Virus record (IMG/VR): IMGVR_UViG_3300017971_000019
Location: 64,001-92,489 of that record
From: a virus
Taxonomy: Duplodnaviria; Heunggongvirae; Uroviricota; Caudoviricetes
Length of the DNA stretch: 28,489 bases
Strand: one strand, 5' to 3'
Shown in pieces: positions 1-28,489 of the stretch. The notes under the pieces were generated by a model. The model was not told the origin of the DNA. It was given only the letters and a program-made list of their open reading frames with translations, and searched no databases. Every line of letters starts with the position of its first letter. Positions within the stretch are counted from its first letter, which is position 1. The position numbers and the translations under genes are program-made.

Positions 1-2
1 AG

Positions 3-158
3 TGCTCTTTCGATAACGCTCGTTCCCTGGACCCTGGAGACCAGGTCGGGGGGAGCGGTGAGGTCGAGGTCGGATCCGAACGCTGGGGTGGCAAGCAGGG
101 CAACAAGCAGGAAGATTCGCATACTGTTATCCTTTCAGGGAAAGGGGTTCTCTCATGA
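3..158 (+). CDS. 3' end of a truncated upstream CDS (probable virion protein)
   Basis: Frame 3 is open from the window start (CSFDNARSLDPGDQVGGSGEVEVGSERW...GVLS*). Its TGA overlaps the ATG at 155 (ATGA coupling). Confidence 0.6.
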   Translation, partial: CSFDNARSLDPGDQVGGSGEVEVGSERWGGKQGNKQEDSHTVILSGKGVLS

Positions 159-451
159 TCACAGGAAAGCTTCACACTGGCACGGGTGCAGCGGTAGCAC
201 TATCCACGGTGGGTGTTCCGGCGCAGTTCAAAAAGCTGGACATCCAGGCCAACGACGGGAACAGCGCAGACGCCTATCTGGGCGGCTCCACGGTCGCGGT
301 GGACGGGACGGTGAACGCGTGGCTACAGCTAGCACCAGGCAAGTCGTACCACATCGGGGCCGAGTCCGGCGACCTGTTGGGGATCGACACCGCCAACACG
401 TACATCATTGCCGCCTCCAGCGACCTCATCCACTTCATCGTCCACACCTAG
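155..451 (+). CDS. Hypothetical beta-rich protein, probably virion-associated
   Basis: 98-aa ORF, ATGA-coupled to the upstream frame, Gly/Ala/Thr/Val-rich, directly upstream of the fibre-like gene. Confidence 0.75.
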   Translation: MITGKLHTGTGAAVALSTVGVPAQFKKLDIQANDGNSADAYLGGSTVAVDGTVNAWLQLAPGKSYHIGAESGDLLGIDTANTYIIAASSDLIHFIVHT

Positions 452-458
452 GAGGGTC

Positions 459-2141
459 ATGATGAAGAGAGCACTTTTCGCACTCGCCGTCCTTCTCCTG
501 GCCGGAACGGCTTCGGCTCAGATCAGCGGTGGCATTGACGATGGCACGGTAACGGGAGATCTCCGGGTGACCGGGGACTTGACCGTTGATGGGGCCGTCT
601 CCAGCACCGGCGTGAATACAGCCCCTTCCGGCTGCTCAACCCCAGGGTACGCCTGGACAGACGACACCGACACGGGGCTGTGCTTCGCTGCCGACGACTC
701 GCAGGACACCTGGAGCGTTGACTACATGGCACTCGCCCTCGGTGGCGAGCCAGTAGCCCAGGTCTACACGGCGTCTGGTGGTGAGTACTTCTTCGAGGTA
801 CAGAACCCGAATCAGGCGGGAGCCCCAGGAGCCCCAAAGAGGATGTTCAGGGTTAGGGGAGACGCCGACCTGACAAGGATCTACGCATACGCGCCAACAG
901 AGGCTGCCGCAAGCATGGATCATGTGATGACCAGCACGTCCCACACGTTGACCTATTACGATGCGCCGGACGACTCGGACTTCGTCATGTCCATGGACGG
1001 GATCATCAAGGTGGGTAACGGGTCTGCGTCCATTCCGTCGTATTCGTTCCAGGGCGACCCCGACACCGGCTGGTACTACGGCACCGACGGTGAGGCGTCT
1101 GCCGAACTGTGGGGATCGGTTGCCGGGAACGAGACCTTCAAGATGTGGGACAACGGTGAGGCACGCTACGTTGAGTTCTTTGGAACGTATACCGACTCCA
1201 GCAACTATGAAGGTTTCCAGATTGGCCTCGACACGGCTGGGCAGGTCAGCCTGCGTACGACCACGGCGGGCACCGGAACAGACAACATGTCCCTCAACCT
1301 ATTCGGGGCTGGAACCGGAGACATCAACGCTTACGCGGACGTTGTCCCAGGGGGTGGAGAGGGGACGAAGGACTTGGGTGCGGACGGAACCGGGTGGCAG
1401 ACCCTCTACCTTGGTGACGACTCCACGGGTGGCACGATCATCTTCGAGGGGATAGCCGGGGACGGGAACGAGGTCACTCTCGCCGCAGCGAACGCTTCCA
1501 GCGACACCACGTTCACCATCCCCAACGTGACCGGGACTGCGCTTGTTGCTGGGGTACAGAGCATCGCCGCAACGACCACGTTCAACATGGGCGGTAACAC
1601 CTTCACGATTGATGGCGGCATCACCCAGATGCAGAACGTGGCCGGTGATCTTCCGGATGAAGGTGGCGTTGCCACCTACGCCCAAGTCTCCAACCAGACT
1701 GAAGATATCGGCGGCACTGGTAAGGAGTACTGGGTCACCCTCACAGACAACACCGCGACGACGATTGCCGACATTGAACTTGCGGAGAATCGCCAGACGA
1801 CCGGCGGGACCGTGAACCTGACAGCCACCTGTACAGACGCTACGAACTATGCGTCTGGCACCCTCACTGCGACGTTCAACTGCACGACGTGGAACGCCGG
1901 GTCGGGCAACCCGTCCTGCGCTGTGACTGAGGCCGCAGAGGCGGTGACCACGGACGGAACCGCAACCATAGACACGATGACGATCAGTTTCTCAGTCTCA
2001 CAAGACTATGCGGCGATGCAGGCAACAGTGGACTGCGGGGGTGTCACCCCATCGGTCCTTCGCGGGTACGCCCACATCACCACGGCTAGGTCGGAGAATC
2101 AGGGAAACTGGAGCATGTATAACGACGCGACAGCGCCATAA
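459..2141 (+). CDS. Tail-fibre/adhesin-like protein with N-terminal signal peptide
   Basis: SD AGGAGG at 450-455 precedes ATG 459. N-terminus is MMKRALFALAVLLLAGTASA|Q. Contains VTGDLRVTGDLTVDG and two copies of the fibre motif (PSYSFQGDPDTGWY; PGYAWTDDTDTGLC). Thr/Gly/Asp-rich. Confidence 0.7.
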   Translation: MMKRALFALAVLLLAGTASAQISGGIDDGTVTGDLRVTGDLTVDGAVSSTGVNTAPSGCSTPGYAWTDDTDTGLCFAADDSQDTWSVDYMALALGGEPVAQVYTASGGEYFFEVQNPNQAGAPGAPKRMFRVRGDADLTRIYAYAPTEAAASMDHVMTSTSHTLTYYDAPDDSDFVMSMDGIIKVGNGSASIPSYSFQGDPDTGWYYGTDGEASAELWGSVAGNETFKMWDNGEARYVEFFGTYTDSSNYEGFQIGLDTAGQVSLRTTTAGTGTDNMSLNLFGAGTGDINAYADVVPGGGEGTKDLGADGTGWQTLYLGDDSTGGTIIFEGIAGDGNEVTLAAANASSDTTFTIPNVTGTALVAGVQSIAATTTFNMGGNTFTIDGGITQMQNVAGDLPDEGGVATYAQVSNQTEDIGGTGKEYWVTLTDNTATTIADIELAENRQTTGGTVNLTATCTDATNYASGTLTATFNCTTWNAGSGNPSCAVTEAAEAVTTDGTATIDTMTISFSVSQDYAAMQATVDCGGVTPSVLRGYAHITTARSENQGNWSMYNDATAP

Positions 2142-2153
2142 TCCTAGGCTCCC

Positions 2154-2534
2154 ATGCCTCAGCGTGAAGCGAGGACGATCTACGACCTGGTGGACCGCCC
2201 AGAGGTGCGGACGCCAGACGGCCCCGCCACGCTCAATTCCATTGGGATCGGGACGGATCGTGGTGAGGTTCTCATCCCACAGGTCCGACGCGGCCTAGAC
2301 AGGCTGATGACCCCAGACGAGGCTTTCCAGCACTACCTGGCCACGGGGGAACACCTCGGCATCTTCGATACGCCGGATGAGTCCACCGCCGAAGGGGCGA
2401 GGCTCTCCCGTGAGCAGGCTGGGATTGGAAGGGCTAAGGCTCAGATGGCCGCTGCCCACGTTCGGATGGGGCCCATGGCTGGTCTACTGATGAGCCTGTT
2501 TGGAGCGCCGGGAGGGATTCGAACCCCCGAATAG
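2154..2534 (+). CDS. Hypothetical protein with a motif typical of phage internal-virion proteins
   Basis: RPEV.TPDG....SIGIGTD.GEVLIP.V....EAF.HY..TGEHLGIF.TP.E resembles a recurring phage domain (recalled, not searched). The last 34 nt overlap tRNA-Cys on the opposite strand. Confidence 0.65.
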   Translation: MPQREARTIYDLVDRPEVRTPDGPATLNSIGIGTDRGEVLIPQVRRGLDRLMTPDEAFQHYLATGEHLGIFDTPDESTAEGARLSREQAGIGRAKAQMAAAHVRMGPMAGLLMSLFGAPGGIRTPE

Positions 2535-2575
2535 TAGGGTTGCAGCCTACCGCGTTTCCGCTTCGCCACCGACGC
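2501..2575 (-). tRNA. tRNA-Cys(GCA)
   Basis: Cloverleaf; anticodon arm GTAGG-CTGCAAC-CCTAC; encoded CCA. Confidence 0.95.
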
Positions 2576-2650
2576 TTCTTGTTAAGGCTCTGTTTTACTT
2601 ACCTAACAACCTGGTTCGTTTAGTAAAGGTTCAGGCCTGAGCCTTTAATA

Positions 2651-2737
2651 TGGCGGAGGGCACGGGACTCGAACCCGCAAGGCCCGAAGGCCACACCCGG
2701 ATTCCAACCGGGCCGCTTTCCAATTCGCCTACCCTCC
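2651..2737 (-). tRNA. tRNA-Ser(GGA)
   Basis: CCCGG-TTGGAAT-CCGGG; long variable arm; G73; CCA. Confidence 0.95.
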
Positions 2738-2739
2738 GT

Positions 2740-2827
2740 TGGCGGAAGATGGAGGATTCGAACCCCTACGCACTTCTGCGTACCCCGGCTTTCAAGGCCG
2801 GTTGCGAACCGATTCGCGGCATCTTCC
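2740..2827 (-). tRNA. tRNA-Ser(TGA)
   Basis: CCGGC-CTTGAAA-GCCGG; long variable arm; CCA. Confidence 0.95.
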
Positions 2828-3305
2828 CCTTGTGACGTACGACGTGGTCCGCAGCGTGGGTTGCAGCCCATGCGTCGGGCTTCCACAGCGCCTTGAACCC
2901 CTGCCCTACGACCATGCCTACAAGCTCCTGGAGGTACTTGCTGGACATGTGCTTCTCGGACGCGTTCGCGTCGATGTGGACTGTGAGTTCCGGCTGCTCG
3001 GGAAGCTTCATGGCTAGCTCCACGGACATCCAGACTTCCTTCGTGAGCCTCTCCCTGAGAGAGGTGATGCGAGGGTAGACCTCGCGGTAGTACGCAACCC
3101 TCCCACCCTTCGGAGGGTTGAGGACCACGACCACGGTCACGAACTGGGTGTAGCGTCCGGTCTGGAGGGAGTCCGTGCCCACATGAACGACCTGGCCACG
3201 TCGCGTGGACTCCTTCACCCACTGGACGATGTCTTCGATCTTCTCCCCGGCTTCGAGCTTCTCCCCGCCGAGCGTCTTCCATTTCGACTTGTAGAGTGGC
3301 TTCAT
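2766..3305 (-). CDS. YkuK/DUF458 ribonuclease H-like protein
   Basis: Motifs VHVGTDS, FVTVVVV..GGR, SLRERLTKEVWMSVELA, TVHIDAN, KPDAWAATHAADHVVR match the YkuK family pattern. SD GAGGA upstream. Stop codon lies inside tRNA-Ser(TGA). Confidence 0.85.
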   Translation of the reverse strand: MKPLYKSKWKTLGGEKLEAGEKIEDIVQWVKESTRRGQVVHVGTDSLQTGRYTQFVTVVVVLNPPKGGRVAYYREVYPRITSLRERLTKEVWMSVELAMKLPEQPELTVHIDANASEKHMSSKYLQELVGMVVGQGFKALWKPDAWAATHAADHVVRHKGKMPRIGSQPALKAGVRRSA

Positions 3306-3345
3306 AGGTTGATCTTCCTCTTCGGTCTCTCGACTGCCTTGAAGG

Positions 3346-3420
3346 TGGTCCTCCCGATAAGCTTCGAACTTATACCCTGCCCCTTATAAGGAGGCTGCTC
3401 TTCCCTTGAGCTACGGGAGG
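3346..3420 (-). tRNA. tRNA-Ile(TAT)
   Basis: Acceptor CCTCCCG/CGGGAGG, A73, CCA; anticodon arm GCCTC-CTTATAA-GGGGC; T-arm ATAAG-TTCGAAG-CTTAT. Confidence 0.88.
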
Positions 3421-3426
3421 CCAGGT

Positions 3427-3511
3427 TGGCGGAAGGTGGAGGAATCGAACCCCTGCGCGGTGCGCACCCTGGTATTCGACACCAGTTGCCGACCATTCAG
3501 CGGCACCTTCC
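3427..3511 (-). tRNA. tRNA-Ser(CGA)
   Basis: CTGGT-GTCGAAT-ACCAG; long variable arm; CCA. Confidence 0.92.
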
Positions 3512-3596
3512 TGGCGGAAGAGGGGAGAGTCGAACTCCCTCGGGCTATACCCTTACCCGGTTAGCAGCCGGGCTCCTGACCGTTCGGATCTCTTCC
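3512..3596 (-). tRNA. tRNA-Ser(GCT)
   Basis: CCCGG-CTGCTAA-CCGGG; long variable arm; CCA. Confidence 0.95.
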
Positions 3597-3597
3597 A

Positions 3598-3673
3598 TGG
3601 AACCCCCCGCCGGATTCGAGCCGACGCCTCGGAGTTAGAAGCTCCGTGTGCTTGTCCATTACACCAGGGGGGC
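3598..3673 (-). tRNA. tRNA-Arg(TCT)
   Basis: CGGAG-CTTCTAA-CTCCG; CCA; T-loop CTCGAAT (C54). Confidence 0.9.
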
Positions 3674-3710
3674 GATTTGCACCCTGTGAGGGCGCGTACT
3701 GCACTCGAAA

Positions 3711-3786
3711 TGGAACTCCCGTCGGGATTCGAACCCGAGGCCTTCTCCTTAGGAGGGAGATGCTCTTCCATCTGAGCTACGGGAGC
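3711..3786 (-). tRNA. tRNA-Arg(CCT)
   Basis: TCTCC-CTCCTAA-GGAGA; CCA. Confidence 0.95.
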
Positions 3787-3788
3787 GT

Positions 3789-3863
3789 TGGAACCCCCTA
3801 CCCGACTCGAACGGGTGCGCGTAGGTTCGTAGCCTACTGCTCTTCCATCTGAGCTAAGGGGGC
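3789..3863 (-). tRNA. tRNA-Arg(ACG)
   Basis: GTAGG-CTACGAA-CCTAC; CCA. Confidence 0.95.
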
Positions 3864-3868
3864 TCGGT

Positions 3869-3942
3869 TGGTAGGGACATGGGGACTCGAACCCCAATCG
3901 CCTGGTTGAAAGCCAGGTCGCTTGCCTTTAGCGTATGCCCCC
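3869..3942 (-). tRNA. tRNA-Glu(TTC)
   Basis: CCTGG-CTTTCAA-CCAGG; CCA. Confidence 0.92.
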
Positions 3943-3953
3943 GTCCAGCCCTA

Positions 3954-4016
3954 CCCCGGTTGCGACTGGTCACAGGAACTCATTAGGGAGTGACTCTTCA
4001 TGAGCCGGGGAGTCGC
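3954..4016 (-). ncRNA. Structured spacer with pseudoknot potential, immediately 3' of tRNA-Thr(TGT)
   Basis: Interleaved 6-bp complements GCGACT/AGTCGC and CCCCGG/CCGGGG, plus an internal CTCAT/ATGAG stem. Confidence 0.45.
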
Positions 4017-4087
4017 TGGAGCCCCACCAGGGTATCGAACCCTGCGAGCGCTGCTTACAAGGCAGTGCCGGTCCCTGACCGTGAGGC
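4017..4087 (-). tRNA. tRNA-Thr(TGT), short D-arm
   Basis: 71 nt; CTGC-CTTGTAA-GCAG; D-arm reduced to CGGTC-AGGG-ACCG; CCA. Confidence 0.85.
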
Positions 4088-4163
4088 TGGTGGCTTCGAG
4101 TGGATTCGAACCACTATCGCCGTGCTCTTCAGGCACGCGCTCTACCGTTGGAGCTACGAAGCC
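4088..4163 (-). tRNA. tRNA-Phe(GAA)
   Basis: CGTGC-CTGAAGA-GCACG; CCA. Confidence 0.95.
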
Positions 4164-4168
4164 AAGTC

Positions 4169-4240
4169 TGGAGCCAACGCGGAGAATCGAACTCCGTCCT
4201 ACTCCTTACGAAGGAGGTTGGACACCATGTCCTCGCTGGC
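4169..4240 (-). tRNA. tRNA-Thr(CGT), short D-arm
   Basis: 72 nt; CTCC-TTCGTAA-GGAG; D-arm GGAC-ATGGT-GTCC; CCA. Confidence 0.85.
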
Positions 4241-4241
4241 G

Positions 4242-4308
4242 TTGATGGCTCCCCTGTGCTCAGGGCCTCTCCCCTTGCCAGAGAGCACGCGCACCACGCA
4301 GCCATCAA
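4242..4308 (-). ncRNA. Structured spacer RNA (multi-stem)
   Basis: Perfect 9-bp terminal stem TTGATGGCT/AGCCATCAA enclosing GCG-TGGTG-CGC and GTGCTC/GAGCAC stems. Confidence 0.45.
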
Positions 4309-4311
4309 TTC

Positions 4312-4386
4312 TGGTCCCAGAGGTTGGGGTCGAACCAACAGCCTCTCGGTTATCAACCGAACGCTCTACCATTGAGCTACTCCGGG
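4312..4386 (-). tRNA. tRNA-Ile(GAT)
   Basis: TTCGG-TTGATAA-CCGAG; CCA. Confidence 0.95.
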
Positions 4387-4388
4387 GA

Positions 4389-4462
4389 TGGTGGGACGCC
4401 AGAGAATCGAACTCTGCCCAATGGGTTAAAGGCCCAACGCTCCGCCTTGGAGCTAACGTCCC
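4389..4462 (-). tRNA. tRNA-Lys(TTT) with C33
   Basis: TTGGG-CCTTTAA-CCCAT; rest of the cloverleaf canonical; CCA. Confidence 0.85.
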
Positions 4463-4537
4463 TGGCTCAGGAGCCCAGATTCGAACTGGGACGATCTGAT
4501 TAACAGTCAGACATGCTCCCGTTGACATCACTCCTGA
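4463..4537 (-). tRNA. tRNA-Asn(GTT)
   Basis: TCTGA-CTGTTAA-TCAGA; U1-A72, G73; CCA. Confidence 0.95.
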
Positions 4538-4794
4538 ACATAGTTCCCGTGCTCGTCTCGCGCCTGGGAGAGCGCGTGGCTCCGAGAGTGCTCCGCACGG
4601 GAGGACAACTCTAGGTTCGCCGGATCGTTGTCGCGGCGATCACCGTTCTTGTGGTGGATCGTTTCATCGCTGGCCGGGAGCACGCCGTGCTCCTTCCAGT
4701 ACACCAGCGTGTGCTCGTAGCAGTAGCGGCCACGGTACTTCTTGCCGGGGAAGTCCTCCGGCGCTACGACGAGTTCGTATGGGCCGTTCTTCAT
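4528..4794 (-). CDS. Free-standing HNH endonuclease (HNH_3-like)
   Basis: YEHTLVYWKEHG...IHHKNGDRRDNDPANLEL....EHSRSH. SD AGGAG 5 nt before ATG 4794. Stop inside tRNA-Asn. Confidence 0.9.
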   Translation of the reverse strand: MKNGPYELVVAPEDFPGKKYRGRYCYEHTLVYWKEHGVLPASDETIHHKNGDRRDNDPANLELSSRAEHSRSHALSQARDEHGNYVQE

Positions 4795-4807
4795 CACCAC
4801 TCCTGAA
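4529..4807. repeat. 10-bp direct repeat CACTCCTGAA flanking the HNH gene
   Basis: Identical copies at 4529-4538 and 4798-4807 (12/13 match when extended to CAYCACTCCTGAA). Confidence 0.85.
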
Positions 4808-4881
4808 TGGCTGCCCCCCGCAGATTCGAACTGCGATTGTCCGGGTCAGAGCCGGGTGTCCTACCATTGAACGAAGGGGCA
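4808..4881 (-). tRNA. tRNA-Gln(CTG)
   Basis: CCGG-CTCTGAC-CCGG; U1-A72, G73; CCA. Confidence 0.95.
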
Positions 4882-4882
4882 T

Positions 4883-4956
4883 TGGTCGGGAAGCGGGGAG
4901 TCGAACCCCGGCTGCATGGTCCCAAACCACGCGTGCTGCCGTAACACTTCTTCCCG
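4883..4956 (-). tRNA. tRNA-Pro(TGG)
   Basis: CGTGG-TTTGGGA-CCATG; C1-G72; CCA. Confidence 0.95.
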
Positions 4957-4957
4957 T

Positions 4958-5031
4958 TGGGGTGTCCGAGCGGAGTTGAACCGCCATCACCAGGGCCACA
5001 ACCTGGCGCTCTTCCATTGAGCTACGGACAC
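4958..5031 (-). tRNA. tRNA-His(GTG), no encoded G-1
   Basis: CCAGG-TTGTGGC-CCTGG; C73; the base at -1 is T. Confidence 0.92.
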
Positions 5032-5177
5032 AACGAAACCGACGACGACACCAGACACCAGAGCCTCCGTGTGAACTGGTCTGTCGCTCCCGAGCTACCC
5101 TTGGAGCGGGATATTGGCTCTCTTATCACCCACCCACGATGCGTCTCGGATTCACTCGTCGTCAGTCGGCTTCGTTG
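5032..5177 (-). ncRNA. ~146-nt structured ncRNA of unknown class
   Basis: ~19-bp terminal helix CAACGAAGCCGAC(T)GACGAC / GTCGTCGTCGGTTTCGTTG, whose G-U pair favours the minus strand. Inner stems AGAGCC/GGCTCT and CGCTCC/GGAGCG. Confidence 0.6.
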
Positions 5178-5188
5178 TAGCCGTAGGT

Positions 5189-5264
5189 TGGTACTCCCCC
5201 AGGGACTTGAACCCTGACAGTGCTGGGTGTAAACCAGGTGTTCTGCCACTCGAACTCGGGGAGC
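5189..5264 (-). tRNA. tRNA-Val(TAC)
   Basis: CTGG-TTTACAC-CCAG; CCA. Confidence 0.93.
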
Positions 5265-5265
5265 A

Positions 5266-5340
5266 TGGTCGCACTGGAAGGATTCGAACCTTCAGGGCAG
5301 CCTCGTTATGAGCGAGCGCCAGTCACCAATCAGCAGTGCG
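5266..5340 (-). tRNA. tRNA-CAT (elongator Met or Ile2), poorly paired D-arm
   Basis: CTCG-CTCATAA-CGAG; acceptor CGCACTG/CAGTGCG fully paired; CCA. Met versus Ile2 cannot be resolved by eye. Confidence 0.75.
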
Positions 5341-5341
5341 A

Positions 5342-5417
5342 TGGTAGCGGGGGGAGGAATCGAACCTCCGGGGGTCATGGGTATGAACCACGCTTGGCTA
5401 CCAACAGCCTCCCCGCA
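5342..5417 (-). tRNA. tRNA-CAT, initiator (fMet)-like
   Basis: Acceptor TGCGGGG/CCCCGCT with a U1xU72 mismatch, otherwise fMet-like; CGTGG-TTCATAC-CCATG; CCA. Confidence 0.75.
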
Positions 5418-5511
5418 TCAGGCCCCGAAGTTCTGCCATACACCGTGCCGGTCTGGGCCTCGATGCGTAGGCTAGAGAGTGCTCGGGGTAGGCACCCTAC
5501 TGCGCAGAGCC

Positions 5512-5588
5512 TGGTACCGCTGCCGGGGCTTGAACCCGGACTCTCCGCCTTGAGAGGGCGGCGTGTTGGCCAGTTACACTACAGCGGC
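5512..5588 (-). tRNA. tRNA-Glu(CTC)
   Basis: CCGCC-CTCTCAA-GGCGG; CCA. Confidence 0.95.
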
Positions 5589-5591
5589 ACT

Positions 5592-5667
5592 TGGTGGACC
5601 CGGCGAGATTCGAACTCGCATCGTGCAGCTTGCAAGGCTGACATGTTCCCGTTAGCACCACGGGCCC
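5592..5667 (-). tRNA. tRNA-Ala(TGC)
   Basis: CAGC-CTTGCAA-GCTG; G3-U70 present; CCA. Confidence 0.95.
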
Positions 5668-5674
5668 ACGATTC

Positions 5675-5753
5675 TGGCGGGAGTGACGGGAATCGAACCC
5701 GCCTGGTATTCCGCGCTGACAACGCGGTGGCCACCCATGCAGCCCCCACTCCC
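5675..5753 (-). tRNA. tRNA-Asp(GTC)
   Basis: CCGCG-TTGTCAG-CGCGG; G73; slightly long variable region; CCA. Confidence 0.93.
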
Positions 5754-5755
5754 GC

Positions 5756-5832
5756 TGGTCCCTCCCCTGGGATTCGAACCCAGACTGTCCGGGGTTTGAA
5801 GCCGGTGCCTCTGCCAGTTGGACTAGAGAGGG
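5756..5832 (-). tRNA. tRNA-Leu(CAA), short variable arm
   Basis: CCGGC-TTCAAAC-CCCGG (C31xC39 mismatch); variable region ACAGT; A73; CCA. Confidence 0.8.
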
Positions 5833-5833
5833 T

Positions 5834-5911
5834 TGGTGCGAGCGGGGAGAGTCGAACTCCCAAGCGACTGGTTCTAAGCCAGCCAGGTATGCCAGTTCCC
5901 TTCACGCTCGC
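5834..5911 (-). tRNA. tRNA-Leu(TAG), short variable arm
   Basis: GCTGG-CTTAGAA-CCAGT; variable region CGCTT; A73; CCA. Confidence 0.88.
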
Positions 5912-5912
5912 A

Positions 5913-5989
5913 TGGTCCCACCGAGAGGATTCGAACCTCCACTGTCAGGAATCTCAGTCCTGTTCCTCTGCCAGTTGGGATACGGTGGG
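5913..5989 (-). tRNA. tRNA-Leu(GAG), short variable arm
   Basis: CAGGA-CTGAGAT-TCCTG; variable region ACAGT; A73; CCA. Confidence 0.88.
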
Positions 5990-6178
5990 TTTGTGAGACG
6001 GTGCGCACTTGAAGCAGATGCGTACCCTCTCGCCGTTACGTCTTGTCCTGTCGGAGCACCCGTTGCAGACGGGCCTTCCACAGTACGTGCAGCGTACCCT
6101 GGTCTTCCTCTTGAAGAAGTAGTCGCCAGGATTCGCTATACAGAGTGCGCTCTTGATCGCGCACGGTTCCGCCTTCAT
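5954..6178 (-). CDS. Small Cys-rich zinc-finger-like protein
   Basis: CTYC, CNGC and CFKC pairs plus two N-terminal Cys. Fills the 190-nt gap between tRNAs. Stop inside tRNA-Leu(GAG). Confidence 0.65.
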   Translation of the reverse strand: MKAEPCAIKSALCIANPGDYFFKRKTRVRCTYCGRPVCNGCSDRTRRNGERVRICFKCAPSHKPTVSQLAEEQD

Positions 6179-6180
6179 GT

Positions 6181-6256
6181 TGGTCCCCCCGGAAGGATTC
6201 GAACCTTCACCTCAACGGTTAAGAGCCGCGTATGCCATCCGTAACACCTCGGAGGG
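6181..6256 (-). tRNA. tRNA-Lys(CTT)
   Basis: GCGG-CTCTTAA-CCGT; CCA. Confidence 0.92.
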
Positions 6257-6257
6257 A

Positions 6258-6332
6258 TGGAGCCCCTGCCGGGAATCGAACCCAGACTGACTGCTTACCA
6301 AGCAGTTGTGCTTCCGTTATCACTACAAGGGC
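6258..6332 (-). tRNA. tRNA-Thr(GGT)
   Basis: ACTGC-TTGGTAA-GCAGT; CCA. Confidence 0.95.
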
Positions 6333-6334
6333 AT

Positions 6335-6423
6335 TGGTGGAGCAGGAGGGATTCGAACTCTCAAGTGTCCTTGGGACTCCGGGGTTACAGCCCGGTGCCG
6401 GCACCAGTTCCGGCGTCTGCTCC
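6335..6423 (-). tRNA. tRNA-Tyr(GTA)
   Basis: CCGGG-CTGTAAC-CCCGG; long variable arm; CCA. Confidence 0.95.
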
Positions 6424-6424
6424 A

Positions 6425-6499
6425 TGGAGCGGTCGGCGGGACTCGAACCCGCACCACAAGGCTTGGAAGGCCCGCTGCTGCCAGTTACACCACGACCGC
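6425..6499 (-). tRNA. tRNA-Gly(TCC)
   Basis: GGGC-CTTCCAA-GCCT; U73; CCA. Confidence 0.95.
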
Positions 6500-6502
6500 T
6501 CG

Positions 6503-6554
6503 CGGGGGCATTGCGCCCCCGTTACGTCTTTGAACGAACCAGGTTGTCAAAGAC
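6503..6554 (-). other. Two RNA hairpins in the Trp-Gly spacer
   Basis: CGGGGGC/GCCCCCG 7-bp stem (6503-6521) and GTCTTTGA/TCAAAGAC 8-bp stem (6526-6554). Confidence 0.7.
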
Positions 6555-6574
6555 CACGCGGCATCTATGGCCGA

Positions 6575-6648
6575 TGGCGGGCTCGCCAGGATTCGAACCT
6601 GGGTCTTCGGTTTTGGAGACCGAAATGCTTCCGCTACACCACGAACCC
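6575..6648 (-). tRNA. tRNA-Trp(CCA)
   Basis: TCGGT-CTCCAAA-ACCGA; G73; CCA. First tRNA of the array. Confidence 0.95.
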
Positions 6649-6676
6649 ATCACGCCTCACAGGATACCAGATCCTG

Positions 6677-6871
6677 TCAAGTCGTGGTTGTGTAGTACGG
6701 GCCGAGTCGGTTCGGGGTGAGTTCCAGTTCCTTGACAGCCGCAGCCTTGGCCTCCTTCTCGGTGGGGCCGGTCCCAGCCACCTCTGCGACGTAGACGCCG
6801 ACGGTCTTACCGGACAAGACCTTCGTCACATGGACGTTCAGCTTCACGACGAAGCCACTCTGCTCTTCCAT
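6677..6871 (-). CDS. Hypothetical protein
   Basis: 64 aa; abuts the upstream stop; SD GGAGGAG; phage-like codon usage. Confidence 0.75.
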   Translation of the reverse strand: MEEQSGFVVKLNVHVTKVLSGKTVGVYVAEVAGTGPTEKEAKAAAVKELELTPNRLGPYYTTTT

Positions 6872-7588
6872 CTACTCCTCCTTCAGTGAGATCTTCCTCT
6901 TCTTCCGGCCTTCTGCCGGCGGGATCTTCTTCTTGGGCGCGATCCTCTTCGGGATCGGGTTCACTTCTTGCGGCATCGTGCCAGTGCGGCGCAGTGTCTC
7001 CTCGTCCCAGATGGCCTGCGTCGATGGCGCGTAGAAATCTTCTTCGTTCCAGTGCCATACGTTGGTCTGGGTTGAGTACCTCTGCTGCCTCGCTACAAAC
7101 CGTGCGTAGTCGTCCTCTGCGCGTCGCGCAGCCTCACGCTCCGCGTTCGCGGCGCCGACCTCCAGCGCCTCCTCTGCACGCGCAACACCCAGGAGGCGCT
7201 CCAGGTACTCGATCTGGGACTCGCCTTCACGGTGCCTGTGGAGCCCGGACTCAATGATGCTCATCATGCGCTGTTCGTAATGGGCCGCGTCGATGGGGTG
7301 CCTGCGCTGGAACTCCAGTACAGCCTCGTTGCTCTCCTCTGAGAGGCGGTTCCAGGCCTCCATGGTCCCGCGCTCCACGTAGTAGGCTCTCTCCTCGGTC
7401 ACGGCGAACCTGTCGAAGATTCGCACAGACAGGCTCTGTACGGGAGAGATGTCCAGGGTGTCAGACGGGTCGTATGCGGTGGCAGCGGTGATAGGATCCT
7501 CATCCTGGATTCGAAGCTCCATCGGAGGTGGGTCAGGTACAGTCGTGTCCCTCTGGAAGCCGTTTCTCCCCGTCAGCCTTGCCAGCAT
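6872..7588 (-). CDS. Hypothetical protein with basic C-terminal tail
   Basis: 238 aa; SD GAGGGAG; ends GRKKRKISLKEE. Confidence 0.8.
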   Translation of the reverse strand: MLARLTGRNGFQRDTTVPDPPPMELRIQDEDPITAATAYDPSDTLDISPVQSLSVRIFDRFAVTEERAYYVERGTMEAWNRLSEESNEAVLEFQRRHPIDAAHYEQRMMSIIESGLHRHREGESQIEYLERLLGVARAEEALEVGAANAEREAARRAEDDYARFVARQQRYSTQTNVWHWNEEDFYAPSTQAIWDEETLRRTGTMPQEVNPIPKRIAPKKKIPPAEGRKKRKISLKEE

Positions 7589-8099
7589 CTGTCTCCCTCT
7601 GTAGATGCATCAGTACCAGGTCGATGTCCATCTTGGTCTTGCACAGCGACCTGAGTCTTAGCTGTTCGTACTTCTCAGCCCCCAGGAACCGAATGCAGAA
7701 GTCCCTGTGGGCCTCGTGATCGTTCGTTAGTCGGATGTGACAACCGGGGCAACCAGGAGCCCCGTTGTCGAGGTCGAACCGGATGTGAGGGTACTTCCCC
7801 TTCGGGAAGAGGTGCATCGCCTGCAACCCTCTCGTCGTCCCACACACCGCACACGCCCCAGTGGGTCTGGCCTTCTTGTAGATCAGATGCCGCCATAGGT
7901 CGTTCGCCCTCGTCATCTTCTGACGCCGCTCGTTCTGAGTCGGCGTTCGGTACTTCTTCTTCTTCCGTCCCGACAGCGGCTTCGTGATCCCATCGCAGTG
8001 GATGCACAAGAAACGACTGCGCCGCCCGCCTTCTGGCCTATCCTTGATCCATAGAACGTCCTTCTTGCAGCGTGGACAGTACCGAGGCATCTTCGGCAT
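7533..8099 (-). CDS. NinG/Rap-like recombination endonuclease with N-terminal zinc ribbon
   Basis: CAVCG...LQAMH..PKG..PHIRFDLDNG...CPGCH matches the NinG HNH-like pattern. CPRC/CIHC at the N-terminus. TGATG coupling at 8099. Confidence 0.8.
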   Translation of the reverse strand: MPKMPRYCPRCKKDVLWIKDRPEGGRRSRFLCIHCDGITKPLSGRKKKKYRTPTQNERRQKMTRANDLWRHLIYKKARPTGACAVCGTTRGLQAMHLFPKGKYPHIRFDLDNGAPGCPGCHIRLTNDHEAHRDFCIRFLGAEKYEQLRLRSLCKTKMDIDLVLMHLQRETDAGKADGEKRLPEGHDCT

Positions 8100-8179
8100 C
8101 AGCGCCTCTTCAGCCACCCGAGAAGGGCCAAGAGTACAGCCGCCAGGACGCAGAGTCCGCCGTCCGCGCAGCCCCTCAT
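8099..8179 (-). CDS. 26-aa membrane micro-protein
   Basis: MRGCADGGLCVLAAVLLALLGWLKRR*; ATGA overlap upstream and TGATG overlap downstream. Confidence 0.6.
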   Translation of the reverse strand: MRGCADGGLCVLAAVLLALLGWLKRR

Positions 8180-8340
8180 TGTCCGTAGGGCTCCCACGGC
8201 TTCGGGTGCTCCCTCCTGCGCTTGTACGCCTGGCGGAGCTTCTCCGCGACCTCCTCCTCGCGCTTCTTCTCCTCCTCGGCCCGCTTCTTCATGCGCTCCT
8301 CGAAGCGCTTCATCTTCTCGTCCATGGTCAACTCGGTCAT
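8176..8340 (-). CDS. 54-aa charged coiled-coil protein
   Basis: MTELTMDEKMKRFEERMKKRAEEEKKREEE...; ATGA-coupled on both sides; below the ORF-track cutoff. Confidence 0.75.
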   Translation of the reverse strand: MTELTMDEKMKRFEERMKKRAEEEKKREEEVAEKLRQAYKRRREHPKPWEPYGQ

Positions 8341-8849
8341 AGGGGCCTCTTGCACTCGGGGCAGATGTTGGACTCGGTGATCGCTCCACCCCTAGGCTGG
8401 TCGGCTGCGGTCATGCTGAACTCCTTCGCCTCGAAGCCCCAGTCTAGGAGCTTGTCGGCCTCGAACTCGTTCGCCAGCATGTCGAAGTCCCACTCGCCCT
8501 GGTTCTTGTTCAGGCGGATGGCTAGCTCCTCCCGCTCCCCATCGGTGAGGGGTCGGTTGGGCATCCGCACGTCCACTACGGCGCTCTCGTCCACCAGCAT
8601 CCGGTGGAGCATGACACGTCGTCTCTGGTGTCCCCCGATGATCGTCTTCCCGTCGTAGTCCACGACGATGGGCTCGACGTAGTCGAACTTCCCGAGGGAG
8701 GCTCGGAGGTCATCGGCTTGCTTGGCGGTAAGCTTCCGTGGGTTCTTGTCCCACTCGATCATGTCACCGAGGGGCTTCCGCTCTGTGTGCCAGGTGAGAG
8801 GCTCCAGCGGCTCCTCTTCAGGGTCCAACGACGTTACCTCTGTTGACAT
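8337..8849 (-). CDS. ParB N-terminal (ParB/Srx) domain protein
   Basis: WDKNPRKL...LRASL.KFDYVEPIVV...IIGGHQR..., then LNKNQGEWDFDMLANEF and a C-terminal CPEC. Confidence 0.88.
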   Translation of the reverse strand: MSTEVTSLDPEEEPLEPLTWHTERKPLGDMIEWDKNPRKLTAKQADDLRASLGKFDYVEPIVVDYDGKTIIGGHQRRRVMLHRMLVDESAVVDVRMPNRPLTDGEREELAIRLNKNQGEWDFDMLANEFEADKLLDWGFEAKEFSMTAADQPRGGAITESNICPECKRPL

Positions 8850-9027
8850 CCACCTCTCCCTTCCCTTCGCAGTACTCACACTGGTACTGCTCCTGCTCCG
8901 GGCACCGCCTCATGCACATCTCATCGGTGCCGTCACACGCGTGAACGTCACGAGCGAACCAGCCTCGCCCGTCGCACATCGGGCATTCTATCAAGGTCAG
9001 ATCTTCTTCGTTCACGGGTCCCCTCAC
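8818..9027 (-). CDS. DnaJ-type zinc-finger protein
   Basis: CPMCDGRG and CEYCEGKG (CxxCxGxG twice); GTGA overlap with the radical SAM stop. Confidence 0.75.
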   Translation of the reverse strand: MRGPVNEEDLTLIECPMCDGRGWFARDVHACDGTDEMCMRRCPEQEQYQCEYCEGKGEVDVNRGNVVGP

Positions 9028-9890
9028 ATTAGGATGGCACCGGGGTACTGCCAGTCGTACCGGAGGTGCCCGTCCGGGAAAAAGATCGCCTGGCGGATCC
9101 TGTCGCCCTTGGGGAGCGTGAGGCAGTCAGTGAGGCAGACGTTCTGCCCGTACACGTCGTAGACCTCAGCCCCGTGCTGGAGCTTCAGGACCATCGTGCC
9201 GTTGGTTCTGATGTGCTTCCGAACCAGCGCCACCCTGGCCTCGCTCAGCGAGTGTGCCCTCGTCCAGTCCGCCTCCTTCTGGCTGCGGGAGTGGTTTGCC
9301 ACCGCCACTGGCCGCAGGGAGAGTTGCTCCACCTCGTTCTGGCGTGCGAACTCGATGAGGGCTTCCACCTCGAAGGAACTGTCAATCCCGCCGGCCAGCA
9401 TGACCACCGAGAGCCGAACGCTGAGACCGGCGTCGTGGATCTTCTTGATGAGGTCCGCCAGGTTCGGGTACTCGTAGCCGGGACGGTGCCCGAGGTAGAC
9501 CTTCTGGTTGATGTCCCTCTTGTAGCTGGCGATGGAGAGCGCCACGGTCGTGAGCCCGCGCTCCCTCATCATTGGCAACCCGACGTAGTCGTCTTCAGCC
9601 ATCTTTAGGCCGTTCGTCTGAAGCTCCACGAACGGGAAGAAGTGCCCGACGTTGTCGAGGTAGTCGAGTAGCTGTCTGGGGTACAGGGTGGGCTCACCCT
9701 TGCCGGTGAGTATCACCGTGCTCACGTTCATGTTGTGAGCGAACTGGATGGCCTTCGCCAGGCGTGGCCCGTTGATCTCGGGCTCTTCCGGCGTGACGCC
9801 AAGGGGTGGCGTCATCTTCGACACACAGAAGGGGCAGGACGCGTTACACGCCGCACCCCCCACCACCAGGCTCAGGGTCTCTATCTTCAT
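9024..9890 (-). CDS. Radical SAM protein
   Basis: CNASCPFC (CxxxCxxC), ILTGKGEPTL and ELQTNG motifs. Confidence 0.92.
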   Translation of the reverse strand: MKIETLSLVVGGAACNASCPFCVSKMTPPLGVTPEEPEINGPRLAKAIQFAHNMNVSTVILTGKGEPTLYPRQLLDYLDNVGHFFPFVELQTNGLKMAEDDYVGLPMMRERGLTTVALSIASYKRDINQKVYLGHRPGYEYPNLADLIKKIHDAGLSVRLSVVMLAGGIDSSFEVEALIEFARQNEVEQLSLRPVAVANHSRSQKEADWTRAHSLSEARVALVRKHIRTNGTMVLKLQHGAEVYDVYGQNVCLTDCLTLPKGDRIRQAIFFPDGHLRYDWQYPGAILM

Positions 9891-10020
9891 CTCTCTCCCT
9901 CACGTATGGCCACACAGGCCAGTCTTCTATCGCTGGGCATTCACAGTCGTAGACGTGCATCTGGTGCTCGGTACACCAGTAGTCTTCGCACATCTCGCAC
10001 TTGACCCAGCAGGGCTTCAC
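9844..10020 (-). CDS. Small Cys/His-rich hypothetical protein
   Basis: CEMCEDYWCTEHQMHVYDCECP; GTGA coupling at 10020. Confidence 0.6.
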   Translation of the reverse strand: MKPCWVKCEMCEDYWCTEHQMHVYDCECPAIEDWPVWPYVRERDEDRDPEPGGGGCGV

Positions 10021-10271
10021 TTCCACCACTCCCACCATCGCCGCTTTGGCTGGTAGGGAATGTAGACCCCCTCCATCTGCGCTCGCGTGGCTGCCTTGAG
10101 TGCAGACGCTTCCAGTCTGCGCTCGTACTCGGCGTCTCCCAGGACTGATCTGAACAACTCCTCTTCGGTCATTGTCACATTGACGTACCTGCCCGTTGCC
10201 TCATGGAAGGTAACCGTAGTCATCTCAGGCTTGCGGCCAGTTGACACAGCGACAGTATCAGTAAATATCAT
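10017..10271 (-). CDS. Hypothetical protein
   Basis: ATGA-coupled at both ends. Confidence 0.7.
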   Translation of the reverse strand: MIFTDTVAVSTGRKPEMTTVTFHEATGRYVNVTMTEEELFRSVLGDAEYERRLEASALKAATRAQMEGVYIPYQPKRRWWEWWK

Positions 10272-10993
10272 CGTCCGCCTCCCTGGAGGGCCTTGACCGT
10301 GGGGCAGGGCCACTCGGGCTTGTCCTCCGCCACCTCAGCATCAGTAGCGCACCCTCGACAACGCTGCTTGCCATCCCAGTAGACAGGCGTGTGCAGTGCC
10401 AGCGCCGCCTCGATCTTGGCCTTCAGGCCAGCATTGAGCGTGATAGCCTTGCCCTTTTGCTGGCGCAGCCGCGACACAAGGTCACCACAAGCGTGTAGCC
10501 TCTGATCCCTGTCGGCTATCTCGACCCGCAGCCGCTCGATCTCCTCTTGCAGTGGTTTCGTTTGCTCGCAAACCGAGTGCCCGTGAACGCCGACCTTGAT
10601 CCAGTCCTGGGCCTCGTCGCTCATGCGGTCCAGAATCTCTCGACAGGCACCATATGGATCTTTTTCCCACCTGCCTCCGACCTTCTTCACCACCCGCACC
10701 CACTCGGCGTCTCGCTCCCGCAGCCGCTCGATCTCCTGTCCAGCCTCCGTCCACTTCTCGTAGTAGGGATGAGAAGACTCAGCCTCCTCTCGCAACCGCT
10801 CGTTCTCCTCCTCGGCCTTGACCGCTCGCCGCTCGTACTGCTTGCACGCATCGGCCAGGTTCTCGTTGTTGGCAAGGTGACCCCGGTTCTCAGCCCGCAG
10901 CCGCTCGTTCTCCTCCTCCAACCTCCGCACGTTCTTCAAGAGGTGGGGACAGTCGTGTACATGGTCATCACACAAGACAACCTCACTCGGCAT
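10268..10993 (-). CDS. Coiled-coil repeat (Ead/Ea22-like) protein
   Basis: Repeated E(N/I)ERLR modules; C-terminal CRGC...WPCPTVKAL; SD GGAGG before ATG 10993. Confidence 0.75.
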   Translation of the reverse strand: MPSEVVLCDDHVHDCPHLLKNVRRLEEENERLRAENRGHLANNENLADACKQYERRAVKAEEENERLREEAESSHPYYEKWTEAGQEIERLRERDAEWVRVVKKVGGRWEKDPYGACREILDRMSDEAQDWIKVGVHGHSVCEQTKPLQEEIERLRVEIADRDQRLHACGDLVSRLRQQKGKAITLNAGLKAKIEAALALHTPVYWDGKQRCRGCATDAEVAEDKPEWPCPTVKALQGGGR

Positions 10994-11477
10994 CGTCACC
11001 TCCCGGCAAAATCCGAACATTTCCAGACAGTCCCCAAGGCTTCCGGTCGTCTCCCCGGAGGGCCTTGACCAAAGCCACACCTACTCCCGCCATTGGCTGG
11101 TCCCGCGTCTTGAGCCTCTCTGCAATCGCCAGCGCCGCCTTGTTCTTGGCCTCGGCTTGCGTTGCCCGGTACAGCACGTCTGAGAAATCCTCGGCTCCTT
11201 CGATGGCCCTCAGTCGCTCGTTCTCCTCGGTCGCCCGCTTCAGCTTCCATCCCTGCTCGAAGTGGATCTCCTCGTTGGCATCAACCTTGGCCCGCAGCCG
11301 CTCGACCTGGTCCAACACCCGGTCGTACTCCTCGACAGCCACACAACCATCGTTGCACTCTGCCTTGTCGAGTCGGGCCAGCACCTCACGGATGTCGTCG
11401 CAGTTGTCGCACGTTCCGGGCTCGCAGTCGTCGATGTACTGCTTCAACCTCTCCACCGCGTCACTCATCGTTCGCAT
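10983..11477 (-). CDS. Coiled-coil repeat protein, paralogous modules to its neighbour
   Basis: ERLR modules and AALA...VKAL(R/Q)G(D/G) shared with 10268..10993. Confidence 0.7.
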   Translation of the reverse strand: MRTMSDAVERLKQYIDDCEPGTCDNCDDIREVLARLDKAECNDGCVAVEEYDRVLDQVERLRAKVDANEEIHFEQGWKLKRATEENERLRAIEGAEDFSDVLYRATQAEAKNKAALAIAERLKTRDQPMAGVGVALVKALRGDDRKPWGLSGNVRILPGGDDAE

Positions 11478-11524
11478 CCTCTGGAATCGGCTGCGGCTCG
11501 CAGCCCTCGAACATCACCAACTGG

Positions 11525-12877
11525 TCAGTCGTCTTCTGGATCGTCGTTCTGGGAGAGCCCTCTGTCCTCGAATCGGTAGCACTCTCCTCGGTAGACGACT
11601 GGGACCTTCCCTTCCGATCCCGCTCGTGTCTTGTCGCAGATGATCCAAGAGTCCGTGATGTACGTCTCGTCATCGACCTCCTCCTTCTCGTGCCAGATCA
11701 GCATGACGACCTCGGCGGGGTTCACGATGTCCTTCGACTCGCGGACCATGTCCTTGCTGGGCCTCTCCCCCTTCGGCGGTGGGTTCAACTGCCCGGTCAA
11801 GACCACAGCCACACCTAGGTGCTTCGAGATGGCCCGGAGGCCCTCGGCCACGTCCTTGACCTCTAGGTAGCGTGGGCGGTTCCGCTTCTCTGAGGCGCTG
11901 GGAGCCGCCACCTGGGCGTGATCCACGGCGATCATGTCGATGGGACCGCCCCTCATGGTCTCGGTCAGAATCGCCTGTCTGATGCCCTCTACGCTCATAG
12001 GCTCGCCGTAGATGATCTTCCCTGCCCCAGAGGTAACAATTGCCATTTGAGCGGCCAGGAGAGCCTCCTGGGCCTCCTGACGGCGATCCTCGTTGAAGGA
12101 CCGGAGCTTCCAGCGGGAGACCCCAGCCTTCCGCTCCACATCTCGGATGAACACGTCCACCGGGTCCACCTCCATGGAGAACATGATGGCCCGCTTACCC
12201 CTCCTGACAGCCTCGTCGCACATCTGGGAGGCGAGGGCTGTCTTCCCGCTCCCGGTGCTCCCAAGGATGACATGAAGCTGTCCGGGGCGCAGACCACCAC
12301 CCAGCTTCCGGTCCAGGCGGGTTAGTCCGGTTGGGATCGAGCCCTCGGCTGGGCCGGCGGCTAGCTGGTCGAAGTACGCAGAGACCTCGGACCCGAGATC
12401 CTGGTACTCCGCACGGTTGTTGGTAACGTCCGACCTGGCGGCGATGTCGATGGAGAGGCGAGCGATCCTGCCGTCCAGATCTTCCACGTCACCGTCTGGG
12501 GACTTGAGTTGCTCCTTGCACTCGGTTGCGATGGCTCTCATGTCTTCAATCGCTCTGCGCATTGTGCCCCGGCGATGCACTCTCTGCGCAGCAACTACAA
12601 GTGAGGTGAGCCTCGGAACATCGAGAAGCTTGGCCAGGTACGCCATCAGGTTGTTGCGTGCTTCTGGGTCGTCTGTTGCCCTGCGGGCTATGGCGACGGC
12701 GTCGATCTCTTCGAGTGACGCTCCTTCGTTCAGCATTCCAACCACTACACGCCAGACCGCGCCGAGCTTCCTGTCCTCGAAGTCGGATGGGTCTACGTAC
12801 TTCGCTGCCTCCGGGGCAAGCTGAGGGCTAACGATAGCGCCGGCCACCAGCATCACCTCGGGGTCGTTGTAGTTCAT
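11525..12877 (-). CDS. dnaB: DnaB-like replicative helicase
   Basis: Walker A GSTGSGKT, FSMEV, IAVDHAQ, VLTGQLN, VRESKDI and DKTRAG; N-terminal DnaB helical domain. Confidence 0.93.
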   Translation of the reverse strand: MNYNDPEVMLVAGAIVSPQLAPEAAKYVDPSDFEDRKLGAVWRVVVGMLNEGASLEEIDAVAIARRATDDPEARNNLMAYLAKLLDVPRLTSLVVAAQRVHRRGTMRRAIEDMRAIATECKEQLKSPDGDVEDLDGRIARLSIDIAARSDVTNNRAEYQDLGSEVSAYFDQLAAGPAEGSIPTGLTRLDRKLGGGLRPGQLHVILGSTGSGKTALASQMCDEAVRRGKRAIMFSMEVDPVDVFIRDVERKAGVSRWKLRSFNEDRRQEAQEALLAAQMAIVTSGAGKIIYGEPMSVEGIRQAILTETMRGGPIDMIAVDHAQVAAPSASEKRNRPRYLEVKDVAEGLRAISKHLGVAVVLTGQLNPPPKGERPSKDMVRESKDIVNPAEVVMLIWHEKEEVDDETYITDSWIICDKTRAGSEGKVPVVYRGECYRFEDRGLSQNDDPEDD

Positions 12878-13320
12878 CTCGTCTCGATGGTCACTCCCTG
12901 GCGCTTAAGAAGCTCCCGCTCGCTCTCTCTCATGTCCTCGGGGAGTGTATCGAGAACGATACCAACGAGGCGGGAGTTCATCTCTGGGGCTCGTGACGAC
13001 AGGTCGTCTAGCCAGCGTACTGCCGGCTTCCCGGTGGTGGTGTTCATGCCGCCGTGGAACCTGAGGACGACGTGGGCCGGAAGCGAACTCTGAAGCTCGC
13101 TCCCGATCCACTCACCCTTCAGGCACCTGGCAGCCCAGAACGCGATGCGAAGCTCGTCGGCGTCGTAGCCGGCGTCAAGAGCGTCTACGACTGCGTCGAA
13201 CACTGCCCTTGACGGACGCAGCCTTCTTCCGAACACCTCGTTGACGAACCTTGTCAGGTGCTCGGTCAGCTTCCACTCTCTGCTGCTTTTGTCGATTGTC
13301 TTGGGCCTCTTTCTTGCCAC
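12874..13320 (-). CDS. Putative replication initiator/helicase-loader-type protein
   Basis: Directly upstream of and coupled to dnaB. FVNEVFGR....DALDAGYDADEL....W...LP..VLR resembles the conserved phage C-terminal (Phg_2220_C-like) domain (recalled). Confidence 0.55.
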   Translation of the reverse strand: MARKRPKTIDKSSREWKLTEHLTRFVNEVFGRRLRPSRAVFDAVVDALDAGYDADELRIAFWAARCLKGEWIGSELQSSLPAHVVLRFHGGMNTTTGKPAVRWLDDLSSRAPEMNSRLVGIVLDTLPEDMRESERELLKRQGVTIETR

Positions 13321-13459
13321 GCTTCTCTCCCCTCTTCTCGGCTGCGCTCAGGTGCTCTCGGACAATCTCCCAGGCGTCCTCGTTCGACAGGGGCCAGGGG
13401 CTGAGTGCCTCGACCAGAGCCTTCTCCCACTCGTTCGCTTCCAGCGATGCGATGCTCAA
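13175..13459 (-). CDS. Hypothetical protein
   Basis: ATGA-coupled start; the 3' part overlaps the next gene by 146 nt, so the extent is uncertain. Confidence 0.5.
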   Translation of the reverse strand: MSIASLEANEWEKALVEALSPWPLSNEDAWEIVREHLSAAEKRGEKRGKKEAQDNRQKQQRVEADRAPDKVRQRGVRKKAASVKGSVRRSRRRS

Positions 13460-13689
13460 TGCCTCGTCTCCTCGTGATCGCAGTCCTCACCGTCGCAGCC
13501 GCTTATGGCGATGCGCTGGAGGTTCTCAGCGACCTCCTTGTTCTGCCAGTAGAGAATGATCGACTCGTGCTTGTGGCACACGATGCGAAGGTCTCCTGAG
13601 CGAGTGACGAAGACGCCGAGTTGCCCCGACTCGCCTTCGTTAATGCACTCGCCGCAATCGATGACCAGGTCACTACCCAAAGAGTTCAT
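13456..13689 (-). CDS. Hypothetical Cys/His-containing protein
   Basis: 77 aa; CGEC...CHKH; coupled to its neighbours. Confidence 0.65.
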   Translation of the reverse strand: MNSLGSDLVIDCGECINEGESGQLGVFVTRSGDLRIVCHKHESIILYWQNKEVAENLQRIAISGCDGEDCDHEETRH

Positions 13690-14530
13690 CGATCTCGTTC
13701 TGCCCTCCCTTCTTCGCTGGCTTCTTGACCTTCACCTTGCCGCCGAGCTTCTGCCCTGCGGGCTGGGCGTCCACGGGATCCGAGTCGCCATCCGGCTCCT
13801 CTTCTGCCTCGGGCTCCACCTCGACCGGGGTCGGCTCAGGCTTCACAGTCGAGCCCCTGGTGTGCTCCGGGGGATCGTCCTCGGCCTCGACGCTGGACGT
13901 AGGCAGAAGCTCATCGAGAGACTCGACGGGCTTCTCTTCCGGCTTGCTCGCTGCGATCTGCTCCACCTCATCGATGGACTGGACTCCGAGCACGGCTTCC
14001 GGCATGTGCCGGCGGGCCCACTCGCGAGCCCCACGGTACGCGAGCATCTGGTCGGGCATGTCGCGCCACTGCTTGTTGTTGGTGCCCCAGACCGAGATGT
14101 CGCCCTCGACCGTGCGGTCCTCGTCCTCGCCCTTCAGGCGACCCGAGACGACCACTCTGCGCCGGCCACCCTCGCCCGAGTAGTGGTAGTTGAGCTTGCG
14201 CTCCATCTGCGGCTGGGCGTTCACGATGGCTGCGACCAGCTTGCCCTCGTAGCCCACCTTTCCGCTCACCACGTACGAGGACTGCGCGACACCGAAGGGG
14301 TCCATGCCCCAGCGGAACGCCTGGGCCGCGACGAGGAAGCAGTTCGAGACGTTCTTCTCGCCCTGGAGATGGTCTGGGACCAGCCCGCTCTTCGCCATGA
14401 GCATCGAGACCCGCTGAAGCTGCACGAACACGCTCTCGTTCATGTACAGCGACACAGGGTCGTTGGGGTCGTACTTGACCGGGGTCGTGGGCTTCGCCAC
14501 CACTAGGTCGTTCGTCTTCTTATCCGACAT
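13673..14530 (-). CDS. recT: RecT-family single-strand annealing protein
   Basis: SGLVPDHLQG..NCFLVAAQAFRWGMDPFGVAQSSYVVSGKVGYEGKL, QMLAYRGAREWARRH.PE..LGV; acidic tail ending IDELFG; SD GGAGG. Confidence 0.88.
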   Translation of the reverse strand: MSDKKTNDLVVAKPTTPVKYDPNDPVSLYMNESVFVQLQRVSMLMAKSGLVPDHLQGEKNVSNCFLVAAQAFRWGMDPFGVAQSSYVVSGKVGYEGKLVAAIVNAQPQMERKLNYHYSGEGGRRRVVVSGRLKGEDEDRTVEGDISVWGTNNKQWRDMPDQMLAYRGAREWARRHMPEAVLGVQSIDEVEQIAASKPEEKPVESLDELLPTSSVEAEDDPPEHTRGSTVKPEPTPVEVEPEAEEEPDGDSDPVDAQPAGQKLGGKVKVKKPAKKGGQNEIDELFG

Positions 14531-14787
14531 CAATTCCTCCAGTCGATCTGGTTGCACCTCAGGCAAATCCTGAAGTCGTAAACCCTGCCGTACTTTATAG
14601 CAGGGTCACTGGACACGAGAGGTCTGTAGGTGGCGCTCCACCTATGTCCATCTGATTTGCAGTTCCTCCCAGTCCTCTGGTGCTCGTGAAACCTCTTCGC
14701 TAGGTTCCCGGAGTTCCTCACCCTCCTCGTTGCTCCCGGAGCCCGGTACGAGGATGAAGGTCTCATACTCGAAGGCCGTGGCAACAA
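14530..14787 (-). CDS. Possible small zinc-binding protein (start uncertain)
   Basis: C..GH.W...RICLRC; its stop is TGATG-coupled to recT, but no clean start that avoids overlap was found. Confidence 0.35.
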   Translation of the reverse strand: MLPRPSSMRPSSSYRAPGATRRVRNSGNLAKRFHEHQRTGRNCKSDGHRWSATYRPLVSSDPAIKYGRVYDFRICLRCNQIDWRN

Positions 14788-14920
14788 TCTCTCCCTTCTC
14801 GTCCATCACGTACCAGGAGTGGACGGTATGCCCCTGTGGGCATTCCAGAACCTCACCTTGTGACCCATCTCTCGAAGTGATCTCATCTAGGTGTCTACGG
14901 CACGCACGGTAGTAGCTCAT
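14642..14920 (-). CDS. Hypothetical protein
   Basis: MSYYRACRRH...CPQGH; follows the nuclease gene. Confidence 0.65.
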   Translation of the reverse strand: MSYYRACRRHLDEITSRDGSQGEVLECPQGHTVHSWYVMDEKGEIVATAFEYETFILVPGSGSNEEGEELREPSEEVSRAPEDWEELQIRWT

Positions 14921-14939
14921 GTGAGCACCATGAGGGCGA

Positions 14940-15806
14940 TCACTTCCCCCTCCTTCGGACGTACTCGCACGTCCCGTCGTTGAACTCGCACCATCCGCAC
15001 GGGGAGCCTGGGACACCCTCAGCAGCAGGCACGAACACGCCGGCCTCGACGGCACGCACGGCGTTGCGGATCCGCTCGACCATGCGCTTCAGGTCATCGA
15101 TGCTGCGCGTCGTCTCCTGCACGTTGACGGTCATCTCGTGGGCCTTCGGCGTGCGGACCAGCGTGACCAGGCGGGAGCCCTTGGGTGAGTGGCCCACGTC
15201 CTTGTGCCGGATGAGCGTGTAGAGGGTCAACTGCTGAGAGGTCTCTGCTTCATCCTTGAACGGTGCCTTCTCCTTGGTCTTCAGGTCTCGGATGTACTCG
15301 TTCCCCTCCTCGTCCTCCACCAGGTCAAGGTAGCCGGTGAGCGTGATGTCCAGATCCTTCGGCTCCACAATGACCTTCCGCTCCACCGCCGTTGGGATAA
15401 TTGGTGGGGCTACGTCACCTACGTACAGCGCGGAGAAGTCGGTGGCTGCGTCCTTGTTGTGCGCGTAGATGGCGTCCTTCTCCTTCAACTCCTCCTTGGA
15501 GAGGTGTACCTCGTTGCCCTTCCAGAGCCTGTCGAACTCTGTCGCGGCCAGGTCCCTGGCCTCCTGAAGGGACTTCCCGGAGCCCGGTAGCTCCTCGCAC
15601 TTCGGGATTTCTCTGTCCTCCTCCCATGTCCCAAGCTCCACCATCTGTCGCTTGTGGGTTTCCTTCGCAACGAAGTGTGCGGCGCGGCCACGGGCTGCGG
15701 CCACGCCGCTGGGTCGGTAGTCCTTCTTGATGTGCTTGAGATAGAACTTGTGACCGCACACTCCGACAGTTGTGAGACTGGAGTTACTCCAGCGCCTGAA
15801 GCTCAT
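14940..15806 (-). CDS. PD-(D/E)XK (RecB/Cas4-like) exonuclease
   Basis: SNSSL..VC..KFY, GRAAH, LTGYLDLV....IRDLKT, QLTLY, and C-terminal CGWCEF....C (Fe-S-type Cys arrangement). Near recT. Confidence 0.88.
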   Translation of the reverse strand: MSFRRWSNSSLTTVGVCGHKFYLKHIKKDYRPSGVAAARGRAAHFVAKETHKRQMVELGTWEEDREIPKCEELPGSGKSLQEARDLAATEFDRLWKGNEVHLSKEELKEKDAIYAHNKDAATDFSALYVGDVAPPIIPTAVERKVIVEPKDLDITLTGYLDLVEDEEGNEYIRDLKTKEKAPFKDEAETSQQLTLYTLIRHKDVGHSPKGSRLVTLVRTPKAHEMTVNVQETTRSIDDLKRMVERIRNAVRAVEAGVFVPAAEGVPGSPCGWCEFNDGTCEYVRRRGK

Positions 15807-16084
15807 CGTCCCTCCGCGTCGTACTTGCGTGCCTCATCAGCCAGGGCCCGAACCAGACGTGCGGCCCAGAGAGGCACTAGGACCCTTCCGGCCTCCCATC
15901 TGTACACCTGGTAGTTCTTCACTTCGGCTCCCGTGTTGGGGTCGATCATCTGTTCGGCCAGTTGCTTCTGAGAACAGCGTATGACGTTCTGTCTCAGATG
16001 TCTCATGTCCTCTGGAGTCATGAACGAGCGACGAGGGGGGCGAAGGCTAGGCTTTCGCATGACGACGATTGGGTCGTCTACCAT
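15803..16084 (-). CDS. XRE/Cro-like helix-turn-helix regulator
   Basis: MTPEDMRHLRQ..SQKQLAEQM...VYRWEAGR..VP; SD GGAGG before ATG 16084. Confidence 0.8.
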   Translation of the reverse strand: MVDDPIVVMRKPSLRPPRRSFMTPEDMRHLRQNVIRCSQKQLAEQMIDPNTGAEVKNYQVYRWEAGRVLVPLWAARLVRALADEARKYDAEGR

Positions 16085-16235
16085 GCTGACCTCCCTTCCT
16101 GTAGCACCGATGACAGAGCCATTGCTTGCCGTTCCAGGCGTAGAGCCCGTCATCCCTACAGTCGTTACAGCCCTCGCACCCGAGGCACAGCGGTCGTACC
16201 TCGGGTGCGGGGGGCGTGAAGTGCTCTCTGGGCAC
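16047..16235 (-). CDS. Small zinc-finger protein
   Basis: CNDC...WLCHRC; start overlaps the upstream stop. Confidence 0.6.
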   Translation of the reverse strand: MPREHFTPPAPEVRPLCLGCEGCNDCRDDGLYAWNGKQWLCHRCYRKGGQHGRRPNRRHAKA

Positions 16236-16480
16236 TAGTCGAGGTCCAGGGCCGAGAGAAGCAGTGTGACATCCTGTGTCTCCACCAGCTTCATCGCGGG
16301 CCTGGTCTCATTGACTGACGGTGTCTCGAAGTGAGCAGTGCCATTCTTCATCATCAGGCGAACGCAGAGGATGTAGTCGTCAAGGCCCCTGAACGGATCG
16401 CCCTTGGACTCCTTTCTTCCGCGTACGTACTCACCAGCGAGGTTGAGTCGCTCCTCTGTGGAGACCTCTGGATCCTTCAT
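16235..16480 (-). CDS. Hypothetical protein
   Basis: 81 aa; SD GGAGG. Confidence 0.7.
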   Translation of the reverse strand: MKDPEVSTEERLNLAGEYVRGRKESKGDPFRGLDDYILCVRLMMKNGTAHFETPSVNETRPAMKLVETQDVTLLLSALDLD

Positions 16481-16488
16481 CTAGCCTC

Positions 16489-17673
16489 CTACCGATTGTT
16501 GCATCGCGGATCGGACTGCCCAGGCGTCAACTGAAACTGCCTGAACGTGTCCGAGTAGATGCCAGGAACTGTGAAGCGGCAGTGATCGGATGGCGGACCA
16601 TCCGGCCAGCGTCCCCACTGCCCGAAGGCGAGCGGGTTGCCGCCGAGCTTGAGCCGGCACGTCGCCTCCTTGATGCGACCGCTCACGTTGTAGAAGCAGT
16701 ACCCCTCGGCATACGGGCACTCGACCTCGCACTTCTCGGTGAGCACCCTCTCCTCGCGCTTTGCCTCACGTCGCTCCTTGGTGCAGGACGAGGTCTCGTA
16801 CCAGACCAGGATGTCGGTGCGAGTGCGCTCACCGTAGCAAAGCTCTGGCGCCGGGGTGTGGGTCGATGCCGTCACGCCTGCGAACGCTGCGAATGCGCTC
16901 TCATCGAACGGCTCCTCTGGAGCGACGCACTCGGACCACTTGCCTTCGATGATCTCGGGTTCCTGCTCCATGCGCCACTCATCGACGCACGGGCACTCGC
17001 AGCGCTCGTACTCGGGGCGCGTCTCGGTGGTGGTCCAGGTCTTGTCGCACTGCTTCCAGTGGGTGATGAACTCGACCTCTCGGCTCTTGGAGCACTGAGG
17101 AACGTCGGTGCTCGCTTCGGCCTCCGGTCGAGACTCCTCGCACTCACCCCAGTCGCCCTCCTCGCCACGCTCGACCTTGACGATCTCGGCCTCCTCCTCG
17201 CACTCGGCGCACTCGGGGGCCGGCGGAAGCGGATCGAGGATGCGAGCCGCGATGGGGCTCAGGCCGTGCGGAGTCGGCGGACAGGTCTTGGCGTCGATGA
17301 TGTCTAGCTGTGGCTTCTGCTCCTCGCACGTCTCGTTCTCGTACTCCATCGGAGTGCGGCCCGCCTTCACGAGCCACTGGTCCGCGAGCTTGCCCTCACC
17401 GTACGGGGCGTCGAACAGGCACGCTGTGTAGGTCGTACCGGAGTTGTTCACGACTGTCCCGTCGCCCTTGATCTTGATGTCGATGTTCGTTGGCTCGGCT
17501 GGGGTGACTGCCGGGGTTGTGGTGTCCGATGGGCTCACCGTCCCAGGCTGAGACGTTGCGTCTCCTGGTAGGGACGGCCCCGTTGGGCTCGACTTGCTGT
17601 TACAGGACAGCATGAACGACATGGAGATCCCCACGATGAACGCGAGGATCAAGACGGCGTAAGTCTTTCTCAT
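16489..17673 (-). CDS. Secreted/lipoprotein with two thrombospondin-like Cys/Trp repeats
   Basis: MRKTYAVLILAFIVGISMSFMLS|C, a Pro/Thr linker (SPTGPS), then EGDWGEC..CSKSRE and EGKWSEC..CYGERTRT modules. Confidence 0.75.
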   Translation of the reverse strand: MRKTYAVLILAFIVGISMSFMLSCNSKSSPTGPSLPGDATSQPGTVSPSDTTTPAVTPAEPTNIDIKIKGDGTVVNNSGTTYTACLFDAPYGEGKLADQWLVKAGRTPMEYENETCEEQKPQLDIIDAKTCPPTPHGLSPIAARILDPLPPAPECAECEEEAEIVKVERGEEGDWGECEESRPEAEASTDVPQCSKSREVEFITHWKQCDKTWTTTETRPEYERCECPCVDEWRMEQEPEIIEGKWSECVAPEEPFDESAFAAFAGVTASTHTPAPELCYGERTRTDILVWYETSSCTKERREAKREERVLTEKCEVECPYAEGYCFYNVSGRIKEATCRLKLGGNPLAFGQWGRWPDGPPSDHCRFTVPGIYSDTFRQFQLTPGQSDPRCNNR

Positions 17674-17681
17674 CTTCTCTC

Positions 17682-17936
17682 CTAAGCCCACCCTTCGATG
17701 GACTCCGCAACTTCCGGGTGGCCACTGTCGCGGAGTGCCCCCAGCGCCTCGGCAAGCTTCTGCCTGTAGAGTTCCAGTTCGGCGTTCGAGACTCTGAGCT
17801 TGCGGTCTAGGCAGGAGACGACTTCCCCGAGGTCGATTGGCTGCGTCTTTTCGAGAGCCTCTCGGATCTTCAACCTCGTGATCATCTCCGGTTCCTCCGA
17901 AGTGTAGGGCTCGACTTCATCAACGGGAGTGAACAT
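17682..17936 (-). CDS. Hypothetical protein
   Basis: 84 aa; SD AAGGAGG. Confidence 0.75.
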   Translation of the reverse strand: MFTPVDEVEPYTSEEPEMITRLKIREALEKTQPIDLGEVVSCLDRKLRVSNAELELYRQKLAEALGALRDSGHPEVAESIEGWA

Positions 17937-17968
17937 TGTACCTCCTTATCGGTTTGGGGAAGGTGGGC

Positions 17969-18000
17969 TCGCCCCCAGCGGAGGGAGTAGCTGGGGGCGA
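17969..18000 (-). terminator. GC-rich hairpin downstream of AIPR (no U-tract)
   Basis: 11-bp perfect stem TCGCCCCCAGC/GCTGGGGGCGA, 9 nt after the AIPR stop. Confidence 0.55.
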
Positions 18001-18008
18001 ACCGGGTA

Positions 18009-19130
18009 CTAACGGCTGAGCTTGAGTACGGCCTTCTCCACGGCGCTGTAGCAGGCGTTGTACGTCGAGGAGAGACGGGCCACCCTGTCGGGGACACCGT
18101 CACAGTCGGCGTGAGCCAGCTTGAGCGTCTCGTAGATCTCTGGGATGGCAGTCTCGATCAGCTTCTCGTTCGAGACCTCCCAGACCGGAGCGCCACCGTT
18201 CCAGACCAGGTTGGCCCGGAAGGCGGCGAGGGACGGGAGGATCCATGCTTCGGAGATCTTCCCGCGAACCCTCTCACCGGAGAAGAACTGCTCGTACTTC
18301 CGGCGGAGGTTCATGTAGAAACCGGGCTTGCGGCCTGGGCTAAGGAACTCGGCCTCGATGCGGTCGCGCAGGAGGAGGATGTCCTTGGCCAAGGTGATGA
18401 GGACCGGGAGAGAGTCACCCGGCTGTGGGCTAGCCGCCTGGTCCGCGAAGAACCGCACGGCGTTGTTCTTCCGACCGTAGAGCGGGGTGGGGTGCTGGTG
18501 GCCGTGGTACTGCGTGCAGTCGAACACGGCGAGGTACTGGAGAATCACCCGCACGTCGATGGGCTTCTTCTCGTTCATCTTGTACGCCACCAGGCCGGCG
18601 TAGGGAGTGTCAGCGATCTCTGCCTTCAGAGCGTCGAAGCTCCCCTTGAGGTTCTCCAGGCTCTTGAGGTCCACCTGCTGACTCGTGTTGAGTCCGCCAG
18701 CGATCTCCACGATCTGGTCCTCATTCACGCCCGTCACCGCATGGATGAGGACGTAGGCCTTGCGGCTCAGGACTTCCTTCTCGAAGGAGAGGATGGCGTC
18801 GAGGGTGTGAGCCCCGTCGATCACGCCGTGGATCGAGGGGTTGGTGAGTTCGAGGATGACCTCCTTGCGACGGGAGTCGTACGACATCCCGAGTGCGGCG
18901 ATGGTGATCCCACGGTTGCGTTCGTGGAACTGCTCGGGGACCTCGTCCAAAGAGCCCACGATGTCCCGATAGACGGCTGTGTTGCGACTGATCTCGCGAG
19001 GGTTCACGTCACGCCAGTCCATCAATTCGCCTGGTACGGACGTGGCCTCTACGAAGAAGAACCCGTCCTTCTTCGAACCGGACGGGCTGGGGATGGCCCG
19101 GAATTGGGCCGAGGGGAAACGGAATTGCAT
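18009..19130 (-). CDS. AIPR family protein (ParB/Srx-related)
   Basis: DVNPRE..DIVGSL...PEQFHERNRGITI, GVIDGAHTL, IAGGLNTSQQVD.KSL.NL match the AIPR pattern. Confidence 0.82.
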   Translation of the reverse strand: MQFRFPSAQFRAIPSPSGSKKDGFFFVEATSVPGELMDWRDVNPREISRNTAVYRDIVGSLDEVPEQFHERNRGITIAALGMSYDSRRKEVILELTNPSIHGVIDGAHTLDAILSFEKEVLSRKAYVLIHAVTGVNEDQIVEIAGGLNTSQQVDLKSLENLKGSFDALKAEIADTPYAGLVAYKMNEKKPIDVRVILQYLAVFDCTQYHGHQHPTPLYGRKNNAVRFFADQAASPQPGDSLPVLITLAKDILLLRDRIEAEFLSPGRKPGFYMNLRRKYEQFFSGERVRGKISEAWILPSLAAFRANLVWNGGAPVWEVSNEKLIETAIPEIYETLKLAHADCDGVPDRVARLSSTYNACYSAVEKAVLKLSR

Positions 19131-19161
19131 ATACGTCCTTTCTGCCGCATGGAAGCGGCGG

Positions 19162-19195
19162 TTGAAAGGCGGGGGGGCCCAATGCCCCCCACGCC
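19162..19195 (-). terminator. Rho-independent terminator-like hairpin
   Basis: GGCG(T)GGGGGGC-ATTGG-GCCCCCCCGCC followed by TTTCAA on the minus strand, just after the stop at 19203. Confidence 0.6.
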
Positions 19196-19202
19196 CGGTA
19201 CG

Positions 19203-19709
19203 TCAGTTGATCGACTTGCGAACGTTGTCGATGATCTCCATGCTGGACTTCTTGGGCGGATCGACGTTGAGTGAGGACCCGAGGGAGTAGATCGACTGCA
19301 CCATCATCTGGTGGACGAGAGGTTCACCGATCTGCTCCTTCGCCTGGTACTTGAGCATGGCGACCATGATGAGGAACAGCCCCACGCGGTCCATGATGGG
19401 GATCTCCTTCGCTGTCGCCGTCTCCTGGTTGGGGAGACTCTCGAAGATCCTGGCCATCGCCCCGTAGAAGACACCAGAGACCGGATCGGTCTCCTTCTTC
19501 GAGACCTCGTGAAGGGCCTCGATGGCCGTCTTCAGAGTCGGCTTCGGAGGGTTGATCATGGCCTGGAGCATCTCCTTGACCTTGGAGCCGTCTCCCCCGC
19601 AGCCCTCGCAGTTGGGATCACCGCAGCCTCCGATCTCCTCTGCGGCCTTGTCGAGTTGGTCTTCGAGGGAGGACATCCCTCCCTTCCCGTCGATGATGAG
19701 CACCTTCAT
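19203..19709 (-). CDS. Hypothetical protein
   Basis: 168 aa; SD GAGGAGG; CGDPNC motif. Confidence 0.8.
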   Translation of the reverse strand: MKVLIIDGKGGMSSLEDQLDKAAEEIGGCGDPNCEGCGGDGSKVKEMLQAMINPPKPTLKTAIEALHEVSKKETDPVSGVFYGAMARIFESLPNQETATAKEIPIMDRVGLFLIMVAMLKYQAKEQIGEPLVHQMMVQSIYSLGSSLNVDPPKKSSMEIIDNVRKSIN

Positions 19710-19711
19710 GT

Positions 19712-20608
19712 CTACGCCTCCTCTCGAAGGTTGATCTTGCGCTTCGGCTTCTGCATGACGAGCGAGTCCAGAGTCTGGGCCACCCGCTTGAAGCCCTCGT
19801 GAACGTCCTGTCGGAGCGAGTCGCTCTTGCGGAGGTCATCCGGCTGGACACCCTCCGTGAGCTTCCGCATCCGCTCCACCTGTGACTGGAGTTCCTCGCT
19901 GGAGCCCACGTCGCGGAGCTTGAAGTTCGCCAGGAACTCGGTGATGTTCGACACCATGGAGTTGCGGAAGATCTTCGGCTTCCCGTCCTCGTCCGGCGTC
20001 AGGCGGTCCACCATGTGGTCCGCCAGGCCCTTGGCTTCCAGCGTGAGCATGTTCGTGATCTCGTGAACGGCCTCCTGGAGGGCCTCCTCCTGCTTCTCGC
20101 GCTCCCGCTCGAAGAACTGGACGCTGATCTTCTTGAGGCTGTCCGGCGTGCTCATTGTGAGCCACTTCCAGTCGATGCGGTAGAGAGCGTTGATCTGCTC
20201 TGCGGTCGGGTAGAGGCCGGGGTTGAATGCGGACCCGAGGCGGGCGCGGCTCTCCTCCTTCCGCTCGTCTGCCACGGCGGCGAAGGCCTCGACCAGGGGC
20301 CGGAAGTCCTCACGCGCCTTGAAGAGGAGAGCGTCGATCTCTTCGACGGCCTCCACCTTGACCATGTACATCCCGCCCTTCAGGAAGGACGGCACGGTCT
20401 TGGATCGCACCGCCAGCTTCAAGCTGGTGAGGAAGCGCCGGCACGCCTTGAGTTCGGGCGCGTCGTACAGGTCGATGCCGACGTGCAGCATGTCCCGGTC
20501 GATCTCGGTCTTGATCGCCTCGGTGGACGAGGACAGCTTCCGGCGGTTGCTCACCTGGCCCAGCGTGAGGGCCAGCACGACGGTGTTCTCCGACAGGTTC
20601 TGTGTCAT
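19712..20608 (-). CDS. DUF3150-like protein
   Basis: FLKGGMYMV...IDALL...F..LV..F...RLG.AFN...YP....I...Y.I.W and DRL....K.KIFRNSMV pattern; TAATG coupling; ends KPKRKINLREEA. Confidence 0.7.
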   Translation of the reverse strand: MTQNLSENTVVLALTLGQVSNRRKLSSSTEAIKTEIDRDMLHVGIDLYDAPELKACRRFLTSLKLAVRSKTVPSFLKGGMYMVKVEAVEEIDALLFKAREDFRPLVEAFAAVADERKEESRARLGSAFNPGLYPTAEQINALYRIDWKWLTMSTPDSLKKISVQFFEREREKQEEALQEAVHEITNMLTLEAKGLADHMVDRLTPDEDGKPKIFRNSMVSNITEFLANFKLRDVGSSEELQSQVERMRKLTEGVQPDDLRKSDSLRQDVHEGFKRVAQTLDSLVMQKPKRKINLREEA

Positions 20609-20757
20609 TACTCCATCTCCTTCAACGCGGCCTGAAGCCGCTCCAGACGGGACTGCTCGGACTCCTGGCCCTCGGGGGCCACGTAGCCCTTGGCGATGCG
20701 ACGCTCGCACTTCTCGATGCGCTTCTTGATGATGTCTGCCGGGGTCTTCTTCTTCAT
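20608..20757 (-). CDS. 49-aa helical hypothetical protein
   Basis: MKKKTPADIIKKRIEKCERRIAKG...LKEME*; coupled at both ends. Confidence 0.7.
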   Translation of the reverse strand: MKKKTPADIIKKRIEKCERRIAKGYVAPEGQESEQSRLERLQAALKEME

Positions 20758-21018
20758 CTATCTCTCCGAAGGGGTTGGAACGTCGTTGGACTTGAGCCAC
20801 GCCACCTCTGCGGCGAGGGCTTCCTTGCGAGTGGTGAACGGACCAAGAAGGGGACCTTTGACCGGAGACAGGTCTGCGGCCCACTCCCCATCCGGTGCCG
20901 GCTCGACGTGCGAGGCGCGGCGGACTGTCACTGTCCCGAGGGGCTTGACGAGAGCGACGAGGTCATCGTCGTAGATGAGTCTGAGGTCTCCGCTCTCGTT
21001 GAAGATGATGGTGCTCAC
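20758..21018 (-). CDS. Conserved small protein with RASHVEP motif
   Basis: VRRASHVEP..DGEW.ADLSPVKGPLLGPF.TR.EAL.AEVAWL; GTGA-coupled to the DUF2997-like gene. Confidence 0.8.
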   Translation of the reverse strand: MSTIIFNESGDLRLIYDDDLVALVKPLGTVTVRRASHVEPAPDGEWAADLSPVKGPLLGPFTTRKEALAAEVAWLKSNDVPTPSER

Positions 21019-21197
21019 TGGGTCACCAATGCCTTCCTGGCGGTGCCCTTCATCTCGGGCTTGTCCTCCCGCTTGAACGTCTTCCCGATGGCTTCCTCGA
21101 TGGCGCGGGTGGCGTCGAGGCACTCTCTCCCGGAGAACCCGGAGGCCTCGACCTTGGTCTGTCCCTGGCCGTCTACGATGATCGTGATCTTCTTCAC
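21015..21197 (-). CDS. DUF2997-like protein
   Basis: KITIIVDGQGQTKVEASGFSGRECLDATRAIEEAIG...EDKPE. Confidence 0.82.
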   Translation of the reverse strand: MKKITIIVDGQGQTKVEASGFSGRECLDATRAIEEAIGKTFKREDKPEMKGTARKALVTQ

Positions 21198-21541
21198 TTC
21201 TTCCTCCACTTGAGGGCTGGGTACATCCCCTCCTCCTTCTTGATCTGCCCCTTGAGCCACTTGTACCTGGCCCCACGGCTCCCGGTCCACTCGGGCCAGA
21301 TGTAGTCGTCCGCGAGGGTGTACCCTGGCCCCTTCCTGCGCCGGCCCTCGTCCCGAAGGAGCTTCCTGATTCTGTCTGTCATGTTCCGCGAGGCGTAGGG
21401 GATCTCGATGTGCCCGTAGTAGCTGCCGCCCCTGTCTCCGTCTATGTCGTCTAGGGCTGAGCAGAGCCCTCCCACGTAGCCCCGACTGACTGCCTCGGCT
21501 AGGAACTCCAGCACCTCCAGCTTGGTTGCGTACTTGCTCAT
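21194..21541 (-). CDS. Hypothetical protein
   Basis: 115 aa; coupled at both ends. Confidence 0.75.
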   Translation of the reverse strand: MSKYATKLEVLEFLAEAVSRGYVGGLCSALDDIDGDRGGSYYGHIEIPYASRNMTDRIRKLLRDEGRRRKGPGYTLADDYIWPEWTGSRGARYKWLKGQIKKEEGMYPALKWRKK

Positions 21542-21702
21542 GACTCTCTCTCCCTCCGAAGCTCCTCCTTCAGGAACTCGATGGTTGACTCGATCAGTAA
21601 GTGGTCCTTCCTCTCCTGCTCGGTCTGTTCTGGGTTCGTGGCCAAGCTCTTCAGTTCGGCGCGAACATGGTTGCTCGTGATCTTCCTGGGCTCGCTGCTC
21701 AT
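21538..21702 (-). CDS. 54-aa hypothetical protein
   Basis: MSSEPRKITSNHVRAELK...RRERES*; ATGA coupling; below the ORF-track cutoff. Confidence 0.65.
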   Translation of the reverse strand: MSSEPRKITSNHVRAELKSLATNPEQTEQERKDHLLIESTIEFLKEELRRERES

Positions 21703-21899
21703 CCCCTTAGCCTCCTGAAGAGCCAGCCGAGACAGACGACCGGCCAGAAGAGAGACAGGATGATCAGGATGACGTGCCCCGCCGTGTTACTGACCTCGGG
21801 GGCCTTCGACGGAGGGGACGTGCTCTCCAGCGTCCAGGCCATTGCGATCACGCCGGCCAGGTACGCCACGACTTCGATGCCTACCAGTGTCTCGATCAT
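21699..21899 (-). CDS. Small membrane protein (two hydrophobic segments)
   Basis: LVGIEVVAYLAGVIAMAW and VILIILSLFWPVVCLGWLF. Confidence 0.75.
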   Translation of the reverse strand: MIETLVGIEVVAYLAGVIAMAWTLESTSPPSKAPEVSNTAGHVILIILSLFWPVVCLGWLFRRLRG

Positions 21900-22279
21900 C
21901 GGACCATCACCTCCAGTTCCACCTGGTTGTCCTTGCGAGGAACCTCGCGGACGTTGTAGCCACGAATGCGAGCCATCCGCTTCGCAGCCTCGACAGCGTA
22001 CGCCTGGGAGAACTTCCCTCCGTTATGCCCGATGAAGGGGGTGAGTCCACCCGAGGCCCAGGCGTCGAAGTTCAGCGAGTACGTGCCGTCCTTCTGCTTG
22101 ATCAGGCCCACCGAGTATCTCGCGCCAGGGAACTCGATCATTGCGTCGCACGAGGACTTCCCTTCGTACCAGGTGTACTTCTTCACGTTCTCGTGCAGGA
22201 CGCCACCCAGCCGCTTCGCCGCGTTCTTCGCGTCACGAAGACTCTTGATCACTACCTTCGCCGTCGCGATGTGGCTCAC
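21896..22279 (-). CDS. DUF1257 (Ycf35-like) protein
   Basis: MSHI...T..I......A..RLG, YSVGL.KQKDGTYSL.FD.W, KF.Q.YAVE.AK..AR..GY.V.E. Confidence 0.82.
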   Translation of the reverse strand: MSHIATAKVVIKSLRDAKNAAKRLGGVLHENVKKYTWYEGKSSCDAMIEFPGARYSVGLIKQKDGTYSLNFDAWASGGLTPFIGHNGGKFSQAYAVEAAKRMARIRGYNVREVPRKDNQVELEVMVR

Positions 22280-22521
22280 GCGGCACCTCCCTTGTCCCAG
22301 AAATACGGATTGTCATCGAGCATGAGGCGACGCCTCGAACGTCTGATACACCTACGGACAGCCGCCTCATCCACGTCTGTACACGGTCTGTAGACCTGTG
22401 GACTCTCCTCTGTCTCACGTAGTCCAACTTCGACCCCCTCCCAGAATGCGTCGTACCAGCCCCCCAGGACCCCTGAGATCAGCTTCAGGAGCCCCAGGGC
22501 TACGACCAGCCTCCAGAACAT
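22276..22521 (-). CDS. Hypothetical protein with N-terminal hydrophobic segment
   Basis: 81 aa; abuts the AAA stop; GTGA-coupled to DUF1257. Confidence 0.65.
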   Translation of the reverse strand: MFWRLVVALGLLKLISGVLGGWYDAFWEGVEVGLRETEESPQVYRPCTDVDEAAVRRCIRRSRRRLMLDDNPYFWDKGGAA

Positions 22522-24105
22522 CTAGTTCGCTCCCTTCAGAGCAAGCTTGCGACCGCTGGACTTCTTGGGCTTGAAGTCGCAGGCCTTGCTCATCTCGTAG
22601 GTGCCGGGGTAGGAGGCGGAGAGGAACGTGCCGTCTGCCTGCTTCCGAAGGGACCGAACGGAGTCCGGTGCGCTCTTCGTGACAGGGACGATGTAGCTCT
22701 CGCCCACTTCCTTCACCGGCTTGTTGAGCTTGTATGCGATCTCGCACGCGTTGCGGATCTCGGCTCCCGTCCACCCGGTGTCATCCGGGAGGGGAGAGTC
22801 GAGGGGATGCCCGTACTTCTTCAGGTACACGGGCCACAGGCTGGAACGCTCCTCGTCAGTGAGGAGGTCGAAGTACCAGATCTGGAGCTTGAAGCGACGA
22901 AGAAGCTCAGGAGGAAGCACGTCGAGCTTGTTGCAAGTGGCCAGGACGAGGACGTTCTTGCCACCGATGCTCTTGATGGTGCGGAAGGCCTCGCGGAATG
23001 CCTGCTCGGACTCCCCGACGTGCTTGCCCTTCATGGACCCGGTGTCCATCACGATGGTAGGCACGTTGTGGTGCGCTCCGATGGACTCGGTGAGCACCGT
23101 CTTGCCGGACCCTCGGATGCCCACCAGGATGGCTCCGTTCCACTCGTTGCCTTCCATGTTGGTGAGGAACTGCTCGTGGAGATCCTGGGTGACTCCGGTG
23201 TTGTCCCCCGCACCGCCACCGGAGCCGAGTCCTGCGAGAGCCTTGTCGATCTCATCGATGCGAACGACAAGCTCCGGGGGTTCTGGCCCAGCCCAGAGAT
23301 CGTTGAGCATCCCGGTGACCTGGTCGAGGCCACGGAGATCCTTGAGGTCCGGGCCGTCGAGGGTCATGGTGAGACCCTTGACCTTGCTCACCGCCTTCTG
23401 CTTGAGGTCCCAGGCGTGCGCGAGGTCGATCTCGCCGGCATCCGGGTTGAGCGCAAGGGACATGGCGAGCACCTGTTCCGCCTCGAAAGCGGAGAGCCCA
23501 CGCACGCTGCGCGTGACCTTCTTCAGGTACTCGTCATCGGGCTTCGACAGGTCAGCCGAGTCATGTAGCTCACGAACGATGGTGGCGTAGCCCTCGTGCT
23601 CCGGGAGGGGATCGTCCAGCAGGATCACATCGTGGACGATCTCATCCGGGAAGGTGAAGTCAGGAGAGAGCATGATGAGCATATTCCCCTGCGCCTTGAA
23701 CGTGTCCCTGGTATTGAGCACCAACTGGACGAGTTCGTTCTGGACCTGAGAGTCATGCAGGAAGCGGTTGAAGCTGTGAGCGATGAGCACAACCTCCTTC
23801 TCTGCCTGGCCCTCGACCTGGCCCAGCTTCGATGCCGTGCGGATGGCGGCGACGGGATCGGACGTGGCTGTCTTGATCTCGTCGGCGTCCATGTCCAGCG
23901 AGTCCGCCAGTTCCTGGAGCACGACCTCGGCGGTCTTGTTGAGGGCCATGTAGCCGTTGCCCCGGTCCCAGGAAACGACCGGGAGGCCACCGTTGAGGCT
24001 CTCCGCGATGGTCTGCGCGAGGGCCGGCTGGTCCGGCGTAGTGACCGCGATCAGCGGCGTGGAGACGCGCTTCGCAGCCTTCAAGGAATCAATCAGGGAC
24101 TTCAT
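22522..24105 (-). CDS. Ycf46-like AAA+ ATPase with permuted Walker B/Walker A order
   Basis: Degenerate N-terminal AAA module, then LVVRIDEIDK, then GIRGSGKT, VGESE, VLATCN, LPPELLRRF and GWTGAEI. Confidence 0.88.
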   Translation of the reverse strand: MKSLIDSLKAAKRVSTPLIAVTTPDQPALAQTIAESLNGGLPVVSWDRGNGYMALNKTAEVVLQELADSLDMDADEIKTATSDPVAAIRTASKLGQVEGQAEKEVVLIAHSFNRFLHDSQVQNELVQLVLNTRDTFKAQGNMLIMLSPDFTFPDEIVHDVILLDDPLPEHEGYATIVRELHDSADLSKPDDEYLKKVTRSVRGLSAFEAEQVLAMSLALNPDAGEIDLAHAWDLKQKAVSKVKGLTMTLDGPDLKDLRGLDQVTGMLNDLWAGPEPPELVVRIDEIDKALAGLGSGGGAGDNTGVTQDLHEQFLTNMEGNEWNGAILVGIRGSGKTVLTESIGAHHNVPTIVMDTGSMKGKHVGESEQAFREAFRTIKSIGGKNVLVLATCNKLDVLPPELLRRFKLQIWYFDLLTDEERSSLWPVYLKKYGHPLDSPLPDDTGWTGAEIRNACEIAYKLNKPVKEVGESYIVPVTKSAPDSVRSLRKQADGTFLSASYPGTYEMSKACDFKPKKSSGRKLALKGAN

Positions 24106-24114
24106 CTGTCCTCC

Positions 24115-24504
24115 TTACTCCTGGCCGTAGACGATGCGGTTCACGCACTCGTTCGCCTCGACCTCTGTCCAGCAACCAGGCCTGCCGTACTTCTCCTTGC
24201 AGCCGCCAAGGTGGCAGACCTCGTGGCCGGCGAGTTCGTTCAGGTAGCTGAACGACCCATCGTGGATCGTCTGCCTGTGTGCGTTCACAACGTTCCCACC
24301 AGGCGTAGCCCATGCGGCCATCCAGCCGCCGTTCGGATTCTCGTGGAACTCCACGTAGCAGGGGCCATGCTCCAGCACGCCGCAGTAGTGCTCGACCTTG
24401 GCGATGAAGAACGCTTCCTGCTCGTTCACGGGATCGGGGGATGAGAACTCGGCGTGGCCGCACCCAATCCCCCAGAGTGCGAGCGCCGCGATCAGGATCC
24501 GCAT
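24115..24504 (-). CDS. Exported minimal M48-like zinc metallopeptidase (possible lipoprotein)
   Basis: MRILIAALALWGIG|C; AWATPGG (cf. M48 NAFALPGG); LAGHEVCHL (HExxH); downstream EVEANE. TGATG-coupled to the upstream gene. Confidence 0.7.
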   Translation of the reverse strand: MRILIAALALWGIGCGHAEFSSPDPVNEQEAFFIAKVEHYCGVLEHGPCYVEFHENPNGGWMAAWATPGGNVVNAHRQTIHDGSFSYLNELAGHEVCHLGGCKEKYGRPGCWTEVEANECVNRIVYGQE

Positions 24505-24893
24505 CAGTGAAACTCCGTTGGGGACACAGACTCGCCACCCTCGCAGGGGAAGTGGCGGATCAGCATGGCCGAGGTGATGAGGCGGACGGCCCCAGGCTTG
24601 TTCCACATCTCTGGGAACTCGTTCGCTATGTTGATCCACATCCGGGCGAGTTGCCCGTTGGTCTCGCTGGTCAGACCCTGGTAGCACTTCATGGTCACGA
24701 ACATCCCGTCATCGACTCCACGGATGTAGCCGAGGGCGTAGCCGTAGTGGATAGCCTCCCATCCACTCGGCCCATCCTGCTCCAGGGCGCGGATCATGCC
24801 CTGGACGCTGTTCATCGGCATGGGCGGGGGCTCACCGGCGGTTGCGATTGCTCCCGCCAGGCAGAGAGTCACGGCGATCAATGCTTTCTTCAT
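24504..24893 (-). CDS. Rap1a-like (T6SS amidase immunity fold) exported protein
   Basis: Signal peptide MKKALIAVTLCLAGAIATA; GYIRGVDD...C...TNGQL.....EFPE.WN.P...LI..AM...FPC. Confidence 0.75.
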   Translation of the reverse strand: MKKALIAVTLCLAGAIATAGEPPPMPMNSVQGMIRALEQDGPSGWEAIHYGYALGYIRGVDDGMFVTMKCYQGLTSETNGQLARMWINIANEFPEMWNKPGAVRLITSAMLIRHFPCEGGESVSPTEFH

Positions 24894-25058
24894 CTACTCG
24901 TCTCCTTCTTCGTTGTACTGGTTGAGGCACTTCTTGTTGCAGACCCAGGCCTCGTAGGGCTCCCCCTTGGTAGCGACGAGGAAGCCTAGATAGATTGCGC
25001 TCCTGGAGTTGGTGCGGATCGTCTTGCGGCAGTGGTAGCAGGCCCGCTTAGAAGTCAA
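24894..25058 (-). CDS. Small zinc-finger protein
   Basis: CYHC...CNKKC; TTG start with SD AGGAGG. Confidence 0.6.
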   Translation of the reverse strand: MTSKRACYHCRKTIRTNSRSAIYLGFLVATKGEPYEAWVCNKKCLNQYNEEGDE

Positions 25059-25239
25059 CGTCACCCTCCTGCATCGGGTAGAACTCGACGCTCTCAAACT
25101 CTGGGCGTGGGGGAGTGAAGAGGTCCCGTAGGATCCGCTCCTGGAGCGCGTCCTCGTGGAGATCGTCAATGATCTCCCGAAGCGCGGCCTGATCGGTGAG
25201 ACTCTTCGAGTGCTTGAGGTCCATGAGGTACTGGTTCAT
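25048..25239 (-). CDS. Hypothetical protein
   Basis: 63 aa; SD GGAGGG. Confidence 0.7.
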   Translation of the reverse strand: MNQYLMDLKHSKSLTDQAALREIIDDLHEDALQERILRDLFTPPRPEFESVEFYPMQEGDVDF

Positions 25240-25274
25240 ATCAACCCTCCACTAGAGAGACGCGCCAGCCGTTG

Positions 25275-25691
25275 CTATCTGACACGCTCCAGGTAGCCAC
25301 CGTAGTAGCCGTTGCTGGAGTTGCGGTACTCGACCTTGATGGACTCCCCGTTGTTGAGGCGCAGGATGGTCTGGTAGGACTGGAGGTAGTCCCCCATGTC
25401 CTCCTCACCGTCCCATCCGTGCTCCATGCGCTGATCCTCGACGGCCAGAACCTCCAGCCCCTCGACGGTGTCGGGAGCTTCGAGGTGCTCGAACCAGGAG
25501 TGGGAGCAGCAGTCTCCCTCGGCGGTGAACTCGGCCTTGCCCCCATCCTCGAACTCGAACACGAGGACGGTCTTGTCGTCACGCAGGGACACGGCCTTGA
25601 GCTTGCGGTTGGCGAAGTCTTGCCAGTCGCCCCCGAAGTCGCCAGTCAGCCTCATAAGGTTCCTCGCGAACCCCTCGTCGTACTCTTCCAT
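25275..25691 (-). CDS. Conserved phage hypothetical protein
   Basis: EGDCCSHSWFE and YRNSSNGYYGG motifs, common in phage early proteins (recalled); SD GGAGGAG. Confidence 0.8.
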   Translation of the reverse strand: MEEYDEGFARNLMRLTGDFGGDWQDFANRKLKAVSLRDDKTVLVFEFEDGGKAEFTAEGDCCSHSWFEHLEAPDTVEGLEVLAVEDQRMEHGWDGEEDMGDYLQSYQTILRLNNGESIKVEYRNSSNGYYGGYLERVR

Positions 25692-25843
25692 CACTCCTCC
25701 TTCAGCGTGACCTTGAGGAAGGTCTCCGCCTGGTCGAACGTCTTGTTCCTCTTCTTGGGGTCTACGTCCCACGATGCGCGGTGCGTCACGATCTCGATGC
25801 CGTCATCGTTGGTGACCTCGACTGTGATCTTCACCCGCTTCAT
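25691..25843 (-). CDS. 50-aa hypothetical protein
   Basis: MKRVKITVEVTNDDG...; coupled at both ends. Confidence 0.7.
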   Translation of the reverse strand: MKRVKITVEVTNDDGIEIVTHRASWDVDPKKRNKTFDQAETFLKVTLKEE

Positions 25844-26061
25844 GGGTCCTCCTTCGTCTTCGCAATGTCCAGGATGCTCGGCTGCGGGTCGATCTCCTGT
25901 AGCACGCGCAGCGCAGCCTGAGTCTTCGAGGCGTGGATCCACTTCTTCTCCGGCCAGGCCCCGGTCATGGCGCGGAACGCTCTCACGTCATCCGCGATCC
26001 GCTTGCGCCACCGCTTGTAGCGACGCCTCTCCTCTGGGGTTGTCGTCTCTGCGTACCTCAT
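25840..26061 (-). CDS. Basic hypothetical protein
   Basis: SD GAGGAGG before ATG 26061. Confidence 0.7.
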   Translation of the reverse strand: MRYAETTTPEERRRYKRWRKRIADDVRAFRAMTGAWPEKKWIHASKTQAALRVLQEIDPQPSILDIAKTKEDP

Positions 26062-26072
26062 GTCTGGCCTCC

Positions 26073-26396
26073 TCACGCCGTGAACGAGAGGTCTGAAATG
26101 AGCCGAAGGGACTCGCTCCCGTCGTACTCCTCGATGATGAAGGCGGTCCCCTTGTCGAGCCAGTGGACCTCCACCTGGTCGAGGCCACCCGAGTAGGGGT
26201 ACTCCTCACCGAACCAGGCCTTAAGGTCATCCTCGGTGACCTCCTCGTTGGCGAGAACCTTCTCGACCAAGCGGCTGTCGAACATGGCCTGCTCCTGGTG
26301 CTCGCGGCCGGCCCAGGTGCTCCAGCCCGCGCCGAATCCGGGGGACACCAGTACGGCCACCTGATCACCTCGCTCGTACTTCTTCCACTCGCTCAT
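26073..26396 (-). CDS. Conserved phage hypothetical protein
   Basis: VAVLVSPGFGAGWSTW...GG....W...GT.F.IEEYDGSES, a recurrent phage family (recalled). Confidence 0.85.
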   Translation of the reverse strand: MSEWKKYERGDQVAVLVSPGFGAGWSTWAGREHQEQAMFDSRLVEKVLANEEVTEDDLKAWFGEEYPYSGGLDQVEVHWLDKGTAFIIEEYDGSESLRLISDLSFTA

Positions 26397-26606
26397 CTAG
26401 TCCTCCCACCACTCCCACTCGTCGTAGTCGTCAAGCTCAGGGATGTACTCTGGGTATCCCTCTCGGTCTACGCCTTCCGCCTGGAGCGCGGCTTCCACGT
26501 CTCTGCGCTCGTTCCTGGCCTTCCCACGAGGCGCACGGCGGTCCTTCATGGCCTTGCCCTTGCCCCGCAGGGCGAGAGCGTAGGCGACGGGGTTGCGTCC
26601 CTTCAT
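26397..26606 (-). CDS. Hypothetical protein, basic N-terminus and acidic C-terminus
   Basis: SD AGGAGG; MKGRNPVAYALALRGKG...DDYDEWEWWED. Confidence 0.7.
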   Translation of the reverse strand: MKGRNPVAYALALRGKGKAMKDRRAPRGKARNERRDVEAALQAEGVDREGYPEYIPELDDYDEWEWWED

Positions 26607-26976
26607 GGTTGCGCCTCCTGGAGCGGCGGACGGGAGCCGCTGATATAACCCCCGCCCGCCAAGTTCCTGCCAACTATCAGCTATCGGGGCGTGACGCGTT
26701 GAGGGTGCCCCAAGTCCCTCGCTCCGGTGCCTGTGTGTTTCAGTTGGCTTTACGTCACCAACGCATCGATTCACCTCCCGCGTTGAGTTGAATGCAGAGT
26801 AGTAGAGGCCACCCTCAAGTGAGAGCACGAAGACGGGCTGGCTAGCGTATCTGGTGCAAGTCAGACAGCGTTGCGGCCATGCCTTGGGGGGAGCTTGCAC
26901 GCATCCCCAGGTTGCTCCTCGTGCTCTCACTTGAAGGTGGGCGTGGATTCAGACGCCCCGTTACGTCGAGGGTTGC

Positions 26977-27154
26977 TGCCTCTGGCTGGATTTGAACCAG
27001 CGCGTGCGTTATCCCCTATCACTACACCTACTGATCAGGCAAGTGCGCCGTACGACCAGGCGATGATCAGTCGCCACTCCGCACGGCACGATCAAGGGTT
27101 GCATCTGACACGGGTAGTTAGCCCGCCGCTCTAGCCTAGCTGAGCTACAGAGGC
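26977..27154 (-). ncRNA. tRNA-like RNA with a 108-nt structured insertion in the variable arm
   Basis: Acceptor GCCTCTG/CAGAGGC + A73 (no CCA); D-arm GCTC/GAGC; arm GCGGG-CTAACTA-CCCGT; T-arm GCTGG-TTCAAAT-CCAGC; insert at 27002-27109. Confidence 0.85.
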
Positions 27155-27229
27155 ACAGATTAGACTGTGTCCCCCCTCCCCTTCAAGAGAGAGTTTGTGG
27201 TCCGGGTCAAGGTTCGCCTTCGGTTCCCC

Positions 27230-27279
27230 CTGTCTTGTATCCCGCCGGACCAACGGCATCCTGTTTGTATTCCGCCGAC
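27230..27279. repeat. Imperfect ~20-bp direct repeat in the intergenic region upstream of the tRNA-like RNA
   Basis: CTGTCTTGTATCCCGCCGGAC versus CTGT-TTGTATTCCGCC-GAC, about 31 bp apart. Confidence 0.45.
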
Positions 27280-27295
27280 AAGCGGCTCCTGGTTT

Positions 27296-27526
27296 CTAGA
27301 GGGAGGTCTCTCTCTGAGACCTGTGAAGGTTCCGCACCAGGGAGGCGGTGTCCTTCAAGTCACGGGCTGCGAGGGCGACGTGACGGCAGTAGCCGTTGTA
27401 TCGGAATCCCTCGCACTCGCACGCGACGGTCACCTTGTGCTGCTTACCGGGGCGCGACTTGGAGTTGACGCGGGCGACTCGGACTGGACCGGCAACCTTG
27501 AAGACTGTCTCTACGTACTCAGGCAT
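27296..27526 (-). CDS. SWIM zinc-finger protein
   Basis: CECEGFRYNGYCRHV (CxC...CxH); SD AGGAGG. Confidence 0.82.
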   Translation of the reverse strand: MPEYVETVFKVAGPVRVARVNSKSRPGKQHKVTVACECEGFRYNGYCRHVALAARDLKDTASLVRNLHRSQRETSL

Positions 27527-27577
27527 CTCTACCTCCTACAACATGGCCTTATGCCACGCGCCCTCAGAGGCCGAGTG

Positions 27578-27784
27578 CTATCGGTCCCCCCTGGCGAAGA
27601 AGGACTTCACCTTGCTGATGAAGCTCGGCTTCGCCTGCTTCGCTCCGGGCAGGACCGTATGCGTGCGGTTCACGTTGGGGATGATGCTCTTGACCTTCGG
27701 CACGATCCCCTTCGGCCCGCGCTCCTTCCGGGGCCTCAGCCGCATCCGCACGTCACCTCTGGATCCCATCATTGTGAATGCCAT
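27578..27784 (-). CDS. Basic hypothetical protein
   Basis: SD AGGAGG before ATG 27784; Lys/Arg-rich. Confidence 0.65.
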   Translation of the reverse strand: MAFTMMGSRGDVRMRLRPRKERGPKGIVPKVKSIIPNVNRTHTVLPGAKQAKPSFISKVKSFFARGDR

Positions 27785-27794
27785 CAGGTCCCTC

Positions 27795-28109
27795 CTAGTA
27801 CCGCGACTTGCGGCAGTGGATGTAGCCGTCGTCAGCGACGGGGTAGCCCTTCTCTCGCAAGGCGTCCTTTGCCCGTCGCACCAGTTCACGCCTCTCGTCT
27901 TGCCGTCGCTTCGAGTAAGCCTCGTAGGGGTTGGCACTCATGTAGGTGACGGCGACTTTGTTCGAATAGCCCACTCGGTAGCAGTGGAGTCCAGGCGTGC
28001 CTCGGTCGTTCCTTCTCGCCCTCTTGTAGATACTCCAGCCTGCGGCCTTGAGTGCGCGGGAGCAGGCACGCGCAACTCCAGCGGCGTCCATCTTGCTGGT
28101 ATCCTTCAC
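27795..28109 (-). CDS. Hypothetical protein
   Basis: GTGA-coupled to the upstream gene. Confidence 0.7.
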   Translation of the reverse strand: MKDTSKMDAAGVARACSRALKAAGWSIYKRARRNDRGTPGLHCYRVGYSNKVAVTYMSANPYEAYSKRRQDERRELVRRAKDALREKGYPVADDGYIHCRKSRY

Positions 28110-28453
28110 CACTCCTCCTCTTCATCGTCCTCGTCCAGGTCCGGGTCGAAGTCGATCATAACCTTGGTGACCTGTCCCTGGTCGTTCTTCTTCACGTAGA
28201 CGGGGTAGCTCCCGTCGCCGTACAGAGTCTGGAAGTGGAAGTGACCACTGGGCATCTTGATGTAGCCCTTGCCACCGTGATGGTAGACCTGCTCCTTGTG
28301 GCCGTCGAGGTACTTGCAGTACTCGGGCCACTCCATGAAGCCGCTGGCGTCCGAGCCAACGACGTAGCACGGGTCACCGAGGGTCACGCTCCCGGCGTCC
28401 ACGTCCACGAGACCAACCTTCTCCCAGTCCGGCTCTCGGTCGTAGTAGCTCAT
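28106..28453 (-). CDS. DUF4241-like protein
   Basis: VDVDAG....GDPCYV and TLYGDGSYPVYV motifs; SD AGGAGG. Confidence 0.7.
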   Translation of the reverse strand: MSYYDREPDWEKVGLVDVDAGSVTLGDPCYVVGSDASGFMEWPEYCKYLDGHKEQVYHHGGKGYIKMPSGHFHFQTLYGDGSYPVYVKKNDQGQVTKVMIDFDPDLDEDDEEEEW

Positions 28454-28489
28454 GTCTGCCTCCTAGTGTCCGAAGCCCATGACGACCAC

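Follow-up and report, generated by a model that had tools for sequence, protein, structure and literature searches.

Does the gene at positions 22522..24105 (minus strand) encode an AAA ATPase whose Walker B motif precedes its Walker A motif, and is the AAA fold retained in such a protein? The window analysed here, the whole stretch of 28,489 nucleotides, comes from a virus of the Caudoviricetes (IMG/VR record IMGVR_UViG_3300017971_000019, positions 64,001 to 92,489). The gene is a complete CDS, a continuous ORF of 527 amino acids plus stop, and its product consists of two AAA domains, D1 and the permuted D2. In D2, GLDQV (residues 259-263) is followed by the Walker B segment LVVRIDEIDK (residues 279-288; nucleotides 23271-23242), GDNTGVTQD..NMEG (residues 300-319), the Walker A stretch GAILVGIRGSGKT (residues 324-336; nucleotides 23136-23098, with GIRGSGKT starting at 23121), VGESE (residues 363-367), VLVLATCN (residues 385-392), and LPPELLRRF (residues 397-405). 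The preliminary description gave this motif order in one continuous frame, and the order holds; its start of Walker B at 23270 was one base off, and its 23122 for Walker A is approximately the start of GIRGSGKT. The gene very probably encodes a two-tier classical-clade AAA ATPase, resembling Ycf46 and Corndog gp96, in which the Walker B unit of D2 was moved ahead of β1 and the fold was retained.

All features of the protein lie on the minus strand. D1 (residues 1-240; 23386..24105) is a degenerate AAA-like domain without Walker A. Its secondary-structure elements are in the canonical order in the AlphaFold2 model, for which the mean pLDDT and the pTM over 527 residues are 93.6 and 0.88, respectively. 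The motifs TPDQ, WD, and NLRD are kept in D1 of the family, with T23, D25, W46, D47, and R133 near-invariant.

The chain of D2 runs through α0, β3 with Walker B (D284 and E285), the pore-loop-2 region, α3, β1 with Walker A (K335), α1, β2, GESE/α2, β4 with sensor 1 (N392), the arginine fingers (R403 and R404), and the lid. α0, which bears the GLD motif, and the new G-P-x-P-P connector (residues 255-277; 23275..23343) lead into β3, not β1. The translocated unit (residues 279-323; 23137..23271) comprises β3, the pore-loop-2 region with the pattern GD.(S/T)GV(S/T)QD, and α3, which ends in M-E-D. Its acidic pair D284-E285 (23251..23256) was assigned from conservation and coevolving pairs. β1, the P-loop, α1, β2, pore loop 1, and α2 (residues 324-384; 22954..23136) are now downstream of Walker B. 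The P-loop GIRGSGKT (residues 329-336; 23098..23121), the pore-loop-1/GESE region K-G-K-H-V-G-E-S-E (residues 359-367; 23005..23031), and the arginine fingers R403-R404 in the second region of homology (22894..22899) were assigned from residue conservation. β4 with VLVLATCN and N392 (22930..22953) is joined directly to α2 by a turn of 3-4 residues. The helical lid and C-terminal extension (residues 417-505; 22591..22857) include the GWTGAEIRN motif, and the lid residues W445, T446, G447, E449, I450, and R451 are kept in at least 90% of the members.

The defining elements of an AAA domain are found in D2: Walker A of the form GxxGxGK[ST] (GIRGSGKT, residues 329-336), Walker B of the form hhhhDE on the central strand beside sensor 1 (VVRIDE, residues 280-285), a second region of homology with the sensor-1 Asn and the Arg fingers (N392, R404, and R403), and, in the predicted model, an α/β core with a C-terminal helical lid, which superpose on AAA domains of known structure. 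The chain order, β3-α3-β1-α1-β2-α2-β4, departs from the canonical β1(Walker A)-α1-β2-α2-β3(Walker B)-α3-β4(sensor 1). The exchange is confined to two internal segments, 279-324 and 325-384. Because the flanking α0/GLD helix and the part from β4 to the lid stay put, the permutation is non-circular, as had been claimed; in a circular permutation the old termini are joined and new ones lie inside the domain, which is not the case in D2.

The canonical references were the Corndog gp96/phrog_8638 family and the solved structures of p97, VAT, and spastin, and the exchange was also seen in sequence alignments with VAT and gp96. In a phmmer search against the PDB, residues 323-382, 280-330, and 378-485 of the window protein matched residues 321-380, 382-429, and 416-526 of VAT (5vc7), respectively. 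BLASTP against Corndog gp96 aligned residues 324-381 with 315-372 and residues 382-502 with 413-551, and the moved unit (residues 278-318) was aligned with 373-410 at an E value of 6e-4. With hhalign, the main match to the gp96/phrog_8638 family in native order (Q6-504 to T28-553; score 404, E 4e-52) left a 40-column gap at the Walker B unit of the canonical family, and a second, out-of-order match (Q277-326 to T372-418) covered 47 columns with a probability of 98% and an E value of 1.8e-13. After in-silico de-permutation, a single colinear match of 468 columns was obtained (score 524, E 6e-68). The swapped split alignment, which the preliminary description proposed as a check against Ycf46, was thus obtained against these references by all three programs, and the swap is far beyond chance.

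Existing profiles are affected in the same manner. Pfam AAA (PF00004) matches the window protein at 52 bits (cut-off 21.2) in two separate stretches, with profile positions 2-55 on residues 326-379. The phrog_8638 profile gives 124 bits in 4 stretches for the window protein (P0001) and 955 bits in 1 stretch for Corndog gp96; this means that the window protein is not a full-length colinear member of phrog_8638. The NCBIfam search returned only fragmentary sub-threshold matches (CDC48, CdvC, PAN, and IteA), and no dedicated model matching the protein colinearly from end to end was found in Pfam, PHROG, or NCBIfam.

In the AlphaFold2 model, pLDDT is 96-98 over β3 and α3. The whole model (residues 1-504) was aligned with D1-D2 of p97 (7lmz_C, residues 209-764) by VIA-align over 407 residues with a Z score of 17.7. 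Structural alignment with p97 D2 (3cf0_A) gave a Z score of 15.3 and an rmsd of 2.7 Å for 205 residues, reaching residue 494 of the model, and that with spastin (6p07_B) gave 16.1 and 2.7 Å for 208 residues. The shortfall of approximately 45-50 residues in these two superpositions is the size of the moved unit. Coevolution was analysed by mean-field DCA on the family alignment (Neff 225). The strand-pair ranks were 21 for β3-β4, 38 for β3-β2, 40 for β1-β5, and 144 for β1-β4; the non-neighbour pair β4-β5 was at rank 304 with two top-2L pairs, and the remaining non-neighbour strand pairs were at ranks >900 with none in the top 2L. Among the coevolving pairs are D284-T390, V280-L386, V281-I377, and V280-V348, and R282-T339 is the top pair overall; the moved strand also coevolves with α1 and α2. 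Model and coevolution, which share one family alignment and are therefore not fully independent, agree in placing the moved strand between β4 and β2, consistent with a retained 5-1-4-3-2 sheet. The retained sheet order with rewired connections, likewise suggested earlier as a point to be examined, is thereby supported. Residue invariance, coevolution, and model confidence together suggest that the geometry of the active site is also kept.

The permuted order is kept in all members of a set of 254 full-length homologues (35-66% identity). The statement that the catalytic residues are intact is borne out: E285, K335, N392, and R404 are invariant, as is G332, and position 284 is Asp in 240 and Glu in 14. 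K288 is found in 252 and R403 in 247, and position 336 is Ser or Thr in every member. In the pore-loop-1/GESE region, K359 is kept in 218, V363 in 230, G364 in 253, S366 in 238, and E367 in 227. Position 362 is mostly aliphatic (Leu in 117, His in 49, Ile in 31, Tyr in 24, and Phe in 12). The pore-loop-1 aromatic residue is thus mostly replaced by Leu or His in the family, so that it is not certain that substrate is threaded in the classical way. The connectors are conserved as well, with G259 in 251, G273 in 238, and P277 in 226 members, and the spacing from GLD to Walker B is 26 residues in 241. The spacing from R371 to N392 is 22 residues in 224 members; therefore, no relic of the old β3 is left there. 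It should be mentioned that the P-loop of Walker A is interrupted by an intein in one homologue (P0161). Since conserved motifs of active sites are the usual location of inteins, its position can be read as a sign that the site is essential.

Two other readings of the upstream DE segment were considered. It might be left over from an additional AAA repeat, now partly deleted, and pack elsewhere; D2 would then be devoid of a true Walker B strand and would be a nucleotide-binding, non-hydrolysing domain or a pseudo-ATPase. D1 is indeed already degenerate, and Pfam sees only two AAA stretches, with precomputed annotations rating the domain as "faint". However, a relic is hard to reconcile with an acidic pair in which E285 is invariant and D284 is Asp or Glu in 254/254, or with the specific coevolution of the strand with β4 (V280-L386 and D284-T390) and β2 (V280-V348), and also with α1 and α2. 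Furthermore, β2 and β4 are at their canonical positions (2.7 Å), which leaves an empty central slot with strand 279-283 as the sole candidate; the 3-4 residues between α2 and β4 leave no room for another β3. This reading is considered highly improbable. Slightly less remote, and still very unlikely, is a 3D domain swap, in which the moved β3-α3 completes the sheet of the neighbouring protomer and the ring is held by strand exchange. Coevolution is blind to the difference between intra- and inter-chain contacts in homo-oligomers, and the moved unit is at a domain boundary, adjoining the D1-D2 linker. Nevertheless, AlphaFold2 gives a compact cis monomer with the high pLDDT of β3 and α3 noted above, and the connector from α3 to β1 is approximately 5 residues with a tightly conserved length. 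The spacing from the Walker B Lys to the β1 Gly, 31-42 residues, consists mostly of loop and α3, which favours a hairpin-like return in cis to the strand position next but one.

The order might also have arisen artificially in this one record, through misassembly, a frameshift, or a chimera, as this is a metagenome-derived IMG/VR genome. This is hardly conceivable: the frame is continuous, and the order recurs in hundreds of contigs that come independently from various studies, in gp103 of Tunturiibacter phage Tunturi_3, the only cultured-phage homologue found, and at two loci of the complete Nitrospira moscoviensis NSP M-1 genome. The artefact reading is refuted by these independent homologues, in agreement with the preliminary description, which had argued against misassembly and named a clade sharing the order as a further check. 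The family is large. At E<=1e-30, 958 clusters (50% identity) of phage and prophage proteins were found, and the best 150 of these are colinear with the window protein in a single stretch. Loci of the family number at least 326 in IMG/VR and 155 among species-representative bacterial genomes; the one bacterial locus examined has a prophage-like context, and the bacterial genomes belong to Acidobacteriota, Nitrospirota, Planctomycetota, and others. A motif scan of 160 fetched independent viral and bacterial loci gave 139 with the permuted order, 0 with the canonical order, and 21 in which the motifs were not resolved.

Among known proteins, gp96 of Mycobacterium phage Corndog (phrog_8638; an "AAA-ATPase" in cluster O) is the closest in design. 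It is in the same length class as the window protein, and both families combine a degenerate D1 with a classical AAA D2 and have the same lid. Residues 3-274 of Tunturi_3 gp103 match phrog_8638 profile positions 21-288, the D1 region. The wording of the gp96 motifs (DEIEKAL.G..G..D.GVS.D.LG..L.WMQD, KG..VGESE, and LPPE.LR..RF) is also nearly that of the window protein. However, their order in gp96 is canonical, Walker A, GESE, Walker B, and sensor 1, whereas Walker B comes first in the window protein. In gp96 a helix-loop of approximately 14 residues (SPEARAYNLKLPK) joins α0 to β1, where the window protein has the moved 45-residue unit. By sequence comparison, the gp96 family is the canonical-order sister family of the permuted ATPase. 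Among viral proteins, the fold is matched best by three phage proteins named "ycf46" in UniProt, with TM scores of 0.60-0.67 over the whole length and only approximately 16% identity. The motif order of Ycf46 is described as canonical. The only other link to Ycf46 is the neighbourhood of the window gene, with DUF1257 (Ycf35) and DUF2997.

The stacked D1-D2 arrangement is that of type II classical AAA unfoldases, p97/Cdc48/VAT, Rix7, and Drg1. The window D2 superposes on p97 D2 and on the single-domain spastin and Vps4 at an rmsd of 2.7-2.8 Å, and it shares with p97-type AAA domains Walker A and B, sensor 1, the double Arg finger, and a lid of the GAEI type that lacks the sensor-2 Arg. In contrast to p97-type proteins, the window protein has no P-loop in D1 and no N-terminal substrate/adaptor domain, the pore-loop-1 aromatic residue is mostly lost, and the strand order of D2 in sequence is 3-1-2-4-5 and not 1-2-3-4-5. 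P-loop NTPases with motifs in a non-standard order and the fold kept are known in cpGTPases (YlqF/YjeQ-type), in which a TRAFAC GTPase is circularly permuted in the true sense (G4-G5-G1-G2-G3). In the window D2, which belongs to the ASCE/AAA+ division, the flanks at the termini are unmoved and an internal β-α unit is shifted instead.

In an ancestor of this phage/prophage family, the unit β3(Walker B)-pore-loop-2-α3 would have been moved from the gap between α2 and β4 to that between α0 and β1. An internal duplication of β1 through α3, after which the outer halves were lost, might be the route, which we offer as a conjecture; no intermediate carrying both copies of the unit was seen, and the connector-length distributions contain no relic of a duplicated segment. 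The fold and the five-strand sheet would be retained with only three connections rewired: α0 to β3 via the conserved G-P-x-P-P linker, α3 to β1 via a short N-G-W-x-G turn, and α2 to β4 via a G-G-x-x turn. ATP would be bound by K335 and T336 and hydrolysed with D284 and E285 of the moved strand, N392 of sensor 1, and R403 and R404 acting in trans. The window protein would be an active ATPase and would assemble into a ring (hexamer). An oligomer prediction with three D2 copies (residues 240-510), 2 ATP, and 2 Mg, run without controls, gave a score of 0.02, which weighs neither for nor against a ring.

It is possible, but rather unlikely, that the rewiring is not neutral and yields an AAA motor with a mechanochemistry of its own, or a ring built by strand exchange, as an adaptation to the DUF1257/DUF2997 partner module. 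The P-loop strand would then be wired directly to pore loop 2 and to α3, whose M-E-D end signals between subunits, and α2/pore loop 1 would be tied directly to the sensor-1 strand. Such a protein would represent the first naturally occurring topological isomer of the AAA+/ASCE core with a canonical-order sister for comparison.

To our knowledge, the ASCE/AAA+ core is regarded as having one invariable strand order throughout the superfamily, so this family would stand out as a natural, abundant, non-circular permutation of the core that keeps every catalytic residue. In a literature search on permuted AAA proteins, Walker B before Walker A, Ycf46, Tunturiibacter phage, and DUF1257/DUF2997, with few subscription journals covered, the order was undescribed. 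The AAA fold seems to tolerate a different chain path, and the Corndog gp96-like sister permits comparison of folding, of allosteric coupling between pore loops and nucleotide site, and of the origin of permutations. Annotation is also concerned: standard domain models catch the family in fragments only (Pfam AAA split in two or "faint"), which affects about a thousand sequence clusters from phages and bacterial genomes, the latter prophage-like where examined. Experiments are within reach, as gp103 is encoded by an isolated phage, Tunturi_3, with a culturable host, Tunturiibacter psychrotolerans.

A neighbouring DUF1257-like (Ycf35-like) gene at 21896..22279 (minus strand) matches PF06868 with an E value of 0.017, below the curated cut-off; its equivalent in Tunturi_3, gp102, matches at 1.2e-7, above the cut-off. 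This neighbour is likely a functional partner of the permuted ATPase. The DUF2997 gene (21015..21197, minus strand; 60 residues) matches PF11211 with an E value of 1.4e-12 and 47.7 bits (cut-off 24.1), and DUF2997 is at the matching relative position in loci L004 and L005. A conserved protein of approximately 300 residues is encoded downstream of the ATPase gene at 19712-20608. In the gp96-like loci, the gene after the ATPase encodes a protein of approximately 265-293 residues, and, unlike in the window locus, no DUF1257 or DUF2997 is on record; BLAST detected no similarity between these proteins and that of 19712-20608. The permuted ATPase might remodel proteins in concert with the conserved DUF1257, DUF2997, and ~300-residue proteins from the early/replication region of the phage. 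The DUF1257 (Ycf35) and DUF2997 families are clustered together in cyanobacteria (PMC4284462). In the control genomes, the DUF1257 search gave a match in Synechococcus elongatus.

The window ATPase is encoded by a continuous ORF of 527 residues on the minus strand (22522–24105). In the catalytic AAA domain (D2), the motifs read from the sequence, all on the minus strand, follow the order GLDQV (aa 259–263), the Walker B motif LVVRIDEIDK (aa 279–288, nt 23271–23242), GDNTGVTQD...NMEG (aa 300–319), the Walker A segment GAILVGIRGSGKT (aa 324–336, nt 23136–23098), VGESE (aa 363–367), the sensor 1 strand VLVLATCN (aa 385–392), and LPPELLRRF (aa 397–405). This is the motif order of the preliminary description, in which one coordinate was off by one base and another by a few codons.

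Three independent alignments show that the swapped order represents real homology: the segments of the window ATPase align in exchanged order, as had been anticipated, to canonical AAA proteins. In a phmmer search against solved structures, residues 323–382, 280–330, and 378–485 matched residues 321–380, 382–429, and 416–526 of VAT (5vc7), respectively; no colinear match across the moved unit was found among the solved structures searched. Mycobacterium phage Corndog gp96 has an architecture equal to that of the window ATPase, with the motifs in canonical order. BLASTP aligned residues 324–381 with gp96 315–372 and residues 382–502 with gp96 413–551, and the gap coincides exactly with the Walker B unit of gp96; a separate match (E 6e-4) placed residues 278–318 on gp96 373–410. 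The strongest of the three is a profile–profile comparison of 254 permuted-family members with 116 gp96-like proteins. In the native order, a gap of 40 columns interrupts the main match (438 columns, score 404), and a second, out-of-order match connected 277–326 of the query with 372–418 of the target (probability 98%, E 1.8e-13). When the segments were rearranged in silico as 1–278, 325–384, 279–324, and 385–527, one colinear match remained, with 468 columns, a score of 524, and E 6e-68; the out-of-order match was gone. All breakpoints are in loops: after Pro277/Glu278, before Gly324, and before Val385.

An AlphaFold2 model was built from an 84-sequence alignment (mean pLDDT 93.6, pTM 0.88; 96–98 for the moved strand and helix). 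In this model, the elements of D2 are, in chain order, helix 261–272, strand 279–283, helix 305–319, strand 323–329, helix 335–345, strand 350–353, helix 363–381, strand 385–391, helix 399–404, and strand 409–412, followed by the lid. The N-terminal 240 residues (D1) show the canonical β–α order without a P-loop. The whole model superposes with p97 D1–D2 (Z 17.7, 407 residues); therefore, the window ATPase is a type-II-like AAA protein whose D1 is degenerate. When D2 is taken by itself, it superposes with p97 D2, spastin, and Vps4 with rmsd values of 2.7–2.8 Å (200–208 residues). The part of D2 left uncovered is roughly as large as the moved unit, which is what sequence-ordered aligners should give.

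The neighborhood of the moved strand was examined by mean-field direct-coupling analysis of the family alignment (Neff 225; 36,585 residue pairs). The top coupling of the whole domain is Arg282–Thr339, between the moved strand and α1. The moved strand couples in parallel register to β4 (Val280–Leu386 and Asp284–Thr390) and, through Val280–Val348, to β2. The strand pairs rank 21 (β3–β4), 38 (β3–β2), 40 (β1–β5), and 144 (β1–β4) of 36,585. The non-neighboring pairs β3–β1, β3–β5, β1–β2, β2–β4, and β2–β5 rank beyond 900, with none among the top 2L pairs; β4–β5, also non-neighbors, rank 304 with two top-2L pairs. The canonical 2-3-4-1-5 sheet is thereby reconstructed, with the translocated strand in the β3 slot beside sensor 1. 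A retained sheet order with a rewired chain, for which a structural comparison had been suggested, is supported by both the model and the couplings.

The swapped order is neither an artefact nor a one-off. Walker B lies about 45 residues ahead of Walker A in all 120 word-index homologues (37–66% identity). An exhaustive phmmer search of 1.84 billion representatives gave 958 clusters at E≤1e-30, which constitute the permuted clade that the preliminary description had sought; the alignment is a single colinear stretch in all of the best 150 of these 958. Glu285, Gly332, Lys335, Asn392, and Arg404 are invariant across 254 full-length members aligned with MAFFT. Position 284 is Asp or Glu and position 336 is Ser or Thr in every member, while Lys288 and Arg403 are present in 252 and 247, respectively. 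Spacings between motifs hardly vary: that from GLD to Walker B is 26 residues in 241 members, and that from Arg371 to Asn392 is 22 residues in 224. An assembly artefact, already argued against from the continuous reading frame, is contradicted by recurrence of the order in independent homologues, including gp103 of the isolated Tunturiibacter phage Tunturi_3. The record of this phage annotates gp103 just as "ATPase", and the Tunturi_3 genome paper does not mention it. Pattern scans located at least 326 permuted-family loci in IMG/VR and at least 155 in species-representative bacterial genomes, the latter chiefly from Acidobacteriota, Nitrospira, Planctomycetota, and Myxococcota. When 160 fetched loci were scanned with simple motif patterns, 139 were permuted, none was canonical, and 21 were left unassigned by these patterns. 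The complete genome of Nitrospira moscoviensis NSP M-1, a cultured nitrite oxidizer, carries two permuted copies (loci L049 and L053). Next to the copy examined (L049) are genes for a TSCPD-domain ribonucleotide reductase and a DnaG-type primase, a setting suggestive of a prophage or another integrated element. One 861-residue homologue (P0161) contains a LAGLIDADG intein of about 340 residues that interrupts the P-loop of Walker A itself (GPPG|...|SGKS); its hallmarks are an N-junction Cys, a homing-endonuclease block (LLAGLIDTDG), and a C-junction HN|S. Because inteins usually sit in conserved active-site motifs, this insertion is read as a sign that the P-loop site is essential.

Split homology, conservation in 254 members, and the coevolution-placed strand agree with the non-circular permutation with intact catalytic residues proposed in the preliminary description. 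This permutation of the AAA+ core is real, ancient, and widespread, and it leaves the catalytic set intact. In topology, the permuted family is a new form of an otherwise known enzyme type, with a predicted ATPase activity. The closest family, phrog_8638 with Corndog gp96, shares architecture and motif wording but has the canonical order; among viral proteins, those that match best in fold are phage proteins bearing the name "ycf46". No whole-length colinear match was obtained among the Pfam, PHROG, and NCBIfam models: the Pfam AAA match was split into two pieces and the phrog_8638 match into four, and the NCBIfam matches were fragments only. In precomputed Pfam annotation, the AAA domain of two permuted members (L004 and L005) is just "faint", whereas canonical gp96-like proteins have clear AAA and AAA_lid_3 matches; therefore, the permutation partly masks the family from routine annotation. 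None of the literature reached by full-text search describes an AAA+ protein in which Walker B precedes Walker A. The nearest conceptual precedent is the circularly permuted GTPases, in which, however, the permutation is circular and affects another division of P-loop proteins.

The alignments and the model show D2 as retaining all classical AAA active-site elements in a predicted canonical spatial arrangement. The chain path differs at three connections: α0 to β3, α3 to β1, and α2 to β4. By analogy with the established AAA+ mechanism, Lys335 and Thr336 would bind ATP-Mg, Asp284 and Glu285 would activate water, and Asn392 would sense the γ-phosphate, with Arg403 and Arg404 acting in trans within a predicted ring. 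Two pore loops would face a central channel: pore loop 1, with the pattern K-G-x-[L/H/I/Y]-V-G, and pore loop 2, whose segment GD.(S/T)GV(S/T)QD is retained. As a conjecture, the order might have arisen by duplication of β1 to α3, followed by loss of the first β1–α2 and the second β3–α3; no duplication intermediates or relics were seen in permuted-family members.

The window forms the end (28.5 kb) of a complete virus record, which is 92,489 bp long and carries direct terminal repeats. The ATPase gene is in the early/replication region, and the replication genes are typical of tailed phages (DnaB-type helicase, PD-(D/E)XK exonuclease, and RecT). A conserved module on the minus strand (19712–22521) lies downstream of the ATPase. 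It consists, in order, of a small hydrophobic ORF (22276–22521), a DUF1257-like gene (21896–22279), a second small hydrophobic ORF (21699–21899), DUF2997 (21015–21197, E 1.4e-12), and a gene for a protein of about 298 residues (19712–20608) with 33% identity to its L005 counterpart. In the three relatives compared (L004, L005, and L049), small ORFs and a protein of about 305 residues also follow the ATPase; DUF2997 is on record after it in L004 and L005, and a DUF1257-like protein is downstream in Tunturi_3 as in the window. It is plausible that the DUF2997, ~300-residue, and DUF1257-like proteins are partners or substrates of the permuted ATPase.

Other genes of the window should be mentioned. 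A phage-encoded protein (18009–19130, minus strand) has an AIPR abortive-infection phage-resistance domain (PF10592, E 2.8e-20), unusual cargo for a phage, which may be directed against competing phages. A 129-residue protein with an apparent signal peptide (24504–24893, minus strand) weakly resembles the type VI immunity protein Rap1a (PF18602, E 1.9e-4, under the curated cut-off). A radical SAM enzyme gene is present at 9024–9890 (minus strand), and PTPS and GTP cyclohydrolase I adjoin the ATPase module in the related phage contig L004 (11625–13554); together these hint that this phage group has DNA modification of the 7-deazaguanine type.

Follow-up and report, generated by a model that had tools for sequence, protein, structure and literature searches.

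Mimicry of tRNA by non-coding RNAs is, to our knowledge, limited to a few families, namely tmRNA, YrlA and the viral tRNA-like structures, and the longest variable arms of natural tRNAs that we know of measure about 20 nt. Phages counter tRNA-cleaving defences with tRNAs of their own. Antisense kissing hairpins with YUNR U-turn loops are found in CopA/CopT and RNAI/RNAII, which act between two different RNAs and regulate replication or translation. Ponchon and Dardel reportedly engineered, in 2007, a ‘tRNA scaffold’ for recombinant RNA expression. YrlA (RF02553) is a permuted mimic: its acceptor, closed into a hairpin, stands between the T and D arms. It carries the motif GNCGAAN0-1G near its 5′ end and is a neighbour of Ro60 (PMC4201824). 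ROOL and GOLLD occur close to tRNA islands, and their kissing loops are conserved; a kissing loop of ROOL that was first inferred to be tertiary later proved quaternary (PMC12286853).

The window analysed here is the whole stretch of 28,489 nucleotides from a Caudoviricetes genome (IMG/VR record IMGVR_UViG_3300017971_000019, positions 64,001 to 92,489). A tRNA-shaped RNA with a cloverleaf body, a 108-nt insert and two CUGAUCA-capped hairpins was confirmed at 26977-27154 of the window, on the minus strand, and all the stems, arms, insert and hairpins listed in a preliminary description of this DNA are present there (Table 1). Rfam RF00005 matched on exactly these coordinates (41.5 bits for a gathering score of 29, E 1.9e-7 in a 551-nt stretch), with positions 1-71 of the model covered and the insert placed in the variable region, while ARAGORN made no call at 26977-27154. 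The RNA folds with an MFE of -82.2 kcal/mol (z = -4.1) and none of 200 shuffles folded as well. This single-sequence MFE structure is one long rod in which hairpin 2 is not formed; the two-hairpin fold of the insert hence comes from comparison with relatives and not from the MFE. The G-U pairs of hairpin 2 indicate that the structure is to be read on the minus strand.

Table 1. Features of the tRNA-shaped RNA and its flanks (window positions; all on the minus strand)
Feature	Sequence (5′ to 3′)	Position (strand)	Remark
Predicted helix P1, 5′ strand	CUUGAAGG	27180..27187 (-)	leader; leader-trailer cofold
P2, 5′ strand	GAGGG	27174..27178 (-)	leader; pairs with trailer CCCUC
Hairpin A	ACAG-UCUAAU-CUGU	27155..27168 (-)	abuts the tRNA 5′ end
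Acceptor stem, 5′ strand		27148..27154 (-)	Rfam alignment
D arm	GCUC-AGCUAGGCUA-GAGC	27128..27145 (-)	Rfam alignment
Vestigial anticodon arm	GCGGG-CUAACUA-CCCGU	27110..27126 (-)	Rfam alignment
Variable-region insert		27002..27109 (-)	108 nt; closing helix, hairpin 1, hairpin 2
Hairpin 1, outer helix	GUGCCGUGC/GUACGGCGC	27081-27089 with 27045-27053 (-)	9 bp
Hairpin 1, inner stem-loop	GGCGA-CUGAUCA-UCGCC	27059..27075 (-)	loop 27064-27070
Hairpin 2	ACUUGC-CUGAUCA-GUAGGU	27026..27044 (-)	loop 27032-27038
T arm	GCUGG-UUCAAAU-CCAGC	26985..27001 (-)	Rfam alignment
Acceptor stem, 3′ strand, with discriminator A73		26977..26984 (-)	followed by GCA, not CCA
P2, 3′ strand	CCCUC	26968..26972 (-)	trailer
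Conserved junction	GACGUAACG	26959..26967 (-)	family consensus (G/U)AACGR; columns invariant or nearly so in A4
Hairpin B	GGGCGU-CUGAAUCC-ACGCCC	26939..26958 (-)	conserved trailer hairpin
Predicted helix P1, 3′ strand	CCUUCAAG	26930..26937 (-)	cofold

The acceptor stem (7 bp, GCCUCUG/CAGAGGC, followed by U8 and A9) is 100% paired in 10 orthologues and shows double-sided changes at 6 of its 7 pairs. Pairing in the orthologues reaches 92.5% in the D stem, where three of the four pairs covary, and 100% in the T arm, with covariation at 3/5 pairs and an invariant GGUUC.A..CC. Covariation of all three arms (acceptor, D and T) thus demonstrates, at the level of sequence comparison, a body competent for the tRNA L-shape. 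Apart from tRNA, the only family that Rfam reported for the RNA, no model matched at E up to 10. Together with the covarying homologues, this bears out the view that we are dealing with a genuine tRNA-shaped RNA outside the described families.

The anticodon loop of the window RNA is CUAACUA, with U at position 37 where a decoding tRNA has a purine. Relatives carry CUGAUAA (L036, L143), AUGAUCU (L098), a GAU triloop (L142) or a scrambled loop (L047); from a triloop to 8 nt in size among orthologues, the loop is different in every lineage. Of 165 positions compared between L036 and L047, 7 differ; 6 of the changes fall within the anticodon loop and the 3′ side of its stem, which leaves a single one over the other 159. 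The 23 further tRNAs that Rfam lists for the window all encode CCA, against GCA after A73 here, and the tRNA array of the window supplies Ile-GAU and all 20 amino acids according to ARAGORN. Compared with a decoding tRNA, the RNA has the cloverleaf and the score, and departs from it in anticodon loop, variable-region length and CCA end. Decay of the anticodon loop and the lack of an encoded CCA make decoding, charging and intron readings unlikely. Origin from the phage's own tRNA-Ile was also considered and rejected: similarity between the bodies is absent, which leaves the remnants in the anticodon loop as the one hint of an Ile ancestry.

These data bear directly on the idea of an interrupted tRNA gene, restored to a working tRNA on removal of an intron or mobile insertion, or of a decayed tRNA pseudogene filled with junk. 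Rfam does align both flanks to the full tRNA model, removal of the insert would yield a normal tRNA-Ile(GAU) in L036 and L143, and presence among relatives is patchy. However, an anticodon loop degenerate in most lineages beside a conserved and covarying insert is the opposite of what such an origin predicts. The unencoded CCA, set against the 23 array tRNAs examined, and an array already endowed with Ile-GAU and all 20 amino acids speak in the same direction, as does the wider family, in most of which the insert replaces the anticodon itself. We therefore consider this explanation very improbable, and the excisable insert in a working tRNA that had been put forward earlier is not supported, given the decayed loops of L142 and L047 and the unencoded CCA. 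A group I intron would interrupt the anticodon loop, have a catalytic core of at least about 200 nt and match an intron model; the present insert, too small at 108 nt and without match to an intron family, lies in the variable region and left Intron_gpI unmatched at E up to 10, so this candidate was rejected. A protein-spliced tRNA intron, which should have a bulge-helix-bulge motif where it meets the exons and leave a functional tRNA on excision, seems unlikely on the indirect ground that conservation holds for the insert and not for the anticodon.

We then turn to the insert. Among 13 sequences, double-sided changes were observed at 5/5 stem pairs of hairpin 1 and 7/7 of hairpin 2 (12/12 together), and 95.7% of the cells paired in the two hairpins, compared with 64% for shuffled and 26-43% for slid alignments. 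With 12 of 12 hairpin pairs covarying and about 20 lineages known, the insert is unlikely to be unconserved junk, a point which the preliminary description had left to homologues and covariation. As to the loops, TGATCA is found 38 times in the window's genome for about 12 expected; the motif is not rare there and hence means little alone. In addition, many UGAUCA members came from a search pattern requiring those loops, and a loop-unbiased set was sampled separately. Within this set, UGAUCA/UGAUCA is present in L145, L142 and L193, and the loop pair changes to UAGUCA/UGACUA in L143, UGACUA/UAGUCA in L154, UAGCUA/UAGCUA in L262 and UCUAGG/CCUAGA in L152. Complementarity was supported by shuffling for L145, L142, L143, L154 and L152 (p = 0.0005-0.012), the pairs of L193 and L262 being identified without shuffle test; L140 keeps the 4-bp GAUC core only (p = 0.15). 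Complementarity called by eye in L149 and L158 was withdrawn, as these segments are ordinary helices. Thus, across natural variants, the 7-nt loops are complementary over 6 nt and are kept so by compensatory changes. That they change sequence and yet stay complementary supports a loop-loop kiss, as first suggested in the preliminary description and now seen in relatives sampled independently of the loops, and argues against anticodon decoys.

Such a decoy had been the second suggestion: the CUGAUCA loops and the vestigial anticodon loop would mimic anticodon arms of tRNA-Ile(GAU) and sequester an anticodon nuclease or some other factor that reads anticodons. Each of the two loops is indeed a heptamer that has U as its second nucleotide and reads GAU, L036 and L143 keep the canonical Ile loop CUGAUAA while others keep GAU remnants, and phage tRNAs are generally known to counter tRNA-cleaving defences. 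Against this, loop-unbiased members lose GAU and keep mutual complementarity (UAGUCA/UGACUA, UAGCUA/UAGCUA, UCUAGG/CCUAGA), loops engaged in a 6-bp kiss would be unavailable as anticodon mimics, position 37 is a pyrimidine and the tRNA bodies have no special similarity to the phage's own tRNA-Ile. We give this reading little credence. Also, hairpin 1 and the UGGUC behind it were earlier likened to the anticodon arm and variable loop of a tRNA-Ile, a resemblance that relatives do not generally share.

A more delicate choice concerns kissing within or between molecules, since covariation cannot separate them. Spacing from loop to loop is nearly constant, 24-28 nt in 17 of the 21 RNAs listed, which favours a kiss within one molecule. 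Pairing between copies, hairpin-1 loops with hairpin-2 loops or, where they are palindromic, like with like, and assembly into dimers, rings or larger RNA-only particles like phi29 pRNA, ROOL and GOLLD, would suit the self-complementarity of both loops in most members. Non-palindromic variants, which keep loop 1 complementary to loop 2, would serve head-to-tail assembly equally, and in most members hairpin 1, with its outer helix, internal loop and inner stem, far exceeds hairpin 2 in length, an awkward geometry for a side-by-side intramolecular kiss. Phage RNAs near tRNA islands also oligomerise via kissing loops, and the conserved kiss of ROOL is quaternary (PMC12286853). On the other hand, constant spacing despite variable stem lengths is predicted by intramolecular geometry and unneeded in trans. 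With non-palindromic loops in the family, the contact that is conserved cannot be one of like with like, and at 178-260 nt the RNAs are far below the size of known cage-forming RNAs. We judge pairing between copies, and with it oligomerisation through the loops, possible but rather unlikely.

About 20 distinct lineages, found among viral as well as metagenome contigs, share this architecture and have unrelated stem sequences. A structured pattern picked up genuine relatives among viral contigs, and in metagenomes no fewer than 29. Sampling independent of the loops gave the RNA in 4 of 8 relatives reached via the neighbouring AAA ATPase and, via the trailer motif (by a pattern that includes the (G/U)AACGR junction), 16 viral loci at first and at least 119 later, in which 70 bodies are unique. 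In this wider family the insert mostly takes the place of the anticodon; the window subtype has it in the variable region. The kissing RNA is present in one copy per genome. The closest complete relative, G001, carries a 30-tRNA array and a SWIM homologue, but neither the RNA nor the trailer motif anywhere in the genome, which makes the RNA dispensable. In about 185,000 bacterial species genomes the trailer pattern had 8 matches, all by chance and in coding sequence, and the exact 17-mer of hairpin 1 had 14 in viral contigs, all by chance too. BLASTN against cultured phages left the RNA and its surroundings unmatched, and types B and C matched only at a neighbouring tRNA-Lys. A search of the open literature gave no relevant papers on such an RNA. 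The family is widespread, seen in viral and metagenome contigs only, and apparently undescribed.

The RNA is enclosed by a conserved leader (GAAGGGGAGGGGGGAC in the window) and trailer, together a cassette of about 260 nt (26930-27187, minus strand). Neither this cassette nor the membership of a large phage family figured in the preliminary description. Cognate leader-trailer pairing in P2 exceeded non-cognate pairing in 20000 of 20000 permutations with 22 cassettes. Hairpin A is 100% paired in 10 orthologues, with double-sided changes at two of four pairs (GUAG/CUAC, AUAG/CUAU, ACAG/CUGU), and the acceptor, D, T, hairpin A and hairpin B helices are overall 92-100% paired, with covariation. 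P1 is a helix predicted by cofolding: its core AGG/CCU is conserved in relatives, the cognate versus non-cognate test was not significant for its variable outer part, and in the window it faces competition from a 24-bp hairpin between its 3′ strand and more downstream sequence. In phage contigs the trailer hairpin, AACGRGGCG…CGCCYAC, stands behind no fewer than 70 distinct tRNA-like bodies with inserts, and it comes after ordinary tRNAs too (L156); type C members have the hairpin B motif behind them, and type B members have it upstream. A platform made up of P2, hairpin A, the (G/U)AACGR junction and hairpin B is thus common to many tRNA-like phage RNAs that bear inserts. The cassette had no match among Rfam models of self-cleaving ribozymes and riboswitches, where models split by the 178-nt insertion could escape detection.

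The RNA lies between same-strand early genes, and neither a sigma-70-type promoter nor an intrinsic terminator was predicted nearby. This position would suit a cassette that is mainly a cis-acting processing unit of the early polycistronic transcript: RNase P and RNase Z would be drawn to the tRNA-like body, and RNase III perhaps to the leader-trailer helices, so that the mRNA is cut there and flanking messages are uncoupled, with no function of the RNA in trans. The lack of a predicted promoter and terminator of its own fits, as do the pairing of leader with trailer, the same trailer on ordinary tRNAs (L156), and a conservation confined to the features required by RNase P and RNase Z, namely the acceptor, T and D arms, with the anticodon unconserved. 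Cutting, however, leaves unexplained a covarying domain of about 100 nt, a 6-bp loop complementarity kept across about 20 lineages and at least 70 different structured inserts; the element moreover occurs once per genome and is missing from half of the relatives. We regard processing in cis as unlikely. As for protein partners, no co-occurring family was found (maximum 3 of 6 RNA-positive loci), and genes for TROVE (Ro60), RtcB and RNA_ligase (Rnl) were not found in the window's genome. A SWIM gene adjoins the RNA in three lineages only; a word-indexed search with the 76-aa SWIM protein matched only itself and one with the flanking 115-aa protein gave no relatives.

We favour, with a probability of roughly 55%, a non-decoding, tRNA-scaffolded structured phage RNA of a widespread family, a tRNA mimic that presents a kissing module. 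The RNA would be transcribed on the minus strand along with the early genes, and its two loops would pair with each other in the same molecule, so as to hold the insert rigid as a module. As a tRNA mimic, it may present this module to host machinery that reads the tRNA body and not the anticodon. Candidate targets are enzymes of processing or modification, or defence toxins directed at tRNAs, with the RNA as decoy or adaptor. It may remain in the form of the ~260-nt cassette, not released as a free, chargeable tRNA. We infer that a role as tRNA-mimic scaffold, displaying the module to host tRNA-binding machinery, is most likely. More tentatively, and with lower odds, tRNA body and platform could constitute a phage RNA display system with interchangeable domains (at least 70 inserts), acting in trans as effectors against host tRNA-directed machinery or defence; the kissing domain would then be one recurrent cargo, which might assemble head-to-tail into rings.

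What appears to be new is a phage family of tRNA mimics with strong covariation, a maintained loop contact and a cassette shared with dozens of insert-bearing RNAs. Should these RNAs be effectors, they would add an RNA layer to the phage-host conflict over tRNAs, and the engineered tRNA scaffold would have its counterpart in nature. Loop variants that occur naturally are ready compensatory mutants, so that the kiss, and its form within or between molecules, can be directly tested at the bench.

Several described systems resemble this RNA in part, and the earlier exclusion of tmRNA, group I introns and YrlA holds when tested. Similarly to class II tRNAs (RF00005), it has a 7-bp acceptor, D and T arms, a canonical T-loop and extra structure from the variable region. 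It differs by the 108-nt, branched variable region, the unconserved anticodon loop, the unencoded CCA and the paired leader and trailer in which it is embedded. In tmRNA, also present in phage tRNA arrays (for example L075), an acceptor/T-arm module likewise bears a large structured domain in place of decoding; but the phage RNA, of 178 nt, has C3-G70 instead of G3-U70 and lacks both a tag reading frame and the pseudoknot series, its D arm is proper and its anticodon arm vestigial, and neither ARAGORN nor Rfam found a tmRNA in the window. YrlA is again a non-coding tRNA mimic, which some phages encode; it shows features of the T and D arms, and its distal sequences pair into a stem. The present RNA, in contrast, keeps the tRNA order, its leader is devoid of GNCGAAN0-1G, the genome has no TROVE gene, and RF02553 did not match it at E up to 10. 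A three-way junction aptamer of the purine-riboswitch type, with a closing helix, two equally long hairpins with kissing loops and a conserved core at the junction, has a similar topology and was rejected, with junction sequences unconserved among orthologues, hairpins of unequal length and no match of riboswitch models to the RNA.

With phi29 pRNA, ROOL and GOLLD it shares covarying complementary loops in a phage-encoded structured RNA. It matches none of them in sequence or model, and is built on a tRNA body; compared with ROOL and GOLLD it is also much smaller, and it has a constant loop spacing that favours an intramolecular kiss. Like the YUNR antisense hairpins, its 7-nt loops start with CUGA, which fits Y-U-N-R, and offer 6 nt for Watson-Crick pairing, with the difference that both loops are in one molecule. 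Finally, the engineered tRNA scaffold keeps acceptor, D and T arms and has the anticodon region replaced by a foreign structured RNA, as in most of the wider family. That scaffold is a laboratory design, whereas the phage RNA is natural, carries its domain in the variable region and has a leader/trailer platform around its body.

The RNA is encoded on the minus strand, as is every gene of the right 10 kb of the window, which forms the final 28.5 kb of a complete IMG/VR virus record of 92,489 bp. All the elements of its preliminary description were recovered there: acceptor stem, D and T arms, anticodon-like arm, 108-nt insert with two CUGAUCA loops, and A73 without CCA. The Rfam tRNA model matched the same coordinates with 41.5 bits (threshold 29), assigning the insert to the variable region, and no family besides tRNA was returned up to E 10. 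ARAGORN called the 31 tRNAs of the array and not the RNA itself. The fold was more stable than shuffled sequences (z = -4.1); as the minimum free energy structure merges anticodon arm and insert into a single rod, the fold was chosen by comparison with relatives.

Features of the RNA, its surroundings and related loci (window positions unless a locus is named)
Feature	Position	Strand
RNA, read along the minus strand	27154 to 26977	minus
Acceptor stem (7 bp), canonical D and T arms	within 26977-27154	minus
Anticodon-like arm GCGGG-CUAACUA-CCCGU	within 26977-27154	minus
108-nt insert: 9-bp helix, two hairpins with CUGAUCA loops	within 26977-27154	minus
A73, then GCA	RNA 3' end	minus
Cassette module	26930-27187	minus
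132-nt hairpin with 24-bp perfect stem	26810-26941	minus
Two tandem short GC hairpins	27200-27290	minus
177-aa ORF	26397-26930	minus
Array of 31 tRNAs	2501-6648, and one tRNA immediately beyond the window	minus
123-bp terminal repeat	28367-28489 and genome start	
Putative 16S rRNA-like segments	26959-26967, 27064-27070, relatives' leaders	
Second tRNA-like element of L142	L142:4405-4629	
Sub-threshold YrlA match	L242:1001-1112	
Predicted permuted tmRNA	L075:12100-12394	
Rnl-type RNA ligase, DNA/RNA ligase, RtcB	L142:16940-17593; L144:5172-6152; contig bearing P0057	

BLAST against cultured phages gave no match. A pattern requiring a T-loop after two CTGATCA motifs retrieved two true relatives among viral contigs and at least 119 metagenome stretches. 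Among the latter, a true match had to show a hairpin at each loop, a T stem of 5 bp and an acceptor closure of 7 bp; of the matches listed, 29 were real and 94 due to chance, and the stems of the real ones were unrelated in sequence to one another. Three architectures were distinguished. Type A (window, L036, L057, L081, L098, L103) is a full cloverleaf with a Y-shaped insert in the variable region; in type B (L022 group, L094, L099), of 126-153 nt, the Y-shaped domain replaces the anticodon arm; type C (L020, L026/L075) resembles type B and lies inside low-GC phage tRNA arrays. Because this pattern demanded the loops, some of the UGAUCA members owe their detection to those very loops; relatives were therefore also sampled by two loop-independent routes. 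Immediately upstream of the RNA, a SWIM zinc-finger gene is common to the window, L098 and L103, and 3-4 kb downstream an AAA ATPase is common to the window and L098. Loci fetched through homologues of this ATPase, selected by the length of their contigs alone, carried the RNA in four cases out of eight (L140, L142, L143, L145); it was absent from L016 (G001, the closest complete relative), L144, L170 and L171. The second route, a T-loop joined to the conserved 3' trailer, gave 16 viral loci and, when relaxed, at least 119 loci with at least 70 unique bodies. The RNA is thus a family and not a one-off, homologues having been found in viral contigs and metagenomes alike.

We then consider the loops in the kissing-type members of the two loop-unbiased sets.

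Loop pairs of kissing-type members from the ATPase and trailer samples
Locus	Loop 1	Loop 2
L145	UGAUCA	UGAUCA
L142	UGAUCA	UGAUCA
L193	UGAUCA	UGAUC
L143	UAGUCA	UGACUA
L154	UGACUA	UAGUCA
L262	UAGCUA	UAGCUA
L152/L160	UCUAGG	CCUAGA
L140	GAUC core only	GAUC core only

The swaps in L143 and L154 affect separate pairs within the 6-bp duplex and so represent independent events, and in L262 all four inner pairs are swapped in both loops. Loop shuffling gave p = 0.0005-0.012 in five members and 0.15 in L140. The conserved property is therefore that the two loops can pair with each other, and neither the GAU triplet nor the palindrome. A decoy displaying an Ile anticodon, proposed from the GAU in both loops, conflicts with these variants and also with the decay of the anticodon described below. 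The hairpins themselves covary: in a gapless alignment of 13 cores, double-sided changes were seen at 12/12 stem pairs, 95.7% of cells were paired versus 64% in shuffles (0/500 as high) and 26-43% with the partner slid, and the kiss helix was 97% paired. The loop-loop kissing initially suggested is therefore upheld as regards complementarity, which is kept through loop changes; contacts may be made within one molecule or between two. The inter-loop distance, 24-28 nt in 17/21 listed RNAs despite varying stem lengths, favours, without proving, a fixed intramolecular geometry. Assembly through intermolecular kissing may nonetheless occur: in ROOL, a conserved kissing loop first inferred to be tertiary turned out to be intermolecular (PMC12286853).

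The helices of the tRNA body are well supported. In 10 type A orthologues with identities of 45-69%, paired cells and pairs with double-sided change amounted to 100% and 6/7 for the acceptor stem, 100% and 3/5 for the T stem, and 92.5% and 3/4 for the D stem, and the T-loop was invariant. The anticodon loop varies among type A lineages: CUGAUAA, a canonical Ile loop (L036 and L143), AUGAUCU (L098), CUAAUAC (L057), CUAACUA (window), CUAACUG (L145), UUAAGUG (L140), an 8-nt loop (L103) and a GAU triloop on a 7-bp stem (L142). L036 and L047 differ at 7/165 positions, six of them confined to the anticodon loop and the 3' side of its stem. In the wider family the insert mostly replaces the anticodon loop itself. 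CCA is encoded by 23/23 ordinary array tRNAs listed by Rfam, where the RNA has GCA, and the array covers all 20 amino acids, Ile-GAU included. On this comparison the RNA is a tRNA body and not a decoding tRNA, decoding being apparently not under selection. An excisable insert finds little place here, since the anticodon loop decays, CCA is not encoded and Ile-GAU is already supplied; likewise, an intron or a pseudogene is at odds with the loop variants and the anticodon decay. Descent from a tRNA-Ile, hinted at by what is left of GAU in these loops, stays inferential, as the bodies do not stand out in similarity to the tRNA-Ile that the phage itself encodes.

All type A members keep a conserved leader and trailer. 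Cofolding them gave the following order, 5' to 3': the P1 5' strand (AGG conserved), the P2 5' strand, GG(G)A(C), hairpin A (4-5 bp) abutting the tRNA 5' end, the tRNA-like body, GC(A), the P2 3' strand, a junction (G/U)AACGR, hairpin B (GGCG-loop-CGCC), and UA before the P1 3' strand (P1b), which starts with CCU. P2 strands paired better with their own trailer than with those of others in 20000/20000 permutations; for the variable part of P1 this permutation test was not significant (p about 0.22). Hairpins A and B were 95-100% paired in type A orthologues, with some covariation. The trailer hairpin lies also 3' of the RNA in type C, with a longer loop, and upstream of it in type B, a permuted arrangement. 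The trailer occurs once in the window's genome and nowhere in G001; across genomes of about 185,000 bacterial species its pattern had 8 matches, all by chance within coding sequence. Trailer-anchored bodies, among the matches listed, were mostly of 110-160 nt with many different inserts, a few being ordinary tRNAs, and Rfam saw only tRNA in them.

Several observations concern the surroundings. Directly downstream of the cassette lies the hairpin with the 24-bp stem, which is absent from the close relative L142; its 5' arm runs into P1b and the end of hairpin B, an alternative pairing of P1b that excludes P1. Between the SWIM gene and the leader, each of the tandem GC hairpins is followed by GGCGGRAUACAARACAGG; these repeats may serve in regulation or bind a protein. 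The 177-aa ORF (GC3 just 0.66), conserved in L142 and L171 only over residues ~108-154, is probably over-long; its true start probably lies near 26650, leaving ~650 nt noncoding around the cassette. A putative resemblance of short segments (GUAAC-AGG, AAGGUAG, GAUCA) to the 16S rRNA 3' end region may be coincidence, as Rfam SSU models do not match there. The terminal repeat may simply reflect overlapping assembly ends, the genome being circular or permuted; the syntenic region of G001 sits mid-contig. As to relatives, three trailer-anchored viral loci (L153, L157, L159) share the same leader/trailer cassette and a conserved insert, GAGACAGGAACGCCCAAUUGAU, differing from the kissing type, and may form another subclass of the superfamily. 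L142 holds, 270 nt upstream of its kissing-type RNA, a second tRNA-like element with a 7-bp acceptor closure (CCCCCGU/GCGGGGG), a T arm and a different ~150-nt insert; the same intergenic region contains two copies of a 21-nt repeat, GACGTACACATGAGCGCATGA. The YrlA match, which scores 39 bits against a gathering score of 69, precedes a trailer-bearing tRNA by ~260 nt, and the tmRNA predicted by ARAGORN (tag GEYALAAAA*) closes the low-GC phage tRNA array that also contains a kissing-type RNA.

Taken together, a conserved, covarying tRNA-like scaffold carries a loop-complementary two-hairpin domain in a conserved platform; the RNA is phage-restricted and accessory. It would be transcribed together with the early genes. 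Predictions gave neither a sigma-70-type promoter nor an intrinsic terminator near it. The kiss would lock the two-hairpin domain into a rigid module, and the RNA would most likely act in trans as a tRNA mimic, serving as decoy or adaptor, toward host factors that read the tRNA body and not the anticodon. A purely cis-acting processing unit is a rival reading of the same cassette. No phage protein co-occurred with the RNA in the loci compared, and the window's genome has no Ro60, RtcB or Rnl-type ligase/RNA_ligase domain. RNA-repair enzymes are present in some relatives.

With tRNA, the RNA shares shape and score but differs in anticodon loop, variable-region length and CCA. As already proposed, tmRNA can be set aside (no G3-U70, tag frame or pseudoknots), as can YrlA, whose permuted order, GNCGAA motif and Ro60 neighbourhood (PMC4201824) are not shared by the RNA, which keeps the tRNA order and has no match to RF02553. 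Group I introns were rejected on the place and size of the insert and for want of a model match. GOLLD, ROOL and pRNA differ greatly in size, and their models do not match. The openly accessible full-text literature held no description of the loop motif or of phage tRNA-like kissing-loop RNAs, decoys or tRNA scaffolds. The candidate class is real and, with its relatives and cassette, more general than the single sequence revealed: it is a new structured RNA family and belongs to a broader superfamily of tRNA-like phage RNAs that are carried in such cassettes, although an earlier description elsewhere is possible. We place it among the known non-coding tRNA mimics; its closest analogue in design is the engineered tRNA scaffold.
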